Assembly (NCBI GenBank): GCA_044445195.1
Contig: JBIODP010000001.1
Location: forward strand, 1 to 39,816
Source of the DNA: Burkholderiales bacterium
GTDB lineage: Bacteria > Pseudomonadota > Gammaproteobacteria > Burkholderiales > Burkholderiaceae_D
Direction of reading: 5' to 3'
DNA: 39,816 bases
Shown: positions 1 through 39,816 of the stretch, piece by piece
Layout of the letters: every line of letters begins with the position of its first letter
Numbering within the stretch: the stretch's first letter is position 1
Made by a program: the position numbers and the translations under genes
The notes under the pieces: model-generated
The model's database searches: none
The model's input: the letters and a program-made list of their open reading frames with translations, nothing else
What the model was told of the DNA's origin: nothing

Positions 1-685
1 CGTTTTTCCACTTTGCCGCCGTCTGTGTCTTGATCGATTCCGTTGCCAGGGTCAAGTCGGTAGCAACGCAAACCAGCGTGGCGGGCTGGCAGGTGGTGGC
101 GAGCGTATCGAGCAACGGGGCGTTACGGTAGGGTGTTTCGATGAATAGCTGGGTTTGCCTGTCTTGCCGTGAGCGTTCTTCCAGTTCTTTAATGCGTTTG
201 GCGCGTTGCTGAGGGTCAACCGGCAGGTAGCCGTTGAATGCAAAACTTTGACCGCTCAAGCCGCTGGCCATGACCGCTAGCAGCAGCGACGATGGGCCGA
301 CCAGCGGCCTGACGAGTATGCCGCGCGCATGCGCCAGACGCACAAGGTTGGCGCCGGGGTCGGCTACTGCAGGCACGCCTGCATCTGAAATCAGGCCCGC
401 ATCATGGCCCGCCAGTAGCGGTTCAAGCAGCGCCGGCAGCATTGCCGTCGGAGTATTGATATTGAGTTCGGCGATATCGATTTCCTGCAGCGGCTTCGTC
501 AACGGGTTATTCAATGCAATCAGCTTGAGGAAGGCGCGCGTGGTTTTCGCATTTTCGGCAATGAAATAGCAGATTCCGGAGGCGATGGCCTGCACATCGG
601 CAGGAATAATATGCGAGAGCGCATCGGTTCGGCCTGCATCGGCGGGGCCGAGCGTATTGGGGATCAGGTAAAGTATGCCGGGCAT
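1..685 (-). CDS. SAM-dependent methyltransferase, tetrapyrrole-methylase/RsmI-like fold; C-terminal end lies outside the window
   Basis: My own minus-strand translation from ATG at 685. It is absent from the ORF track because no stop falls in the window. Sequence: MPGILYLIPNTLGPADAGRTDALSHIIPADVQAIASGICYFIAENAKTTRAFLKLI...GLISDAGVPAVADPGANLVRLAHARGILVRPLVGPSSLLLAVMASGLSGQSFAFNGYLP. The SDAGxPxxxDPG and GPSxxxxAxxxSG motifs fit this methylase superfamily. Confidence 0.6.
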   Translation of the reverse strand, partial: MPGILYLIPNTLGPADAGRTDALSHIIPADVQAIASGICYFIAENAKTTRAFLKLIALNNPLTKPLQEIDIAELNINTPTAMLPALLEPLLAGHDAGLISDAGVPAVADPGANLVRLAHARGILVRPLVGPSSLLLAVMASGLSGQSFAFNGYLPVDPQQRAKRIKELEERSRQDRQTQLFIETPYRNAPLLDTLATTCQPATLVCVATDLTLATESIKTQTAAKWKN

Positions 686-710
686 GATTTTATCGGGCAG
701 CAAGGGGTCG

Positions 711-1325
711 TCAGAGGGAAAAAAAGGATACGCCGGCCTGCCGCAGCATGCCGGTCAACGCAATTAACGGCAGTCCGGTGAGCGCGGTCGGGTCGGTGCT
801 TTCTATTTTGTCGATGATGGCTATGCCCAGCCCCTCATTCTTGGCGCTGCCGGCGCAATCGTAAGGTTGCTCGATGCGCAGGTAAGCATCCAGTTCATGA
901 TCCGGCAGGTTGCGGAAAGTTACGCTGGTTTGCACATTGTCGAGTTGCATGGCCAGAGCGGCATCGGGTTCGCGGCTATCCCACAAGCATAGCGCCGTGT
1001 GGAAAACGACGCGTCGCCCGCGCATTTTCTGCAATTGTTCGAGCGCCCTTTCATGCGATCCGGGTTTGCCGATTTGCACGCCATCCAGGGTTGCTACCTG
1101 GTCTGAACCGATCACCAGGGCACCGGGTGCCAGTGACGCCACGGCAACGGCTTTTTGGCGAGCAAGCCGCAATGCGGTTGCTTCCGGCATTTCTCCGCGC
1201 AGAGGGGTTTCATCGACATGTGGCGTCATTGCCTTGAACGGAAGGCGCAGACGAGATAACAGTTCCTGCCGGTATTTGGAGCCGGAAGCAAGAATGAGGA
1301 GAGGCTGTCCAGAAGGTTTTAGCAT
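711..1325 (-). CDS. yceF: Maf/YceF-family nucleoside triphosphate pyrophosphatase
   Basis: 204-aa ORF with LILASGSKYRQELLSRL...VIGSDQV...KP, typical of Maf. It is divergent from yceD-rpmF-plsX, as in E. coli. Confidence 0.85.
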   Translation of the reverse strand: MLKPSGQPLLILASGSKYRQELLSRLRLPFKAMTPHVDETPLRGEMPEATALRLARQKAVAVASLAPGALVIGSDQVATLDGVQIGKPGSHERALEQLQKMRGRRVVFHTALCLWDSREPDAALAMQLDNVQTSVTFRNLPDHELDAYLRIEQPYDCAGSAKNEGLGIAIIDKIESTDPTALTGLPLIALTGMLRQAGVSFFSL

Positions 1326-1469
1326 TATTTTGCAGCGAAAGGATGAATTAGAATGAGGCAGAACTATTTATTTGTTATTTTTATAGCAATAATGATCATT
1401 GGCAAAATGCCTATAGGGTAATATACAACACGGTAATGCAGCGATTTTGAATCAAACTGCGCTAACACT

Positions 1470-1499
1470 TTGACTAATAAGGGGAAACCCTGTTATTAT
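1470..1499 (+). promoter_or_regulatory. Candidate sigma-70 promoter for yceD-rpmF (TTGACT-N18-TATTAT)
   Basis: Hexamers read directly at 1470-1475 and 1494-1499, 27 nt upstream of the yceD ATG in an AT-rich divergent intergenic region. Confidence 0.3.
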
Positions 1500-1525
1500 C
1501 GCAGGCTTTCCAAGTTCGGCCTCCT

Positions 1526-2026
1526 ATGAATGCATTTGTGATCGACACGTTTGAATTTAGTCGGCTCAAAGAGCGCCGTGAAGGTGAGCTTGCGGTTGCC
1601 GGTTTTGCCCGGTTGGTGGAAGAATTGGCAGAACCATCCGGCGTGGTTCGGTGGGTTTTGCAAGGCGGGACGGATTCGGCAGGGCATCCGCAACTGGCGT
1701 TGTCGGTGTCTGCAACGGTGCAGTTGATGTGCCAGCGTTGCCTGTTGCCGTTTGCGTTCGAGGTCGCTTCTCAGTCGGTGCTGGTTCTTGCCCGGGATGA
1801 GGCTGCAGCCGATGAAATCGATGCGATGCTGGCCGACGATAGCATCGATGTGATTGTTGGCGGCAAGGCGATGAATATTCTTGAGTTGATTGAAGATGAA
1901 GCCTTGCTGACCATACCGCTGTCGCCCAGGCATGCAATTTGCCCCGATCAGGTCGGGCAGGATGTGGAGGCGGCGGCAAGCGTGAAAAGAACCTCGCCGT
2001 TTGAAGTGCTCAAAAGCAAGCAGTAA
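1526..2026 (+). CDS. yceD: YceD (DUF177) large-subunit rRNA accumulation protein
   Basis: 166-aa acidic ORF with the CQRCL...CP cysteine pattern, immediately upstream of rpmF. Confidence 0.85.
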   Translation: MNAFVIDTFEFSRLKERREGELAVAGFARLVEELAEPSGVVRWVLQGGTDSAGHPQLALSVSATVQLMCQRCLLPFAFEVASQSVLVLARDEAAADEIDAMLADDSIDVIVGGKAMNILELIEDEALLTIPLSPRHAICPDQVGQDVEAAASVKRTSPFEVLKSKQ

Positions 2027-2070
2027 GGTTGGTCAATAAGCTGGGCAAGAGGAAAGTTTGTCAGGGGTTA

Positions 2071-2098
2071 TCGGCTTGCCGGTGAGCCGGCAAGCCGA
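2071..2098 (+). other. Perfect 12-bp GC-rich hairpin (TCGGCTTGCCGG-TGAG-CCGGCAAGCCGA) between yceD and rpmF
   Basis: Inverted repeat read directly. No adjacent U-tract, so it is not a canonical terminator. Confidence 0.6.
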
Positions 2099-2137
2099 AT
2101 ATGTTAAAATTTTATAACTTTAGGTTTAGGAGTTACC

Positions 2138-2320
2138 ATGGCAGTCCAACAAAACAAGAAGTCCCCATCCAAGCGCGGCATGCATCGGTCGCACGATTTC
2201 CTGGTTGCTCCGCAATTGGCGGTAGAACCGACTACCGGCGAAACCCATATGCGTCACCATATCAGCCCGAATGGCTTTTATCGTGGCCGTAAGGTGCTCA
2301 AGACCAAGAACGACGAGTAA
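2138..2320 (+). CDS. rpmF: 50S ribosomal protein L32
   Basis: [20 protein letters not shown] is the canonical L32 N-terminus. AGGAG Shine-Dalgarno (SD) sequence upstream. Confidence 0.95.
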
Positions 2321-2467
2321 TCTTCATCGTCGACAAGTCTTGACTTTGCGTGCCAAGCCCTCAACTTGACGCCGCTTTTCCATATGCTGAAACAGCGCGT
2401 TATGTCATTGTGAATCAAGCCGGTCCCGGCCCATAATATGGTTGGATTGAGGCACTGAATCAAAACA

Positions 2468-3559
2468 ATGACAATTAAAATATCAATCGACTGCATGGGT
2501 GGGGATCACGGGCCATCGGTTACCGTTCCTGCGGCCATTTCATTCGTCAATGCCGAGTCTGAGGCCGAGCTTGTGCTGGTCGGGCTGCAAGAGCAGATAC
2601 GCGCTGAGCTGAAAAAGCACAAGGCGAGCAATCATCCGCGCCTGTCTGTGCTGCATGCATCTGAAGTTGTCACGATGGATGACCCGCTCGAAATCGCGTT
2701 ACGCCGCAAAAAGGACTCGTCGATGCGTGTGATGGTCGGCTTGCTCAAGGATGGGCAAGTCCAGGCCTGCGTTTCCGCCGGTAATACCGGCGCGCTGATG
2801 GCGATATCGCGCTATGTATTGAAGACCTTGCCCGGTGTCGACCGCCCGGCCATTTGCACACTGATCCCCAATCAAAAAAACAAGCCCACCTACATGCTCG
2901 ACCTGGGAGCCAACGTCGATTGCGAAGCCCGGCATTTGCATCAATTCGCCTTGATGGGCGCAGCGCTTGTTTCCGTGCTGGAGGGAAAACCCAAGCCGAC
3001 CGTCGGCTTGCTCAATGTCGGCACAGAGGATATCAAGGGCAACGATGTCGTTAAGCAAACCGCCAGCCTGTTGCGTGCCGACCATGAAAAAGGACGCCTC
3101 AATTTTTACGGAAATGTAGAAGGCGACGACATTTTCAAGGGCACAACCGACATTGTCGTCTGCGACGGCTTTGTCGGCAACATCGTGCTGAAGGCATCGG
3201 AAGGCCTGGCGGGATTCCTCAAGACGGTTTTGACGAATGAACTCAAAAGCAATCCGCTCAACATGTTGGGGGCGTTGATCGCGCGCGGGGCGCTCAAGGC
3301 GATTTCCGAGCGCATGAATTCCTCTCGTTATAATGGAGGCAGTTTGCTGGGGTTGCGCGGACTGGTTTTCAAGAGCCACGGCGGCGCTAACGCCTATGGC
3401 TACGAGTGGGCAATCCGGCGCGCATTCGATGCTGCCAAGCTGAATGCGCTGGCGCAAATTGCCAGCGCTGTCGCGGCGCTGATGCCGGATGCCGAAACGA
3501 CAACCGCTGCTTCAGGCCAGAATACGGCTGCCGACCTCAGCGAGCATAAAACTGCATGA
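2468..3559 (+). CDS. plsX: Phosphate acyltransferase PlsX
   Basis: [10 protein letters not shown]...SAGNTGA...GFVGNIVLK motifs, plus synteny. Confidence 0.95.
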
Positions 3560-4542
3560 GCCTTCACAGCAAAATTATTGGTACCGGCAGTTATTTGCCG
3601 CCCAAGCGTGTGACGAACAATGATCTGGTGGGGCAACTGGCAAAAAAAGGGATTGATACCTCGGATGAGTGGATCGTGTCGCGCAGCGGCATTTCTGCCC
3701 GTCATTTTGCCGAGGCGGGCGTGCCCGCGAGCGATTTGGCGATAGAAGCCGCTACGCGCGCGTTGCAGATGGCCGCGCTCTTGCCCAACGATATCGATCT
3801 GATCATTGTTGCAACGTCGACGCCGGATCATATCGGTGGTTTCCCCAGCACTGCGTGCGTGGTGCAACGCAAGCTGGGCATTACCAACGGCTGTGCGGCG
3901 TTCGATGTGCAGGCGGTATGCAGCGGCTTTATTTACGCGGTCTCGATTGCCGACAGTTTCATCAAATCGGGAGCGCACCGGAACGTATTGATTATCGGTG
4001 CCGAAATATTTTCCCGTATACTGAACTTCGAAGATCGTTCTACCTGTGTGCTGTTCGGCGATGGCGCTGGCGCAGTCGTCATGACCGCTTCCGGCGAGCC
4101 CGGCATACTTGCAGCCAAATTGCATGCGGACGGCAGCCAGGCAAGCATCCTGTGCGTGCAGGGCAGTGTCGGCGGCGGCATATTGGAGGGGAACGGATTT
4201 CTGTATATGGATGGACCGGCAGTGTTTAAACTGGCGGTGTCGGTACTTGATAAAGTTGCCAATGAGGTTTTGCGCATGGCTGGCATGAGCGCGTCGCAAA
4301 TCGATTGGCTGGTTCCGCATCAAGCTAATTTTCGCATCATGCAAAGCAGCGCAAAAAAACTGGGTTTGCCTTTGGAACGCATGGTGGCGACGGTCGGCGA
4401 GCATGGCAATACTTCTGCGGCATCGATACCGTTAGCGCTCGATACCGCCGTTCGCGATGGACGCATCAGGCCTGGGCAAAACATCCTGATGGAAGGCGTA
4501 GGCGGCGGATTGACCTGGGGTGCGGTGCTGGCGCGGATGTAA
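3556..4542 (+). CDS. fabH: 3-oxoacyl-ACP synthase III
   Basis: GTGSYLP...AACSGF active-site Cys context...HQAN...[13 protein letters not shown] overlap with plsX. Confidence 0.95.
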
Positions 4543-4645
4543 TGCTGGAGCGATGCCGTATTATATTGATTTGGCAATATTCAACCGGGCAGGCTGGGCT
4601 GCAAAGCCCAACGACAGCGATGGCAAAACATAAACTGAAAGCAGA

Positions 4646-5593
4646 ATGACTAAAAATAGCATGACTAAATTCGCCTTTGTTTTTCCCGGTCAAGGTTCGC
4701 AAGCCGTTGGCATGCTGAATGGCTTTGCAGAGTGCGCCGAAGTCCGGCAAACGCTCGCCGAAGCATCTGAATGCCTGCATCTCGACATGGGGAAATTGAT
4801 TGCGGAAGGCCCTAAAGAAGAGCTTGATCTCACTACCAACACGCAGCCGGTCATGCTGACTGCAGCCGTTGCCATTTACCGTGCATGGATTGCCGCTGGC
4901 GGCGCTGAACCGGCCATCGTCGCCGGCCATAGCCTGGGCGAGTATTCGGCGCTGGTTGCGGCCGGTGTTATCGCATTCTCGGATGCGTTGCCGCTGGTGC
5001 GTTTTCGCGCCCAGGCCATGCAGGAAGCCGTGCCCGTCGGGCAGGGCGGGATGGCGGTTATTTTAGGACTGGCGGACAACGATGTGCGTGCAGCCTGCGC
5101 GGAAGCCGGGCAGGGTGAAGTGGTCGAAGCGGTTAATTTCAATACGCCGGCGCAAGTCGTTATTGCCGGACACACTCGCGCAGTGGAACGCGCCTGTGAA
5201 GCTGCCAAGGCCAGGGGCGCCAAACGCGCGCAGGCATTGGCGGTATCGGCGCCTTTTCATTCGTCGCTGTTGAAGCCGGCGTCGGATCGCCTGCGCGACT
5301 ATTTGGCAAACGTGCCCTTCACCGTGCCGCACATTGCATTAATCAACAATGTTGATGTCGCGGTGCTTTACAATGTCGACGACATCAAGGATGCGCTGGT
5401 GCGGCAGGCTGCCTGCCCGGTACGGTGGGCGGAGACCGTTCAGCGCATGGCAGCGGAGGGGGTTTCGCATGTTATCGAATGCGGGCCCGGAAAAGCATTG
5501 ACCGGAATGACCAAACGCATTAATGGCGCTTTGATCGGCGATGCAATTGTCGATCCGGCATCCCTGGATAAAGTTCTGGAGCTATTGAAGTGA
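4646..5593 (+). CDS. fabD: Malonyl-CoA:ACP transacylase
   Basis: FAFVFPGQGSQ and GHSLGEYSAL motifs. The true start may be the ATG at 4661 (MTKFAFVFPGQGSQ, E. coli-like N-terminus). Confidence 0.95.
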   Translation: MTKNSMTKFAFVFPGQGSQAVGMLNGFAECAEVRQTLAEASECLHLDMGKLIAEGPKEELDLTTNTQPVMLTAAVAIYRAWIAAGGAEPAIVAGHSLGEYSALVAAGVIAFSDALPLVRFRAQAMQEAVPVGQGGMAVILGLADNDVRAACAEAGQGEVVEAVNFNTPAQVVIAGHTRAVERACEAAKARGAKRAQALAVSAPFHSSLLKPASDRLRDYLANVPFTVPHIALINNVDVAVLYNVDDIKDALVRQAACPVRWAETVQRMAAEGVSHVIECGPGKALTGMTKRINGALIGDAIVDPASLDKVLELLK

Positions 5594-6351
5594 CTATTAC
5601 GCCCCCTGATTTGCACAACCAGATTGCACTGGTTACCGGCGCATCGCGCGGCATCGGCTGCGCCATTGCTCAGCATTTGGCCAAAATGGGCGCTAAAGTG
5701 ATCGGCACCGCAACGTCCGAATCCGGCGCCCAGGCAATTTCCGGTTATTTGAATGCGATTGCGCCAGGCAGCGGCAAGGGCGTGGTGCTAAACGTCAACG
5801 ATGCAGCGGCTTGCGCTGAGCTGATCGATGCGATACAGAAGGAATGGGGGAGCGTTACCATTCTGGTTAATAATGCCGGTATTACACAGGATCAATTGGC
5901 GATGCGCATGAAGGAAGAGGAGTGGGATGCGGTGATTGCCACGAATCTGACAGCGGTAGCGCGCCTGTCGCGTGCCGTATTGCGCGGGATGATAAAAGCC
6001 AAACATGGGCGTATCATTAACATTACGTCGGTTGTCGGCTCTGCCGGAAACGCCGGGCAAATGAATTATGCTGCCGCCAAAGCCGGCGTGGCGGGCATGA
6101 GCCGGGCGCTGGCGCGCGAGATCGGCAGCCGTAATATTACGGTTAACTGCATCGCGCCCGGCTTTATCGATACGGATATGACAAAAGCCCTGAGCGAGCA
6201 GCAAATAACCGGGTTATTGCAACAAATTCCGCTGGGGCGTTTCGGCTTGCCGGAGGATATTGCCGCTGCAGTGGGTTTTCTGGCATCCTCGCATGCGGCG
6301 TATATTACCGGGTCGACCTTGCACGTCAATGGCGGGATGTATATGAGCTGA
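5590..6351 (+). CDS. fabG: 3-oxoacyl-ACP reductase
   Basis: VTGASRGIG, NNAG and YAAAKAG short-chain dehydrogenase/reductase (SDR) motifs. GTG start overlaps the fabD stop. Confidence 0.95.
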   Translation: MTITPPDLHNQIALVTGASRGIGCAIAQHLAKMGAKVIGTATSESGAQAISGYLNAIAPGSGKGVVLNVNDAAACAELIDAIQKEWGSVTILVNNAGITQDQLAMRMKEEEWDAVIATNLTAVARLSRAVLRGMIKAKHGRIINITSVVGSAGNAGQMNYAAAKAGVAGMSRALAREIGSRNITVNCIAPGFIDTDMTKALSEQQITGLLQQIPLGRFGLPEDIAAAVGFLASSHAAYITGSTLHVNGGMYMS

Positions 6352-6505
6352 ATAAATAAGCTGAATAAATTCGAGCGTCTTTTTTCAGGCATCTTTTGAT
6401 TAAAATTAAAGCCTGAATGAATGTAAATGTTAAAAGTAAATTTTTATTGCGCAAACCTGCTAAAATGCGCGCACTTTCTGAAGCACTCATCACTGGAGCC
6501 ATAAC

Positions 6506-6745
6506 ATGTCAGATATTGAACAACGCGTTAAAAAAATTGTTGCTGAACAACTCGGCGTTGCCGAAGCCGATATTAAAAACGAATCGTCGTTTGTCGATGA
6601 TCTCGGCGCCGACTCGCTCGACACGGTCGAGTTGGTCATGGCTCTGGAAGATGAGTTCGAAATGGAAATTCCTGACGAACAGGCTGAGAAAATCACCACT
6701 GTGCAGCAGGCGATCGATTACGCCAAGGCCCACGTCAAGGCCTGA
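6506..6745 (+). CDS. acpP: Acyl carrier protein
   Basis: [18 protein letters not shown]...[17 protein letters not shown], including the phosphopantetheine DSL site. Confidence 0.97.
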
Positions 6746-6774
6746 GCTGCTTTGATCGACTCTGGGAGAATCGC

Positions 6775-8022
6775 TTGAGCCGCTCACAACAACGTCGTGT
6801 CGTTATTACCGGTTTGGGTGCCATTTCCCCAGTCGGCAATACGGTTGCCGAAACGTGGAGTGCGATAACCGAAGGTAAATCGGGTATTGCGAACATCACT
6901 AAATTCGATGCAACGCCATTTACCACGCATTTTGCCGGTGAAGTAAAAGGCTTCAATATCGAGGATTACATCCCCGCTAAAGAAGCGCGCCATATGGATA
7001 CCTTTATTCACTATGGCATGGCGGCCGGCATGCAAGCCATGCAAGATAGCGGTTTGGCGGTGACGGAAGCCAATGCGGATCGCATCGGTGTGATAATCGG
7101 TTCCGGCATCGGCGGCTTGCCGTTCATTGAGGAAACGCATTCAGAATTAATCAGTCGCGGCCCGCGCCGGATCAGCCCGTTTTTTGTGCCGTCTTCCATT
7201 ATCAACATGATATCCGGCAATCTGTCGATCAAATACGGCTTGAAAGGGCCGAATTTGGCAATCGTGACAGCTTGCACTACCGGTTTGCACTGCATTGGCG
7301 CTGCCGGGCGGTTGATTGAATATGGCGATGCCGACGTCATGATCGCGGGCGGCGCAGAATCGACTATTTCGCCATTGGGGTTGGGCGGCTTTGCTTCGGC
7401 AAGAGCGCTGTCGACGCGCAACGACGACCCTGCTACTGCCTCCCGCCCGTGGGACAAGGACCGTGACGGTTTCGTGCTGGGGGAAGGGGCCGGTGTCATG
7501 CTGCTGGAAGAGTACGAGCATGCGAAGGCCCGGGGCGCAAAAATATATGCCGAACTGCTGGGTTTCGGCATGAGCGCCGACGCTTATCACATGACGGCGC
7601 CGCTGGAAGATGGCGATGGGGCGCGGCGCTGCATGATCGGGGCGTTGAAGAATGCTGAAATCAATGCCGATCGGGTCGACTATGTGAATGCACACGGAAC
7701 TTCAACGCCGTTGGGCGATCTGGCTGAAACGATCGCCATCAAGCGCGCGCTGGGAGATCATGTAAAAAACGTTATTGTCAACTCCACAAAATCCATGACC
7801 GGTCACCTGTTGGGTGGAGCGGGAGGATTGGAGGCGGTCATCACGGTCCTGGCGGTGCATAATCAACTATCGCCGCCAACCATGAATATTTTCAATCAGG
7901 ATCCGTTGTGCGATCTCGATTATTGTGCCAATGCAGCACGCGCGATGCCCATTAATATTGCGATGAAGAATTCGTTTGGTTTTGGCGGAACCAACGGGAC
8001 ACTTATTTTCGGCAAAGTTTAG
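6775..8022 (+). CDS. fabF: 3-oxoacyl-ACP synthase II
   Basis: RRVVITGLG...ACTTG...HGTSTP...[11 protein letters not shown] start with a GGGAGAA SD sequence. Confidence 0.95.
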
Positions 8023-8066
8023 CTCAATCGGCAACAGGTTGAGCATCACCGGTCTCCAAATTTGCC

Positions 8067-8552
8067 ATGTCGATCGCTGTCTCGGTAGTGGTTAAACCAT
8101 CCAGGCTGCTATTCATTCTGGTCGCCGGGATATGTCTGGGAGCGGCCTTGGTCGGGGTGTCGGTCGGCTTGGGGGTCGTGGGTGAATTGCCGGTCTGGGA
8201 GCGGACGCTCTATGCCGGTTTTTGCATTTTTCTTGCATTAGCGGGATTGGTCCGCACTGCTCGCCGCAGAAAAACTTTTCATGTCGATATTTCCGGTACC
8301 GGACAAATCCGTCTGCGTGCCGAGGGTCAAAGTTTATCCTTTGCTCGGATGCAAGAACCGAATGACGACGGACTGTTGGTAAAATTGCTGGCCGACTCGA
8401 CGATATGGCCGCGTTTTCTATTGCTGCGCTTGCGCGCAGAGGATGGACGCATTCATATCGTGCCGATTTTGCACGATTGTTTGCCGGAAGAGCCCTTCAG
8501 GGCTATCTCAGTCGCTTGCCGGTGGATAGCCGCGCACAATTTTGTCCAATAA
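8067..8552 (+). CDS. Hypothetical inner-membrane protein with two N-terminal TM helices, YgfX/CptA-like (DUF1434-like) layout
   Basis: 161-aa ORF. Two hydrophobic segments are followed by RRRK, GQIRLR and LLLRLRAEDGR motifs that resemble my recollection of E. coli YgfX. The family assignment is tentative. Confidence 0.55.
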   Translation: MSIAVSVVVKPSRLLFILVAGICLGAALVGVSVGLGVVGELPVWERTLYAGFCIFLALAGLVRTARRRKTFHVDISGTGQIRLRAEGQSLSFARMQEPNDDGLLVKLLADSTIWPRFLLLRLRAEDGRIHIVPILHDCLPEEPFRAISVACRWIAAHNFVQ

Positions 8553-8588
8553 AGTTATCCAATAAAGCATAATTCAAGTTTTTGAATT

Positions 8589-8616
8589 GAACTAAGTGCT
8601 TTATAGCCGGTCTCTA
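8589..8616 (+). promoter_or_regulatory. Candidate sigma-E/AlgU-type autoregulatory promoter (GAACTA-N16-TCTCTA)
   Basis: Compare the known consensus GAACTT-N16/17-TCTGA (AlgU) or GGAACTT-N15/16-TCAAA (E. coli RpoE). Lies about 45 nt upstream of the proposed rpoE TTG start. Confidence 0.35.
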
Positions 8617-8658
8617 TCAGAGGCTAGCGTATGTTGCAATAAGACAAGGGAATGGGGA

Positions 8659-9261
8659 TTGACGACAGAACGCGAAATTGATCAACTGCTGGTTGAGCGT
8701 GTTCAGCGCGGTGACAAAAAAGCGTTTGAGCTGTTAGTGATCAAATACCAACGGAAATTGTTGCGGCTAGTGTCGCGGCTTGTGCGCGACCAAGCGGAAG
8801 CAGAAGACGCCGTGCAAGAAGCATTTATCAAAGCCTATCGGGCAATACCGCAGTTTCGCGGCGATTCGGCGTTTTATACCTGGTTGTATCGCATCGGCAT
8901 CAACACAGCAAAGAATTATCTGGTGACACAAGGTCGGCGTGCCCCTACCTCGACTGAAGCAAATTCAGAAGAAGCGGAAACTTTTGACGACGGCGAGCAA
9001 CTAAGGGATATCAACACCCCCGAATCGATGTTGGCAACCAAGCAAATTGCGGCAACGGTTAACACGGCAATGGATGCGTTACCGGAAGAGTTGCGGGTTG
9101 CCATTACGTTGCGTGAAATCGAGGGCCTGAGTTACGATGAAATCGCCGAGGCGATGGGCTGTCCGATCGGGACCGTTCGGAGCAGAATATTCAGGGCGCG
9201 CGAGGCTGTTGCGGAAAAATTAAGACCCTTGCTTGGCACGGCTCTCGACAAGCGATGGTGA
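8659..9261 (+). CDS. rpoE: ECF sigma factor RpoE/AlgU
   Basis: From TTG at 8659 the product starts MTTEREIDQLLVERVQRGDKKAFELLVIKYQRKL, colinear with E. coli RpoE (MSEQLTDQVLVERVQKGDQKAFNLLV...). An AGGGAA SD sequence lies upstream. The ORF-track start at 8596 (GTG) adds a non-conserved 21 aa. Confidence 0.9.
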   Translation: MTTEREIDQLLVERVQRGDKKAFELLVIKYQRKLLRLVSRLVRDQAEAEDAVQEAFIKAYRAIPQFRGDSAFYTWLYRIGINTAKNYLVTQGRRAPTSTEANSEEAETFDDGEQLRDINTPESMLATKQIAATVNTAMDALPEELRVAITLREIEGLSYDEIAEAMGCPIGTVRSRIFRAREAVAEKLRPLLGTALDKRW

Positions 9262-9333
9262 AGGTAAAAATAAATAAAAAGCGGTAAAAATATAATAGGG
9301 GTTAGGGATTGACTTGGCTGGCATGAGGTAGTG

Positions 9334-9987
9334 ATGAATACGAAGAATATGACCCAAGAGCAAATTTCGGCGTTGATCGATAATGAGTTGCCGGACGAAC
9401 ATCTGGAGTTTGCGTTGGCTGCATTGCGTCAGGCGGATGGACGTGCATCGTGGGATGTTTATCATCAAATCGGCGATGTCATGCGGTCCGATGAGATGGC
9501 GCATGCGTTTAGTCCGAATTTTGCAGCGCGGTTGATGGAGCGACTTGATGCGGAACCGACCGTCGTTGCGCCGATGGTTAAGCCGATTCGAATAGAACAA
9601 CCCATGCTTGCTGCGGGCGGCGCTGCGCCGAGAAGGTCCGGCACATCATTCAAACGCCTCGTCATTCCGAGCGCTGCCGCTGCAGTAGCCGTCGTAGCTT
9701 TGATTGCCAACCCGCAACTAAGAATGGCGATCAATGGCGGCGCCAGCCAGTATGCGGCGGAGTCTGCCGCAGCAGTATCCCGTGATCACCCGGTATCGTC
9801 ATATGCAACGCTGGCGGCTGCATCCTCGCAAAACATGAACGCGGGAGCGGCAGTGCCAGACAGAGTTATTTTGCGCGACCCGAGAATCGACGAATACTTG
9901 TTGGCGCATCAGCGATTTTCGCCATCCTTGTATGGCACCGCACAATATGCGCGATCGGCAATGTTCGTGGCGGATGCCGATAAATGA
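9334..9987 (+). CDS. rseA: Anti-sigma-E factor, RseA/MucA family
   Basis: The N-terminus EQISALIDNEL...WDVYHQIGDVMR is the RseA_N signature. One central TM segment. Position right after rpoE. ATG at 9334 has better spacing from GAGG than GTG at 9331. Confidence 0.8.
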   Translation: MNTKNMTQEQISALIDNELPDEHLEFALAALRQADGRASWDVYHQIGDVMRSDEMAHAFSPNFAARLMERLDAEPTVVAPMVKPIRIEQPMLAAGGAAPRRSGTSFKRLVIPSAAAAVAVVALIANPQLRMAINGGASQYAAESAAAVSRDHPVSSYATLAAASSQNMNAGAAVPDRVILRDPRIDEYLLAHQRFSPSLYGTAQYARSAMFVADADK

Positions 9988-11009
9988 TTGCTATGTGGCA
10001 GACCAAGCTTTTGTGGAAGCTTGCCATTGTTTCGTTTGGCCTGATGGGATTAACAGCGTCTGCCGATACTGTTGATCCGTTAGTCGACAGACGCGATGCG
10101 CAGATGTGGTTGAAGAAGATTCAATCGGCGGCGCAGAAGCTTAATTATTCCGGCATCTTCATTTATCAACAGGCCAATCAGGTGCGTGCTTCGCGCATCA
10201 CCCATGTGGTGGATGGCAAAAGCGAGCTTGGGAAATTGGAAATTCTGGATGGCAAGCCGCGCGAGTATATTCGTCGCGACGAAGAAGTTGCCTGTTATAT
10301 CCCGGAAAGTCGAACCGTCCTGATTGACAAACGCTACACGCCGGATTTTTTCCCTGCGATACCGATGGCGAATTCTTCCGATCTGGCTGACCATTACGAC
10401 CTTAAAAAAGCGGGAAGCGGGCGCGTAGCCGGGTATGATTGCCAGACTATCGCACTGGAGCCGAAAGATAATTTGCGTTACGGCTACCGGTTGTGGGCAG
10501 AGAAAAATACCGGTTTGTTGTTGCGCGTGCAGACTGTCAACGAGCGAAATACGGTGGTCGAGCAAATTACTTTTGCGCAGGTTGCCATAGGCGGATTCGA
10601 CAAAAACAGTGTGAGACCCAGTTACGCCAACATAGGAGGTTGGCATGTTGAAAGCACGTCGACGACCCAGGAAAATTTGTCTGGCTGGTCGGTGAAAACG
10701 GTGCCGCCGGGGTTCAGGAAAATTCATGAGTTGAAGCGACTGGTGCCCGATAATCCTGTTCCCAATTTGGCTGGGAACGGCGTTTCCGCACAGCATGAAA
10801 TATCGCAAATGGTTTTTTCGGATGGACTGGCAGCGATTTCGGTTTTTATCGAGCCCGGATCGCAAAGTCGCATCGAAGGCTCCATGCAACAGGGAGCAAT
10901 CAATATCGTCGGTAAGCGTCAGGGCGACTTTTGGCTTACTGTCGTTGGTGAAGTGCCTTCCGCTGCAATCAGACAAGTTGCCAATTCAATTGAATTCAAA
11001 CCCAAATAG
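9984..11009 (+). CDS. rseB: Sigma-E regulatory protein RseB/MucB
   Basis: 341 aa with a signal peptide, then the W(L/M)KKIQSAAQKLNYSG...Y block typical of MucB/RseB. ATGA overlap with rseA. Confidence 0.85.
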   Translation: MIAMWQTKLLWKLAIVSFGLMGLTASADTVDPLVDRRDAQMWLKKIQSAAQKLNYSGIFIYQQANQVRASRITHVVDGKSELGKLEILDGKPREYIRRDEEVACYIPESRTVLIDKRYTPDFFPAIPMANSSDLADHYDLKKAGSGRVAGYDCQTIALEPKDNLRYGYRLWAEKNTGLLLRVQTVNERNTVVEQITFAQVAIGGFDKNSVRPSYANIGGWHVESTSTTQENLSGWSVKTVPPGFRKIHELKRLVPDNPVPNLAGNGVSAQHEISQMVFSDGLAAISVFIEPGSQSRIEGSMQQGAINIVGKRQGDFWLTVVGEVPSAAIRQVANSIEFKPK

Positions 11010-11031
11010 TGAATAACTCAATGGTCATGCT

Positions 11032-12558
11032 ATGAAAACAATTCCATTATCTTTAAGGTTGTCGCTTTCCAAAACATTATTGACTTTGTTATGCAGCGCG
11101 GCCGGCGCATTTTTTGTACCGGTTGTAGTTGACGTTGCGCCGCACGCGAATGCCGCATCCGCCGCCGCAGTGCTGCCGGACTTTACCGATCTGGTCGAGA
11201 GGACAGGTCCTGCCGTAGTCAACATACGCACGACGCAGCGGCTGAAGCAAGGGATGCCAGGACTGAATCGAGGAGAGCCTGGCGACGATGATGAACAGAT
11301 GCAGGAATTTTTCCGGCGATTCTTCGGTGCGCCGATGCCGCCGCAGTTGCTGCCGAGGCATCCGCATGGCCGCAAAGAGCAGCCACAGGATCAGGAGCAG
11401 GAGCAAGAGGTGCCGCACGGTGTGGGTTCCGGATTTATTATTTCCTCCGACGGTTATGTGATGACTAACGCGCATGTTGTGGATGATGCAGATGAAGTAT
11501 ATGTGACGCTGACCGACAAGCGCGAGTTCAAGGCAAAAATCATAGGCGCAGACCGGAATTCCGACGTTGCGTTAGTCAAGATCGACGGCGCCAATCTGCC
11601 GCGATTGACTTTGGGCGCATCGGACAAGATCAAGGTGGGGGAATGGGTAATTGCCATTGGCTCTCCGTTTGGTCTGGAAAATACCGTGACCGCAGGCATT
11701 ATTTCGGCCAAGGCGCGCGACATTGGCGATTACCTGCCATTAATCCAGACCGATGTGGCCGTCAACCCGGGCAATTCCGGTGGGCCGTTGATCAATATGC
11801 GCGGTGAAGTGGTCGGTATCAATTCACAGATTTTTAGCCGTTCCGGCGGTTATATGGGCATTTCTTTTGCCGTGCCTATCGATGAAGCATTACGTGTCTC
11901 CGACCAGCTGAAAGCAGCAGGCAAGGTGACCCGCGGCCGTATTGGCGTGCAAATTCAGGATGTCACCAAGGAAGTGGCAGACTCCCTGAATTTGCCAAAG
12001 GCGCATGGCGCTTTGGTTGGGAGGGTGGAGCCTGGCAGCCCGGCTGAAAAAGGCGGGGTCGAGGCAGGCGATATTATCGTCAAATTCAACGGCACGGCTA
12101 TTGAGGCATCAAGCGATCTGCGTCGGCTTGCCGGTAGCACCAAGCCTGGCACGCGCATTACCTTGACAGTCTGGCGCAAGGGAACGAACCGCGATATTGT
12201 CGTCACTCTGGCTGAGATGGAGTCCGAAAAGCTGGCAAAAAAGGGTGAGCGGAAACAAAAGGAAAAGGCGGAGCAGCTCAGCAATTCACTGGGACTGATT
12301 ACCAGCGACTTGACTGACGAACAAAAGAAGGACATGAAGGTCGATCACGGCGTGGTGGTCGAGAATGCCGAAGGGGTGGCCCAGCGGGCAGGAATTCGTC
12401 CCGGCGACGTCATTCTGCGCTTGAAAGACACGGACATCAAAGACGTCAGGCAATTTAATGCGTTAGTCGCCAAGCTTGATACGAAGAAGGCGGCAGTGTT
12501 GCTGGTGCTGCGTGGTGACTCGTCGCAATTCGTATTAATTAAGCCGAACGCGCAGTAA
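11032..12558 (+). CDS. mucD: Periplasmic HtrA-family serine endoprotease (DegP/DegQ/MucD) with two PDZ domains
   Basis: Signal peptide. Catalytic motifs TNAHVV, D...DVALVK and GNSGGPL. Two PDZ-like segments. Fourth gene of the sigma-E module. Confidence 0.9.
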   Translation: MKTIPLSLRLSLSKTLLTLLCSAAGAFFVPVVVDVAPHANAASAAAVLPDFTDLVERTGPAVVNIRTTQRLKQGMPGLNRGEPGDDDEQMQEFFRRFFGAPMPPQLLPRHPHGRKEQPQDQEQEQEVPHGVGSGFIISSDGYVMTNAHVVDDADEVYVTLTDKREFKAKIIGADRNSDVALVKIDGANLPRLTLGASDKIKVGEWVIAIGSPFGLENTVTAGIISAKARDIGDYLPLIQTDVAVNPGNSGGPLINMRGEVVGINSQIFSRSGGYMGISFAVPIDEALRVSDQLKAAGKVTRGRIGVQIQDVTKEVADSLNLPKAHGALVGRVEPGSPAEKGGVEAGDIIVKFNGTAIEASSDLRRLAGSTKPGTRITLTVWRKGTNRDIVVTLAEMESEKLAKKGERKQKEKAEQLSNSLGLITSDLTDEQKKDMKVDHGVVVENAEGVAQRAGIRPGDVILRLKDTDIKDVRQFNALVAKLDTKKAAVLLVLRGDSSQFVLIKPNAQ

Positions 12559-12566
12559 GCGCCTTC

Positions 12567-12600
12567 AAGACCGCAGATCGGGTCTGGCTGCGGTCTTTTT
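12567..12600 (+). terminator. Rho-independent terminator after mucD
   Basis: AAGACCGCAG-11 nt loop-CTGCGGTCTT followed by TTT, read directly. Confidence 0.6.
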
Positions 12601-12855
12601 ATGAGCATGCATTTTACGCTCTATTCACGGGGCTATTGTCACCTGTGCGACGACATGCTGCAGGCGCTGCAGGCGTTTGGGATCACGCAGGCATTCACGA
12701 TTGAGGTGGTGGATGTCGACGCCGATGCAGTGCTCGTTGCACGGTATGACGAATGGGTGCCGGTGTTGATGGCAAGCAGGGATGGCGAGCCGCCTGTGCA
12801 GCTATGCCACTATTTCCTGGACGAGCCCAAGCTGCGGGCATTTCTTGAAAGTTGA
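12601..12855 (+). CDS. Glutaredoxin-like small protein (DUF836/thioredoxin fold)
   Basis: 84 aa. LYSRGYCHLCDDM (CxxC) near the N-terminus and a W(V)PVL motif. Confidence 0.7.
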   Translation: MSMHFTLYSRGYCHLCDDMLQALQAFGITQAFTIEVVDVDADAVLVARYDEWVPVLMASRDGEPPVQLCHYFLDEPKLRAFLES

Positions 12856-12992
12856 TCGGCGGCCTCGCGTAGTGCCAGACTGGCGATGCCTGCGCTCAGA
12901 ACCTTGATGCGTTCTCTCTGCTCACTCATATTAGCACGGGCTTTCCCCTCTAAAATCCGGTAAAATGCCAGTATCGAATATCCTTCGGCAAC

Positions 12993-13016
12993 AAGGCGCT
13001 CTTGAGCGCTTTTTTT
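12993..13016 (+). terminator. Terminator-like hairpin plus T7 run, 18 nt upstream of the lepA ATG
   Basis: AAGGCGCTC-TT-GAGCGCTTT followed by TTTT, read directly. The core is a 6-bp GC stem. Confidence 0.45.
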
Positions 13017-13034
13017 GTAATTGCAATTTAGTTA

Positions 13035-14828
13035 ATGAATAATATCCGTAATTTTTCTATTATCGCTCATATCGACCACGGTAAATCCACGCTCGCAGAT
13101 CGCATTATCCAGTTATGCGGAGGCTTGTCCGATCGTGAAATGGAAGCCCAGGTGCTGGATTCAATGGATCTCGAACGCGAGCGCGGCATCACGATCAAAG
13201 CGCAGACCGCCGCGCTATCGTATAAAGCGCTGGACGGGCAGATCTATAACCTGAACCTGATCGACACGCCGGGGCATGTGGATTTCAGCTATGAGGTTAG
13301 CCGCTCGCTGTCGGCTTGCGAAGGAGCGTTGCTGGTAGTGGACGCATCGCAAGGCGTCGAGGCGCAAACCGTCGCCAACTGTTATACCGCCATTGAACTG
13401 GGCGTTGAAGTGGTGCCGGTCTTAAATAAAATCGATTTGCCGTCGGCCGATCCCGAAAACGCGATTGAAGAAATCGAAGAAGTAATAGGGATAGACGCAA
13501 CCGATGCCGTGCGCTGCTCGGCCAAAACCGGTTTGGGCGTGCAGGATGTGCTGGAATCGCTGATTGCGAGAGTGCCGCCGCCCAAAGGCGACCCGAATGC
13601 GCCGCTGCAAGCCTTGATCGTCGACTCCTGGTTCGATAATTATGTTGGCGTTGTGATGCTGGTACGGGTGTTCAACGGCACCTTGCGTCCCAAGGACAAG
13701 ATATTGCTGATGGCAACCGCTACCCAGCACCTGACCGAAAGCGTGGGCGTATTTACGCCTAAGTCCGTGAACCGCGAGTCGCTCTCGGCCGGCCAGGTAG
13801 GTTTTGTCATTGCCGGCATCAAAGAATTGAAAGCGGCCAAGGTCGGCGACACGGTCACGCTGGTCAATCGCCCGGCTTCGGCGCCGCTACCCGGTTTCAA
13901 AGAGGTGCAGCCGCAGGTGTTTGCCGGTTTATTTCCAGTCGAGGCCAACCAATACGATGCGTTGCGCGATTCGCTGGAAAAGCTGAAGTTGAACGATGCT
14001 GCGCTCATGTATGAGCCGGAAGTTTCGCAGGCGCTGGGATTCGGCTTTCGATGCGGTTTTCTAGGTCTGCTGCATATGGAAATCGTGCAGGAGCGGCTGG
14101 AACGCGAGTTCGACATGGACTTGATCACGACTGCCCCGACCGTCATTTATGAGGTGGTGCTGTGCGACGGAAGTATTTTGATGGTGGACAACCCATCCAA
14201 GATGCCCGATCCGTCGAAGATTGAAGAAATTCGCGAGCCTATCGTCACTGTTAATCTGTATATGCCGCAAGAGTATGTCGGTTCGGTGATTACCTTATGC
14301 ACGCAGAAGCGCGGCATGCAAATGGACATGAGCTATCATGGCAAGCAGGTAAAATTGACTTATGAAATGCCGATGGCTGAAATAGTCCTTGATTTCTTCG
14401 ATAAGCTGAAATCGACTTCGCGCGGTTATGCGTCGATGGACTATGAATTCAAGGAATATCGGGCAGCGGATGTAGTCAAAGTCGACATGCTGATTAACAG
14501 TGAAAAAGTCGACGCGTTGGCGATTATCGTGCATCGGGCCAATAGCCAGCATCGCGGTCGCGCAGTCGCCGCCAAGATGCGTGAATTGATTCCCAGGCAG
14601 ATGTTCGATGTCGCGATTCAAGCTGCGATCGGTTCCAATATTATTTCGCGCGAGAACGTCAAAGCCTTGCGCAAAAACGTATTGGCTAAATGTTATGGTG
14701 GAGATATCAGCCGTAAGCGCAAGTTATTGGAAAAGCAAAAGGCCGGTAAAAAGCGGATGAAGCAAGTGGGTTCGGTAGAAATCCCTCAAGAAGCATTTTT
14801 AGCAATTTTACAAGTGGATGAAAAATGA
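13035..14828 (+). CDS. lepA: Elongation factor 4 (LepA)
   Basis: [20 protein letters not shown]...DTPGHVDF...NKIDL GTPase motifs. 597 aa. Confidence 0.97.
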
Positions 14829-15745
14829 ACGGACAAGCAATCCTGAGCAATTTTGCATTGATTCTTTTTATCTTGACGATAGTGACCGGCATCGTCTGGT
14901 TTCTGGACATATTTTATTTAGCCAAACAGCGTAGGCTAAAGGCCGATGGCGCGCTTGCAGAATTCGATGCGCGCAATAAAAAATTGAAAGCGGAAGGCAT
15001 CAAGCTCGATGAGAGCGGACGGGCTGCGCTGGAGGCAAGCATACTGCGTCAACCAACCTGGATTGAATATTCCGGCAGTTTTTTCCCGGTGATTGCGCTG
15101 GTTTTTTTTGTGCGCTCTTTTTTATACGAGCCGTTTAAAATCCCCTCCAGTTCAATGGAGCCGACGTTGCTGATTGGCGACCTTATTTTAGTCAACAAGT
15201 ATACCTATGGCATTCGCCTGCCAATTATCAATAAGAAAATTATCGAGATCAATCAGCCGAAACGCGGCGACGTGATGGTCTTTCGGTATCCGGAAGATCC
15301 ATCAATGGATTACATCAAACGTGTGGTTGGCGTGCCAGGTGATAAAATAGTCTATAAAAACAAGCGCTTAACGGTTAACGGCGAGAAAATATCGTATCGA
15401 TCCTTGCCCGATTTCCTGGATGAAGCTGCTGAAACAAACTTGGCATATCGGAAACAATTTTCTGAAAATCTTACGGGCGTGCAACATAGAATTTTGAATT
15501 TTGAGGATAGGCCGGCGGATGTCTCTCATCCCGATGAATTTCCGCAACGCGAATTGTGTTCATACAACATAGAAGGATTTGCCTGTAGCGTTCCTGCTGG
15601 ACATTATTTTATGATGGGGGATAATCGGGATAATAGCAGAGACAGTCGCTATTGGGGATTTGTGCCGGACGAGAATATTGTCGGAAAAGCATTTTTTGTC
15701 TGGATGAATTTGGGCAACTTGAAACGTATAGGTAGTTTTCAATAA
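14825..15745 (+). CDS. lepB: Signal peptidase I
   Basis: [10 protein letters not shown] (catalytic Ser), [11 protein letters not shown] (Lys box) and [21 protein letters not shown] overlap with lepA. Confidence 0.93.
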
Positions 15746-15767
15746 ATAGCACATTGAGGGTAAATCC

Positions 15768-16154
15768 ATGAAAGCATCGGCAATAGGGCGGCAACGCGGG
15801 ATTAGTCTGGTGAGCTTGATCTTCGTTCTTGCCATCTTGGGCCTGATAGTTGTGTTGGCAATGAAAATTGTGCCGACGGTAACCGAATATATGACGGTCA
15901 GGCAAGCCATCGTCAAGGCAAAAGCGGCGGGATCGACGATTCCCGAAATTCGCGCGTCGTTCGACAAACAAGCGGACACCGCCTATGTCGAGTCGATTTC
16001 CAGCAAGGATCTCGACATAGTAAAAACTGGCGACGGTTTTGAAATCAGCTTTGCGTATGAAAAGAAGATACCGCTGTTTGGACCCGCTAGCCTTGTGCTC
16101 GATTATTCAGGCTCAACCTCAACGACCAAGCTGCCGAAAAAAACGGATGAATAG
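15768..16154 (+). CDS. DUF4845-family protein with a pilin-like N-terminal hydrophobic segment
   Basis: 128 aa. [22 protein letters not shown]-terminus. Conserved position between lepB and rnc. Confidence 0.7.
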
Positions 16155-16171
16155 GGTCAGCACAAAACAAA

Positions 16172-17095
16172 ATGGATGTCACATTACTGCAAAACCGGCT
16201 AAGCTATACATTCAACGATGCTGAGTTGCTGCAGCAGGCGCTGACGCATCGCAGCCATAGTGTTTTGCATAACGAGAGACTTGAATTCCTGGGCGATTCG
16301 ATTTTGAATTGTGTGGTTGCATCATTGTTATTCGATCGTTACAGCAAGATAGATGAAGGCGATTTGTCGCGTTTGCGCGCAAATCTGGTCAAGCAGCAAT
16401 CGCTGTACGAAATAGCACAACGGCTGGAGTTATCCCAATTCTTGCGCCTTGGGGAAGGGGAGCTTAAATCGGGTGGATTTCGGCGGCCGTCGATACTCGC
16501 CGATACGCTTGAGGCTCTGTTCGGCGCCATTTATCTGGATGCCGGATTCAATGCCGCCCGCGACGTCATCCGGTCGCTATATATCCCCATTCTCGATACG
16601 GTCGATCCAAAAACGCTGGGCAAGGATGCCAAGACGCTGTTGCAGGAGTACTTGCAAAGCAAGAAAATCGCGCTTCCGCAATACAATGTGGCTGCTACCC
16701 ATGGCGCGGCCCACAATCAGATGTTCGAGATCGAGTGCCTGGTGCCGAAGCTTGATATCCAGGTATTCGGCACCGGCGGCAGTCGCCGCGCCGGTGAGCA
16801 GGCCGCCGCTAAATTGGCGCTTGAGGCAGCGCAGGCAGTATTGATAAAAGCGCCGTCGGCGCCACGTAAAGCCAAGCCGCGCACCTCGCAATTGAAACTG
16901 GCGGGCATCGCAACGGTACAAAGCGATACGCCATCGGACGAAACGCCATCGCGGCAGGCTAAAACCGCGTCGAAATCCGAGCCGAAGGCTGAGGCTAAAC
17001 CCGAGACCAAGCCCGACGCCAAACCTGATGCTCCCGCATCCCCCAACGCCGAACTTGATTTGCAGCTGGCTGCCAATCACGCGAAAACCGCATGA
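16172..17095 (+). CDS. rnc: Ribonuclease III with an ~83-aa low-complexity C-terminal extension
   Basis: [12 protein letters not shown] signature, a dsRBD ending near aa 224, then a K/P/A/E/S-rich tail. Confidence 0.93.
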
Positions 17096-17994
17096 CTGAA
17101 TCTGCTGCAGGCTCTGATTTCCGATGCGGCTATATCGCGATTGTAGGTCGCCCCAATGTCGGTAAATCGACACTGATGAACGCGTTGATCGGCGCCAAGG
17201 TGAGCATCACTTCGCGCAAGGCGCAAACCACGCGGCATCGCGTTACCGGCATCCAGACAGTCGAGAATGCGCAGTTCATTTATGTCGACACACCCGGATT
17301 CCAGACGCGCCACGCCAATGCGCTGAACAAGACGCTAAACAGAACGGTGACCAATACGCTGACGGCATCGGATGTGATCTTATTCATTATCGAGGCCGGC
17401 ACATTCGGTCCAGCCGATCAGCAGGTGTTGGATTTAGTGCCGGATAATGTGCCCTGCCTATTGGTCATTAATAAATCGGATCGCGTCAAAGACAAGGCCG
17501 TGCTTTTGCCTTTTGCGCAGCAGATTGCCGCCAAGTACAATTTTTCCGCAGTAGTGCCGGTATCTGCCAAGCTGCACTTCCAGCTTGATGATTTGCAAGG
17601 TGAAATCCGGAAGTATTTACCTGAAAATCCACCTGTATTCGGTGAGGACGACATTACCGATCGCAGCGAAAAATTTCTGGCGGCGGAAATCGTCCGTGAA
17701 AAGGTATTTCGTTTTGTCGGCGATGAATTGCCTTACACGAGTACCGTCCTGATTGAAAAATTTGAACAGGAAGGCGATTTGCGGCGTGTGTTCGCCGCCA
17801 TTCTGGTGCAGCGCGATACGCACAAATCGATGCTGATCGGACAGAAAGGCGCGCGCCTGAAGGAGATTTCCACGCAAGCGCGTCTCGACATGGAGCGTTT
17901 GTTCGGCGGCCCGGTATACCTCGAAGTATGGGTAAAAGTAAAGTCGGGCTGGGCTGATAATGAAGCCGGGTTGCGCGCATACGGTTACGAATGA
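17092..17994 (+). CDS. era: GTPase Era
   Basis: [14 protein letters not shown] and NKSD GTPase motifs with a KH-domain C-terminus. ATGA overlap with rnc. Confidence 0.95.
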
Positions 17995-18713
17995 TTTTAA
18001 AAGAATATCGCATTTCTGCTCAGCCCGGTTTTGTGCTGCACAGTTATCCATATAAAGAAACCAGTCTGATTGTAGACGTATTTTCACGCGACTATGGCCG
18101 CATCGCACTGGTTGCCAAAGGCGCCAAGCGACCGCATTCCAAATTGCGTGGCGTATTGCAGACTTTTCAGCCGCTTGCAGTAGGCTGGAGCGGTAAATCG
18201 GAAGTCCGCACCCTGACTGCCGCAGAATGGGTCGGCGGCTTGCCGCCGCTAGAAAAGTCGGCGCTTTTATGCGGGTTTTATCTGAATGAACTTCTGGTAA
18301 AATTGTTGGCTCGGGACGATCCTCACGCCGCATTGTTCGATCATTACATTGCCGCCTTGAACCAGCTTGCCCATGACGAACCGGCGCCGGTCGTATTGCG
18401 CAAATTCGAGCGCGCGTTGCTGAAGGAAACCGGTGTATCCACTGATTTCACCATGTGTACCAGCACTGCCAGGCCGGTCGATCCGGAGCAGACCTACGTG
18501 GTCGATCCGGAGCATGGTCCGCGCATTGCGCGGTCCGCTGACCATTGGCCATGCATATCCGGCAAAACTTTGCTCGACATGGAGCAGCAGGATTACGCCG
18601 ATGCGGCAACCCAAGCCCAAAGCAAAACGCTTATGCGGTTTTTGCTGGCCCATCATTTGGGCGGCATGCAGCTCAATACGCGGCAGATTCTGATCGATTT
18701 GATGCAATTATGA
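17991..18713 (+). CDS. recO: DNA repair protein RecO
   Basis: 240 aa. [26 protein letters not shown]-terminus. rnc-era-recO synteny. Confidence 0.9.
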
Positions 18714-18723
18714 GTAACCTGCC

Positions 18724-19503
18724 ATGAGCTTTCTCGAACCTTCCGGCACTATCATCGATTTGGGCGTCAACATCGACCATGTGGCGACGCTGCGCAATGC
18801 GCGCGGCACCGCCTACCCCGATCCGGTGCAGGCGGCCTTGCTGGCCGAAGAGGCCGGCGCAGATGCCATTACTTTGCATATGCGGGAAGACCGCCGCCAT
18901 ATCAAGGACGCCGATGTCGAAGCGATTCGTCCGTTGTTGCGCACCCGCATGAATCTGGAAGCAGCCGTGACATCGGAAATGATCGATTTTTGCAGCCGCA
19001 TCAAGCCGCACGACGCCTGTCTGGTGCCGGAACGGCGCGAGGAGCTGACGACCGAAGGCGGATTGGACGTCGTCAAATATTTTACGCAAGTGCAGGCCGC
19101 CGTCAGGCAATTGCAAGCCGAGGGAATTCGGGTCAGCCTGTTTATCGATGCCGACGCCAGCCAGATCCAGGCGGCAGCCGAGACCGGGGCATCGGTGATT
19201 GAATTGCACACCGGTCGTTATGCAGATGCGCACGGAGCTGCTGTGCAGCAACAGGAGTTGATGCGGGTGCGGCAGGGCGTGCTGGAAGGGGTCAGGCGCG
19301 GCTTGAAAGTCAATGCCGGTCATGGATTGCATTATACGAATGCGCAGGCTATTGCCGCGATCCCGGAAATTGCGGAGCTGAACATCGGCCACGCGATAGT
19401 TGCGCATGCGGTGTTTGCCGGGTGGCAGAATGCGGTGCGGGAAATGAAGGCGATTCTGGTGCAGGCGCGATTGTCGGCAATCGCAACGCGTGAAGAGGGC
19501 TAA
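18724..19503 (+). CDS. pdxJ: Pyridoxine 5'-phosphate synthase
   Basis: [16 protein letters not shown]...[12 protein letters not shown]...ELHTG...NAGHGL motifs. Confidence 0.95.
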
Positions 19504-19515
19504 TAGAGCGCACAC

Positions 19516-19908
19516 ATGATCTACGGCATCGGTACCGACATCATTCGGATTGCACGCATCGAAGCGGCCTTGGTTCGCCACGGAGCGCGTTTTGCCGAAA
19601 AAATACTCGGGCCGGAAGAGTTGGAAAAATATCGATTGCGCAAAGCCCGGGCCGAAGTACGCGCCTTGCGCTTTCTGGCAACCCGGTTTGCCGCTAAAGA
19701 AGCGTTTTCCAAAGCGATCGGACTGGGCTTGCATTTGCCAATGACCTGGCGTGCGGCGCAAATATTGAACGCTCCCAGCGGCAAGCCGATCATCGCCACC
19801 AACGGCGAGTTGCGGGAATTCATGGAGCAGCGTGAACTGAGCGCGCAAGTGACGATTACCGATGAAGCCGAATATGCCGTCGCCTTTGTGATCGTGGAAC
19901 AGAAATAG
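19516..19908 (+). CDS. acpS: Holo-ACP synthase
   Basis: [15 protein letters not shown]...[10 protein letters not shown] motifs. 130 aa. Confidence 0.9.
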
Positions 19909-19915
19909 CCTGACG

Positions 19916-21778
19916 ATGCCAGACCCCGACCCCATTGTTCCCGATCCGCGCGCCGCGGTTCTCGACACGGTAACCCGGTTGCCGCACCTGCCCGGGGTAT
20001 ATCGCTATTTCGATGCCGACAACAACATTTTGTATGTCGGCAAAGCGCGCGATTTAAAAAAGAGGGTCTCCAGCTATTTTCAAAAAACCTTGACCAGCCC
20101 GCGTACCGCCATGATGGTTGAGCGCATCGCCCGGCTGGAAACGACGGTAACGCGCAGCGAAGCGGAAGCCTTGATCCTGGAAAGCAACCTGATCAAGGCG
20201 TTGCAGCCGCGCTTCAATATCCTGTTTCGGGACGACAAGTCGTATCCCTACCTGAAAATAAGCGGGCAGGAATATCCGCGCATGGCCTATTATCGTGGCG
20301 CGGTAGACAAGAAAAATCAGTATTTCGGCCCCTTTCCCAGTGCCTGGGCGGTGAAGGAATCGATGCAGATTTTGCAGAAGATATTTTTGCTGCGCACTTG
20401 CGAAGATTCGGTGTTTTCCAATCGACTGCGTCCCTGTCTGCTTTATCAAATTAATCGTTGCAGCGCGCCTTGCGTCAAGAAAATAAGCAAGGAGGATTAC
20501 GCAGTCGATGTCGACAATGCCGCCAAATTCTTGCGCGGCAGGCAAAGCGAAGTGCTGGCAACCCTGGAAGCCAAGATGCATGCGTACGCGGCAGAACTGA
20601 AGTTTGAGCAAGCCGCCACCGTACGAAACCAGCTAACGGCGCTGTCGCGGGTATTGCATCAGCAAAGCATGGAGGTGGGCAGCGACGCCGACATCGATAT
20701 TATCGCGGTCGTTGTGCATGGCGGACGCGCTTGCGTCAATCTGGCGATGGTGCGCGGCGGACGGCATCTTGGCGACCGTGCCTATTTTCCGACCCATGTC
20801 GATAATGCCTTCGCGAACGCGGAGGAGACGCTGGCAAGCGAAGTATTGAAGGCGTTTCTGGCCCAACATTATCTCTCAACGTTCATTCCCGGAACCATTA
20901 TCCTGAATCTGGAGTTCGATGAACCGGCCTTGATGGTGGCATTGATGGCGCAATGCGGTCACCGCATCAACCTGGTATTCCAGCCGCAAGAGCAGCGCCG
21001 CAAATGGTTGGAAATGGCGCAAAAAGGGGCGGAAATATCGCTTGCGCGCCTATTGTCCGAGCAGGGCTCGCAACAGGCGCGCACCCATGCGCTGGTCGAT
21101 GCGCTGGGCATCGACATCGCCGACTGCGATAGTTTGCGGGCCGAGTGTTTTGACATCAGCCATACGCAGGGCGAAGCGACCCAGGCATCCTGTGTCGTAT
21201 TCCATCATCATGCGATGCAGAATGGCGAGTATCGGCGCTATAACATTACCGGCATTACGCCGGGAGACGACTATGCGGCGATGCGGCAAGTCTTGACCAG
21301 GCGCTATGAAAAAGTGGCCAATGGCGACGGCGTCATGCCGGACATCGTGTTGATCGACGGCGGCAAGGGGCAGGTTGAAATGGCGCGCCAGGTATTTGTG
21401 GAACTGGGGCTGGATGTCGGTTTGATAGTCGGCGTCGCCAAGGGAGAAGGCCGTAAAGTGGGGTTGGAGACGCTGATTTTTGCAGATGGGCGGGCGCCGC
21501 AGGAGTTGGGACGCGAGTCTGCGGCGTTGATGTTGATTGCACAGATACGCGACGAGGCTCACCGTTTTGCGATCACCGGCATGCGCGCCAGGCGAGCCAA
21601 GTCGCGACAGTCGTCCCGGTTGGAGGAAATTGAGGGAATCGGCGCCAAACGCCGGCAAAAATTATTGGCCCGGTTCGGTGGTTTGCGCGGGGTAATCGAT
21701 GCCGGTGTAGAAGATCTGGCTTCGGTTGAAGGAATTTCACGGCAATTGGCGGAAGATATTTATAAGCAATTGCATTAA
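19916..21778 (+). CDS. uvrC: Excinuclease ABC subunit C
   Basis: GIY-YIG N-terminus (PGVYRYFD...ILYVGKA), a UVR domain and a C-terminal HhH region. 620 aa. Confidence 0.95.
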
Positions 21779-21866
21779 ATTAAGAAGATAATTGCGGGGG
21801 AAAATCGACACGATTTTCTGTAATGTTGATACTTGAAAAATAATTCATGCCGATTGATGCCGATCC

Positions 21867-22451
21867 ATGCCATTTAATATCCCGATTTTCCTGACGTGGT
21901 TGCGTGTTGCACTTATCCCGCTGGTAGTGGGGGTGTTTTATCTGCCGCACGCATGGCTGACGCCATCCGAACAAGGCTTGGCGGCGACGGCGATCTTTAT
22001 CGTTGCGGCGGTGACAGACTGGTTTGACGGTTTTTTGGCGCGGCGCTGGAATCAAACCTCTGCATTTGGCGCTTTTCTCGACCCCGTAGCCGACAAGCTG
22101 ATGGTTGCCGGCGCATTGCTGGTGTTAGTACAGCTCGACCGCGTCAATGCTGCAGTCGCCTTCATTATCATCGGCCGGGAAATTGCCATTTCTGCATTGC
22201 GCGAATGGATGGCGCAGATAGGCGCGTCGAAGTCGGTTGCGGTCAGTTCTCTGGGTAAAATCAAGACTTCCGCACAAATGCTCGCCATTCCGATGCTGCT
22301 TTATAACGATCGATTATTTACCGTCGTCAACACCCGCCTCTGGGGCCAGTGGTTGCTGGGGATTGCAGCGGTGCTGACTGTGTGGTCGATGCTTTATTAT
22401 TTACGCAAGGCATGGCCTTTAATCAAGGCAAACGCAGGTCATCTGGTTTAA
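21867..22451 (+). CDS. pgsA: CDP-diacylglycerol--glycerol-3-phosphate 3-phosphatidyltransferase
   Basis: MPFNIPIFLTWLRVALIP is colinear with the E. coli PgsA N-terminus. CDP-alcohol motif DWFDGFLARR...G...DPVADK. Confidence 0.93.
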   Translation: MPFNIPIFLTWLRVALIPLVVGVFYLPHAWLTPSEQGLAATAIFIVAAVTDWFDGFLARRWNQTSAFGAFLDPVADKLMVAGALLVLVQLDRVNAAVAFIIIGREIAISALREWMAQIGASKSVAVSSLGKIKTSAQMLAIPMLLYNDRLFTVVNTRLWGQWLLGIAAVLTVWSMLYYLRKAWPLIKANAGHLV

Positions 22452-22514
22452 GCCCGATGCATTTAAGCTTTGGTGAAAGTAACTGGCCAGCGGCTGAGCA
22501 GTTACGGTGAAAGC

Positions 22515-22542
22515 TTGACAATGCGGCCCGATCCTCTATAAT
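22515..22542 (+). promoter_or_regulatory. Near-consensus sigma-70 promoter of the tRNA operon (TTGACA-N16-TATAAT, GC-rich discriminator GTGCGTC)
   Basis: Both hexamers are perfect consensus, read directly. The -10 ends 17 nt before the tRNA-Gly 5' end. Confidence 0.65.
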
Positions 22543-22559
22543 GTGCGTCTGTTATTGAT

Positions 22560-22635
22560 GCGGGAGTAGCTCAGTTGGTAGAGCGCAACCTTGCCAAGGT
22601 TGAGGTCGAGAGTTCGAGACTCTTCTCCCGCTCCA
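22560..22635 (+). tRNA. glyW: tRNA-Gly (anticodon GCC), copy 1, CCA encoded
   Basis: Hand-folded cloverleaf. Acceptor GCGGGAG/CTCCCGC, anticodon loop TTGCCAA, T-loop TTCGAGA. 76 nt. Confidence 0.93.
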
Positions 22636-22646
22636 GGATTCCAAGT

Positions 22647-22682
22647 GAAGCCAAGGATAACCTTATCCACGGCTTCTTTTTT
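22647..22682 (+). terminator. Terminator-like hairpin plus T6 between the two tRNA-Gly copies
   Basis: GAAGCC-AA-GGATAA/CC/TTATCC-AC-GGCTTC (6+6 bp with a 2x2 internal mismatch) followed by TTTTTT. Confidence 0.5.
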
Positions 22683-22711
22683 ATTTGGATGGGATGGCAA
22701 AACATTTACGT

Positions 22712-22787
22712 GCGGGAGTAGCTCAGTTGGTAGAGCGCAACCTTGCCAAGGTTGAGGTCGAGAGTTCGAGACTCTTCTCCCGCTCCA
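22712..22787 (+). tRNA. glyW: tRNA-Gly (anticodon GCC), copy 2, identical to copy 1
   Basis: 76/76 nt identical to 22560-22635. Confidence 0.93.
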
Positions 22788-22901
22788 GATGAAGAATATT
22801 TTTATATTGTCACCGAATCACCGGATAATTGTTAGAATCCAGCATCGGTAGTCTGAAGTTCAAGCAGCACACTTTCAGTTTCGTGGTACGATACTGCGCG
22901 C

Positions 22902-22975
22902 GGCGGGGTAGCAAAGTGGTTATGCAGCGGCCTGCAAAGCCGTCTACGCCGGTTCGATCCCGACCCCCGCCTCCA
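22902..22975 (+). tRNA. cysT: tRNA-Cys (anticodon GCA), CCA encoded
   Basis: 74 nt. Acceptor GGCGGGG/CCCCGCC, anticodon loop CTGCAAA. Colinear with E. coli tRNA-Cys. One C:A mismatch in the T-stem. Confidence 0.9.
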
Positions 22976-22986
22976 TTTGCAGCAAT
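22975..22986. repeat. Left copy of a 12-bp perfect inverted repeat (ATTTGCAGCAAT) flanking the GT4 gene
   Basis: Read directly. The first base is the terminal A of the tRNA-Cys CCA. The partner is at 24399-24410. Confidence 0.9.
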
Positions 22987-23046
22987 GTAGCATATGCACC
23001 CCTATCCCTATGCATATTCACTACACCTGCGCCTTGGGCATTTACC

Positions 23047-24243
23047 TTAGTTTGCAACAGATGGGCTGACAGCCTGCGCCCGTTGCGCGCTTCTGTTGTC
23101 AATCACCCCCTGATAGATGTCGACTACCCGCCGCGCAGTAGCGGGGGCGCTCCATGTATTTGCATATTCGCGCCCTTCATTGCCGATCAATTGACGCAAC
23201 TCCTTGTTGCCGAGCAATCGGGCAACTTTAGCGGCAAAGTCTTCCGTTTCCTCTTCCGCTACGAGAGCGCCGCGATGGGGGGACAGGATATCGATGGTTC
23301 CCATCACTGCGGTGGAGACAACAGGAACCCCCAGCGCCATTGCTTCAAGCAGCACCAGCCCCTGCGTTTCCGTGCGCGATGCGAAAACGAAGACGTCGGC
23401 AGCACAATAGCAGTCCATCAGTTCGGTTTCACGATCCAGATAACCGACGAACTTGACGTTGTCGGTAATCCCCAGGCGTTTGACCTGCTGTTCGAGATCG
23501 GGTTTTGCGGGGCCTTCGCCGCAGATCAATAGCAGCATTTTCGGGTGTGTCGCCTTCAGGTGAGCGACCACGGTCAACAGGAACCCAATATTTTTTTCGT
23601 GGGCTACGCGGCCTACATGCAGCAACAAAGGCTGATCTTCCGGGATGCCATGCTTCGCCCGAAAACGCGAACCGACACCCGATTTGAATTTTGCCATCTG
23701 GATGCCGGTAGGCGCAATATGAATAGGCGAGACGCAGCCGTATTGCTGCAAGACCATGCTCATGGCAGTGGAGGGCACAATGACCGCATCGACCGAATTG
23801 CACTGCGAGCGTGAAAAATTGCGCGTGATCATACGCGTCAAAAACTTGGGCAGCAGCGGCACATAGTGGTACAGGTACTCTTCAAAGAAGGTGTGATACG
23901 TCTCAACTGTGGGGATATTCAGCATTCTGGCCAGCTTGATGCCGGCGTAGTGCGCCAGAAAGGGGGTCTGTATATGCACGAGATCGAAATCCCGCTCGCG
24001 CAATTGCGGCAGCAACGCGTGGATTTTGGCCGACTTCATCAGACGATCCTCCGGGTCCATGATCACATTCCCCGATTCGACGCGTGTAATGTGCGGAACC
24101 TCCGGATGCCCCGCCGGATACGTCGGCGCTATGATATGCACGCCATGCCCTTGCTCGGACAGCTCCTGCTGGAAAGTCAGTATTGAGGTGGAAACACCAT
24201 TCACGCGAGGAAAATAGACATCCGATATCATCAGAATTCGCAT
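23047..24243 (-). CDS. GT4-family (group 1) glycosyltransferase, diacylglycerol-glycosyltransferase-like
   Basis: From ATG at 24243 (GGAG SD upstream): MRILMISDVYFPRVNGVSTSI. C-terminal E-x7-E region: FASRTETQGLVLLEAMALGVPVV. The ORF-track start at 24363 adds 40 unlikely residues. Confidence 0.85.
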   Translation of the reverse strand: MRILMISDVYFPRVNGVSTSILTFQQELSEQGHGVHIIAPTYPAGHPEVPHITRVESGNVIMDPEDRLMKSAKIHALLPQLRERDFDLVHIQTPFLAHYAGIKLARMLNIPTVETYHTFFEEYLYHYVPLLPKFLTRMITRNFSRSQCNSVDAVIVPSTAMSMVLQQYGCVSPIHIAPTGIQMAKFKSGVGSRFRAKHGIPEDQPLLLHVGRVAHEKNIGFLLTVVAHLKATHPKMLLLICGEGPAKPDLEQQVKRLGITDNVKFVGYLDRETELMDCYCAADVFVFASRTETQGLVLLEAMALGVPVVSTAVMGTIDILSPHRGALVAEEETEDFAAKVARLLGNKELRQLIGNEGREYANTWSAPATARRVVDIYQGVIDNRSAQRAQAVSPSVAN

Positions 24244-24398
24244 TCTTACCACTCCATAGATCAGTAATATCAGTATTGATCGCGTAGAGACTACTGAATG
24301 GATATTACAGCATCGTGACAATCGGTAATACGGGCATGATTTGCAAGAATTAACAGTGGGCAATTATTTGCCGGGGTTTTCAAGGCAGGATGGAGAGA

Positions 24399-24410
24399 AT
24401 TGCTGCAAAT
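24399..24410. repeat. Right copy of the 12-bp inverted repeat (ATTGCTGCAAAT)
   Basis: Exact reverse complement of 22975-22986. Confidence 0.9.
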
Positions 24411-24577
24411 TGCGCATTTTGGCATCGCTGAATAGGCAATGGACCGCGCGGAGTGATAAAATCGCGCCTCGCCATGCTTCATGGCCGTCGTTGGGGCCAC
24501 CGACATATGATGCGCTTATAATATAAACGCGCTTTATTACTGCAGTGTGACTGCAACGTGGCGCCAAATCGCATATT

Positions 24578-24670
24578 GCCCGAGTGGTGAAATTGGTAGA
24601 CACAGCGGACTTAAAATCCGCCGCTTACCTGAAAAGGGGCGTGCCGGTTCAATTCCGGCCTCGGGCACCA
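24578..24670 (+). tRNA. leuZ: tRNA-Leu (anticodon UAA), unusually long (93 nt) because of a ~21-nt variable arm, CCA encoded
   Basis: Acceptor GCCCGAG/CTCGGGC, anticodon loop CTTAAAA, T-arm GCCGG-TTCAATT-CCGGC. Colinear with E. coli leuZ except for a longer variable region CGCTTACCTGAAAAGGGGCGT. Confidence 0.85.
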
Positions 24671-24863
24671 GTCATGTTTTTGATGATGTTATTTATTCAC
24701 CAATATTTTGTAAAAGCATTTCCGCAACTCTCCATTTGGTCTGCTGCATCTGCGCCCTTTCCGGTTCCGCAAGTCTTGGGCATATCGAATTTAATGGAAT
24801 ATCGCCATAGACTTCACTGCCAATACCTGAGTATTATAGTTATACTAATTCACACAAATCCGG

Positions 24864-27653
24864 ATGCGTGGGAGTATGGCGTACAAAATCGTTATACCAA
24901 GCCTGTATTGGTTAACTGGCATCTTGTCTTTTGCCACGGGTCACCATTTACTTGCTGCGTTTAATCAACCTCGCGACCGAGCGCAGTTATTATTCAGTGG
25001 CATTACTTTTTTGTCGGTGCTTCAAGCAATTTCTTTTATTTATACCTTGCAGGCAGTCAACATCGTTGAGTATGTCGATGCGCTCAGATGGAATATTGCG
25101 GCTACCCTCCTGTTAATGCTTTTGCTCCCTTGGTTTATCGCCCTGCTTACGGGAATAATCCCGCGCTCTTTTCTGCTGTGGTTCAGCGTGTTGCAAGTTG
25201 TATTTTTCGCGGTAAATTTGGCACAGCCGTACACTTTACAATTCGATCATTTAGATGGACTTCATACCCTCAACTTGCCATGGGGCGAACAGGTCACCCG
25301 CGGGCATGGGCACCCAGGTTTCGTGACATATGCAGTCATTTCTGTAGTGGCGTTGAATTTTGGCTTCACTTTATATGCCCTGGCAAGCGCATATCGTCGT
25401 GACCGCAAGCTGATGGACTTATGGATGCTGATCGCTTTCTGGCTGTATCTGCTCTGTGGAATTGAAGGCGTTCTTGCACGACTGTCTATCGTGGAATTCA
25501 TTGAAACCGGTCCGGTCGGCATCTTGGCAATGGTAGCGGTCATGAGCGCTGCACTAACCTTTGAAATGCAAAAGCGGGTACGTACCTCCGAGCGGCAATT
25601 CCGTTCCCTATTTGAAAATTCACCTACCGGATTAGTCGCCATTGATCCGGAAAGCCGGTGCATTGTGCAAGCCAACCGCATTGCACTGGAAATGAGCGGG
25701 TTTAATTCCGAAGAGATTCTCACCAAGACTGTTGCCGAGTTAACATACCCTGATGATTTGAATCAGTCGGAATACCGGCAATGCTACGAACAACTTTCAA
25801 GTGGGGTCATTGATCGCTTGTCTTATGAAAAACGGTTCCTCAGAAAAGATGGGAGTAGTTTTTTCGGACTAACGTCAATCTCAACTCTCAAGGATGAGCG
25901 CGGCAAGATTATGCGCTTCATTGGCAGCACCATTGATATTTCCGAACGCAAGGAGATGGAAGATGCTTTGCATGAAAGCGAGTTTCGATTTCGCACCATC
26001 ATTGAACAATCGCCTATCGGCATTGCATTTTCACGAGATGGAATTATGCTCGATGCAAATGAAGCCCTGTTGCAAATGTTTGGCCACAAAGATGTTGCAG
26101 AGGTGCGTGGACAACCCATAGTCAACCGGATTGCCCCACAGTGCCGGGCGGAAATTGAAGAGCGGATCAGAAAACGTTCTTTGGGTCAGCCAGTTGAAGG
26201 AACTTTTGAAACAATCGGTTTGCGTACGGACGGCTCACAGTTCCCATTACTTGTTTCGGTTAAACGCATCGTACTGAGTGATGGACCATTGACCTGTGCT
26301 TTTGAAATCGACATGACCGATAGTAAGGCGGCAGAAGAAAAGATCAAACATTTGGCTTTCTATGACCACCTCACCGATCTTCCTAACCGACTGCTTTTGC
26401 TCGATCGCCTCCAACAAGCAATGGCTTCCAGCGCGCGCAGCGGGAAACAGGGCGCACTGTTGTTCGTTAACCTGGACGACTTCAAATCGCTTAATGATAC
26501 CTTGGGTCATGCTGCGGGAGACTTGCTGCTGAAGCAGGTAGCGCGACGATTGACTTCGAGTTTGCGCGAAGGCGATTCAGTAGCACGGTTCGGTAGTGAT
26601 GAATTCGTCGTATTACTGCAAGACTTGAGTGGGCAGCTTATTGAGGCGGCGGAGCAAACAGAAATTGAATGTAATAAGATTTTTGATTCGCTCAAGCTAC
26701 CGTACCAACTTGGAGCACATGAATACCAGTGCACCATCAGTATTGGCGCAACCCTGTTCAAAGATCATCAGCAGACAAAAGAAGATCTGATAAAACAGGC
26801 TGACATCGCCATGACTCATGCCAAGAAGTCCGGGCGTAGCAAGCTGCGTTTCTTTGATCCTAAAATGCAGGCAGCTATTGACGCTCGTACAGCACTTGAA
26901 GGTGAACTACGTCATGCGCTTAAAAAAGAACAATTCCAGCTTCACTACCAAATCCAAATCGACAATTTTGGCCGTCCAATCGGAGCGGAGGCGCTTATCC
27001 GCTGGATACACCCTGAGCGCGGTTTGATTTCTCCCGCTCAATTCATTCCATTGGCAGAAGAAACGGATTTGATTCTGCCGATGGGGCAATGGGTGATCGA
27101 GGCAGCTTGCGCCCAGCTTAAGGCATGGGAGCGCGATGAAATGACACGAGACCTCGTTTTGGCGGTAAACATCAGCGCCAAGCAATTTTTCCAGGCTAAT
27201 TTCGTTTCTCACATTATGGCAACGGTGCATTGCCATAATATAAATTCCAATCTTCTCAAGCTTGAATTGACCGAAAGTATTTTGGTCGATGACATTGAAG
27301 GCACCATTTTAATTATGAGCGCATTGAAAAAAATCGGCGTCAGCTTCTCGCTTGATGACTTCGGAACAGGGTATTCATCCTTGCAATATCTTAAGCGGTT
27401 ACCGCTCGACCAGCTTAAGATTGACCAATCATTTGTACGCGACCTTGGCACCGATAGCAACGATGAAGCACTGGTGCGCACCATAATTTCAATGGCGCAA
27501 AGTTTGAATCTGGAGGTCATCGCAGAAGGCGTCGAAACCGAAAGCCAGCGGGAATTTTTGCTGAAAAACGGTTGCACCCGGTACCAGGGGTTTCTGTTTA
27601 GCAGACCATTACCGGTTGAACAATTCGATGCATTACTGAGCAAGGCTGCATAA
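24864..27653 (+). CDS. Membrane-bound c-di-GMP signalling protein: ~7 TM N-terminal domain, two PAS domains, GGDEF (GSDEF variant, RxxD I-site) and EAL
   Basis: Seven hydrophobic segments in aa 1-235. PAS blocks (FENSPTGL..., IIEQSPIGIAF...). REGDSVARFGSDEF at 26565-26606. EAL at 26988-26996, plus ELTES, DDFGTGYSS and KIDQSF. An alternative start is ATG at 24876. Confidence 0.9.
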   Translation: MRGSMAYKIVIPSLYWLTGILSFATGHHLLAAFNQPRDRAQLLFSGITFLSVLQAISFIYTLQAVNIVEYVDALRWNIAATLLLMLLLPWFIALLTGIIPRSFLLWFSVLQVVFFAVNLAQPYTLQFDHLDGLHTLNLPWGEQVTRGHGHPGFVTYAVISVVALNFGFTLYALASAYRRDRKLMDLWMLIAFWLYLLCGIEGVLARLSIVEFIETGPVGILAMVAVMSAALTFEMQKRVRTSERQFRSLFENSPTGLVAIDPESRCIVQANRIALEMSGFNSEEILTKTVAELTYPDDLNQSEYRQCYEQLSSGVIDRLSYEKRFLRKDGSSFFGLTSISTLKDERGKIMRFIGSTIDISERKEMEDALHESEFRFRTIIEQSPIGIAFSRDGIMLDANEALLQMFGHKDVAEVRGQPIVNRIAPQCRAEIEERIRKRSLGQPVEGTFETIGLRTDGSQFPLLVSVKRIVLSDGPLTCAFEIDMTDSKAAEEKIKHLAFYDHLTDLPNRLLLLDRLQQAMASSARSGKQGALLFVNLDDFKSLNDTLGHAAGDLLLKQVARRLTSSLREGDSVARFGSDEFVVLLQDLSGQLIEAAEQTEIECNKIFDSLKLPYQLGAHEYQCTISIGATLFKDHQQTKEDLIKQADIAMTHAKKSGRSKLRFFDPKMQAAIDARTALEGELRHALKKEQFQLHYQIQIDNFGRPIGAEALIRWIHPERGLISPAQFIPLAEETDLILPMGQWVIEAACAQLKAWERDEMTRDLVLAVNISAKQFFQANFVSHIMATVHCHNINSNLLKLELTESILVDDIEGTILIMSALKKIGVSFSLDDFGTGYSSLQYLKRLPLDQLKIDQSFVRDLGTDSNDEALVRTIISMAQSLNLEVIAEGVETESQREFLLKNGCTRYQGFLFSRPLPVEQFDALLSKAA

Positions 27654-27678
27654 AGGCTGGGGGTAATGCGGAATGCCG

Positions 27679-27807
27679 CTAATACGCAGATCTTCGCCAA
27701 CAACGGCAGCAGTCGGACAAATAGCCATACAGCGCCTCCATACATACCATCGCGAATACAACGAAGGATACGAAGATAATCAAGCAAAATAATGTATCGT
27801 AGCTCAT
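27679..27807 (-). CDS. Candidate unannotated 42-aa membrane peptide with a Cys-rich tail
   Basis: My translation: MSYDTLFCLIIFVSFVVFAMVCMEALYGYLSDCCRCWRRSAY. GAGGAG SD sequence 8 nt upstream of the ATG. Too short for the ORF track. No family recognised. Confidence 0.3.
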   Translation of the reverse strand: MSYDTLFCLIIFVSFVVFAMVCMEALYGYLSDCCRCWRRSAY

Positions 27808-28135
27808 GATTTTTTCTCCTCAAAATTGTTCGCAATATCGATAAGGTACAGGCAAGACAAAGGGGAAGTCGGTGCGCCACCTCTCATAGCCTTGCATGCC
27901 ATTTCAATCGGTTGACTCCCGCTCTAAATATTTCACTATCTATTTTCTCGGCCATGCAGGTCTGGCTTTGTAGCCCAACTTACCGCGCTTATTGCAGATG
28001 GAAAGGTAATAAGTATCTTTAACTGTGTTGGTTGCCGCACAGATTAAAAATTAGTTAAAGCTGATGATCACCTGTCATGTCGCTAAAACCAATTCATTTA
28101 GCGGGCCGTTATCACCGTCATTAAAGGAAAACATC

Positions 28136-28285
28136 ATGCTCTATACCATTGCCGTCATTCTGTTAATCATGTGGCTTCTTGGCCTGGTTACCTCCTATAC
28201 CGTAGGCGGATTCATCCACATCCTTCTGGTCATCGCAATCGTCATGATTTTGATTCGGATCATCAACGGCCAAGGGCCGATATGA
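28136..28285 (+). CDS. lmo0937-family small membrane protein
   Basis: MLYTIAVILLIMWLLGLVTSYTVGGFIHILLVIAIVMILIRIINGQGPI matches the family pattern. AAGGAAA SD sequence. The track ORF start at 28064 is probably too far upstream. Confidence 0.75.
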   Translation: MLYTIAVILLIMWLLGLVTSYTVGGFIHILLVIAIVMILIRIINGQGPI

Positions 28286-28445
28286 TTTGAAATTTTGTCG
28301 AATCTCACCAAGCCACCGCCCACCGGTCAGACACACAAATTTGCATTGTGTGCGCCACCGTACCGATCTTGCGAGAAGTTCAGGATATAAAGTCCTACAT
28401 TGAAAGCAGCACCATATTCGATTAATTGCTCACCGGAGAAAACTG

Positions 28446-28823
28446 ATGGATAAGTATTCAAAAAAGTGTTTCATGGCCTTGTGCGGCGCCGTTGTGGTAC
28501 TAACGGCTGGCTGCAGTAGCTTGAAGACGCCGGCGACCGCCGACGTCGCCGTATCCAAAGAAACGGTCGCTAATGCAGCCGCAGCAGGGGGCGCAGAATT
28601 CGCACCGGTCGAGATGAAGTCGGCGCGTGACAAGCTGGCCGGCGCAAATGCGGCGCTGGCAGAAAACAACTATAAATTGGCGGGCGATTTGGCAAATCAG
28701 GCGCAAGCGGACGCCAGATTGGCGCAAGGCAAAGCGAACTCCGCCAAAGCGCAAAATGAGGCGGCTGCCCTGCAAGAAGACATTCATGTCTTGCGCATGG
28801 AGTTAGACCGTGCCAATCAATAA
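28446..28823 (+). CDS. DUF4398-family lipoprotein
   Basis: Lipobox LTAGC, then an Ala/Gln-rich helical domain (APVEMKSARDKLAGANAAL...YKLAGDLANQAQADARLA). Confidence 0.75.
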   Translation: MDKYSKKCFMALCGAVVVLTAGCSSLKTPATADVAVSKETVANAAAAGGAEFAPVEMKSARDKLAGANAALAENNYKLAGDLANQAQADARLAQGKANSAKAQNEAAALQEDIHVLRMELDRANQ

Positions 28824-28902
28824 CCAACACGCATTAGCAAGCAGATAGATAAAACATTCCGTCACATTTATGCATGGCGTCACCTTACATTCACAGGAAA
28901 TC

Positions 28903-29796
28903 ATGATGAAAAAAATTAACTTTATGCCGGCTGCACTGGTGCTGGCAGTTCTCCTTGCTGCTTGCGGCACCACGCCGAAAACCACCAGTTTGCTGGACCA
29001 TGCGCGCAGCGATTTCTACACGGCGCAAAACAACCCTGATGTCATAACTTACGCGCAAGTGCAATTGAAAGAGGCGGGCGATGCTCTTGACCTGGCCAAT
29101 GCCGCGGAAAAACATGATGAGAGCGCCGCGAAGATCGATAAGCTGGCTTACCTTGCCAAGCAAAAGATCGCATTGACGCAAGAAACGGCAAAGCAAAAAT
29201 CAGCAGAGGCGCAAGTCGCCAATGCAGCGAAGCAGCGCGACCAAATTCGTTTGAGTCAACGCACGCATGAAGCCGACCAAGCAATCATTAGCGCCGAACA
29301 GTCTAACCTTGCGGCGCAGATAGCTGTGGGCGAGACTGTCGAGGCACAGCGCAAGACACAGGAAGCGCAAGCGCACTCGGCACAGCTGGAGGCGCAATTG
29401 GCTGATTTGTCCGCACAAAAAACTGACCGCGGTATGGTGATCACACTTGGCGACGTGCTGTTCGGCACCGACTTGGCACGCCTGAATCCGGATGGCATGC
29501 GCACCGCGCAAAAATTGGCCGACGTTTTACAGCAAAATCCGCAACGCAACGTGCTGATTGAAGGCTTTACCGACAGCACCGGGTCTGCACCGCATAACCA
29601 GGAGTTGTCCGAGCGCCGCGCTGCCGCAGTACGTAGCGCGTTGCAGGAAATGGGGATAGCTTCGGAACGCGTTGCGATACGGGGCTACGGTCAGACGTTC
29701 CCTGTTGCCGCCAATGATAATGCGCAGAGCCGCCAATTGAACCGGCGCGTCGAGATCGTCCTCTCTGACGCTAGCGGCAAGGTAACACCGCGCTAA
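28903..29796 (+). CDS. OmpA-family peptidoglycan-binding lipoprotein with a DUF4398-like N-domain and coiled coil
   Basis: Lipobox LLAAC. C-terminal OmpA_C block (LFGTDLARLNP...IEGFTDSTGSAPHNQELSERRAAAV...NRRVEIVL). Start chosen at ATG 28903, after AGGAAA. Confidence 0.85.
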   Translation: MMKKINFMPAALVLAVLLAACGTTPKTTSLLDHARSDFYTAQNNPDVITYAQVQLKEAGDALDLANAAEKHDESAAKIDKLAYLAKQKIALTQETAKQKSAEAQVANAAKQRDQIRLSQRTHEADQAIISAEQSNLAAQIAVGETVEAQRKTQEAQAHSAQLEAQLADLSAQKTDRGMVITLGDVLFGTDLARLNPDGMRTAQKLADVLQQNPQRNVLIEGFTDSTGSAPHNQELSERRAAAVRSALQEMGIASERVAIRGYGQTFPVAANDNAQSRQLNRRVEIVLSDASGKVTPR

Positions 29797-29802
29797 TTCG
29801 TC

Positions 29803-29872
29803 CAACATTCGAGGCCAATCGGATTGCGGAACGATTGGCTATCGAAATCGCGCGCCAAATGATCGAATGTTG
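29803..29872 (+). other. Nested inverted repeats: outer 10-bp CAACATTCGA/TCGAATGTTG enclosing inner 8-bp GCCAATCG/CGATTGGC
   Basis: Read directly in the 106-nt gap between the OmpA-like gene and the DUF1003-like gene. No U-tract follows. Confidence 0.6.
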
Positions 29873-29902
29873 TGGTGACTCCAGCTCGACTACGGAACGG
29901 CA

Positions 29903-30505
29903 ATGAACGCAAAAAACTTCCCTTCGCCGACACCGCCTTTGAATGCCCAGCAAGGATCGCCTGATTCCGATCTTGATCCGATTGGTAAAAACACGGAAAC
30001 CATTTTGGCGTTCAACTTGCGCGAAGAAGGAACGGTAACGCATTTTCAGCGAATTCTTGAATCCATTAGCAGTTCTCTTGGGCGTCCGCTTTTCCTTAGC
30101 TCCATAATGGCATTCGTAGTAACATGGATGCTGGTCAACATCTTGATGGGAAAAATGGGTTTCACGGCCATAGACCTGCCGCCATTTCCCTGGTTGCAAG
30201 GCATGGTTGGGTTGGGCGCATTATTGACGACGATAGTAGTTTTGATTAAACAAAACCGTTTGGCGAAAATGGAGGAACGGCGAGCCCATCTGGAACTTCA
30301 GGTAAATCTGTTGACCGAACAGAAAGTCACTAAACTGATTAACCTGATGGAAGAGTTGCGGCGGGATTTACCGATGATTAAAAATCGACATGATGCCGAA
30401 GTGATCGCCTATCAACTGCCGACCAATCCGGAATCTGTCCTGGCCGCACTGGACGAACGACTCGAAACGGAAGCGCATCGGGGACAGCCAGAAGGCATTG
30501 ACTAG
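29903..30505 (+). CDS. DUF1003-like membrane protein
   Basis: Two TM segments, then the LIKQNRLAKMEERRAHLELQVNLLTEQKVTKL block typical of DUF1003 as I recall it. Confidence 0.6.
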   Translation: MNAKNFPSPTPPLNAQQGSPDSDLDPIGKNTETILAFNLREEGTVTHFQRILESISSSLGRPLFLSSIMAFVVTWMLVNILMGKMGFTAIDLPPFPWLQGMVGLGALLTTIVVLIKQNRLAKMEERRAHLELQVNLLTEQKVTKLINLMEELRRDLPMIKNRHDAEVIAYQLPTNPESVLAALDERLETEAHRGQPEGID

Positions 30506-30524
30506 AGATGTTATTTATAACACT

Positions 30525-30677
30525 TCACCGCAGGAAGTGACCGGCGCCAAACAATCCGACCAAGCCGATCACGATCAAATAAATGGCTACGATCAAATTC
30601 AACAGACGCGGAATGACAAGAATCAGGATGCCGGCGATGAGCGATACGATGGGGACCAGGCTGACGGTAATGTTCAT
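30525..30677 (-). CDS. DUF3096-family small membrane protein (50 aa)
   Basis: My translation: MNITVSLVPIVSLIAGILILVIPRLLNLIVAIYLIVIGLVGLFGAGHFLR. Absent from the ORF track (<60 aa). It is antisense to the spurious + ORF at 30498-30695. Confidence 0.7.
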   Translation of the reverse strand: MNITVSLVPIVSLIAGILILVIPRLLNLIVAIYLIVIGLVGLFGAGHFLR

Positions 30678-30777
30678 GATATGTTGTTCCGATAAACTCC
30701 GGTTCTTACACCGAATTGGTTAGGAACGGGCCGTCCGGAGGGCGGCCTTGTTGCCTACGGGCGATCACAGAGATGAT

Positions 30778-31002
30778 TCAACCTGGTTTTTTTTCAGAAT
30801 CTGCATCGAAGAGCCTCTGCCTGGTGTCTTTCATCTCTTTGACGGTTTGTTTCAGGTCGCCCACGGTTTCCTGCAGGTTCCCTTTGATCTGGAGCTTGAG
30901 TCCCTCGGCCTGCTGATGGCTGTTACCGATCAGTTCGCCAACTTTTTCTTGCACTTTGCCGCCGATGTCTTTTGCTGCGCCTGTTACTTGATCTTTGTTC
31001 AT
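30778..31002 (-). CDS. CsbD-family general stress protein
   Basis: From ATG at 31002 (GAGG SD): MNKDQVTGAAKDIGGKVQEKVGELIGNSHQQAEGLKLQIKGNLQE. The track start at 31140 is too far upstream. Confidence 0.8.
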   Translation of the reverse strand: MNKDQVTGAAKDIGGKVQEKVGELIGNSHQQAEGLKLQIKGNLQETVGDLKQTVKEMKDTRQRLFDADSEKKPG

Positions 31003-31199
31003 GATATGCCTCGTTTGATGTTGAATGGGAAATGTGATTTTGCAAACCAAGCTGCGGTTTGCGTCTTCGACAACACGATCGATTCGTGTGCTTGGTGTAA
31101 AGATAGCGCGAATGCGTTGCCGGCTCCGTGCGGTAGCCAACTTAAAATTTCGATCGCTACGCGGGGCGTCGCTCAGGCAGAGGGGAGTAGGTCGGTTGA

Positions 31200-31267
31200 G
31201 TCGGAAGCGTTATCCGACGCATGAAATATGGATGCGCATAAGTCGGAAGGCGCTACGCTTTTCCGAC
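31200..31267. repeat. Two related tandem hairpins sharing GTCGGA(A)...(T)TCCGAC arms
   Basis: 31200-31218: GTCGGA-7 nt-TCCGAC. 31242-31267: GTCGGAA-12 nt-TTCCGAC. They lie just downstream of the cheY-like stop on the minus strand. Confidence 0.55.
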
Positions 31268-31309
31268 CTGCATACAGAGATTAAGCCGTATCGATACAGC
31301 TATGCCGGC

Positions 31310-31678
31310 TTACGCGCCGACTAATTTTTTAAAGGTCGCCAGGACGGCATCGCCCTTGAATGGCTTGACTATCCAGCCCTTGACGCCGGCAGCCTTGCCG
31401 CGCTCTTTCATGAGCGGTGAGTTGACCGTGGTCAGCATGATGATGTTGACAGTGCTGTTGCCGAGTTCGTTGCGAATTTTTTCGGCCATGGTCAGGCCAT
31501 CCATGATCGGCATGTTGACGTCGCTCAGCACGAGCTTGATATTGCTATCCGCCTGGAGTTTCGCCAGTCCATCGCGCCCATCGATGGCGCATGTTACGGC
31601 AAGACCATTTTTCGTCAGAAAATCGCCCACTTCGTTGCGAACGGTGCTGGAGTCGTCGACCACCAGTATTTGTGCCAT
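31310..31678 (-). CDS. cheY: Single-domain CheY-like response regulator
   Basis: D8-D9, D53 in LSDVNMPIMDG, T83/T84 and K105 in VKPF. All receiver active-site residues are present. Confidence 0.9.
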   Translation of the reverse strand: MAQILVVDDSSTVRNEVGDFLTKNGLAVTCAIDGRDGLAKLQADSNIKLVLSDVNMPIMDGLTMAEKIRNELGNSTVNIIMLTTVNSPLMKERGKAAGVKGWIVKPFKGDAVLATFKKLVGA

Positions 31679-31697
31679 GATAACCTCGTGAAAAAAA

Positions 31698-32672
31698 TTA
31701 AAATAATTCCAATTCGCCGGACTCGAACCAAGCTTCGACCGAAACCTGGTTTACTTTGAAGTCGTCCGGAGACCAATTCAGATTGAAAACAAACCGTTGA
31801 TAAATGGTCAGCGGCAGCACATCCTTGTCGTTTTTTGCGTTCAGCGTATATTTGAAACACAACTGCGGATCTTCGGAACCGAATGAAATATATCGATGCA
31901 AATGATTGACAATAATCGGGACCTGCGACAGTTGCGCAATGTTATCAGAATGCGAGATATAGCGGTTTTTGAAGGTGCCCCAAATAAGATTCGTGATTTC
32001 CCCCAAAATATTGTTCAGGTGCCGAAAATCGTTGTTATTGTCGGACGCAGTGTGTGTTCTTTCGGCACGGACCAGATGCAGCAACGGCTCCTCCTCGACT
32101 TGCAGCATCATGTAACCCCGGCACCAACTGCTTTCGAGTGGGATCATGGTAAAGATCTCCCCGAAAATAAGCCTGTCCCGGACCAGATACGGCGCCTCGA
32201 CATCGATACCCATATCATTGAACTGGCTTTCCAGCGCCGTTATCGTCAGCTCCACGATTCCGCGAATCAGGGCGTTAGGGTAGACCTGGCTAAATATGCT
32301 GGCGTCTATGGCGCTGCGCAAACTGGCGATGTCTGCAATCGTGTAGGAGGCGCTGAATAATTTTCTATCTTTCCCGGAAAGATTATCCGGATAAGGGATT
32401 TCTTCCCGACGCAAAAAAATCGGCAATTCCGGACGAATGCGATGAATCTCGCGCGCTAACGCGATGCCCCCATTGTCGTTGCCGCCATAGCTTTCCGAAA
32501 GCAATATTCCACCCAGATCTATGTTGGATTTCAATACCGGTAATACGTTTTCCTCATGAACCTTAAGGCCCACCAAATTGTGGGTGTCGCAAAATAGCTT
32601 GATCTGGTCATAACATTCGGTATTGCTGTCCAAAACAAGCACCTTGCTGACCAGTGTTGCTCGATCGTTCAT
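31698..32672 (-). CDS. Pseudo-receiver domain fused to a CheX-like phosphatase domain
   Basis: The N-terminal ~125 aa follow a receiver-like beta/alpha pattern (VLVLDS...GGILLSES...PIFLRR) but lack the phospho-acceptor Asp. The C-terminal half carries GEITN-x23-P, resembling the CheC/CheX ExxN-x22-P motif. The protein ends in SGELELF. Confidence 0.7.
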   Translation of the reverse strand: MNDRATLVSKVLVLDSNTECYDQIKLFCDTHNLVGLKVHEENVLPVLKSNIDLGGILLSESYGGNDNGGIALAREIHRIRPELPIFLRREEIPYPDNLSGKDRKLFSASYTIADIASLRSAIDASIFSQVYPNALIRGIVELTITALESQFNDMGIDVEAPYLVRDRLIFGEIFTMIPLESSWCRGYMMLQVEEEPLLHLVRAERTHTASDNNNDFRHLNNILGEITNLIWGTFKNRYISHSDNIAQLSQVPIIVNHLHRYISFGSEDPQLCFKYTLNAKNDKDVLPLTIYQRFVFNLNWSPDDFKVNQVSVEAWFESGELELF

Positions 32673-32688
32673 ACACTATTCCTTCTTT

Positions 32689-33243
32689 CTAAAAAAATTC
32701 CAGTTCCCCGGTAGCTGCTTCCTCATCGTCTGCCTTTACAGAGAAATCCAGGTCGGCATGATCGCAAACGCATAGGCTGACAGGAAACGAAAAGCTATTG
32801 TTGAGATTGACCGTGAAATGCCGAATATGACCGCAGCCCAGCACATTCAGGTAAGACGCGCAATTTTTGTCGATGATGTTGGGCGTCGACATGTCGATGT
32901 GGGAAAAGAACTGGCCTAAATCGCGGTTGAATATGCCACAGCAAATATTTCCGTATTCGCCGACGGCGTCATAAAACGATTGTTCGTTCATATCTTGCAT
33001 CCGCATGCCGTTGAGCCTGGCGTAGTGCTCTTTCGTCGCATCGTCCGGCGTAAAATAAATCAGGATCATCAACCGGAACAGATGCGATGAAATGGTCAAG
33101 ATGGCGATCCTGGTTTCTTTTATGGCGGACATTTCATTGAAGGCAGAAATGTCGCAGGTATCCTCCGCAGATTTTTGCAGGCTTGCTTTGAGGGCCTGTG
33201 CCAGTAAATAGTCGAAGCCGTCGCGCGCGCTTTTGCTGATCAT
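32689..33243 (-). CDS. CheX-like CheY-P phosphatase
   Basis: AVGEYGNICCGIFNRDLGQFFSHIDMSTP aligns with Thermotoga CheX AIGELGNMTAGKLAMKLEHLGKHVDITPP (from memory). Ends in TGELEFF. Confidence 0.7.
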   Translation of the reverse strand: MISKSARDGFDYLLAQALKASLQKSAEDTCDISAFNEMSAIKETRIAILTISSHLFRLMILIYFTPDDATKEHYARLNGMRMQDMNEQSFYDAVGEYGNICCGIFNRDLGQFFSHIDMSTPNIIDKNCASYLNVLGCGHIRHFTVNLNNSFSFPVSLCVCDHADLDFSVKADDEEAATGELEFF

Positions 33244-33255
33244 GGTTGTCGCCGG

Positions 33256-33975
33256 TTATGCAGCAAGCGCATCTTTGGTTTTTTGATTGGTCAACCCCAG
33301 TCCGACGATGGCGCTGGTGATCATCTTGCCCCCGGCCTGCAGGTCCTGGAAGGTGGTTGTCGAGATCAGGTCGTTTTGAAAGAGATTGCTGCGATAATCG
33401 TTCGACAATTTTTCTGCGCGATTGGCCAAGGTTCTCACCTCGTTCGCCACTACCGCGAAACCGTGCCCATGCACGCCGGCCCTGGCGGCTTCGATCGAGG
33501 CGTTGAGGGCCACAATCACCACTTGCTTGACGATCAATGCAAACTCATCGTTTTTAGCCTGTATTTCCCGATTGTGCGTGATCAACATATTCATGTTGGC
33601 ATGCCAGCGCTCAAAAGTCTTGGTCAAGTCAAGCAACCGATCGATTGTTTCCGTCGAAAAATCACAATGCCGGATGATCGCTGTTTTAATAGCCGTATTG
33701 CTTTCCGTGACTTGGCCGATCAAATTCTCGTGATCTTTCTTCAGCCGATGGCTGCGGGCATCGGACGCGGTTTTTTCCTGCTCAAGCAATTGTTGGCATT
33801 GCTCTATTTGAGTTTGCATTTCCTGCAATGTCAGTTGCCAATTCCGTTCGGCTGTCTGTGCCTTTTCAAGTGGGATCATGGCGGAGATGGTTTGCTTGAG
33901 TGTGCGGATTTTCCACCACATGACGCCGCAGCAGCCGAAGAGCGTCAGCAATAAAATCGAGATTGCAATGACCAT
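33256..33975 (-). CDS. Mini methyl-accepting-chemotaxis-like protein: one N-terminal TM helix plus a truncated MCP signalling domain
   Basis: ALNASIEAARAGVHGHGFAVVANEVRTLANRAEK matches the invariant MCP hairpin tip (LALNAAIEAARAGEqGRGFAVVAdEVRkLA). Only 239 aa. Confidence 0.8.
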   Translation of the reverse strand: MVIAISILLLTLFGCCGVMWWKIRTLKQTISAMIPLEKAQTAERNWQLTLQEMQTQIEQCQQLLEQEKTASDARSHRLKKDHENLIGQVTESNTAIKTAIIRHCDFSTETIDRLLDLTKTFERWHANMNMLITHNREIQAKNDEFALIVKQVVIVALNASIEAARAGVHGHGFAVVANEVRTLANRAEKLSNDYRSNLFQNDLISTTTFQDLQAGGKMITSAIVGLGLTNQKTKDALAA

Positions 33976-34007
33976 GTGCAGGCTACTTTATAAGATGATT
34001 GTAATTT

Positions 34008-36464
34008 TTACGCTGTGTGAAAATTGGCATCGCCAAGGCCTGAGCCTTCTCCGGGGTTGCGGTCGGCTCCGGGCCCGGTATGTTGCCCGGAGGTGGCAGC
34101 AGCGGCGGCAGGCACATCGCCGCCGTCAATGTATGCGGCCATGCTTTCAGGTAGAAAAACAAGGATTTCAAATTGTCGGAACTCGGCGCCGATCGCCTCA
34201 TCGGTGAAGCGGATTTCCACTTTTCCCTGTTCGCGAGCAACGAAATCCTGCACAGCATCCATGCCGACGCCGCGCCCGGATACGGCAGTAACTTTATCGG
34301 CGGTTGAAAAACCGGGTCGGAACACGAGGCGGGCGATATCTTCATCGCTCATTTTGTCTGCGGTGGCGTCAAGCCCTTTTTCGATGGCTTTCTTGCGAAT
34401 GCGGCGCAGAGCCAGGCCGGCGCCGTCATCGCGCAGGGCGATTTGAAAAAAACCGTCAGCGGTACCCGCCCGGATGTGGATCGTGCCGACCGCCGGCTTG
34501 CCTGTTGCGATTCGTCTTTGCGCAGTCTCAATGCCGTGGACCACGGCATTGCGGATCAGGTGCATAAATACGTTCTTCAGCATGCCGCTGGCCTGATTAT
34601 GCACCACGTAGCCGCGGTCTTCGATGGTGACGAGCGGCGTAGCCTTGCCAAGTTCCTCGGCAAGTGCCGGCAGTGAAGCGAGCACACTGCCCAGAGTGTC
34701 GGCGATGCGTTCGGTTCCCAGCAGGCGCAGCGTCCTGCGCACAGCATCGCGCGCGGAAATCAATTCGTGCAGATTGGCGGTATTGACTGTCTCCAGACGA
34801 TGCAGGCTATCCTGTATATGCTGCTTGTCAACCAGCAGATAACGTTCCACACTGCCGCGGCGACCGGGCCCTCTGCGGCCCAATGTGACTTCATTGATCC
34901 TGACGTAACGCTCGAGTAATGCCTCGACCCCTGCCAACTCGTCCATCAATGCAGCCTGATCCCAGACAACGGTGGTGTCCGGCATGCGCAATTGCTCGTA
35001 ACTTTGTTCAGCCTGATGGACGATATTGGACAGATGCAGCAGCCCGTACGTGCGGCTATTGCCTTTGATCGTATGCATATTGCGGAACAGTTTCGCGATG
35101 GCGAATTCATGCCGCTCGGCGTGCTGTCCGATCAGCAGCGCATTTTCCTCGATGAACCTGACGGAGCCGGCGATGAATTCGTGGAACTTTTCCTGGTCGA
35201 CCGCCAGTATTTCACCGATAATCTCCAACTCGCGTTTCTGGTCGTTGGCCTCAGCTGCCAGCTTGCGTAATTCTGTGACGTCGCGCACGCATAACATCAA
35301 ACGCACGATCTTGCCGGCATCGTCGGTAATAGGCGACCAGTTCAAATCCAAAATTTTCATGCTACGGTCCGGCATGGTCTTTTCTATCTCACCGACCATC
35401 AAGTGCTCATTGAACTGAAAATTCATGAAGTCTTCGCCAATGCAAGCGCTGGCTGCGGCATCCACTTGCGACAGGGTGTCGGCGCCCAGATTCGTCTTGG
35501 AAAATACCAAGTCCACCAGGTCGCGCCCGGCAATATCCCCAGTCTCGAAAACCGTTTCGAGATAAGCGGAGTATTCCGGGTGAATTCTGTTGCCTTCCGC
35601 TACCGTCAAGATACCTTGAGGAATGTTTTGCAGCATGGTCTGCATGTCGGTAGTCTTTTGTTTGAGTTGAGCCGAACTCTCTTCAATTTTTTCAATCATG
35701 CCGTTGAAGGCAACAATTGAGCGTCCGATTTCATCGTTCCGGCCGACGGGAACCCGGCGGGTGAAATCCTGGCTGGAAGCGATTTCAGTCATCATCATTT
35801 GCATTCTGCTGATGGGGCCGATGATTGCGCGATAGAGAAGCATCCCGATCGCGGTCAGGAAAATGACAGCGATGACGGTGACGACCGAGATCGTCGTCGC
35901 AGTGGTCGCCATATTCCGGTTCAATGCTTCTATGGCGTTATCCTTGCTTCGGTTTTTTTCCACTCTCAGCGTCGTTACGATGACTTCAAGTTCCGCCTGG
36001 TATTGAACCACATTCCCAAAAAATGAAGCCTGAGCAAGCTCAGCCTTGCCTGCCAGTTTGTTTTTTACGGTTTCGTCGATTGCGGTCAAATAATTGGCGA
36101 GACTTTCCTTCGCCTGCTGTACCAAACCGCGTTGCGCATCGCTGTCAGCGCCCTGGGATTGCAGATCGATGGTTTTTCGTAAAAGGGTTTTCTTTGCGCT
36201 CAGGTTTTCCATCGCTTCGGTCGCCATGTTACCGGCAGGCGCGTATACCACGGTCATTACCGCCAGTTGCACATCCTTGAGTTGCGATACAAGGTCAGCC
36301 GAGGCGAGCGCGCTGGGCACCACGCCTTCCGTTACGGTTTTTACATCGGACGCGCTTCTGCGGGACTGGAAAACGGCGTAACCGCCAATAGAGGAGAGAA
36401 TGAGGAAGGTCAGGATGACCAAGAGTGTGATGCGATGACGAATGCTCATGTCCCGACCTTCCAT
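34008..36464 (-). CDS. Transmembrane CheA-like histidine kinase: periplasmic helical sensor, HAMP, PAS-like, Hpt (P1) and CheA-type ATPase (P4), with no CheW-like P5 domain
   Basis: - TM segments at aa ~12-32 and ~188-212.
- HAMP: GPISRM...GRNDEIGRSIVAFNGM.
- Hpt: FRNMHTIKGNSRTYG, with the His464 codon at 35073-35075.
- CheA-type boxes: HLIRNAVVHGIE, DDGAGL, FRPGFSTA, SGRGVGMD.
- Only ~45 low-complexity aa follow the ATPase.
- The start may be ATG at 36449, which has a GGAAGG SD sequence. Confidence 0.85.
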   Translation of the reverse strand: MEGRDMSIRHRITLLVILTFLILSSIGGYAVFQSRRSASDVKTVTEGVVPSALASADLVSQLKDVQLAVMTVVYAPAGNMATEAMENLSAKKTLLRKTIDLQSQGADSDAQRGLVQQAKESLANYLTAIDETVKNKLAGKAELAQASFFGNVVQYQAELEVIVTTLRVEKNRSKDNAIEALNRNMATTATTISVVTVIAVIFLTAIGMLLYRAIIGPISRMQMMMTEIASSQDFTRRVPVGRNDEIGRSIVAFNGMIEKIEESSAQLKQKTTDMQTMLQNIPQGILTVAEGNRIHPEYSAYLETVFETGDIAGRDLVDLVFSKTNLGADTLSQVDAAASACIGEDFMNFQFNEHLMVGEIEKTMPDRSMKILDLNWSPITDDAGKIVRLMLCVRDVTELRKLAAEANDQKRELEIIGEILAVDQEKFHEFIAGSVRFIEENALLIGQHAERHEFAIAKLFRNMHTIKGNSRTYGLLHLSNIVHQAEQSYEQLRMPDTTVVWDQAALMDELAGVEALLERYVRINEVTLGRRGPGRRGSVERYLLVDKQHIQDSLHRLETVNTANLHELISARDAVRRTLRLLGTERIADTLGSVLASLPALAEELGKATPLVTIEDRGYVVHNQASGMLKNVFMHLIRNAVVHGIETAQRRIATGKPAVGTIHIRAGTADGFFQIALRDDGAGLALRRIRKKAIEKGLDATADKMSDEDIARLVFRPGFSTADKVTAVSGRGVGMDAVQDFVAREQGKVEIRFTDEAIGAEFRQFEILVFLPESMAAYIDGGDVPAAAAATSGQHTGPGADRNPGEGSGLGDANFHTA

Positions 36465-36465
36465 C

Positions 36466-36490
36466 GATTATGTTGCTTTGAAGCATAATC
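36466..36490. promoter_or_regulatory. 7-11-7 palindrome (GATTATG-N11-CATAATC) abutting the kinase start codon
   Basis: Read directly. Lies in the 71-nt kdpE-kinase gap. Confidence 0.4.
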
Positions 36491-36535
36491 TTTTGGAATG
36501 ACAAGATGATGACAATGCGACGAAGTCGCGTCAAG

Positions 36536-39816: not shown

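Follow-up and report, generated by a model that had tools for sequence, protein, structure and literature searches.

A five-gene operon on the minus strand

In the window (the whole 39,816-nt stretch of DNA that was analysed), five open reading frames lie on the minus strand at 31310-36464, separated, in the order from kinase to CheY, by gaps of 32, 12, 16 and 19 nt. All five were found where the preliminary description had placed them, 12-32 nt apart.

36465..36535, minus strand: 71-nt spacer separating kdpE from the kinase gene, possibly with a promoter of its own (one sigma-70-like match, 36534-36506)
34008..36464, minus strand: gene of a probable HKIII-type sensor kinase (first ATG, 818 aa; ATG at 36449, the probable start, 813 aa)
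33256..33975, minus strand: mini-MCP gene, 239 aa (MCPsignal)
32689..33243, minus strand: CheX184 gene, 184 aa (Pfam CheX and CheC)
31698..32672, minus strand: CheX324 gene, 324 aa (CheX domain, AlphaFold, Foldseek)
31310..31678, minus strand: CheY-like gene, 122 aa (Response_reg, 1e-21)

The second ATG of the kinase gene (36449), giving 813 aa, is preferred by gene callers and supported by an RBS-like GGAAGG; domain coordinates of the kinase are given here in the 818-aa numbering, and the hairpin helices of its AlphaFold model in the 813-aa numbering. The gene starts only 71 nt downstream of kdpE, on the same strand. It is possible that the operon has its own promoter in this gap, where the sigma-70-like matches are consensus matches only and no more numerous than in shuffles.

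The gene-neighbourhood survey proposed in the preliminary description covered 26 related loci from named genomes; in 21 of them the kinase, mini-MCP, CheX184 and CheY genes lie together in synteny, and cheW never accompanies them. The loci come from Oxalobacteraceae, Burkholderia, Ralstonia, Azoarcus, Gallionella and other groups. Database searches with three of the proteins (kinase, mini-MCP and CheX324) returned well over a thousand matches each. Because of this synteny and the size of these families, the operon is a real signalling unit, far beyond chance, and its type is common in Betaproteobacteria. Two gene orders occur among the related loci, with the mini-MCP/CheX184 and CheX324/CheY pairs adjacent in both; the kinase adjoins the mini-MCP in the window-type order, whereas in the alternative order the mini-MCP stands apart from it, beside CheX184. 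Some kinases whose sensor regions are different have this accessory module next to them, too.

The reported absence of CheW, CheR, CheB, CheD and CheZ from the operon held up, as their models gave no match at E<=1 in any of the five proteins. None of cheW, cheR, cheB, cheD and cheZ was found within 7-10 kb on either side of the cluster in four annotated genomes, and a query that we take to be the E. coli CheW sequence found nothing CheW-like in 482 kb of related loci.

A sensor kinase with a CheA-derived core

Pfam search and hydropathy bore out the earlier domain calls on the kinase, mini-MCP, CheX-like and CheY proteins. In the kinase, the Pfam matches are 4HB_MCP_1 (5-160), HAMP (209-262), a weak PAS (273-400), Hpt (447-507) and HATPase_c (629-763), and together with the AlphaFold model (pLDDT 75) they give the order TM1, 4HB periplasmic domain, TM2, HAMP, PAS, Hpt, short helical hairpin, P4-like ATPase and disordered tail.

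35793..36449, minus strand: sensor input, comprising TM1, a ~155-aa four-helix-bundle periplasmic domain and TM2 (residues ~6-224; 4HB_MCP_1 6.9e-7, hydropathy)
35280..35840, minus strand: HAMP (about 209-278) and cytoplasmic PAS (about 283-395) (HAMP 3.8e-9, PAS_4 0.008)
34884..35195, minus strand: Hpt (P1-like) four-helix bundle with phospho-acceptor His464 (Hpt 1.3e-6)
34722..34826, minus strand: short helical hairpin at the place of CheA P3, made of a ~13-residue and a ~17-residue helix (AlphaFold model)
34131..34649, minus strand: CheA-type P4-like ATPase with N, G1, F and G2 boxes (PDB matches to CheA P4, 1e-29 to 1e-44)
34011-34124, minus strand: C-terminal disordered tail, 38 residues (AlphaFold pLDDT ~30)

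Hydropathy places the two transmembrane helices at about 10-34 and 184-219, and the model has long sensor helices at 3-69, 74-99, 104-132 and 136-226, as well as a PAS-type beta-sheet at 278-390 (pLDDT 80-88). Codons were confirmed for the previously claimed His464 (35073-35075, in LFRNMHTIKGN) and for Asp53 of CheY (31520-31522), and the N, G1, F and G2 boxes are present as described; the His (His-Thr-x-Lys-Gly-Asn) and the boxes (N, HLxRN; G1, DDGxG; F, GFST; G2, GRGVG) are invariant in 40 kinase homologues. The Hpt domain aligns to residues 10-107 of E. coli CheA P1, and in profile comparisons with the PDB kinase residues 423-517 correspond to CheA P1 and 586-758 to CheA P4; identity to the P4 of CheA from T. 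maritima and E. coli is about 30%. Foldseek gave CheA P4 and P3P4 as best domain matches, and in NCBIfam the highest-scoring models are CheA equivalogs, with scores far short of the cutoff. The alignment of its P1 and P4 parts with CheA structures marks the kinase core as CheA-derived.

The P3 dimerization domain appears from alignment and model to be at most vestigial, or absent: the hairpin (H542-554 and H560-576) aligns to T. maritima P3 at low posterior probability only. The hairpin region holds invariant residues. The kinase has neither P2 nor P5, and in the AlphaFold model the disordered tail follows directly after the ATPase domain. Room for a P5 exists in 0 of 135 full-length family representatives, in which P4 is followed by at most 45 residues (median 7). 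A CheW-like fold, named beforehand in the preliminary description as evidence that would count against it, was sought in the kinase C-terminus and in the partner proteins and found in none; nor is one hidden in the operon, since CheX324 consists of a pseudo-receiver and a CheX fold.

Canonical CheA proteins have been surveyed, with a CheW/P5 domain in 100% of them and no sensor domain (Berry, Andrianova & Zhulin 2023; PMC10782961). The operon kinase is like this class II in that its Hpt is separate from the catalytic domain, its ATPase is of P4 type, and CheY and CheX lie downstream; it is unlike it in having a full transmembrane sensor, no P2, no P5 and an apparently vestigial P3. Unlike MCP-CheW-CheA arrays, the operon is without CheW, CheR and CheB.

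The kinase-core family is large (>1,000 clusters at 50% identity) and its sensors are diverse, the Hpt-ATPase core being fused also to NIT-HAMP, 7TMR-DISM, GAF and Ser/Thr kinase-AAA-GAF sensors. The earlier idea of a receptor split by an inserted CheA core finds no support, in view of this occurrence of the same core on unrelated sensors and of a mini-MCP that has its own anchor and variable stalk; on these sequence comparisons, the origin is domain accretion onto the kinase core. Direct sensing by the kinase, also proposed earlier, is supported, because orthologous kinases, like paralogous ones, occur without any mini-MCP.

Mini-MCP, CheX-family proteins and CheY

Three short features characterise the partner proteins.

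33415..33510, minus strand: MCP hairpin tip of the mini-MCP, residues 156-187, near-canonical (conservation profile, Tsr comparison)
32692..32709, minus strand: C-terminal tag GELEFF-COOH of CheX184 (20 of 22 orthologues end GEL[ED][FLIMV]F)
31701..31718, minus strand: C-terminal tag GELELF-COOH of CheX324 (118 of 120 family members end in the motif)

The mini-MCP matches only MCPsignal in Pfam (residues 127-194, 4.1e-16), at profile positions 24-91 of 172, the tip part. An N-terminal membrane anchor (1-23), predicted by hydropathy in 101 of 120 family members, is followed by a variable coiled-coil stalk and a conserved hairpin core (~115-225), and there is no ligand-binding domain. The tip is almost identical to canonical receptor tips, as compared with what we take to be the Tsr sequence, and on either side of it stand invariant motifs particular to this family, TFERWH (119-124) and NDLxTTxTFQDxQAxGKM (201-218). 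Such a near-canonical tip also fits binding to CheW or CheA-P5 encoded outside the 40-kb window.

The CheX184 gene always adjoins the mini-MCP gene, and the two overlap by 4 nt in seven related loci, as also seen in Burkholderia sp. YI23; translational coupling is probable where they overlap. CheX184 (Pfam CheX 3.6e-6; also CheC) carries the active-site motif D92-x3-E96-x2-N99, with E96 and N99 at least 90% conserved, and its GEyGN falls on GElGN of T. maritima CheX (1xko). Of the two proteins previously called CheX-like, both do have a CheX domain, but the larger one is not a plain CheX. CheX324 joins a pseudo-receiver (about 9-125), in which Glu60 stands where the phospho-Asp would be, to a CheX domain (about 133-300; E225-x2-N228; Pfam CheX at 174-275, 1.2e-8), and E60, E225 and N228 are invariant in its family; its AlphaFold model has a pLDDT of 80, and Foldseek matched it to the CheC/CheX structures 3iic, 3h2d, 6vpw and 1xko and to receiver domains. 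The protein is optional: of 21 clusters whose downstream sequence is complete, 7 lack it, and one locus (L014) retains a remnant of the deletion.

Both operon proteins share the fold and the catalytic Glu/Asn pair of T. maritima CheX (1XKO) and CheC (1XKR) and of FliY. Unlike T. maritima CheX and CheC, they form a pair of paralogues, one fused to a pseudo-receiver and both tagged GELE(F/L)F. This type of C-terminal end was found in no other ORF of the related loci and is specific to the two phosphatases; we know of no such tag in described CheX proteins. In E. coli, two docking peptides, the C-terminal one of CheZ and the MCP pentapeptide NWETF, hold an enzyme close to its substrate or scaffold. 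By analogy only, GELE(F/L)F resembles them in being short, acidic/hydrophobic, placed at the extreme C-terminus and ending in Phe, although its sequence differs.

CheY is the most conserved of the operon proteins (73-89% identity across loci, vs. 54-81% for the kinase), and its family profile is nearly invariant. V. cholerae CheY4, the best PDB match (87 bits, vs. 52-57 bits for motor CheYs), does not bind FliM and belongs, together with CheA3, CheW, CheB, CheR and CheD, to a complete chemosensory cluster (PMC3774744). Like CheY4 (PDB 4H60/4HNR), the operon CheY has a Trp at the beta5 aromatic position (GWIVKPF); unlike it, it is without a complete chemosensory cluster, and the match, of moderate strength, gives no direct information on the target.

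HKIII-type reading and proposed mechanism

Class III histidine kinases (HKIII) were reportedly described by Adebali, Petukh, Reznik, Tishkov, Upadhyay and Zhulin in J Bacteriol in 2017 (199:e00218-17) as sensor-bearing kinases that have an Hpt and a catalytic domain derived from CheA but neither a CheW domain nor a proper dimerization domain. CheX, a response regulator of one domain and a short, unorthodox chemoreceptor are said to be their partners, and the systems to occur chiefly in Betaproteobacteria, Burkholderia among them; a type IV pilus role was reportedly proposed, and many genomes with HKIII kinases are said to have no chemotaxis genes. The operon is alike in its sensor-CheA kinase, Hpt, lack of a CheW domain and of a proper dimerization domain, single-domain regulator, CheX, short chemoreceptor and occurrence in Betaproteobacteria, and unlike in that the mini-MCP of its lineage has an N-terminal membrane anchor, whereas the HKIII chemoreceptor is reportedly soluble. 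On its parts list, the operon would be a new member of the HKIII kind, which is known but uncharacterised. The novelty first seen in the parts list is thus limited by a class reportedly already described, while its function has so far only been proposed; a literature search found no experimental paper on this system.

We consider it probable that the operon encodes an HKIII-type module that branched off from the chemosensory lineage and is independent of CheW, with the following mechanism. Ligand or cytoplasmic signals would act via HAMP and PAS on the kinase itself, without a receptor array, and the kinase would dimerize through 4HB/HAMP coiled coils instead of P3. The ATPase would phosphorylate Hpt His464, from which the phosphoryl group would pass to CheY Asp53, and CheX184 and CheX324 would hydrolyse CheY-P for a fast reset, the scheme having no adaptation by methylation. 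The GELE(F/L)F peptide may be a docking tag of both phosphatases, most economically for CheY, by analogy with the CheZ peptide, because CheY is the one partner that both share; the CheX324 pseudo-receiver may dock on the Hpt domain. The mini-MCP would be an accessory scaffold or regulator and not a sensor, most likely in a membrane-tethered complex that positions or gates CheX184 next to the kinase, since their genes are always adjacent and overlap in seven related loci. These roles of tag, pseudo-receiver and mini-MCP are suggested by conservation and gene order.

Alternatively, the mini-MCP could join an ordinary chemoreceptor array via its hairpin tip, binding CheW and CheA-P5 encoded elsewhere and bringing CheX184, perhaps with the CheY pool of the sensor kinase, to the flagellar chemotaxis system. 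In that case the operon would serve canonical chemotaxis as an accessory input or as a device that delivers the phosphatase. Nearly all Tsr trimer and CheW contact positions are kept in the tip (by eye, against what we take to be the Tsr data), and most host genera are flagellated and chemotactic. However, in no locus is the cluster linked to cheW or cheA, the two invariant motifs flanking the tip suggest a dedicated mini-MCP partner, and the operon CheY resembles one that does not bind FliM; many genomes with such kinases are reportedly without any chemotaxis genes, as PMC6501615 repeats at second hand, and we regard this arrangement as unlikely. Somewhat less likely still is direct regulation of the P5-less kinase by the mini-MCP tip, e.g., by packing on Hpt, hairpin or P4, as a trans-acting remnant of a receptor split by CheA-core insertion. 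While co-encoding of the two proteins in most loci, their adjacency in the window-type order and the invariant residues of the hairpin region would fit, the alternative gene order parts the mini-MCP from the kinase and keeps it with CheX184, kinases orthologous to this one exist without it, and both the spread of the core over many unrelated sensors and the mini-MCP's own anchor and stalk speak against a split receptor. The K+/osmotic link suggested earlier, in which the operon would add a sensory branch to KdpDE or act as its phosphate sink, is highly improbable despite the proximity to kdpE, as kdpDE adjoins the cluster in no other locus, the flanks differ in every genome, and the kinase has its own sensor and response regulator.

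As the output of the HKIII-type module, CheY-P would bind a non-flagellar target, for which type IV pilus machinery or c-di-GMP enzymes are candidates; the neighbourhood gives a positional hint of the latter. Wsp-type systems combine a complete MCP-CheW-CheA-CheR-CheB set with a REC-GGDEF output and c-di-GMP control. Unlike Wsp, the operon has a bare receiver as its response regulator and a link to c-di-GMP that is positional only; like Wsp, it would couple chemosensory-lineage proteins to a non-motility output, and GGDEF/EAL genes adjoin the cluster or sit inside it in several loci.

Architecture of the kinase and its operon

The five minus-strand open reading frames of the cluster (window 31310-36464) all lie where the preliminary description had placed them, with intergenic gaps of 32, 12, 16 and 19 nt, and the domain calls for each of the five proteins were borne out by Pfam searches. 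In order of transcription, they and their C-terminal peptides are:

34008-36464, minus strand: kinase, 818 aa, with Pfam matches to 4HB_MCP_1 (residues 5-160), HAMP (209-262), a weak PAS (273-400), Hpt (447-507) and HATPase_c (629-763)
33256-33975, minus strand: mini-MCP, a 239-aa stub chemoreceptor
32689-33243, minus strand: CheX184, a CheX-family protein
32692-32709, minus strand: GELEFF-COOH, C-terminus of CheX184
31698-32672, minus strand: CheX324, a CheX-family protein
31701-31718, minus strand: GELELF-COOH, C-terminus of CheX324
31310-31678, minus strand: CheY, a 122-aa receiver

The kinase carries its sensory input in the same polypeptide as its catalytic domains, in the form of a 4HB_MCP_1 domain, two transmembrane helices, HAMP and PAS. 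Its Hpt domain is matched by Pfam at 1.3e-6, no Pfam match to HisKA was obtained, and the top PDB and NCBIfam matches of the catalytic domain are all to CheA P4, those in NCBIfam being CheA equivalogs that score far under their cut-offs. Across 40 homologues, no variation is seen in the phospho-acceptor histidine or in the N, G1, F and G2 boxes; the proposed acceptors, His464 of the kinase (codon 35073-35075) and Asp53 of CheY (codon 31520-31522), were verified on the sequence. The start of the kinase is called elsewhere at a second ATG (36449, giving 813 aa) with GGAAGG upstream, and the AlphaFold model (mean pLDDT 75) follows this 813-aa numbering. It consists of long sensor and transmembrane helices, HAMP and a PAS fold (278-390), after which the Hpt domain forms a four-helix bundle (419-522). 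A Gly/Arg-rich linker, disordered in the model, connects this bundle to a short helical hairpin (542-576); the ATPase domain (606-773) comes next, and the tail behind it is disordered. In a family profile, residues 423-517 align with CheA P1 and 586-758 with CheA P4 (E down to 1e-44), and Foldseek searches with the model matched CheA P4 and P3P4 structures. At the position of P3 there is no Pfam H-kinase_dim match; the model has a short two-helix hairpin only, and the profile alignment of this hairpin reaches T. maritima P3 with low posterior probability only, consistent with a dimerization domain that is absent or vestigial. The P1 and P4 alignments, the low-posterior P3 alignment and the disordered tail therefore identify the kinase as a CheA core of the form P1-(vestigial or absent P3)-P4, preceded by a complete transmembrane sensor and leaving no room for P5.

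No Pfam or NCBIfam match to a CheW/P5 domain was found in the kinase, and models for CheW, CheR, CheB, CheD and CheZ matched nothing in the operon at E<=1, in agreement with their claimed absence. A hidden CheW-like fold was rejected on predicted structures and Foldseek searches. In the kinase model, P4 is followed by a 38-residue disordered tail. The structure of CheX324 was predicted because it is the only partner with an unassigned region big enough for a CheW fold; in the model (pLDDT 80), a CheC/CheX fold comes after a (beta-alpha)5 receiver-like domain, and Foldseek matched it to receiver and CheC/CheX structures (3iic, 3h2d, 6vpw, 1xko), with no CheW structure among the matches.

The core domains of canonical CheA are Hpt, dimerization, HATPase_c and CheW (Berry et al., 2023; PMC10782961), and Berry, Andrianova and Zhulin define CheA as HATPase_c plus CheW, with CheW in 100% of CheAs and no sensor (PMC10782961). 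In contrast, the kinase has a sensor and no CheW domain, and for these reasons is not a CheA by their definition.

Partner proteins

The mini-MCP matches MCPsignal at 4.1e-16 over the central third of the profile only (positions 24-91 of 172; Pfam). Its N-terminus is a hydrophobic anchor with basic residues behind it, a feature of 101 of 120 family members; this leads into a variable coiled-coil stalk and then a highly conserved core (residues ~115-225), both arms of which reach a position that we take to align with the glycine hinge of Tsr. The hairpin tip is near-canonical, its motif being at least 90% conserved, and the core holds two family-specific invariant motifs, TFERWH and NDLxTTxTFQDxQAxGKM. 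Of the hallmarks of an MCP, the protein thus has the signalling hairpin tip; it has no periplasmic ligand-binding domain and no full bundle with methylation helices, the return helix stopping ~70 residues past the tip, and the operon encodes no CheR or CheB to methylate it.

Of the two CheX-like proteins in the preliminary description, CheX324 is more than a plain CheX, given its receiver-like domain. CheX184 has a Pfam CheX match, its GEYGN falls on GELGN of T. maritima CheX in an alignment with 1xko, and its E96 and N99 are at least 90% conserved. CheX324 likewise has a Pfam CheX match, and its E225 and N228 are invariant. Both proteins are therefore predicted to be phosphatases of the CheC/CheX/FliY type, on the strength of the CheX fold and the catalytic E-x2-N motif. 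The phospho-acceptor site of the CheX324 receiver-like domain, at the end of beta3, is occupied by an invariant Glu60 (ILLSE) instead of Asp, and the N-terminal half of the protein is for this reason regarded as a pseudo-receiver. The two proteins end in a common peptide: GEL[ED][FLIMV]F-COOH is found in 118 of 120 CheX324-family proteins and in 20 of 22 CheX184 orthologues, and on no other ORF of the loci examined. This shared peptide is probably a docking tag.

Of the five proteins, CheY, a receiver by Pfam, shows the strongest conservation. Its closest solved structure is V. cholerae CheY4 (87 bits, versus 52-57 for motor CheYs), with which it shares a Trp at the beta5 position. V. cholerae CheY4 did not bind FliM in pull-downs (PMC3774744), and the resemblance argues weakly against the flagellar switch as the output of the operon. 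In some clusters, a second single-domain receiver gene follows CheX184 or the GGDEF gene (L016:5017-5385 and L032:9349-9717); the extra receiver might serve as an additional output or as a sink for phosphate.

Related loci and class membership

Database searches with the kinase gave more than 1,800 matches at E<=1e-10, of which the best 120 are all ~800-885 aa long with the same domains and go under generic names such as 'CheA', 'HAMP domain-containing' and 'Hpt domain-containing'. Synteny was surveyed in 26 loci from named genomes, among them Herbaspirillum, Oxalicibacterium, Janthinobacterium, Paraburkholderia, Trinickia, Formivibrio, Paludibacterium, Gallionella, Sulfuricella and an Azoarcus-like organism; in Burkholderia cenocepacia, B. 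multivorans, Ralstonia and Caballeronia, orthologues were located on secondary replicons as well. Kinase, mini-MCP, CheX184 and CheY occur together in 21 of the 26 loci. The flanking genes of the cluster are different everywhere. There are two gene orders, and the mini-MCP/CheX184 and CheX324/CheY pairs adjoin in both; seven loci, as well as Burkholderia sp. YI23, show a 4-nt overlap between the genes for mini-MCP and CheX184. The operon is real, conserved and functional-looking, and a pseudogene or decaying che operon is ruled out by the strong conservation of catalytic residues and by the synteny.

CheX324 is present in 12 clusters and missing from 7 with complete downstream sequence. One locus (L014:5822-5950) retains, between CheX184 and CheY, a 43-codon remnant of the CheX324 C-terminus that ends in …SPDDIKKSRASVEARFASGELTLF-stop and is preceded by a stop codon, and because of this remnant the four-gene clusters probably arose by CheX324 deletion. 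The kinase on the same MAG contig was recovered in two tblastn segments. In three other loci (L013, L017 and L023), an orthologous kinase without partner genes is followed by PAS-GGDEF or EAL-CBS-GGDEF genes. P5-less kinases of the family also stand alone, with no CheY, CheX or mini-MCP, in L029-L031. Several family kinases may therefore feed one shared CheY encoded elsewhere, in a multi-kinase network.

When the Hpt-hairpin-P4 core was used by itself to search 1.84 billion representatives, at least 1,246 clusters (50% identity) were retrieved at E<=1e-30. Among the best 150 of these clusters, 135 representatives match the whole core; past P4 they have a median of 7 residues and at most 45, and their N-terminal region has a median length of 539 residues. 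In ten members sampled, the input is NIT-HAMP, 7TMR-DISM, GAF, HAMP-GAF or Ser/Thr-kinase-AAA-GAF; a CheW domain is found in none of them, and two are orphans. In one distant member, the sensor region has no Pfam match other than HAMP, and the same MCP/~185-aa/~322-aa series follows the gene; a HAMP-GAF member faces an operon of mini-MCP, 189 aa, CheX, REC, CheX, PAS-GGDEF and REC. The core is joined to many sensors and the accessory module accompanies several of them, which argues against an origin of the operon by splitting a receptor and inserting a CheA core; with orphan kinases also present, that proposal is ruled out.

Classified chemosensory pathways (the F, ACF and Tfp classes) require CheA, CheW and an MCP, and their kinase is encoded with CheW and, as a rule, CheR/CheB. 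Here no CheW was found encoded with the kinase: there is none in the window, no cheW, cheR or cheB lies within 7-10 kb of the cluster in four annotated genomes, and tblastn of 482 kb of loci with E. coli CheW gave a best E of 0.89. The parts list, which the preliminary description did not recognise, does match the class III histidine kinases (HKIII), which reportedly combine sensory domains with a kinase domain derived from CheA and are said to have an Hpt domain with a conserved His, no dimerization domain and no CheW-like (P5) domain. Their partners reportedly comprise a single-domain response regulator and CheX, to which an unorthodox soluble chemoreceptor is often added. Many of the hosts are said to have no chemotaxis genes and all to have pilT, because of which a role in type IV pilus motility, reportedly untested, was proposed. 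The kinase has the CheA-derived catalytic domain, its own sensor, the Hpt His and no P5, and it is encoded with a single-domain response regulator, predicted CheX phosphatases and a short unorthodox chemoreceptor; the latter differs from the reportedly soluble one in being membrane-anchored in this lineage. By these reported class features, the operon is a further member of the HKIII class described computationally in 2017, and not a new type of system. In the literature searched, we found neither experiments on an HKIII-type system nor a characterised system of transmembrane CheA, mini-MCP and CheX. No paper found there applies the term HKIII to histidine kinases, and the class description finds support in one second-hand sentence of PMC6501615 only, a paper that seemingly mixes the term up with an older 'type III' classification. 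What retains interest beyond class membership is an MCP tip without CheW or P5, along with the shared C-terminal tag, the fusion of a pseudo-receiver to CheX, the overlapping genes, the membrane anchor and the c-di-GMP neighbours.

Proposed signal flow and genomic surroundings

Overall, a CheW-independent phosphorelay is the probable mode of action, with less confidence attached to its individual steps. The kinase would sense through its own 4HB, HAMP and PAS domains, phosphorylate His464 and pass the phosphoryl group to Asp53 of CheY, and CheX184 and CheX324 would reset CheY-P. The architecture and conserved residues are direct observations, and the transfer is one that we infer from the well-established chemistry of CheA P1/P4, CheY and CheX. 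The shared tag would dock both phosphatases on CheY, their sole common partner, in analogy with the C-terminal peptide of CheZ, and the CheX324 pseudo-receiver may dock on the Hpt domain. The mini-MCP would form a membrane-tethered complex with CheX184 and would not itself be a sensor. For the tag, the pseudo-receiver and the mini-MCP, these suggested roles derive solely from conservation and gene order.

To our knowledge, chemotaxis-type kinases are thought to be controlled solely via receptor arrays of CheW and CheA P5. This kinase family dispenses with both and retains the most conserved piece of the receptor, the hairpin tip. A bolder proposal, which we regard as possible though rather doubtful, is that the universally conserved MCP tip acts without CheW and P5, the membrane-tethered stub binding and gating a CheX phosphatase or the P5-less kinase; that GELE(F/L)F is a new docking code assembling kinase, CheY and two phosphatases into a minimal, array-free chemosensory device; and that the output is c-di-GMP or pilus signalling and not the flagellar motor. 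The main rival takes the near-canonical tip as the means by which the module plugs into ordinary arrays, via CheW and P5 encoded elsewhere; with the tip in its favour and no cheW near the cluster in the loci surveyed, we consider it distinctly unlikely. A functional link to KdpDE, from which a K+/osmotic role had been suggested, is ruled out by a kdpDE adjacency conserved in no other locus. Knowing what the stub receptor binds would tell if the MCP tip can also work independently of arrays, and would provide a very small, reconstitutable model for the control of CheA-type kinases. The family is large and extends to opportunistic pathogens such as B. cenocepacia and B. multivorans.

The surroundings of the cluster, some of which bear on its output, include the following genes:

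24864-27653, plus strand: PAS-PAS-GGDEF-EAL gene, 3.6 kb from the cluster
28870-31140: OmpA-family lipoprotein with DUF4398, DUF1003 membrane protein and CsbD-like small stress protein
23047-24363, minus strand: GT4 glycosyltransferase
8067-8552, plus strand: 161-aa ORF with a Cpta_toxin match (5e-9), between fabF and the rpoE-rseA-rseB-degP operon

In 9 of the 26 loci, the kinase has GGDEF/EAL genes no farther than ~8 kb away, as a raw count. Such neighbours were noted in L002, L009, L011, L013, L017, L019, L022, L023, L026 and L032, directly adjoining the kinase or cluster in several loci and, in L032, with a GGDEF gene inside the accessory-module operon. This neighbourhood hints at a possible link to c-di-GMP signalling; no pilus genes were found in the window. 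In L027, the cluster is followed by a gene for an HDOD protein.

The genes at 28870-31140 sit between the GGDEF-EAL gene and the cluster, with no evident functional link. Directly upstream of the cluster, on the same strand, are kdpE and kdpD (36536-39810). The N-terminus of kdpD is probably cut off by the window end, because the ORF extends to at most 6 nt from it and the Pfam KdpD match begins at profile position 39. At the other side, the first 22 kb hold housekeeping genes (maf, plsX-fabHDG-fabF, rpoE-rseAB-degP, lepA-lepB-rnc-era-recO-pdxJ, uvrC and pgsA), and past pgsA a tRNA cluster at 22560-24670 comprises Gly-GCC, Gly-GCC, Cys-GCA, the GT4 gene and Leu-TAA. G+C falls from ~0.54-0.57 to ~0.47-0.48 over 24-28 kb, and the tRNA cluster and this drop possibly mark the border between the housekeeping block and a variable region that contains the cluster. 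Within the housekeeping block, the Cpta_toxin match is to a membrane-bound toxin of a toxin-antitoxin system.

Follow-up and report, generated by a model that had tools for sequence, protein, structure and literature searches.

The operon described here raises a simple question: why should two CheX-type proteins that can barely be aligned with one another end in almost the same six residues? How fast a chemotaxis pathway works, and how well it is insulated, depends on tethering peptides, of which the CheZ tail and the NWETF pentapeptide are the known examples. The operon lies on the reverse strand of the window, by which we mean the whole stretch of 39,816 nucleotides analyzed from a Burkholderiales bacterium (contig JBIODP010000001.1). 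An earlier note on this DNA had described two diverged CheX-like paralogs ending in GELE(L/F)F and had read the ending as a docking peptide. Both endings, GELEFF and GELELF, were confirmed in the ORF translations, and the proteins that carry them are laid out as follows.

32689..33243, minus strand: predicted CheX-type phosphatase, 184 aa (Pfam CheX, AlphaFold2, Foldseek)
32692..32727, minus strand: acidic linker plus tail GELEFF, residues 173–184 of the 184-aa protein (pLDDT, conservation)
32692-32709, minus strand: tail GELEFF, residues 179–184 of the 184-aa protein (ORF translation)
31698..32672, minus strand: fusion of a putative pseudo-receiver and a CheX domain, 324 aa (Pfam CheX, AlphaFold2, VIA-align)
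32292..32654, minus strand: receiver-like domain of the 324-aa protein, residues 7–127, with no phospho-acceptor Asp (VIA-align)
31773..32291, minus strand: CheX domain of the 324-aa protein, residues 128–300 (VIA-align, invariant residues)
31701..31718, minus strand: tail GELELF, residues 319–324 of the 324-aa protein (ORF translation, conservation)

Two CheX-type proteins with a common tail

Profile and fold support the assignment of both proteins to the CheX type, and CheY-P phosphatase activity is predicted for each. The Pfam CheX profile (PF13690) matches the 184-aa protein only marginally (27.4 bits, cut-off 27) and residues 174–275 of the 324-aa protein with 35.4 bits; in a whole-genome scan with the CheX profile the scores were 28.3 and 38.3 bits, respectively. 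The AlphaFold2 model of the 184-aa protein (pLDDT 87.7) matches the CheX structures 1squ, 1xko, 6vpw, and 3hzh_B (Foldseek probability 1.00, TM 0.56–0.74). For the 324-aa protein, five models span pLDDT 69.8 to 80.2; in the best (80.2), residues 128–300 superimpose on Thermotoga maritima CheX (1xko_B; VIA-align Z 15.6, rmsd 2.9, 152 residues aligned) and residues 7–127 match receiver domains with Z of about 13.

The catalytic signature of CheC and CheX is D/S-x3-E-x2-N followed further on by P. E96, N99, and P121 are invariant across 44 sequences of the 184-aa family, with D92 at least 90% conserved, and E225, N228, and P252 are invariant across 52 sequences of the 324-aa family. Our reading of the 324-aa sequence itself places Asn, rather than Asp or Ser, four residues ahead of E225; the catalytic E-x2-N is retained in both proteins. 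In the receiver-like domain, strand 3 ends at residues 55–59 and, again by our own reading, E60 follows at the position of the CheY acceptor Asp. This Glu is at least 90% conserved in the family, and we infer that the domain is a pseudo-receiver.

The description of the two proteins as only loosely similar outside the tail also holds. BLASTP recovers 13 identities in 49 positions near the catalytic motif (E 0.15) and 10 in 21 at the C-terminus (E 0.22), so the remainder is barely alignable. The C-termini read ...EEAATGELEFF in the 184-aa protein and ...WFESGELELF in the 324-aa protein. Within the 184-aa family (44 sequences), four tail residues never vary (G179, L181, E182, and F184) and E180 is conserved to at least 90%; within the 324-aa family (52 sequences), the invariant residues are G319, E320, and F324, with L321 and E322 at least 90% conserved. 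Orthologues bear out the claim: the tail is present in all 40 listed homologues of the 184-aa protein, in all 120 homologues of the 324-aa protein that were listed from 1830 matches, and on both CheX genes in 6/6 complete five-gene loci from other genera. A seventh locus, which has only the 324-type gene, keeps it too. When all six frames of the complete 2.8-Mb assembly were scanned, the pattern G-E-[LIMV]-[DE]-[LIMVF]-F was found at the end of these two ORFs only, and a looser pattern added a single ORF of at least 80 aa, a CheD ending in GDIELF. The sharing of the tail and its conservation are far beyond chance.

The acidic linker ahead of the tail varies among homologues, while the tail stays. 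Residues 173–184 of the 184-aa model have pLDDT below 50 (about 41 in the tail), and the protein thus has a layout like that of CheZ, with a variable acidic linker and an exposed terminal peptide. The 324-aa model predicts a strand at residues 321–323, and its last block has pLDDT 81 compared with 56–68 for the linker. In its behavior the tail is a short linear motif on which selection is strong, and this fits a docking peptide. That part of the earlier reading stands, as a conserved motif behind a variable linker that is predicted to be disordered in the 184-aa protein; CheY as the partner is suggested by comparison.

Carriers of the tail in F7-type clusters

The tail is not private to the two paralogs. 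A sister form, [DE]-[IV]-[DE]-L-F, stands at the C-terminus of CheD, of McpA-like receptors, and of small proteins with a CheZ-like QFxDxxxQ motif in F7-type chemotaxis clusters, which gives the tail a spread of four protein families. A pattern scan of 41 relatives returned 44 matches compared with 6 for a reversed control, and the pattern was matched in 96 of the 301 genomes of the class. The carriers are CheDs, McpA-like MCPsignal proteins, and small proteins of 154–208 aa. A few CheDs have 1–10 extra residues after the motif; short CheDs without the extension make up 11/20 of those away from a CheY with the motif GW-x-VKPF.

Homology links the small proteins to the McpA-like ones (hhalign 99.1%). 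Searching representatives with a profile of the small protein gave 4806 matches at E up to 0.001; the best 150 of these, a diverse set, are all family members, and 149 of them contain QFxDxxxQ. This motif aligns in register with the CheZ sequence FQDLTGQ when 116 sequences are used (hhalign 77.9%, E 1.8e-5), whereas smaller alignments gave probabilities of 39.6% and 28.2%. Pfam CheZ is the commonest match within the small and McpA-like family (32/116 members, best E 1.2e-6). A profile of 16 small QFxD proteins run against PDB sequences recovered no CheZ, only coiled-coil noise and a repeat artefact, and the nearest named clusters of the small protein in the atlas (a CheD fragment, CheZ, and MCPsignal) score 0.76–0.77, values that are leads only. 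The relationship of these proteins to CheZ is therefore not secure. If it holds, two different phosphatase folds would carry the tail, since both CheX-fold and CheZ-like proteins end in it. In G004, the relative examined in full, the gene for the small CheZ-like protein directly adjoins the F7 cheY.

The tail comes in two flavors. Position 3 of the hexapeptide is Leu in 158/160 CheX-module tails, counted over the listed homologues, and Ile or Val in 56/56 F7 tails. Strictly matching tails among the 150 listed representatives have Ile (80), Val (24), or Met (3) at this position and never Leu, although the search pattern permitted I, V, M, and L alike. One McpA tail in Table S12 of Ortega et al. 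(2020; PMC7184735) does have Leu here, so the rule is not absolute. The division into flavors suggests two paralogous partners.

Candidate partners of the tail

Three further genes of the operon encode proteins to which the tail might bind.

31310..31678, minus strand: CheY-type response regulator, 122 aa, the proposed partner of the tail (Pfam Response_reg 77.6 bits)
33256..33975, minus strand: short membrane-anchored protein with only the tip of an MCP signaling domain, 239 aa (Pfam MCPsignal 59.7 bits, residues 127–194)
34008..36464, minus strand: fusion of a sensor and a CheA-type kinase with 4HB, HAMP, PAS, Hpt, and HATPase domains (Pfam; NCBIfam CheA 150 and 128 bits)

The CheY is 82–89% identical to its listed homologues, and M90–G109, from helix 4 to strand 5, is almost entirely invariant, including W102 at the switch position. 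It is thus W-type, and it is closer to CheYs of F7 type (44–45% identity, 90–97 bits) than to those of F6 type (38–41%, 63 bits). All 39 CheDs with an exact tail have a GW-x-VKPF CheY in the same genome, within 20 kb in 32 cases. Over the 301 genomes, 68 have both patterns and 190 have neither; the tail occurs without the CheY motif in 28, and the CheY motif without the tail in 15. The tail-only matches that were examined lie mostly in short ORFs. Of five such genomes with plausible-looking matches, three (G070, G273, and G290) have no ORF of at least 90 aa at the site, and in the other two the tail is real and located at a contig edge. CheY is a candidate partner because tail-bearing CheDs co-occur with a W-type CheY and the operon CheY is of the same type.

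On balance, we lean toward the view that the tail is a flexible C-terminal tether holding each CheX phosphatase to its cognate CheY in the manner of the CheZ peptide, a view that draws on sequence comparison and on analogy. Both tails would dock their CheX-type phosphatase onto the W-type CheY that is encoded last in the operon and would be the substrate. Tethering would raise the local concentration of substrate and confer pathway specificity, an effect much like the one that CheZ has on the flagellar CheY through its own C-terminal peptide. The wider code would read [G/S/D]-[DE]-aliphatic-[DE]-L-F, with a Leu flavor for the CheX pair of the CheW-less module and an Ile/Val flavor for CheD, McpA-like receptors, and small CheZ-like proteins of F7-type clusters, and each flavor might be directed to a W-type CheY paralogue of its own. 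That the tail binds, that CheY is the partner, and where the two would meet are points that we infer from the sequences. The tails co-occur with whole gene clusters, and co-occurrence cannot therefore tell whether the partner is CheY, the CheA-type kinase, or the MCP tip.

A tail that docks the phosphatases, and CheD in F7 systems, on the signaling complex where CheY-P is made is the alternative that survives best, but we regard it as unlikely. In E. coli, CheZ is localized to receptor clusters. Every genomic context of the tail includes, like CheY, a CheA-type kinase and an MCP tip, and a tether to the array would suit CheD, which acts on receptors. The McpA-like proteins, however, keep the tail despite already containing an MCP tip, the module kinase and the F7 CheA have only the Hpt and ATPase core in common, and no specific feature points to either kinase or tip. 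The 239-aa protein is conserved in the module at 6 other loci and has no tail itself. No special kinship with the McpA-like proteins emerged from BLAST, which gave 52–59 bits, compared with 50–57 bits for the ordinary MCPs of the genome. In the sensor kinase, Pfam found neither a CheW-like nor a CheY-binding domain. The Comamonas Flm pathway was also considered as a described equivalent of the module, but it is Tfp-class with CheW and hence unrelated.

Less probable again is a tail that acts in cis or between the paralogs. On this view it would bind one of the two domains of the 324-aa protein, pseudo-receiver or CheX, and would either latch the protein in an autoinhibited state or hold a 184/324 hetero-complex together. 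The terminal strand of the 324-aa model, better predicted than its linker, agrees with such a role, and in the 184-aa protein, where there is no receiver-like domain, the same motif is disordered; the moderate AlphaFold2 confidence of the 324-aa tail within the monomer means that it may dock in cis. The spread in pLDDT among the five models weighs against it. Furthermore, CheD, the McpA-like proteins, and the small proteins carry the motif without a pseudo-receiver, and mutual information between the tail positions and the rest of the 324-aa family gave a diffuse signal only.

The alternating hydrophobic pattern of the tail and the strand at 321–323 point to strand addition, and this observation counts against a CheY tether. 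The peptides known to bind the face of CheY formed by helix 4, strand 5, and helix 5, that of CheZ among them, are helical.

Very improbable, and for CheR largely refuted, is a reading of the tail as a modified form of the pentapeptide by which receptors recruit CheR or CheB. The outline is similar (x-hydrophobic-acidic-x-Phe at the C-terminus, after a linker) and the flagellar cluster of the genome encodes CheR and CheB. Position 2 is aliphatic, however, so that x-[HFYW]-x2-[HFYW] does not fit, and the McpA tail, with Val at this position, is reported to bind none of the four P. aeruginosa CheRs (Ortega et al., 2020, PMC7184735, citing Garcia-Fontana 2014). The tail module itself has neither CheR nor CheB. 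A conserved, exposed motif with a hydrophobic end would also suit a C-terminal degradation signal that limits the lifetime of the regulators, but such a role is hardly credible, as system-specific flavors and occasional residues after the Phe are unexpected of a general protease tag and the tail resembles no degron known to us.

Returning to the tether to CheY, a generalization is possible, although we would sooner doubt it than rely on it: [DE]-aliphatic-[DE]-L-F may be a label by which proteins are addressed to the W-type (F7-lineage) CheYs of Beta- and Gammaproteobacteria in general. If so, four corollaries follow. The label would account for the conserved McpA C-terminus of "unclear" role; the McpA-like receptors and their small relatives would be the missing CheZ-type phosphatases of F7 systems; CheD would be coupled directly to CheY-P without CheC; and the label would have been put to a second use in its Leu flavor, directing two CheX enzymes to the CheY that belongs to a CheW-less kinase module. 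To our knowledge, F7 systems are without CheZ. Were the tail a shared code of CheX-type, CheZ-like, and CheD proteins, it would be a third peptide code, one that bears on the question of the McpA C-terminus in the literature, suggests how F7 systems switch off their own CheY, and explains how a CheW-less kinase module is kept separate from the flagellar pathway in a cell with several CheY paralogues.

Comparison with known systems

The CheZ tail and the NWETF pentapeptide had been offered as precedents. The logic of tethering would carry over from both, but neither is matched in detail. The CheZ peptide is, like the tail, short, acidic, and hydrophobic, ends in Phe, and follows a linker; CheZ is a CheY-P phosphatase, and the same activity is predicted for the CheX-type proteins. 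The CheZ of this genome and those of 15 others end in ...LL(A/S)(D/S)LGF, and we take the conserved acidic ...LGF end of canonical CheZ to be its CheY-binding peptide. The sequence of the tail is different, the carrier has the CheX fold, and the alternating pattern, with the strand predicted in the 324-aa protein, is probably of strand type, unlike the helical peptide of CheZ.

The NWETF-type motif is written x-[HFYW]-x2-[HFYW] at the chemoreceptor C-terminus (Ortega et al., 2020; PMC7184735). It shares with the tail its C-terminal position and flexible linker as well as the outline noted above. ELEFF and ELELF have Leu at position 2, where the defining aromatic is absent, and their carriers are enzymes, not receptors.

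The closest likeness is to the McpA-like receptors of F7 clusters (PA0180, VCA1088, and SO_2117), which have essentially the same C-terminal [DE]-[IVL]-[DE]-L-F. The McpA C-terminus is described as highly conserved and of unclear role, and the tails in Table S12 are DIELF, EVELF, EIELF, EIDLF, DLELF, and TVELF (Ortega et al., 2020; PMC7184735). ELELF of the 324-aa protein fits this pattern, and ELEFF of the 184-aa protein differs at pentapeptide position 4. The available parts of that paper do not mention CheD, CheX, or small proteins as carriers, and our literature search on the function of the tail on CheX, CheD, or McpA returned nothing beyond it, with noise from the peptide strings. In the operon the carriers have a CheX fold in a CheW-less module, rather than being receptors with a QFxDxxxQ region, and Leu replaces Ile or Val at position 3 of the hexapeptide in nearly all listed module tails.

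With stand-alone CheX (T. maritima 1squ/1xko, B. burgdorferi 3hzh, and V. vulnificus 6vpw), the two proteins have in common the fold and the E-x2-N on a long helix. The solved CheX chains, of 150–159 residues, stop where the fold stops, the aligned targets reaching residue 155 or thereabouts. The two proteins of the window, in contrast, add a linker and a tail, and the 324-aa protein also has the N-terminal putative pseudo-receiver.

A shared C-terminus on two CheX-type proteins

Both CheX-type genes of the window belong to a five-gene operon on the minus strand, which encodes the following products.

32689–33243, minus strand: 184-aa CheX-type protein, C-terminus ...EEAATGELEFF
31698–32672, minus strand: 324-aa protein, C-terminus ...WFESGELELF
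operon, minus strand: sensor–CheA-type kinase fusion (4HB, HAMP, PAS, Hpt, ATPase)
operon, minus strand: 239-aa membrane protein with an MCP tip only
operon, minus strand: 122-aa CheY

A domain profile search found no CheW-like or CheY-binding domain in the sensor-kinase. The five genes keep their order in four of seven related loci and are rearranged in two more; the seventh is a short contig. These loci include Herbaspirillum, Inhella, Burkholderia, a Rhodocyclaceae bacterium, an unclassified gammaproteobacterium and a Methylococcaceae bacterium. In one comparison genome (G309), a divergent 196-aa CheX-like ORF with the tail GELELF (L103, 6515–7105) does not share a contig with the 324-type gene and CheY (L102), so the CheX pair is not always adjacent. 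The regions on either side of the operon (window 36536–39816 and 24864–27653) hold genes that appear unrelated to it. By sequence, the first two ORFs there resemble a response regulator of the KdpE type (232 aa) and a sensor kinase of the KdpD type, the latter continuing past the window end; upstream, a 929-aa membrane protein seems to contain PAS, GGDEF and EAL regions.

The earlier note had claimed that two otherwise loosely similar proteins share a C-terminal tail, and the ORFs, which end where it had placed them, bear this out. Elsewhere the pair can scarcely be aligned: BLASTP matched only 49 residues round the helix that carries the catalytic motif (27% identity, E = 0.15), besides the C-terminal 21 residues (E = 0.22). 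Their assignment to CheX also held in a Pfam profile search, in which the 184-aa protein scored 27.4 bits, barely above the cut-off of 27, and the 324-aa protein 35.4 bits; a whole-genome profile scan gave no other CheX match. AlphaFold2 models, built from alignments of 44 and 52 relatives respectively, were both confident (mean pLDDT 87.7 and 80.2). The 184-aa model resembles the solved CheX structures of Thermotoga, Vibrio, Desulfovibrio and Borrelia (Foldseek probability 1.00, TM 0.56–0.74), while residues 128–300 of the 324-aa model match CheX (Z = 15.6, rmsd 2.9 over 152 residues) and residues 7–127 match receiver domains (Z about 13). Neither family shows any variation in an E-x2-N pair or a downstream Pro (E96, N99 and P121; E225, N228 and P252), which we take to be the residues responsible for catalysis in CheC/CheX enzymes. 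In the receiver-like domain, Glu is at least 90% conserved at the presumed acceptor-Asp position (E60, window 32493–32495). Read from sequence and predicted strands, this domain, which also appears to lack the customary Thr and Lys, would be a pseudo-receiver, perhaps a receiver fixed in a single state.

One check named in the earlier note, conservation of the tail in orthologues, came out in favor of the proposal. Each of the 40 homologues of the 184-aa protein (41–100% identical; two are fragments) ends G-[ED]-L-E-[LMF]-F. For the 324-aa protein, which had 1830 matches, the 120 homologues listed all end G-E-[LIM]-[ED]-[LFMIV]-F. Both tails are also retained in more distant loci. Within the 184 family G179, L181, E182 and F184 are invariant, and the preceding dozen residues are variable and acidic; in the AlphaFold2 model of the 184-aa protein itself, residues 173–184 are disordered (pLDDT below 50). 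This pattern is characteristic of a short linear motif borne on a flexible tether.

Other carriers and two flavors of the tail

Scanned in all six frames, the assembly (2.8 Mb in 490 contigs, 89% complete) has no ORF beyond the CheX pair ending G-E-[LIMV]-[DE]-[LIMVF]-F. A looser scan added a third ORF, a 202-aa CheD ending GDIELF (contig 3, 5445–6053, minus strand; L001), which sits in the flagellar cluster flhDC-motAB-cheY-cheA-cheW-cheR-cheD-cheB-cheY. Only residues 29–171 of this protein align with the solved Thermotoga CheD; the last 31 residues are therefore an added extension. The extension has a constant length, since in 39 genomes the tail lies 79–82 nt beyond the Pfam domain. When G-[DE]-hydrophobic-[DE]-hydrophobic-F-stop was searched at the DNA level, 41 relatives gave 44 matches versus 6 for a reversed control, and the pattern was present in 96 of 301 genomes spread over the class. 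The fetched ORFs fell into four groups: CheD, MCPsignal proteins of about 400 aa, small proteins of 154–208 aa, and the CheX pair of the operon. The second group, encoded two genes after cheD, corresponds to the McpA-like receptors known from F7 chemosensory clusters. The tail can also occur on ordinary receptors, since a 545-aa HAMP-MCP lacking the QFxD motif (L057, 6949–8583, in genome G081) ends DDDSGDIELF.

hhalign identifies the C-terminal part of the McpA-like receptors as a homologue of the small proteins (99.1%, E = 5e-19). A profile of the latter, run against 1.84 billion representatives, retrieved 4806 relatives at E up to 0.001; among the 150 listed, 149 contain QFxDxxxQ and about 143, counted by eye, have an [IVM]-[ED]-L-F-type tail. 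Pfam CheZ was easily the commonest weak match (32 of 116 members, best E = 1.2e-6; 9 members for the next family). Profile–profile alignment of these 116 sequences with 16 CheZ proteins (77.9% probability, E = 1.8e-5) placed QFxDxxxQ in register with the FQDLTGQ motif of CheZ, which presumably holds the catalytic Asp and Gln. Smaller hhalign alignments against CheZ reached 28–40% probability only, and the small-protein profile matched no CheZ among PDB sequences. On these alignments a CheZ-like function is probable, not established. Between motB and the first cheY of its flagellar cluster, genome G004 has a small gene (L042, 6135–6683) whose 182-aa product matches no Pfam family. This product and similar proteins of other relatives (L013, L017–L021, L023–L026, L028 and L030) share an invariant QFxDxxxQ and the tail GD[IV]ELF, and it is probably a remote CheZ-type phosphatase. 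The flagellar cluster of the Burkholderiales genome itself has no small CheZ-like gene. Unrelated genes follow its last cheY, and the canonical cheZ is on another contig (contig 15, 5418–6014; L002); this separation may reflect a rearrangement or an assembly break.

The tails come in two flavors, distinguished by position 3 of the hexapeptide. Leu occupies it in the operon's CheX families (40/40 of the 184 family, 118 of the 120 listed for the 324 family), and Ile or Val in all CheD (20/20), McpA-like (16/16) and small-protein (20/20) tails from fetched loci. Strictly matching tails among the 150 listed representatives have I in 80, V in 24, M in 3 and L in none. The search pattern admitted all these residues, so the split is no search artefact. 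The rule is not absolute: the McpA-like C-termini in Table S12 of Ortega et al. (2020; PMC7184735) are DIELF, EVELF, EIELF, EIDLF, TVELF and DLELF, the last of which breaks it. Both flavors occur in the genome that contains the window, and they suggest two paralogous partners.

The W-type CheY as candidate partner

Three elements recur in the contexts of the tail: the core of a CheA-type kinase, an MCP tip, and a CheY whose switch position is Trp (W-type, GW-[IL]-VKPF). The operon CheY is 44–45% identical (90–97 bits) to F7-type CheYs of the same genome and a relative, versus 38–41% (63 bits) for the F6-type. Trp and a basic helix 4 are common to the operon and F7-type CheYs, and the segment from helix 4 to strand 5 of the operon CheY is nearly all invariant in 35 sequences.

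GW-x-VKPF was present in 83 of the 301 genomes; tail and CheY motif occurred together in 68, the tail alone in 28, the CheY motif alone in 15, and 190 genomes had neither. These counts and the CheD counts below include three unpublished genomes (G077, G155 and G310), whose exclusion shifts each by at most 3. Many tail-only matches end in TGG; of five plausible ones fetched, three fell outside any long ORF, and the other two proved to be genuine tails at the edge of a contig. The exact tail followed 39 of 116 CheD domain matches at 79–82 nt, all 39 in genomes with a W-type CheY and 32 within 20 kb of it. A further 25 CheDs near a W-type CheY did not match exactly; 20 were fetched and 19 C-termini recovered. 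By reading, 17 were near variants (Ser/Thr replacing the first Gly, Gly as the second residue, or 1–10 residues beyond Phe) and one was an exact tail absent from the match list. Away from W-type CheY, 11 of 20 CheDs were short and without the extension, and several others had different aromatic tails, e.g., ...VEFW. Tails of this kind (...DVEFW, ...SVDFW, ...GTELW and ...GITYF in L135, L138, L141 and L140) hint that other chemosensory classes may have tail codes of their own. The co-occurrence is supportive, not decisive, because related genomes are non-independent and tails travel with whole clusters.

Possible roles of the tail

On balance, we favor a model in which the tail would tether each phosphatase to its cognate W-type CheY, the Leu and Ile/Val flavors holding the operon and the F7/flagellar pathway apart. 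The strongest argument for a tether is the occurrence of one motif on two unrelated phosphatase folds. The kinase core and the MCP tip are, like W-type CheY, in every tail context, which gives docking to the kinase or signaling complex some standing, although we consider it unlikely. Docking in cis or between the two paralogues is more doubtful still. AlphaFold2 predicts a strand at 321–323 of the 324-aa protein (block pLDDT 81), so that this protein's tail may bind within its own chain, perhaps to the pseudo-receiver. A CheR/CheB tether is largely refuted. According to Ortega et al. (2020; PMC7184735), P. aeruginosa McpA has Val at pentapeptide position 2 and binds none of four CheRs (citing Garcia-Fontana 2014), and none of 39 McpA-like proteins fits x-[HFYW]-x2-[HFYW]; the aromatic of the pentapeptide is absent from our tails too. 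A degradation tag is very improbable.

A terminal peptide tethering a chemotaxis enzyme is already known, as is the motif on McpA-like receptors, where Ortega et al. (2020) describe it as highly conserved and assign it no clear role. In the literature searched, we found neither a function for the tail nor its presence on CheX-type enzymes, CheD or CheZ-like small proteins, nor the two flavors or the link to W-type CheY. Early F7 systems, as described by Ortega et al. (2020), have their own CheY and no CheZ.

If the tether to W-type CheY is real, the tail on CheD would offer CheY-P a direct handle on that protein, a role played in Bacillus by CheC (PMC3513319). The proposed tether would work like that of CheZ, whose C-terminal peptide tethers the phosphatase to CheY; the strand-like alternation of hydrophobic and acidic residues in the tail counts against a tether of the CheZ type.

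Follow-up and report, generated by a model that had tools for sequence, protein, structure and literature searches.

The 39,816-nt window, by which we mean the whole stretch of DNA that was analysed, encodes a kinase that combines a CheA-type catalytic core with a transmembrane sensor of its own and lacks both P2 and P5. We consider it probable that the protein is a dimeric inner-membrane sensor kinase with a CheA-type transmitter, in which its own sensor drives phosphorylation of a CheY that is reset by CheX-like proteins. An 818-aa open reading frame is present at 34008..36464 on the minus strand; translation probably begins at the second ATG, at 36449 (MSIRHR, 813 aa), which has a GGAAGG Shine-Dalgarno sequence 7 nt 5' of it and at whose position every kinase homologue begins. 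Pfam, hydropathy and AlphaFold2 (AF2) agree on the domain layout, which is that read from the translation in the earlier note, and hydropathy gives the two transmembrane segments that this layout calls for. The features of the kinase are as follows:

34008..36449, minus strand: sensor CheA-type kinase gene, 813 aa from ATG 36449; the mechanical open reading frame reaches 36464
36363..36437, minus strand: TM1, aa ~10-34; hydropathy, AF2 helix
35910..36362, minus strand: periplasmic four-helix-bundle sensor (4HB_MCP_1), aa ~35-185; AF2 helices and a Pfam match at aa 5-160 (29.4 bits, gathering cut-off 27)
35829..35909, minus strand: TM2, aa ~186-212, inside hydropathy segment ~184-219; hydropathy maximum 2.73
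35670..35828, minus strand: HAMP domain, aa ~213-265; Pfam match at aa 209-262 (37.2 bits, gathering cut-off 25)
35253..35669, minus strand: family-specific PAS-like domain, aa 266-404; AF2 PAS topology, pLDDT ~83
34884..35252, minus strand: Hpt / CheA-P1-type phosphotransfer domain, aa 405-527, with predicted phospho-His464 in FRNMHTIKGN; Pfam, hhalign, AF2 pLDDT ~90
34827..34883, minus strand: conserved, disordered Gly/Arg-rich linker, aa 528-546 (19 aa), LGRRGPGRRG, sitting where P2 would be
34716..34826, minus strand: short P3-like helical hairpin, aa 547-583; AF2, hhalign, Foldseek
34131..34715, minus strand: CheA-type P4 ATPase, aa 584-778; N, G1, F and G2 boxes all conserved
34011..34130, minus strand: disordered Gly/Ala/Pro-rich tail, aa 779-818 (40 aa), unconserved except for the last ~6 residues in some lineages

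The ATPase is of the CheA type and not of the HisKA type, as the earlier note had held. In phmmer searches it matches E. coli CheA at 1e-29 and T. maritima P4 at 9e-27, whereas the best HisKA-type kinase reaches only 0.004, and the NCBIfam CheA models match P4 at 7e-44 and 5e-37. Pfam HATPase_c covers aa 629-763 (31.6 bits, gathering cut-off 26.4), and a Foldseek comparison of the kinase model with CheA P4 returns TM scores of 0.73-0.77 at an rmsd of 3.4 A. No HisKA-family match was found in the kinase with Pfam; in the same run the neighbouring KdpD, which served as an internal control, scored 63 bits for HisKA. Across 135 diverse members of the wider class described below, conservation is at least 90% for the Hpt motif and for the N, G1, F and G2 boxes, a pattern that leads us to predict that class members are active enzymes.

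The assignment of the phosphotransfer domain also withstood profile searches. Pfam Hpt matches aa 447-507 (28.9 bits, gathering cut-off 24.6), and profile-profile alignment of the kinase Hpt to canonical CheA P1 with hhalign gives a probability of 98.7% (E 1.6e-16), placing His464, Lys467, His483 and Glu486 of the kinase opposite His48, Lys51, His67 and Glu70 of E. coli CheA. In the AF2 model the Hpt helix bundle occupies aa 397-527. For the suggestion that the ~60-aa stretch between Hpt and ATPase holds a P3-like helix pair there is moderate support. The model contains a hairpin with helices H547-559 and H565-581 (13 and 17 residues), and hhalign matches the hairpin to nine canonical P3 regions with 84.7% probability (E 6.6e-6), a score that is partly carried by the start of P4; the Foldseek alignment to the P3P4 structure 4xiv covers 259-283 columns. 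The hairpin is only about half as long as a CheA P3, for which we expected ~60-70 aa and two helices of ~26-28 aa, and Pfam H-kinase_dim has no match in the kinase.

Beyond P4, the chain ends after a disordered tail of 40 aa. Pfam finds no P2/CheY-binding or CheW match in the kinase, and a custom CheW/P5 HMM that recovers 9/9 control loci finds nothing across the whole window, the operon or the kinase. The concern that a frameshift might hide a P5 domain downstream can be set aside, given that the next gene, which encodes a 239-aa protein that we call the mini-MCP, starts 32 nt past the stop, that the CheW/P5 HMM search is empty, and that all 40 aligned orthologues stop in the same way, within a short unconserved tail after P4. 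The tail has a median length of 13 aa in 150 class cluster representatives. We also considered whether the C-terminus of the kinase might form a conserved docking peptide, and rejected the idea: x[VA][AV]-COOH is found only in Oxalobacteraceae and Neisseriales-type members and is lineage-specific at best, and many other orthologues end in LQLDAMAD or similar.

The AlphaFold2 model has an overall pLDDT of 74.6 and reproduces the domain order, with HAMP and the inter-domain geometry poorly modelled in the monomer. In it, P4 spans aa 584-778 and the disordered tail aa 781-818. It also shows a PAS fold spanning aa 285-395, a region that Pfam touches with only a weak PAS_4 match (aa 361-400, E 0.008). 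The PAS-like domain is present in 137 of the 150 class representatives, the remaining 13 being fragments, and is absent from nine canonical CheAs; the earlier note had missed that it is a fixed part of the transmitter class-wide. A cofactor or redox role for Cys341, Cys392 and His295 of this domain was dropped, as these residues are invariant in orthologues and unconserved across the wider class.

The kinase is the first gene of a five-gene operon with gaps of 12-32 nt, in which it is joined by the following:

33256..33975, minus strand: mini-MCP, 239 aa, with a TM anchor, a ~130-aa helix, a chemoreceptor tip (ALNASIEAARAG..GFAVVA.EVR) and a 72-aa return arm
32689..33243, minus strand: small CheX-like protein, 184 aa; E-x2-N kept, ends GELEFF-COOH; Pfam CheX 27.4 bits; T. 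maritima CheX alignment
31698..32672, minus strand: large CheX-like protein, 324 aa, with an N-terminal pseudo-receiver and a CheX domain with E-x2-N; ends GELELF-COOH; Pfam CheX 35.4 bits
31310..31678, minus strand: CheY-like single-domain response regulator, 122 aa; D8, D9, D52, T83 and K105 conserved; Pfam 77.6 bits

Of 84 related loci, ~80 keep the five-gene set, with genes arranged in either of two orders and with varied neighbours on the flanks, and the operon occurs in hundreds of Betaproteobacteria. One orthologue of the kinase is BRPE67_DCDS11810 of Caballeronia insecticola RPE67. Relatives of the kinase are found in at least 581 GTDB species representatives, and in 80 retrieved loci the orthologues are full-length with 59-81% identity; the domain matches are far above chance and are conserved across hundreds of species. 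The description of the kinase in the earlier note as wired like an ordinary membrane sensor kinase was incomplete rather than wrong: it overlooks the co-transcribed receptor-tip protein, the CheX-like pair and CheY. Neither CheW nor CheR nor CheB was found in the operon with Pfam and the CheW/P5 HMM, and CheW-like genes, absent from the window, occur in only 2 of ~170 family loci.

The mini-MCP (Pfam MCPsignal 59.7 bits; AF2 pLDDT 83.7) starts directly at its TM helix with no periplasmic or ligand-binding domain, and it cannot sense outside the cell. All 16 of its top Foldseek matches in the PDB are chemoreceptors, and the tip aligns with Tsr and with the receptor tip of the E. coli core signalling unit (TM 0.76, 30% identity). 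Set beside Tsr (1QU7) and T. maritima Tm14 (3G67), it matches only the cytoplasmic domains of chemoreceptors, but lacks the ligand-binding domain, HAMP and methylation region and has a return arm of only ~72 aa, strictly held at 69-76 aa across loci. Its total length shows no obvious relation to the kinase input (233-242 aa with HAMP, 7TM or soluble kinases), and this idea was abandoned.

Both CheX-like proteins score above the Pfam CheX cut-off of 27 bits, and alignment puts their GEYGN and GEITN motifs opposite the E-x2-N of CheX from T. maritima and of CheC-like structures, which we take to be the phosphatase active site of CheX/CheC. With the CheX fold and the E-x2-N motif together, both are predicted phosphatases. 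They share this motif with the CheX phosphatases 1SQU/1XKO but have diverged far from them (E 1e-3 to 0.02); one has a pseudo-receiver in addition, and both end in a near-invariant GELE[LFM]F-COOH peptide (in 78 and 45 loci), which to our knowledge is not found on characterised CheX proteins. The CheY-like receiver retains all phospho-acceptor residues, and its best PDB match is 4H60, 'Chemotaxis protein CheY' (6e-24).

The kinase belongs to a wider class of PAS-Hpt-P3'-P4 transmitters. The class comprises up to ~1,200 clusters at 50% identity, a size that rests on a threshold of E<=1e-30, and the best 150 of the ~1,200 clusters were inspected. Inputs are swapped freely among its members and include 4HB-HAMP, NIT-HAMP, 7TMR-DISM, GAF, Ser/Thr-kinase-STAND and beta-propeller modules. 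The same mini-MCP/CheX-like/CheY set stands behind 4HB-HAMP, HAMP-only, 7TMR-DISM and Pkinase-AAA_16-GAF kinases; with a constant accessory set, varying N-termini and a mini-MCP that has no ligand-binding domain, we infer that the signal comes in by way of the kinase. Where the flanking DNA of distant class members was long enough, about half of them have no accessory genes nearby, so that the kinase core does not strictly require the module. One class member adjoins flhB, flhA, flhF and fliA. A P5-less, sensor-fused CheA or the five-gene operon was not found described in full-text searching of the openly accessible literature.

A 2023 survey of 13,673 CheAs reports P1, P3, P4 and P5 in all of them and describes CheA as lacking a sensor domain (PMC10782961). 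As the sample was partly defined by the presence of P5 and the absence of a sensor, a class such as this one would be excluded from it. By the CheA definition that we used (MiST, Berry et al. 2023), with a core of P1, P3, P4 and P5 and no sensor domain, the kinase has P1 and P4, has the short hairpin as a candidate P3, lacks P5 and is neither soluble nor free of its own sensor. It resembles the canonical CheA of E. coli and T. maritima, a class II histidine kinase, in its P1-type Hpt with the His/Lys/His/Glu network, its CheA-type P4 with N, G1, F and G2 boxes, its modelled helical hairpin in the P3 position, and the chemotaxis-type proteins that partner it, namely CheY, CheX and an MCP tip. 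It differs in having no P2 and no P5/CheW-like domain, a P3 equivalent of about half the length, a TM sensor, HAMP and PAS-like domain of its own upstream of P1, an operon without CheW, CheR or CheB, and a P4 that in a neighbour-joining tree falls with its class in a clade apart from nine P5-bearing CheAs (196/200 bootstraps). Nor does the operon, with its MCP-tip protein, two CheX-like proteins and CheY, hold the full set of CheA, CheW and MCP, usually with CheR and CheB, that marks the chemosensory pathways of Wuichet & Zhulin (F1-F17, ACF and Tfp).

The class breaks two rules given in textbooks and in that survey, namely that CheA never has its own sensor and that it always needs a P5/CheW link to receptors. 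It does so on a large scale, and the orthologous group still keeps a stripped-down receptor tip, dedicated CheX-type phosphatases and CheY. This makes it a much simpler system in which to address three long-standing questions: how a receptor tip affects the kinase apart from the contribution of P5/CheW, how access of P4 to P1 is controlled, and what evolutionary relationship links chemotaxis pathways to ordinary two-component systems. With its swappable inputs, the transmitter also looks like a natural chassis on which arbitrary sensors could be engineered to give fast CheY-type outputs.

In the mechanism that we favor, a ligand or other stimulus would be detected by the periplasmic four-helix bundle, and the signal would run via TM2 and HAMP into the family-specific PAS-like domain, which is predicted to be linked by a continuous helix to the P1-type Hpt. 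As the sensor-HAMP-PAS chain is joined to the Hpt, the sensor would control the autophosphorylation of His464 by P4, which would hang from the flexible Gly/Arg linker behind the short P3-like hairpin. Phosphotransfer would then carry the phosphoryl group to Asp52 of the co-encoded CheY-like receiver, the presumed substrate, from which the two CheX-like phosphatases would quickly strip it, probably docking through their shared C-terminal GELE[LFM]F peptide. With no CheW, P5, CheR or CheB, the kinase should need no array coupling and would work without methylation-based adaptation. The mini-MCP is most likely a membrane scaffold or allosteric partner of the kinase/phosphatase core, and the near-universal presence of this receptor-tip protein in the orthologous group suggests that the kinase may not be fully autonomous. 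Our best guess for the cellular output is fast motility control. The activities invoked here, as well as the direction of the signal, are read from sequence and gene context.

Two alternative readings concern what the protein is. One is that an ordinary sensor kinase of the HisKA type, or else an Hpt protein of a phosphorelay, has been mistaken for a CheA-like protein. In its favor, the 4HB-TM-HAMP-PAS half resembles that of many classical sensor kinases, and the NCBIfam models for WalK, PnpS, NarX and BaeS match in part, over aa ~100-400 only. We give this reading virtually no chance, however, since it is ruled out by the Pfam, phmmer, NCBIfam and Foldseek results and the hhalign match to P1 given above, and the Hpt lies N-terminal to the ATPase as in CheA, not behind a receiver as in ArcB or BvgS. 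A decayed or mis-assembled CheA that had lost P5 via truncation, frameshift or sequencing error, and its signalling with it, would explain why P2 and P5 are simply missing and why the tail is of low complexity, and these observations are its sole support. The probability of this is negligible and conservation rules it out, as shown by relatives in hundreds of species, full-length orthologues in the retrieved loci, conserved catalytic boxes and P1 network, the short post-P4 tail throughout the class representatives, and the immediate proximity of the next gene.

The other alternatives concern what the mini-MCP does. It is possible, although we think it unlikely, that the protein is a receptor-dependent kinase without CheW, for which the mini-MCP tip would be the obligatory activator of P4, the N-terminal sensor would only modulate, and the PAS-like domain or the short P3-like hairpin would replace P5/CheW as the putative tip-binding element. 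This overlaps with the explanation that we favor and differs from it in what controls the kinase. Consistent with it, the mini-MCP keeps a chemoreceptor tip sequence and a return arm of fixed length and stands beside the kinase in ~80 of 84 orthologous loci, also with unrelated inputs including that of a soluble kinase, and the PAS-like domain occurs throughout the class but not in canonical CheA. Against it, among distant members whose flanks are long enough, about half show no mini-MCP nearby but retain the PAS-like domain, and the known partners of chemoreceptor tips are SH3-like CheW/P5 folds, not PAS domains. More speculatively, the PAS-Hpt-P3'-P4 kinases and the mini-MCP could form a minimal CheW-free receptor-kinase machine, with the tip docking directly onto the PAS-like domain or the truncated P3. 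Such a machine would be a surviving intermediate between two-component systems and arrays, or else a radical streamlining of the array into a transmitter that any sensor can be plugged into, and a membrane-anchored lattice of tips would cluster the kinase and the phosphatases. We find it somewhat harder still to credit that the module plugs into the canonical array of the host, with the mini-MCP joining receptor trimers and binding CheW/CheA encoded elsewhere, thereby injecting a signal into the main flagellar chemotaxis pathway or reading one from it. The closeness of the tip to canonical MCP tips in Foldseek, the presumed retention of most trimer-contact residues of Tsr, and the class member beside flhB would agree with this. 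CheW-like genes, however, are missing from nearly all family loci, the possession of its own CheY and phosphatases argues for a separate pathway, and the predicted ~130-aa stalk (about 19-20 nm) looks short beside typical proteobacterial arrays, whose heights appear to exceed it.

Among other known systems, the HAMP sensor kinases of the EnvZ/NarX/BaeS type share TM1, the periplasmic helical sensor, TM2, HAMP and PAS with our kinase; they differ in that the histidine of the latter lies on an Hpt bundle and not on a DHp helix, its P4 is of the CheA type, and no DHp/HisKA precedes the catalytic domain. MAC (methyl-accepting coiled-coil) proteins of the MAC1/MAC2 systems, which are experimentally uncharacterised (bioRxiv 10.1101/2022.05.07.491037), likewise unite receptor and kinase functions in one polypeptide, so that in neither case should a CheW bridge be needed. 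The MAC kinase chain, however, itself holds a chemoreceptor-like coiled coil and associates with CheB/CheR-related domains, whereas the kinase here joins a classical sensor input to a CheA core, with the receptor-like part in a separate 239-aa protein. Pfam MCPsignal has no match in the kinase and CheB/CheR are absent from the operon, and membership among MAC or hybrid/unorthodox kinases was rejected on domain content and order. Azospirillum brasilense CheA1 has a membrane-anchored 'TMX' isoform, and this isoform is dispensable for chemotaxis (PMC6759762). It is also a CheA-type kinase with N-terminal transmembrane helices, but it has retained two P5 domains and operates together with CheW and receptors, and our domain scans do not show a 4HB-HAMP-PAS input module in its TM region.

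The open reading frame at 34008..36464 (-) is real and encodes 818 aa, and its translation almost certainly starts at the second ATG (36449), which has a GGAAGG Shine-Dalgarno sequence 7 nt 5' of it; MSIRHR is the start in 39 of 39 aligned homologues. The domain order proposed in an earlier note, a transmembrane sensor fused to a CheA-type kinase, held throughout, with each element found in its place by Pfam, hydropathy or an AlphaFold2 model that took 40 homologues as input (pLDDT 74.6).

Domains of the kinase (minus strand; amino acid positions)
5-160, 4HB_MCP_1 (Pfam, above gathering score)
~10-34 and ~184-219, two TM segments (hydropathy)
long, helical periplasmic bundle (AlphaFold2 model)
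209-262, HAMP (Pfam, above gathering score)
285-395, PAS fold (AlphaFold2 model, pLDDT ~83)
361-400, PAS_4 (Pfam, weak match)
397-527, Hpt helix bundle (AlphaFold2 model, pLDDT ~90)
447-507, Hpt (Pfam, above gathering score)
528-546, disordered stretch (AlphaFold2 model)
547-559 and 565-581, the two helices of a short hairpin (AlphaFold2 model)
584-778, alpha/beta ATPase (AlphaFold2 model)
629-763, HATPase_c (Pfam, above gathering score)
781-818, disordered tail (AlphaFold2 model)

The Pfam scan of the kinase returned no H-kinase_dim, P2/CheY-binding, CheW or HisKA match, with KdpD (HisKA, 63 bits) in the same run as the internal control for HisKA. The ATPase is of the CheA rather than the HisKA type, as first read: among PDB sequences, residues 601-772 score 1e-29 with E. 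coli CheA and 9e-27 with T. maritima P4, whereas the best HisKA-type kinase reaches 0.004, and superposition of the model on CheA P4 structures by Foldseek gives a TM score of 0.73-0.77 (rmsd ~3.4 Å). Over P4 alone the NCBIfam CheA models score 7e-44 and 5e-37, far under their full-length cut-offs because the remaining CheA parts are missing. The original Hpt assignment, above the Pfam gathering score, is reinforced by comparison of the family Hpt-region profile with that of nine canonical CheA P1 domains (98.7% probability, E 1.6e-16), in which His464, Lys467, His483 and Glu486 align with E. coli CheA His48, Lys51, His67 and Glu70. The hairpin matches the canonical P3 region with 84.7% probability at about half the length of CheA P3, and the position of P2, between Hpt and P4, holds only ~20 disordered residues. 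Among 135 diverse relatives, conservation reaches at least 90% in the FRNMHTIKGN motif and in the N, G1, F and G2 boxes, from which we predict that these kinases are working enzymes rather than relics. Within the disordered linker (aa 528-546; 34827-34883, -), the basic, Gly-rich LGRKGPGRRG is kept even in distant relatives, which suggests a putative binding or regulatory site between Hpt and the P3-like hairpin.

P5 is truly absent from the kinase. An HMM trained on nine P5 domains plus four CheW proteins, which recovered 9 of 9 canonical control loci, found no match in the whole 39.8-kb window, and matched in only 2 of ~170 family loci, both times on the opposite strand. Together with the Pfam scan, this bears out the earlier note's description of a kinase with neither P2 nor P5. 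That note had also raised a P5 domain hidden by a frameshift at the 3' end; the next gene begins 32 nt past the stop codon, the best 120 database relatives range from 787 to 885 aa in length (800-828 in nearly all) with like Pfam content, and the HMM finds no such domain. The median number of residues past P4 is 13 among 150 representatives of 50%-identity clusters. At the kinase C-terminus (34011-34030, -), an unconserved tail of ~40 aa is followed by semi-conserved last residues in Oxalobacteraceae/Neisseriales-type orthologues (...FHTA, ...FQAA, ...PQVA, ...LRVV); other orthologues lack conserved C-terminal residues, and several end LQLDAMAD.

While the architecture and its reading as a sensor-fused CheA-type kinase stood, the operon had been missed. 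Four same-strand genes follow the kinase with gaps of 12-32 nt.

Accessory genes (minus strand, within 31310..33975)
mini-MCP, 239 aa, TM helix at the very start, periplasmic domain lacking
small CheX-like protein, 184 aa
large CheX-like protein, 324 aa, receiver-like N-terminal half with the acceptor Asp lost
CheY-like receiver, 122 aa, phospho-acceptor residues all conserved
32689-32706 and 31698-31715 (-), C-termini of the CheX-like genes, G-E-L-[ED]-[LFM]-F

The mini-MCP is predicted to run as one helix of ~130 aa to a hairpin turn, placed at the canonical chemoreceptor tip, and back along a return arm of 72 aa. Its tip sequence is of the canonical chemoreceptor type (ALNASIEAARAG..GFAVVA.EVR), and all 16 significant PDB fold matches are chemoreceptors; across 76 homologues the tip lies 69-76 aa from the C-terminus, and the membrane-proximal stalk is variable in sequence. 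Both CheX-like proteins carry an E-x2-N motif that aligns with the conserved E-x2-N of CheX/CheC structures. The N-terminal ~100 aa of the large one (32370-32672, -) are receiver-like (KVLVLDS ... GGILLSESYGG) without the phospho-acceptor Asp, and the protein appears by sequence to join a pseudo-receiver to a CheX domain; only about half of orthologous operons contain its gene. The ending G-E-L-[ED]-[LFM]-F-COOH is nearly invariant (78 loci for the small protein, 45 for the large), occurs also in modules attached to 7TM and soluble kinases, and looks like a putative shared docking motif, with CheY, the kinase or the mini-MCP as candidate partners. The CheY-like receiver best matches 'Chemotaxis protein CheY' in the PDB (4H60/4HNR, 6e-24; E. 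coli CheY ~1e-13).

The finding is larger than the earlier note stated, its observation being confirmed and its interpretation supported: the kinase belongs to a widespread class of sensor-fused, P5-less CheA-type kinases. Searched against 1.84 billion cluster representatives, the Hpt-to-C-terminus core matched 1,242 clusters at E<=1e-30. In all of the best 150 the core forms the very C-terminus and is preceded by 37 to ~1,480 aa of N-terminal sequence. The PAS-like domain (aa 266-404) is present in 137 of these 150, the other 13 being short fragments, and in none of nine canonical CheAs; the conserved transmitter is thus PAS-Hpt-P3'-P4, where P3' is the short P3-like hairpin. Pfam inputs, scanned in 17 of the best 150, comprise 4HB/TarH-HAMP, NIT-HAMP, 7TMR-DISM, GAF, Reg_prop/Y_Y_Y beta-propeller and Pkinase-AAA_16-GAF, with no CheW or H-kinase_dim in any of the 17. 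TM-like segments number two in 70 of 120 near-full-length representatives and three to eight in ~30, and are absent from 11.

This set of four accessory genes also lies behind a 7TMR-DISM kinase in Aquabacterium and a HAMP-only kinase from Methylococcales. On a metagenome contig (L089 7001-13018, P0124), the set, again of mini-MCP, CheX-like and CheY genes, follows a 2,005-aa soluble kinase composed of a Ser/Thr protein kinase, an AAA_16 STAND ATPase, GAF and the PAS-Hpt-P4 transmitter; the mini-MCP keeps its TM anchor, and both CheX-like proteins end GELEMF. Of the loci sampled from a metagenome collection that have 3 kb or more of flank, about half carry the module, mainly closer relatives. 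Orphan members include one kinase with NIT-HAMP and one with beta-propeller input, and a third adjoining flhB, flhA, flhF and fliA. This last, in a Rubrivivax MAG (L087 1-6689, P0125), is divergent to a row of flhB, flhA, flhF, a 276-aa gene without a name and fliA, past which lies an MCP gene, and the kinase's position hints at a link to flagellar motility.

In an unrooted neighbour-joining tree of P4, with CheA classes thinly sampled, 50 representatives of the class part from nine CheAs that have P5 (Ralstonia, E. coli, Azospirillum, Phaeobacter, Sinorhizobium, a Pseudomonas plasmid ChpA-like protein, Nostoc, Deinococcus and Acetoanaerobium) in 196 of 200 bootstraps. P4 identity averages 39% inside the class, 43% between one CheA and another and 31% across the two groups. 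The tree shows the class P4 sequences as a distinct clade and is silent on which form is ancestral.

The kinase would act like a hybrid of CheA and classical sensor kinase, departing from CheA in two tested features (it lacks P5 and has a sensor) and from classical sensor kinases in one (the DHp domain). Azospirillum brasilense CheA1 is likewise membrane-anchored, yet retains two P5 domains (PMC6759762). MAC proteins also unite receptor and kinase, but differ in their receptor-like coiled coil and CheB/CheR association. A 2023 survey of 13,673 CheA sequences describes CheA as without a sensor domain and with P1, P3, P4 and P5 in all members (PMC10782961); its sample came from the MiST CheA definition, so a sensor-fused P5-less class would be left out. 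Relatives are publicly annotated as 'HAMP domain-containing protein', 'Hpt domain-containing protein', 'ATP-binding protein' or 'chemotaxis protein CheA'. Neither architecture nor operon is described in the full-text literature searched, including by locus tags of the Caballeronia insecticola orthologue, and the class with its conserved accessory operon around a receptor-tip mini-protein is apparently undescribed to date. On a Nostoc sp. C052 plasmid (L096 915-3580), a divergent trio annotated 'response regulator', 'chemotaxis protein CheX' and 538-aa 'ATP-binding protein', beside a canonical cheA-cheW-mcp-cheB-cheR cluster, might be a distant analogue of the module.

We propose that a sensor-regulated CheA-type autokinase would signal to a dedicated CheY, with CheX-type phosphatases providing fast reset and no methylation-based adaptation. 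Since inputs are swapped on the kinase and the mini-MCP has no sensing domain, signals would enter through the kinase. Presentation of P1 would be the control point, because in the AlphaFold2 model a continuous helix runs from the PAS-like domain into the Hpt bundle, and because P3'-P4 hangs on the conserved flexible LGRKGPGRRG linker. CheZ has a CheY-binding C-terminal peptide, and by analogy GELE[LFM]F may be a CheY-docking peptide. The mini-MCP could be a membrane scaffold that brings kinase and phosphatases together, an allosteric activator that binds PAS or P3' where P5/CheW would act, or a bridge to the host's canonical array. That two phosphatases are dedicated to the module speaks for a fast behavioural response as the output, not gene regulation.

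A scan of one genome per GTDB species places kinase relatives in at least 581 species, the best 80 of which belong in essentially every case to Betaproteobacteria, among them Paraburkholderia, Herbaspirillum, Pandoraea, Caballeronia, Herminiimonas, Formivibrio, Andreprevotia and Sterolibacterium. The order kinase-miniMCP-smallCheX-REC is found in 34 of 84 loci, the same order plus the large CheX-like gene in another 34, and the permuted kinase-largeCheX-REC-miniMCP-smallCheX in 7; the rest are minor variants or truncated. Flanking genes vary from genus to genus, and the module is therefore self-contained. In the window its neighbours are kdpDE on one side and housekeeping genes on the other. 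Immediately preceding it on its own strand (36536-39810, -) are kdpE (232 aa; NCBIfam KdpE 3.9e-106) and kdpD, whose 5' end may fall outside the window, as its frame reaches 39810, nearly the window end, and its KdpD domain begins at Pfam profile position 39. The end of kdpE lies 72-87 nt from the kinase start codon, with one sigma-70-like match in the gap, and read-through transcription from kdpDE into the operon is possible. About 4 kb from the operon end, 24864-27653 (+) encodes a PAS-PAS-GGDEF-EAL protein of 929 aa, of the c-di-GMP turnover type; the Azoarcus kinase orthologue likewise has a GGDEF-EAL gene nearby, and this proximity may be coincidence or a functional link.
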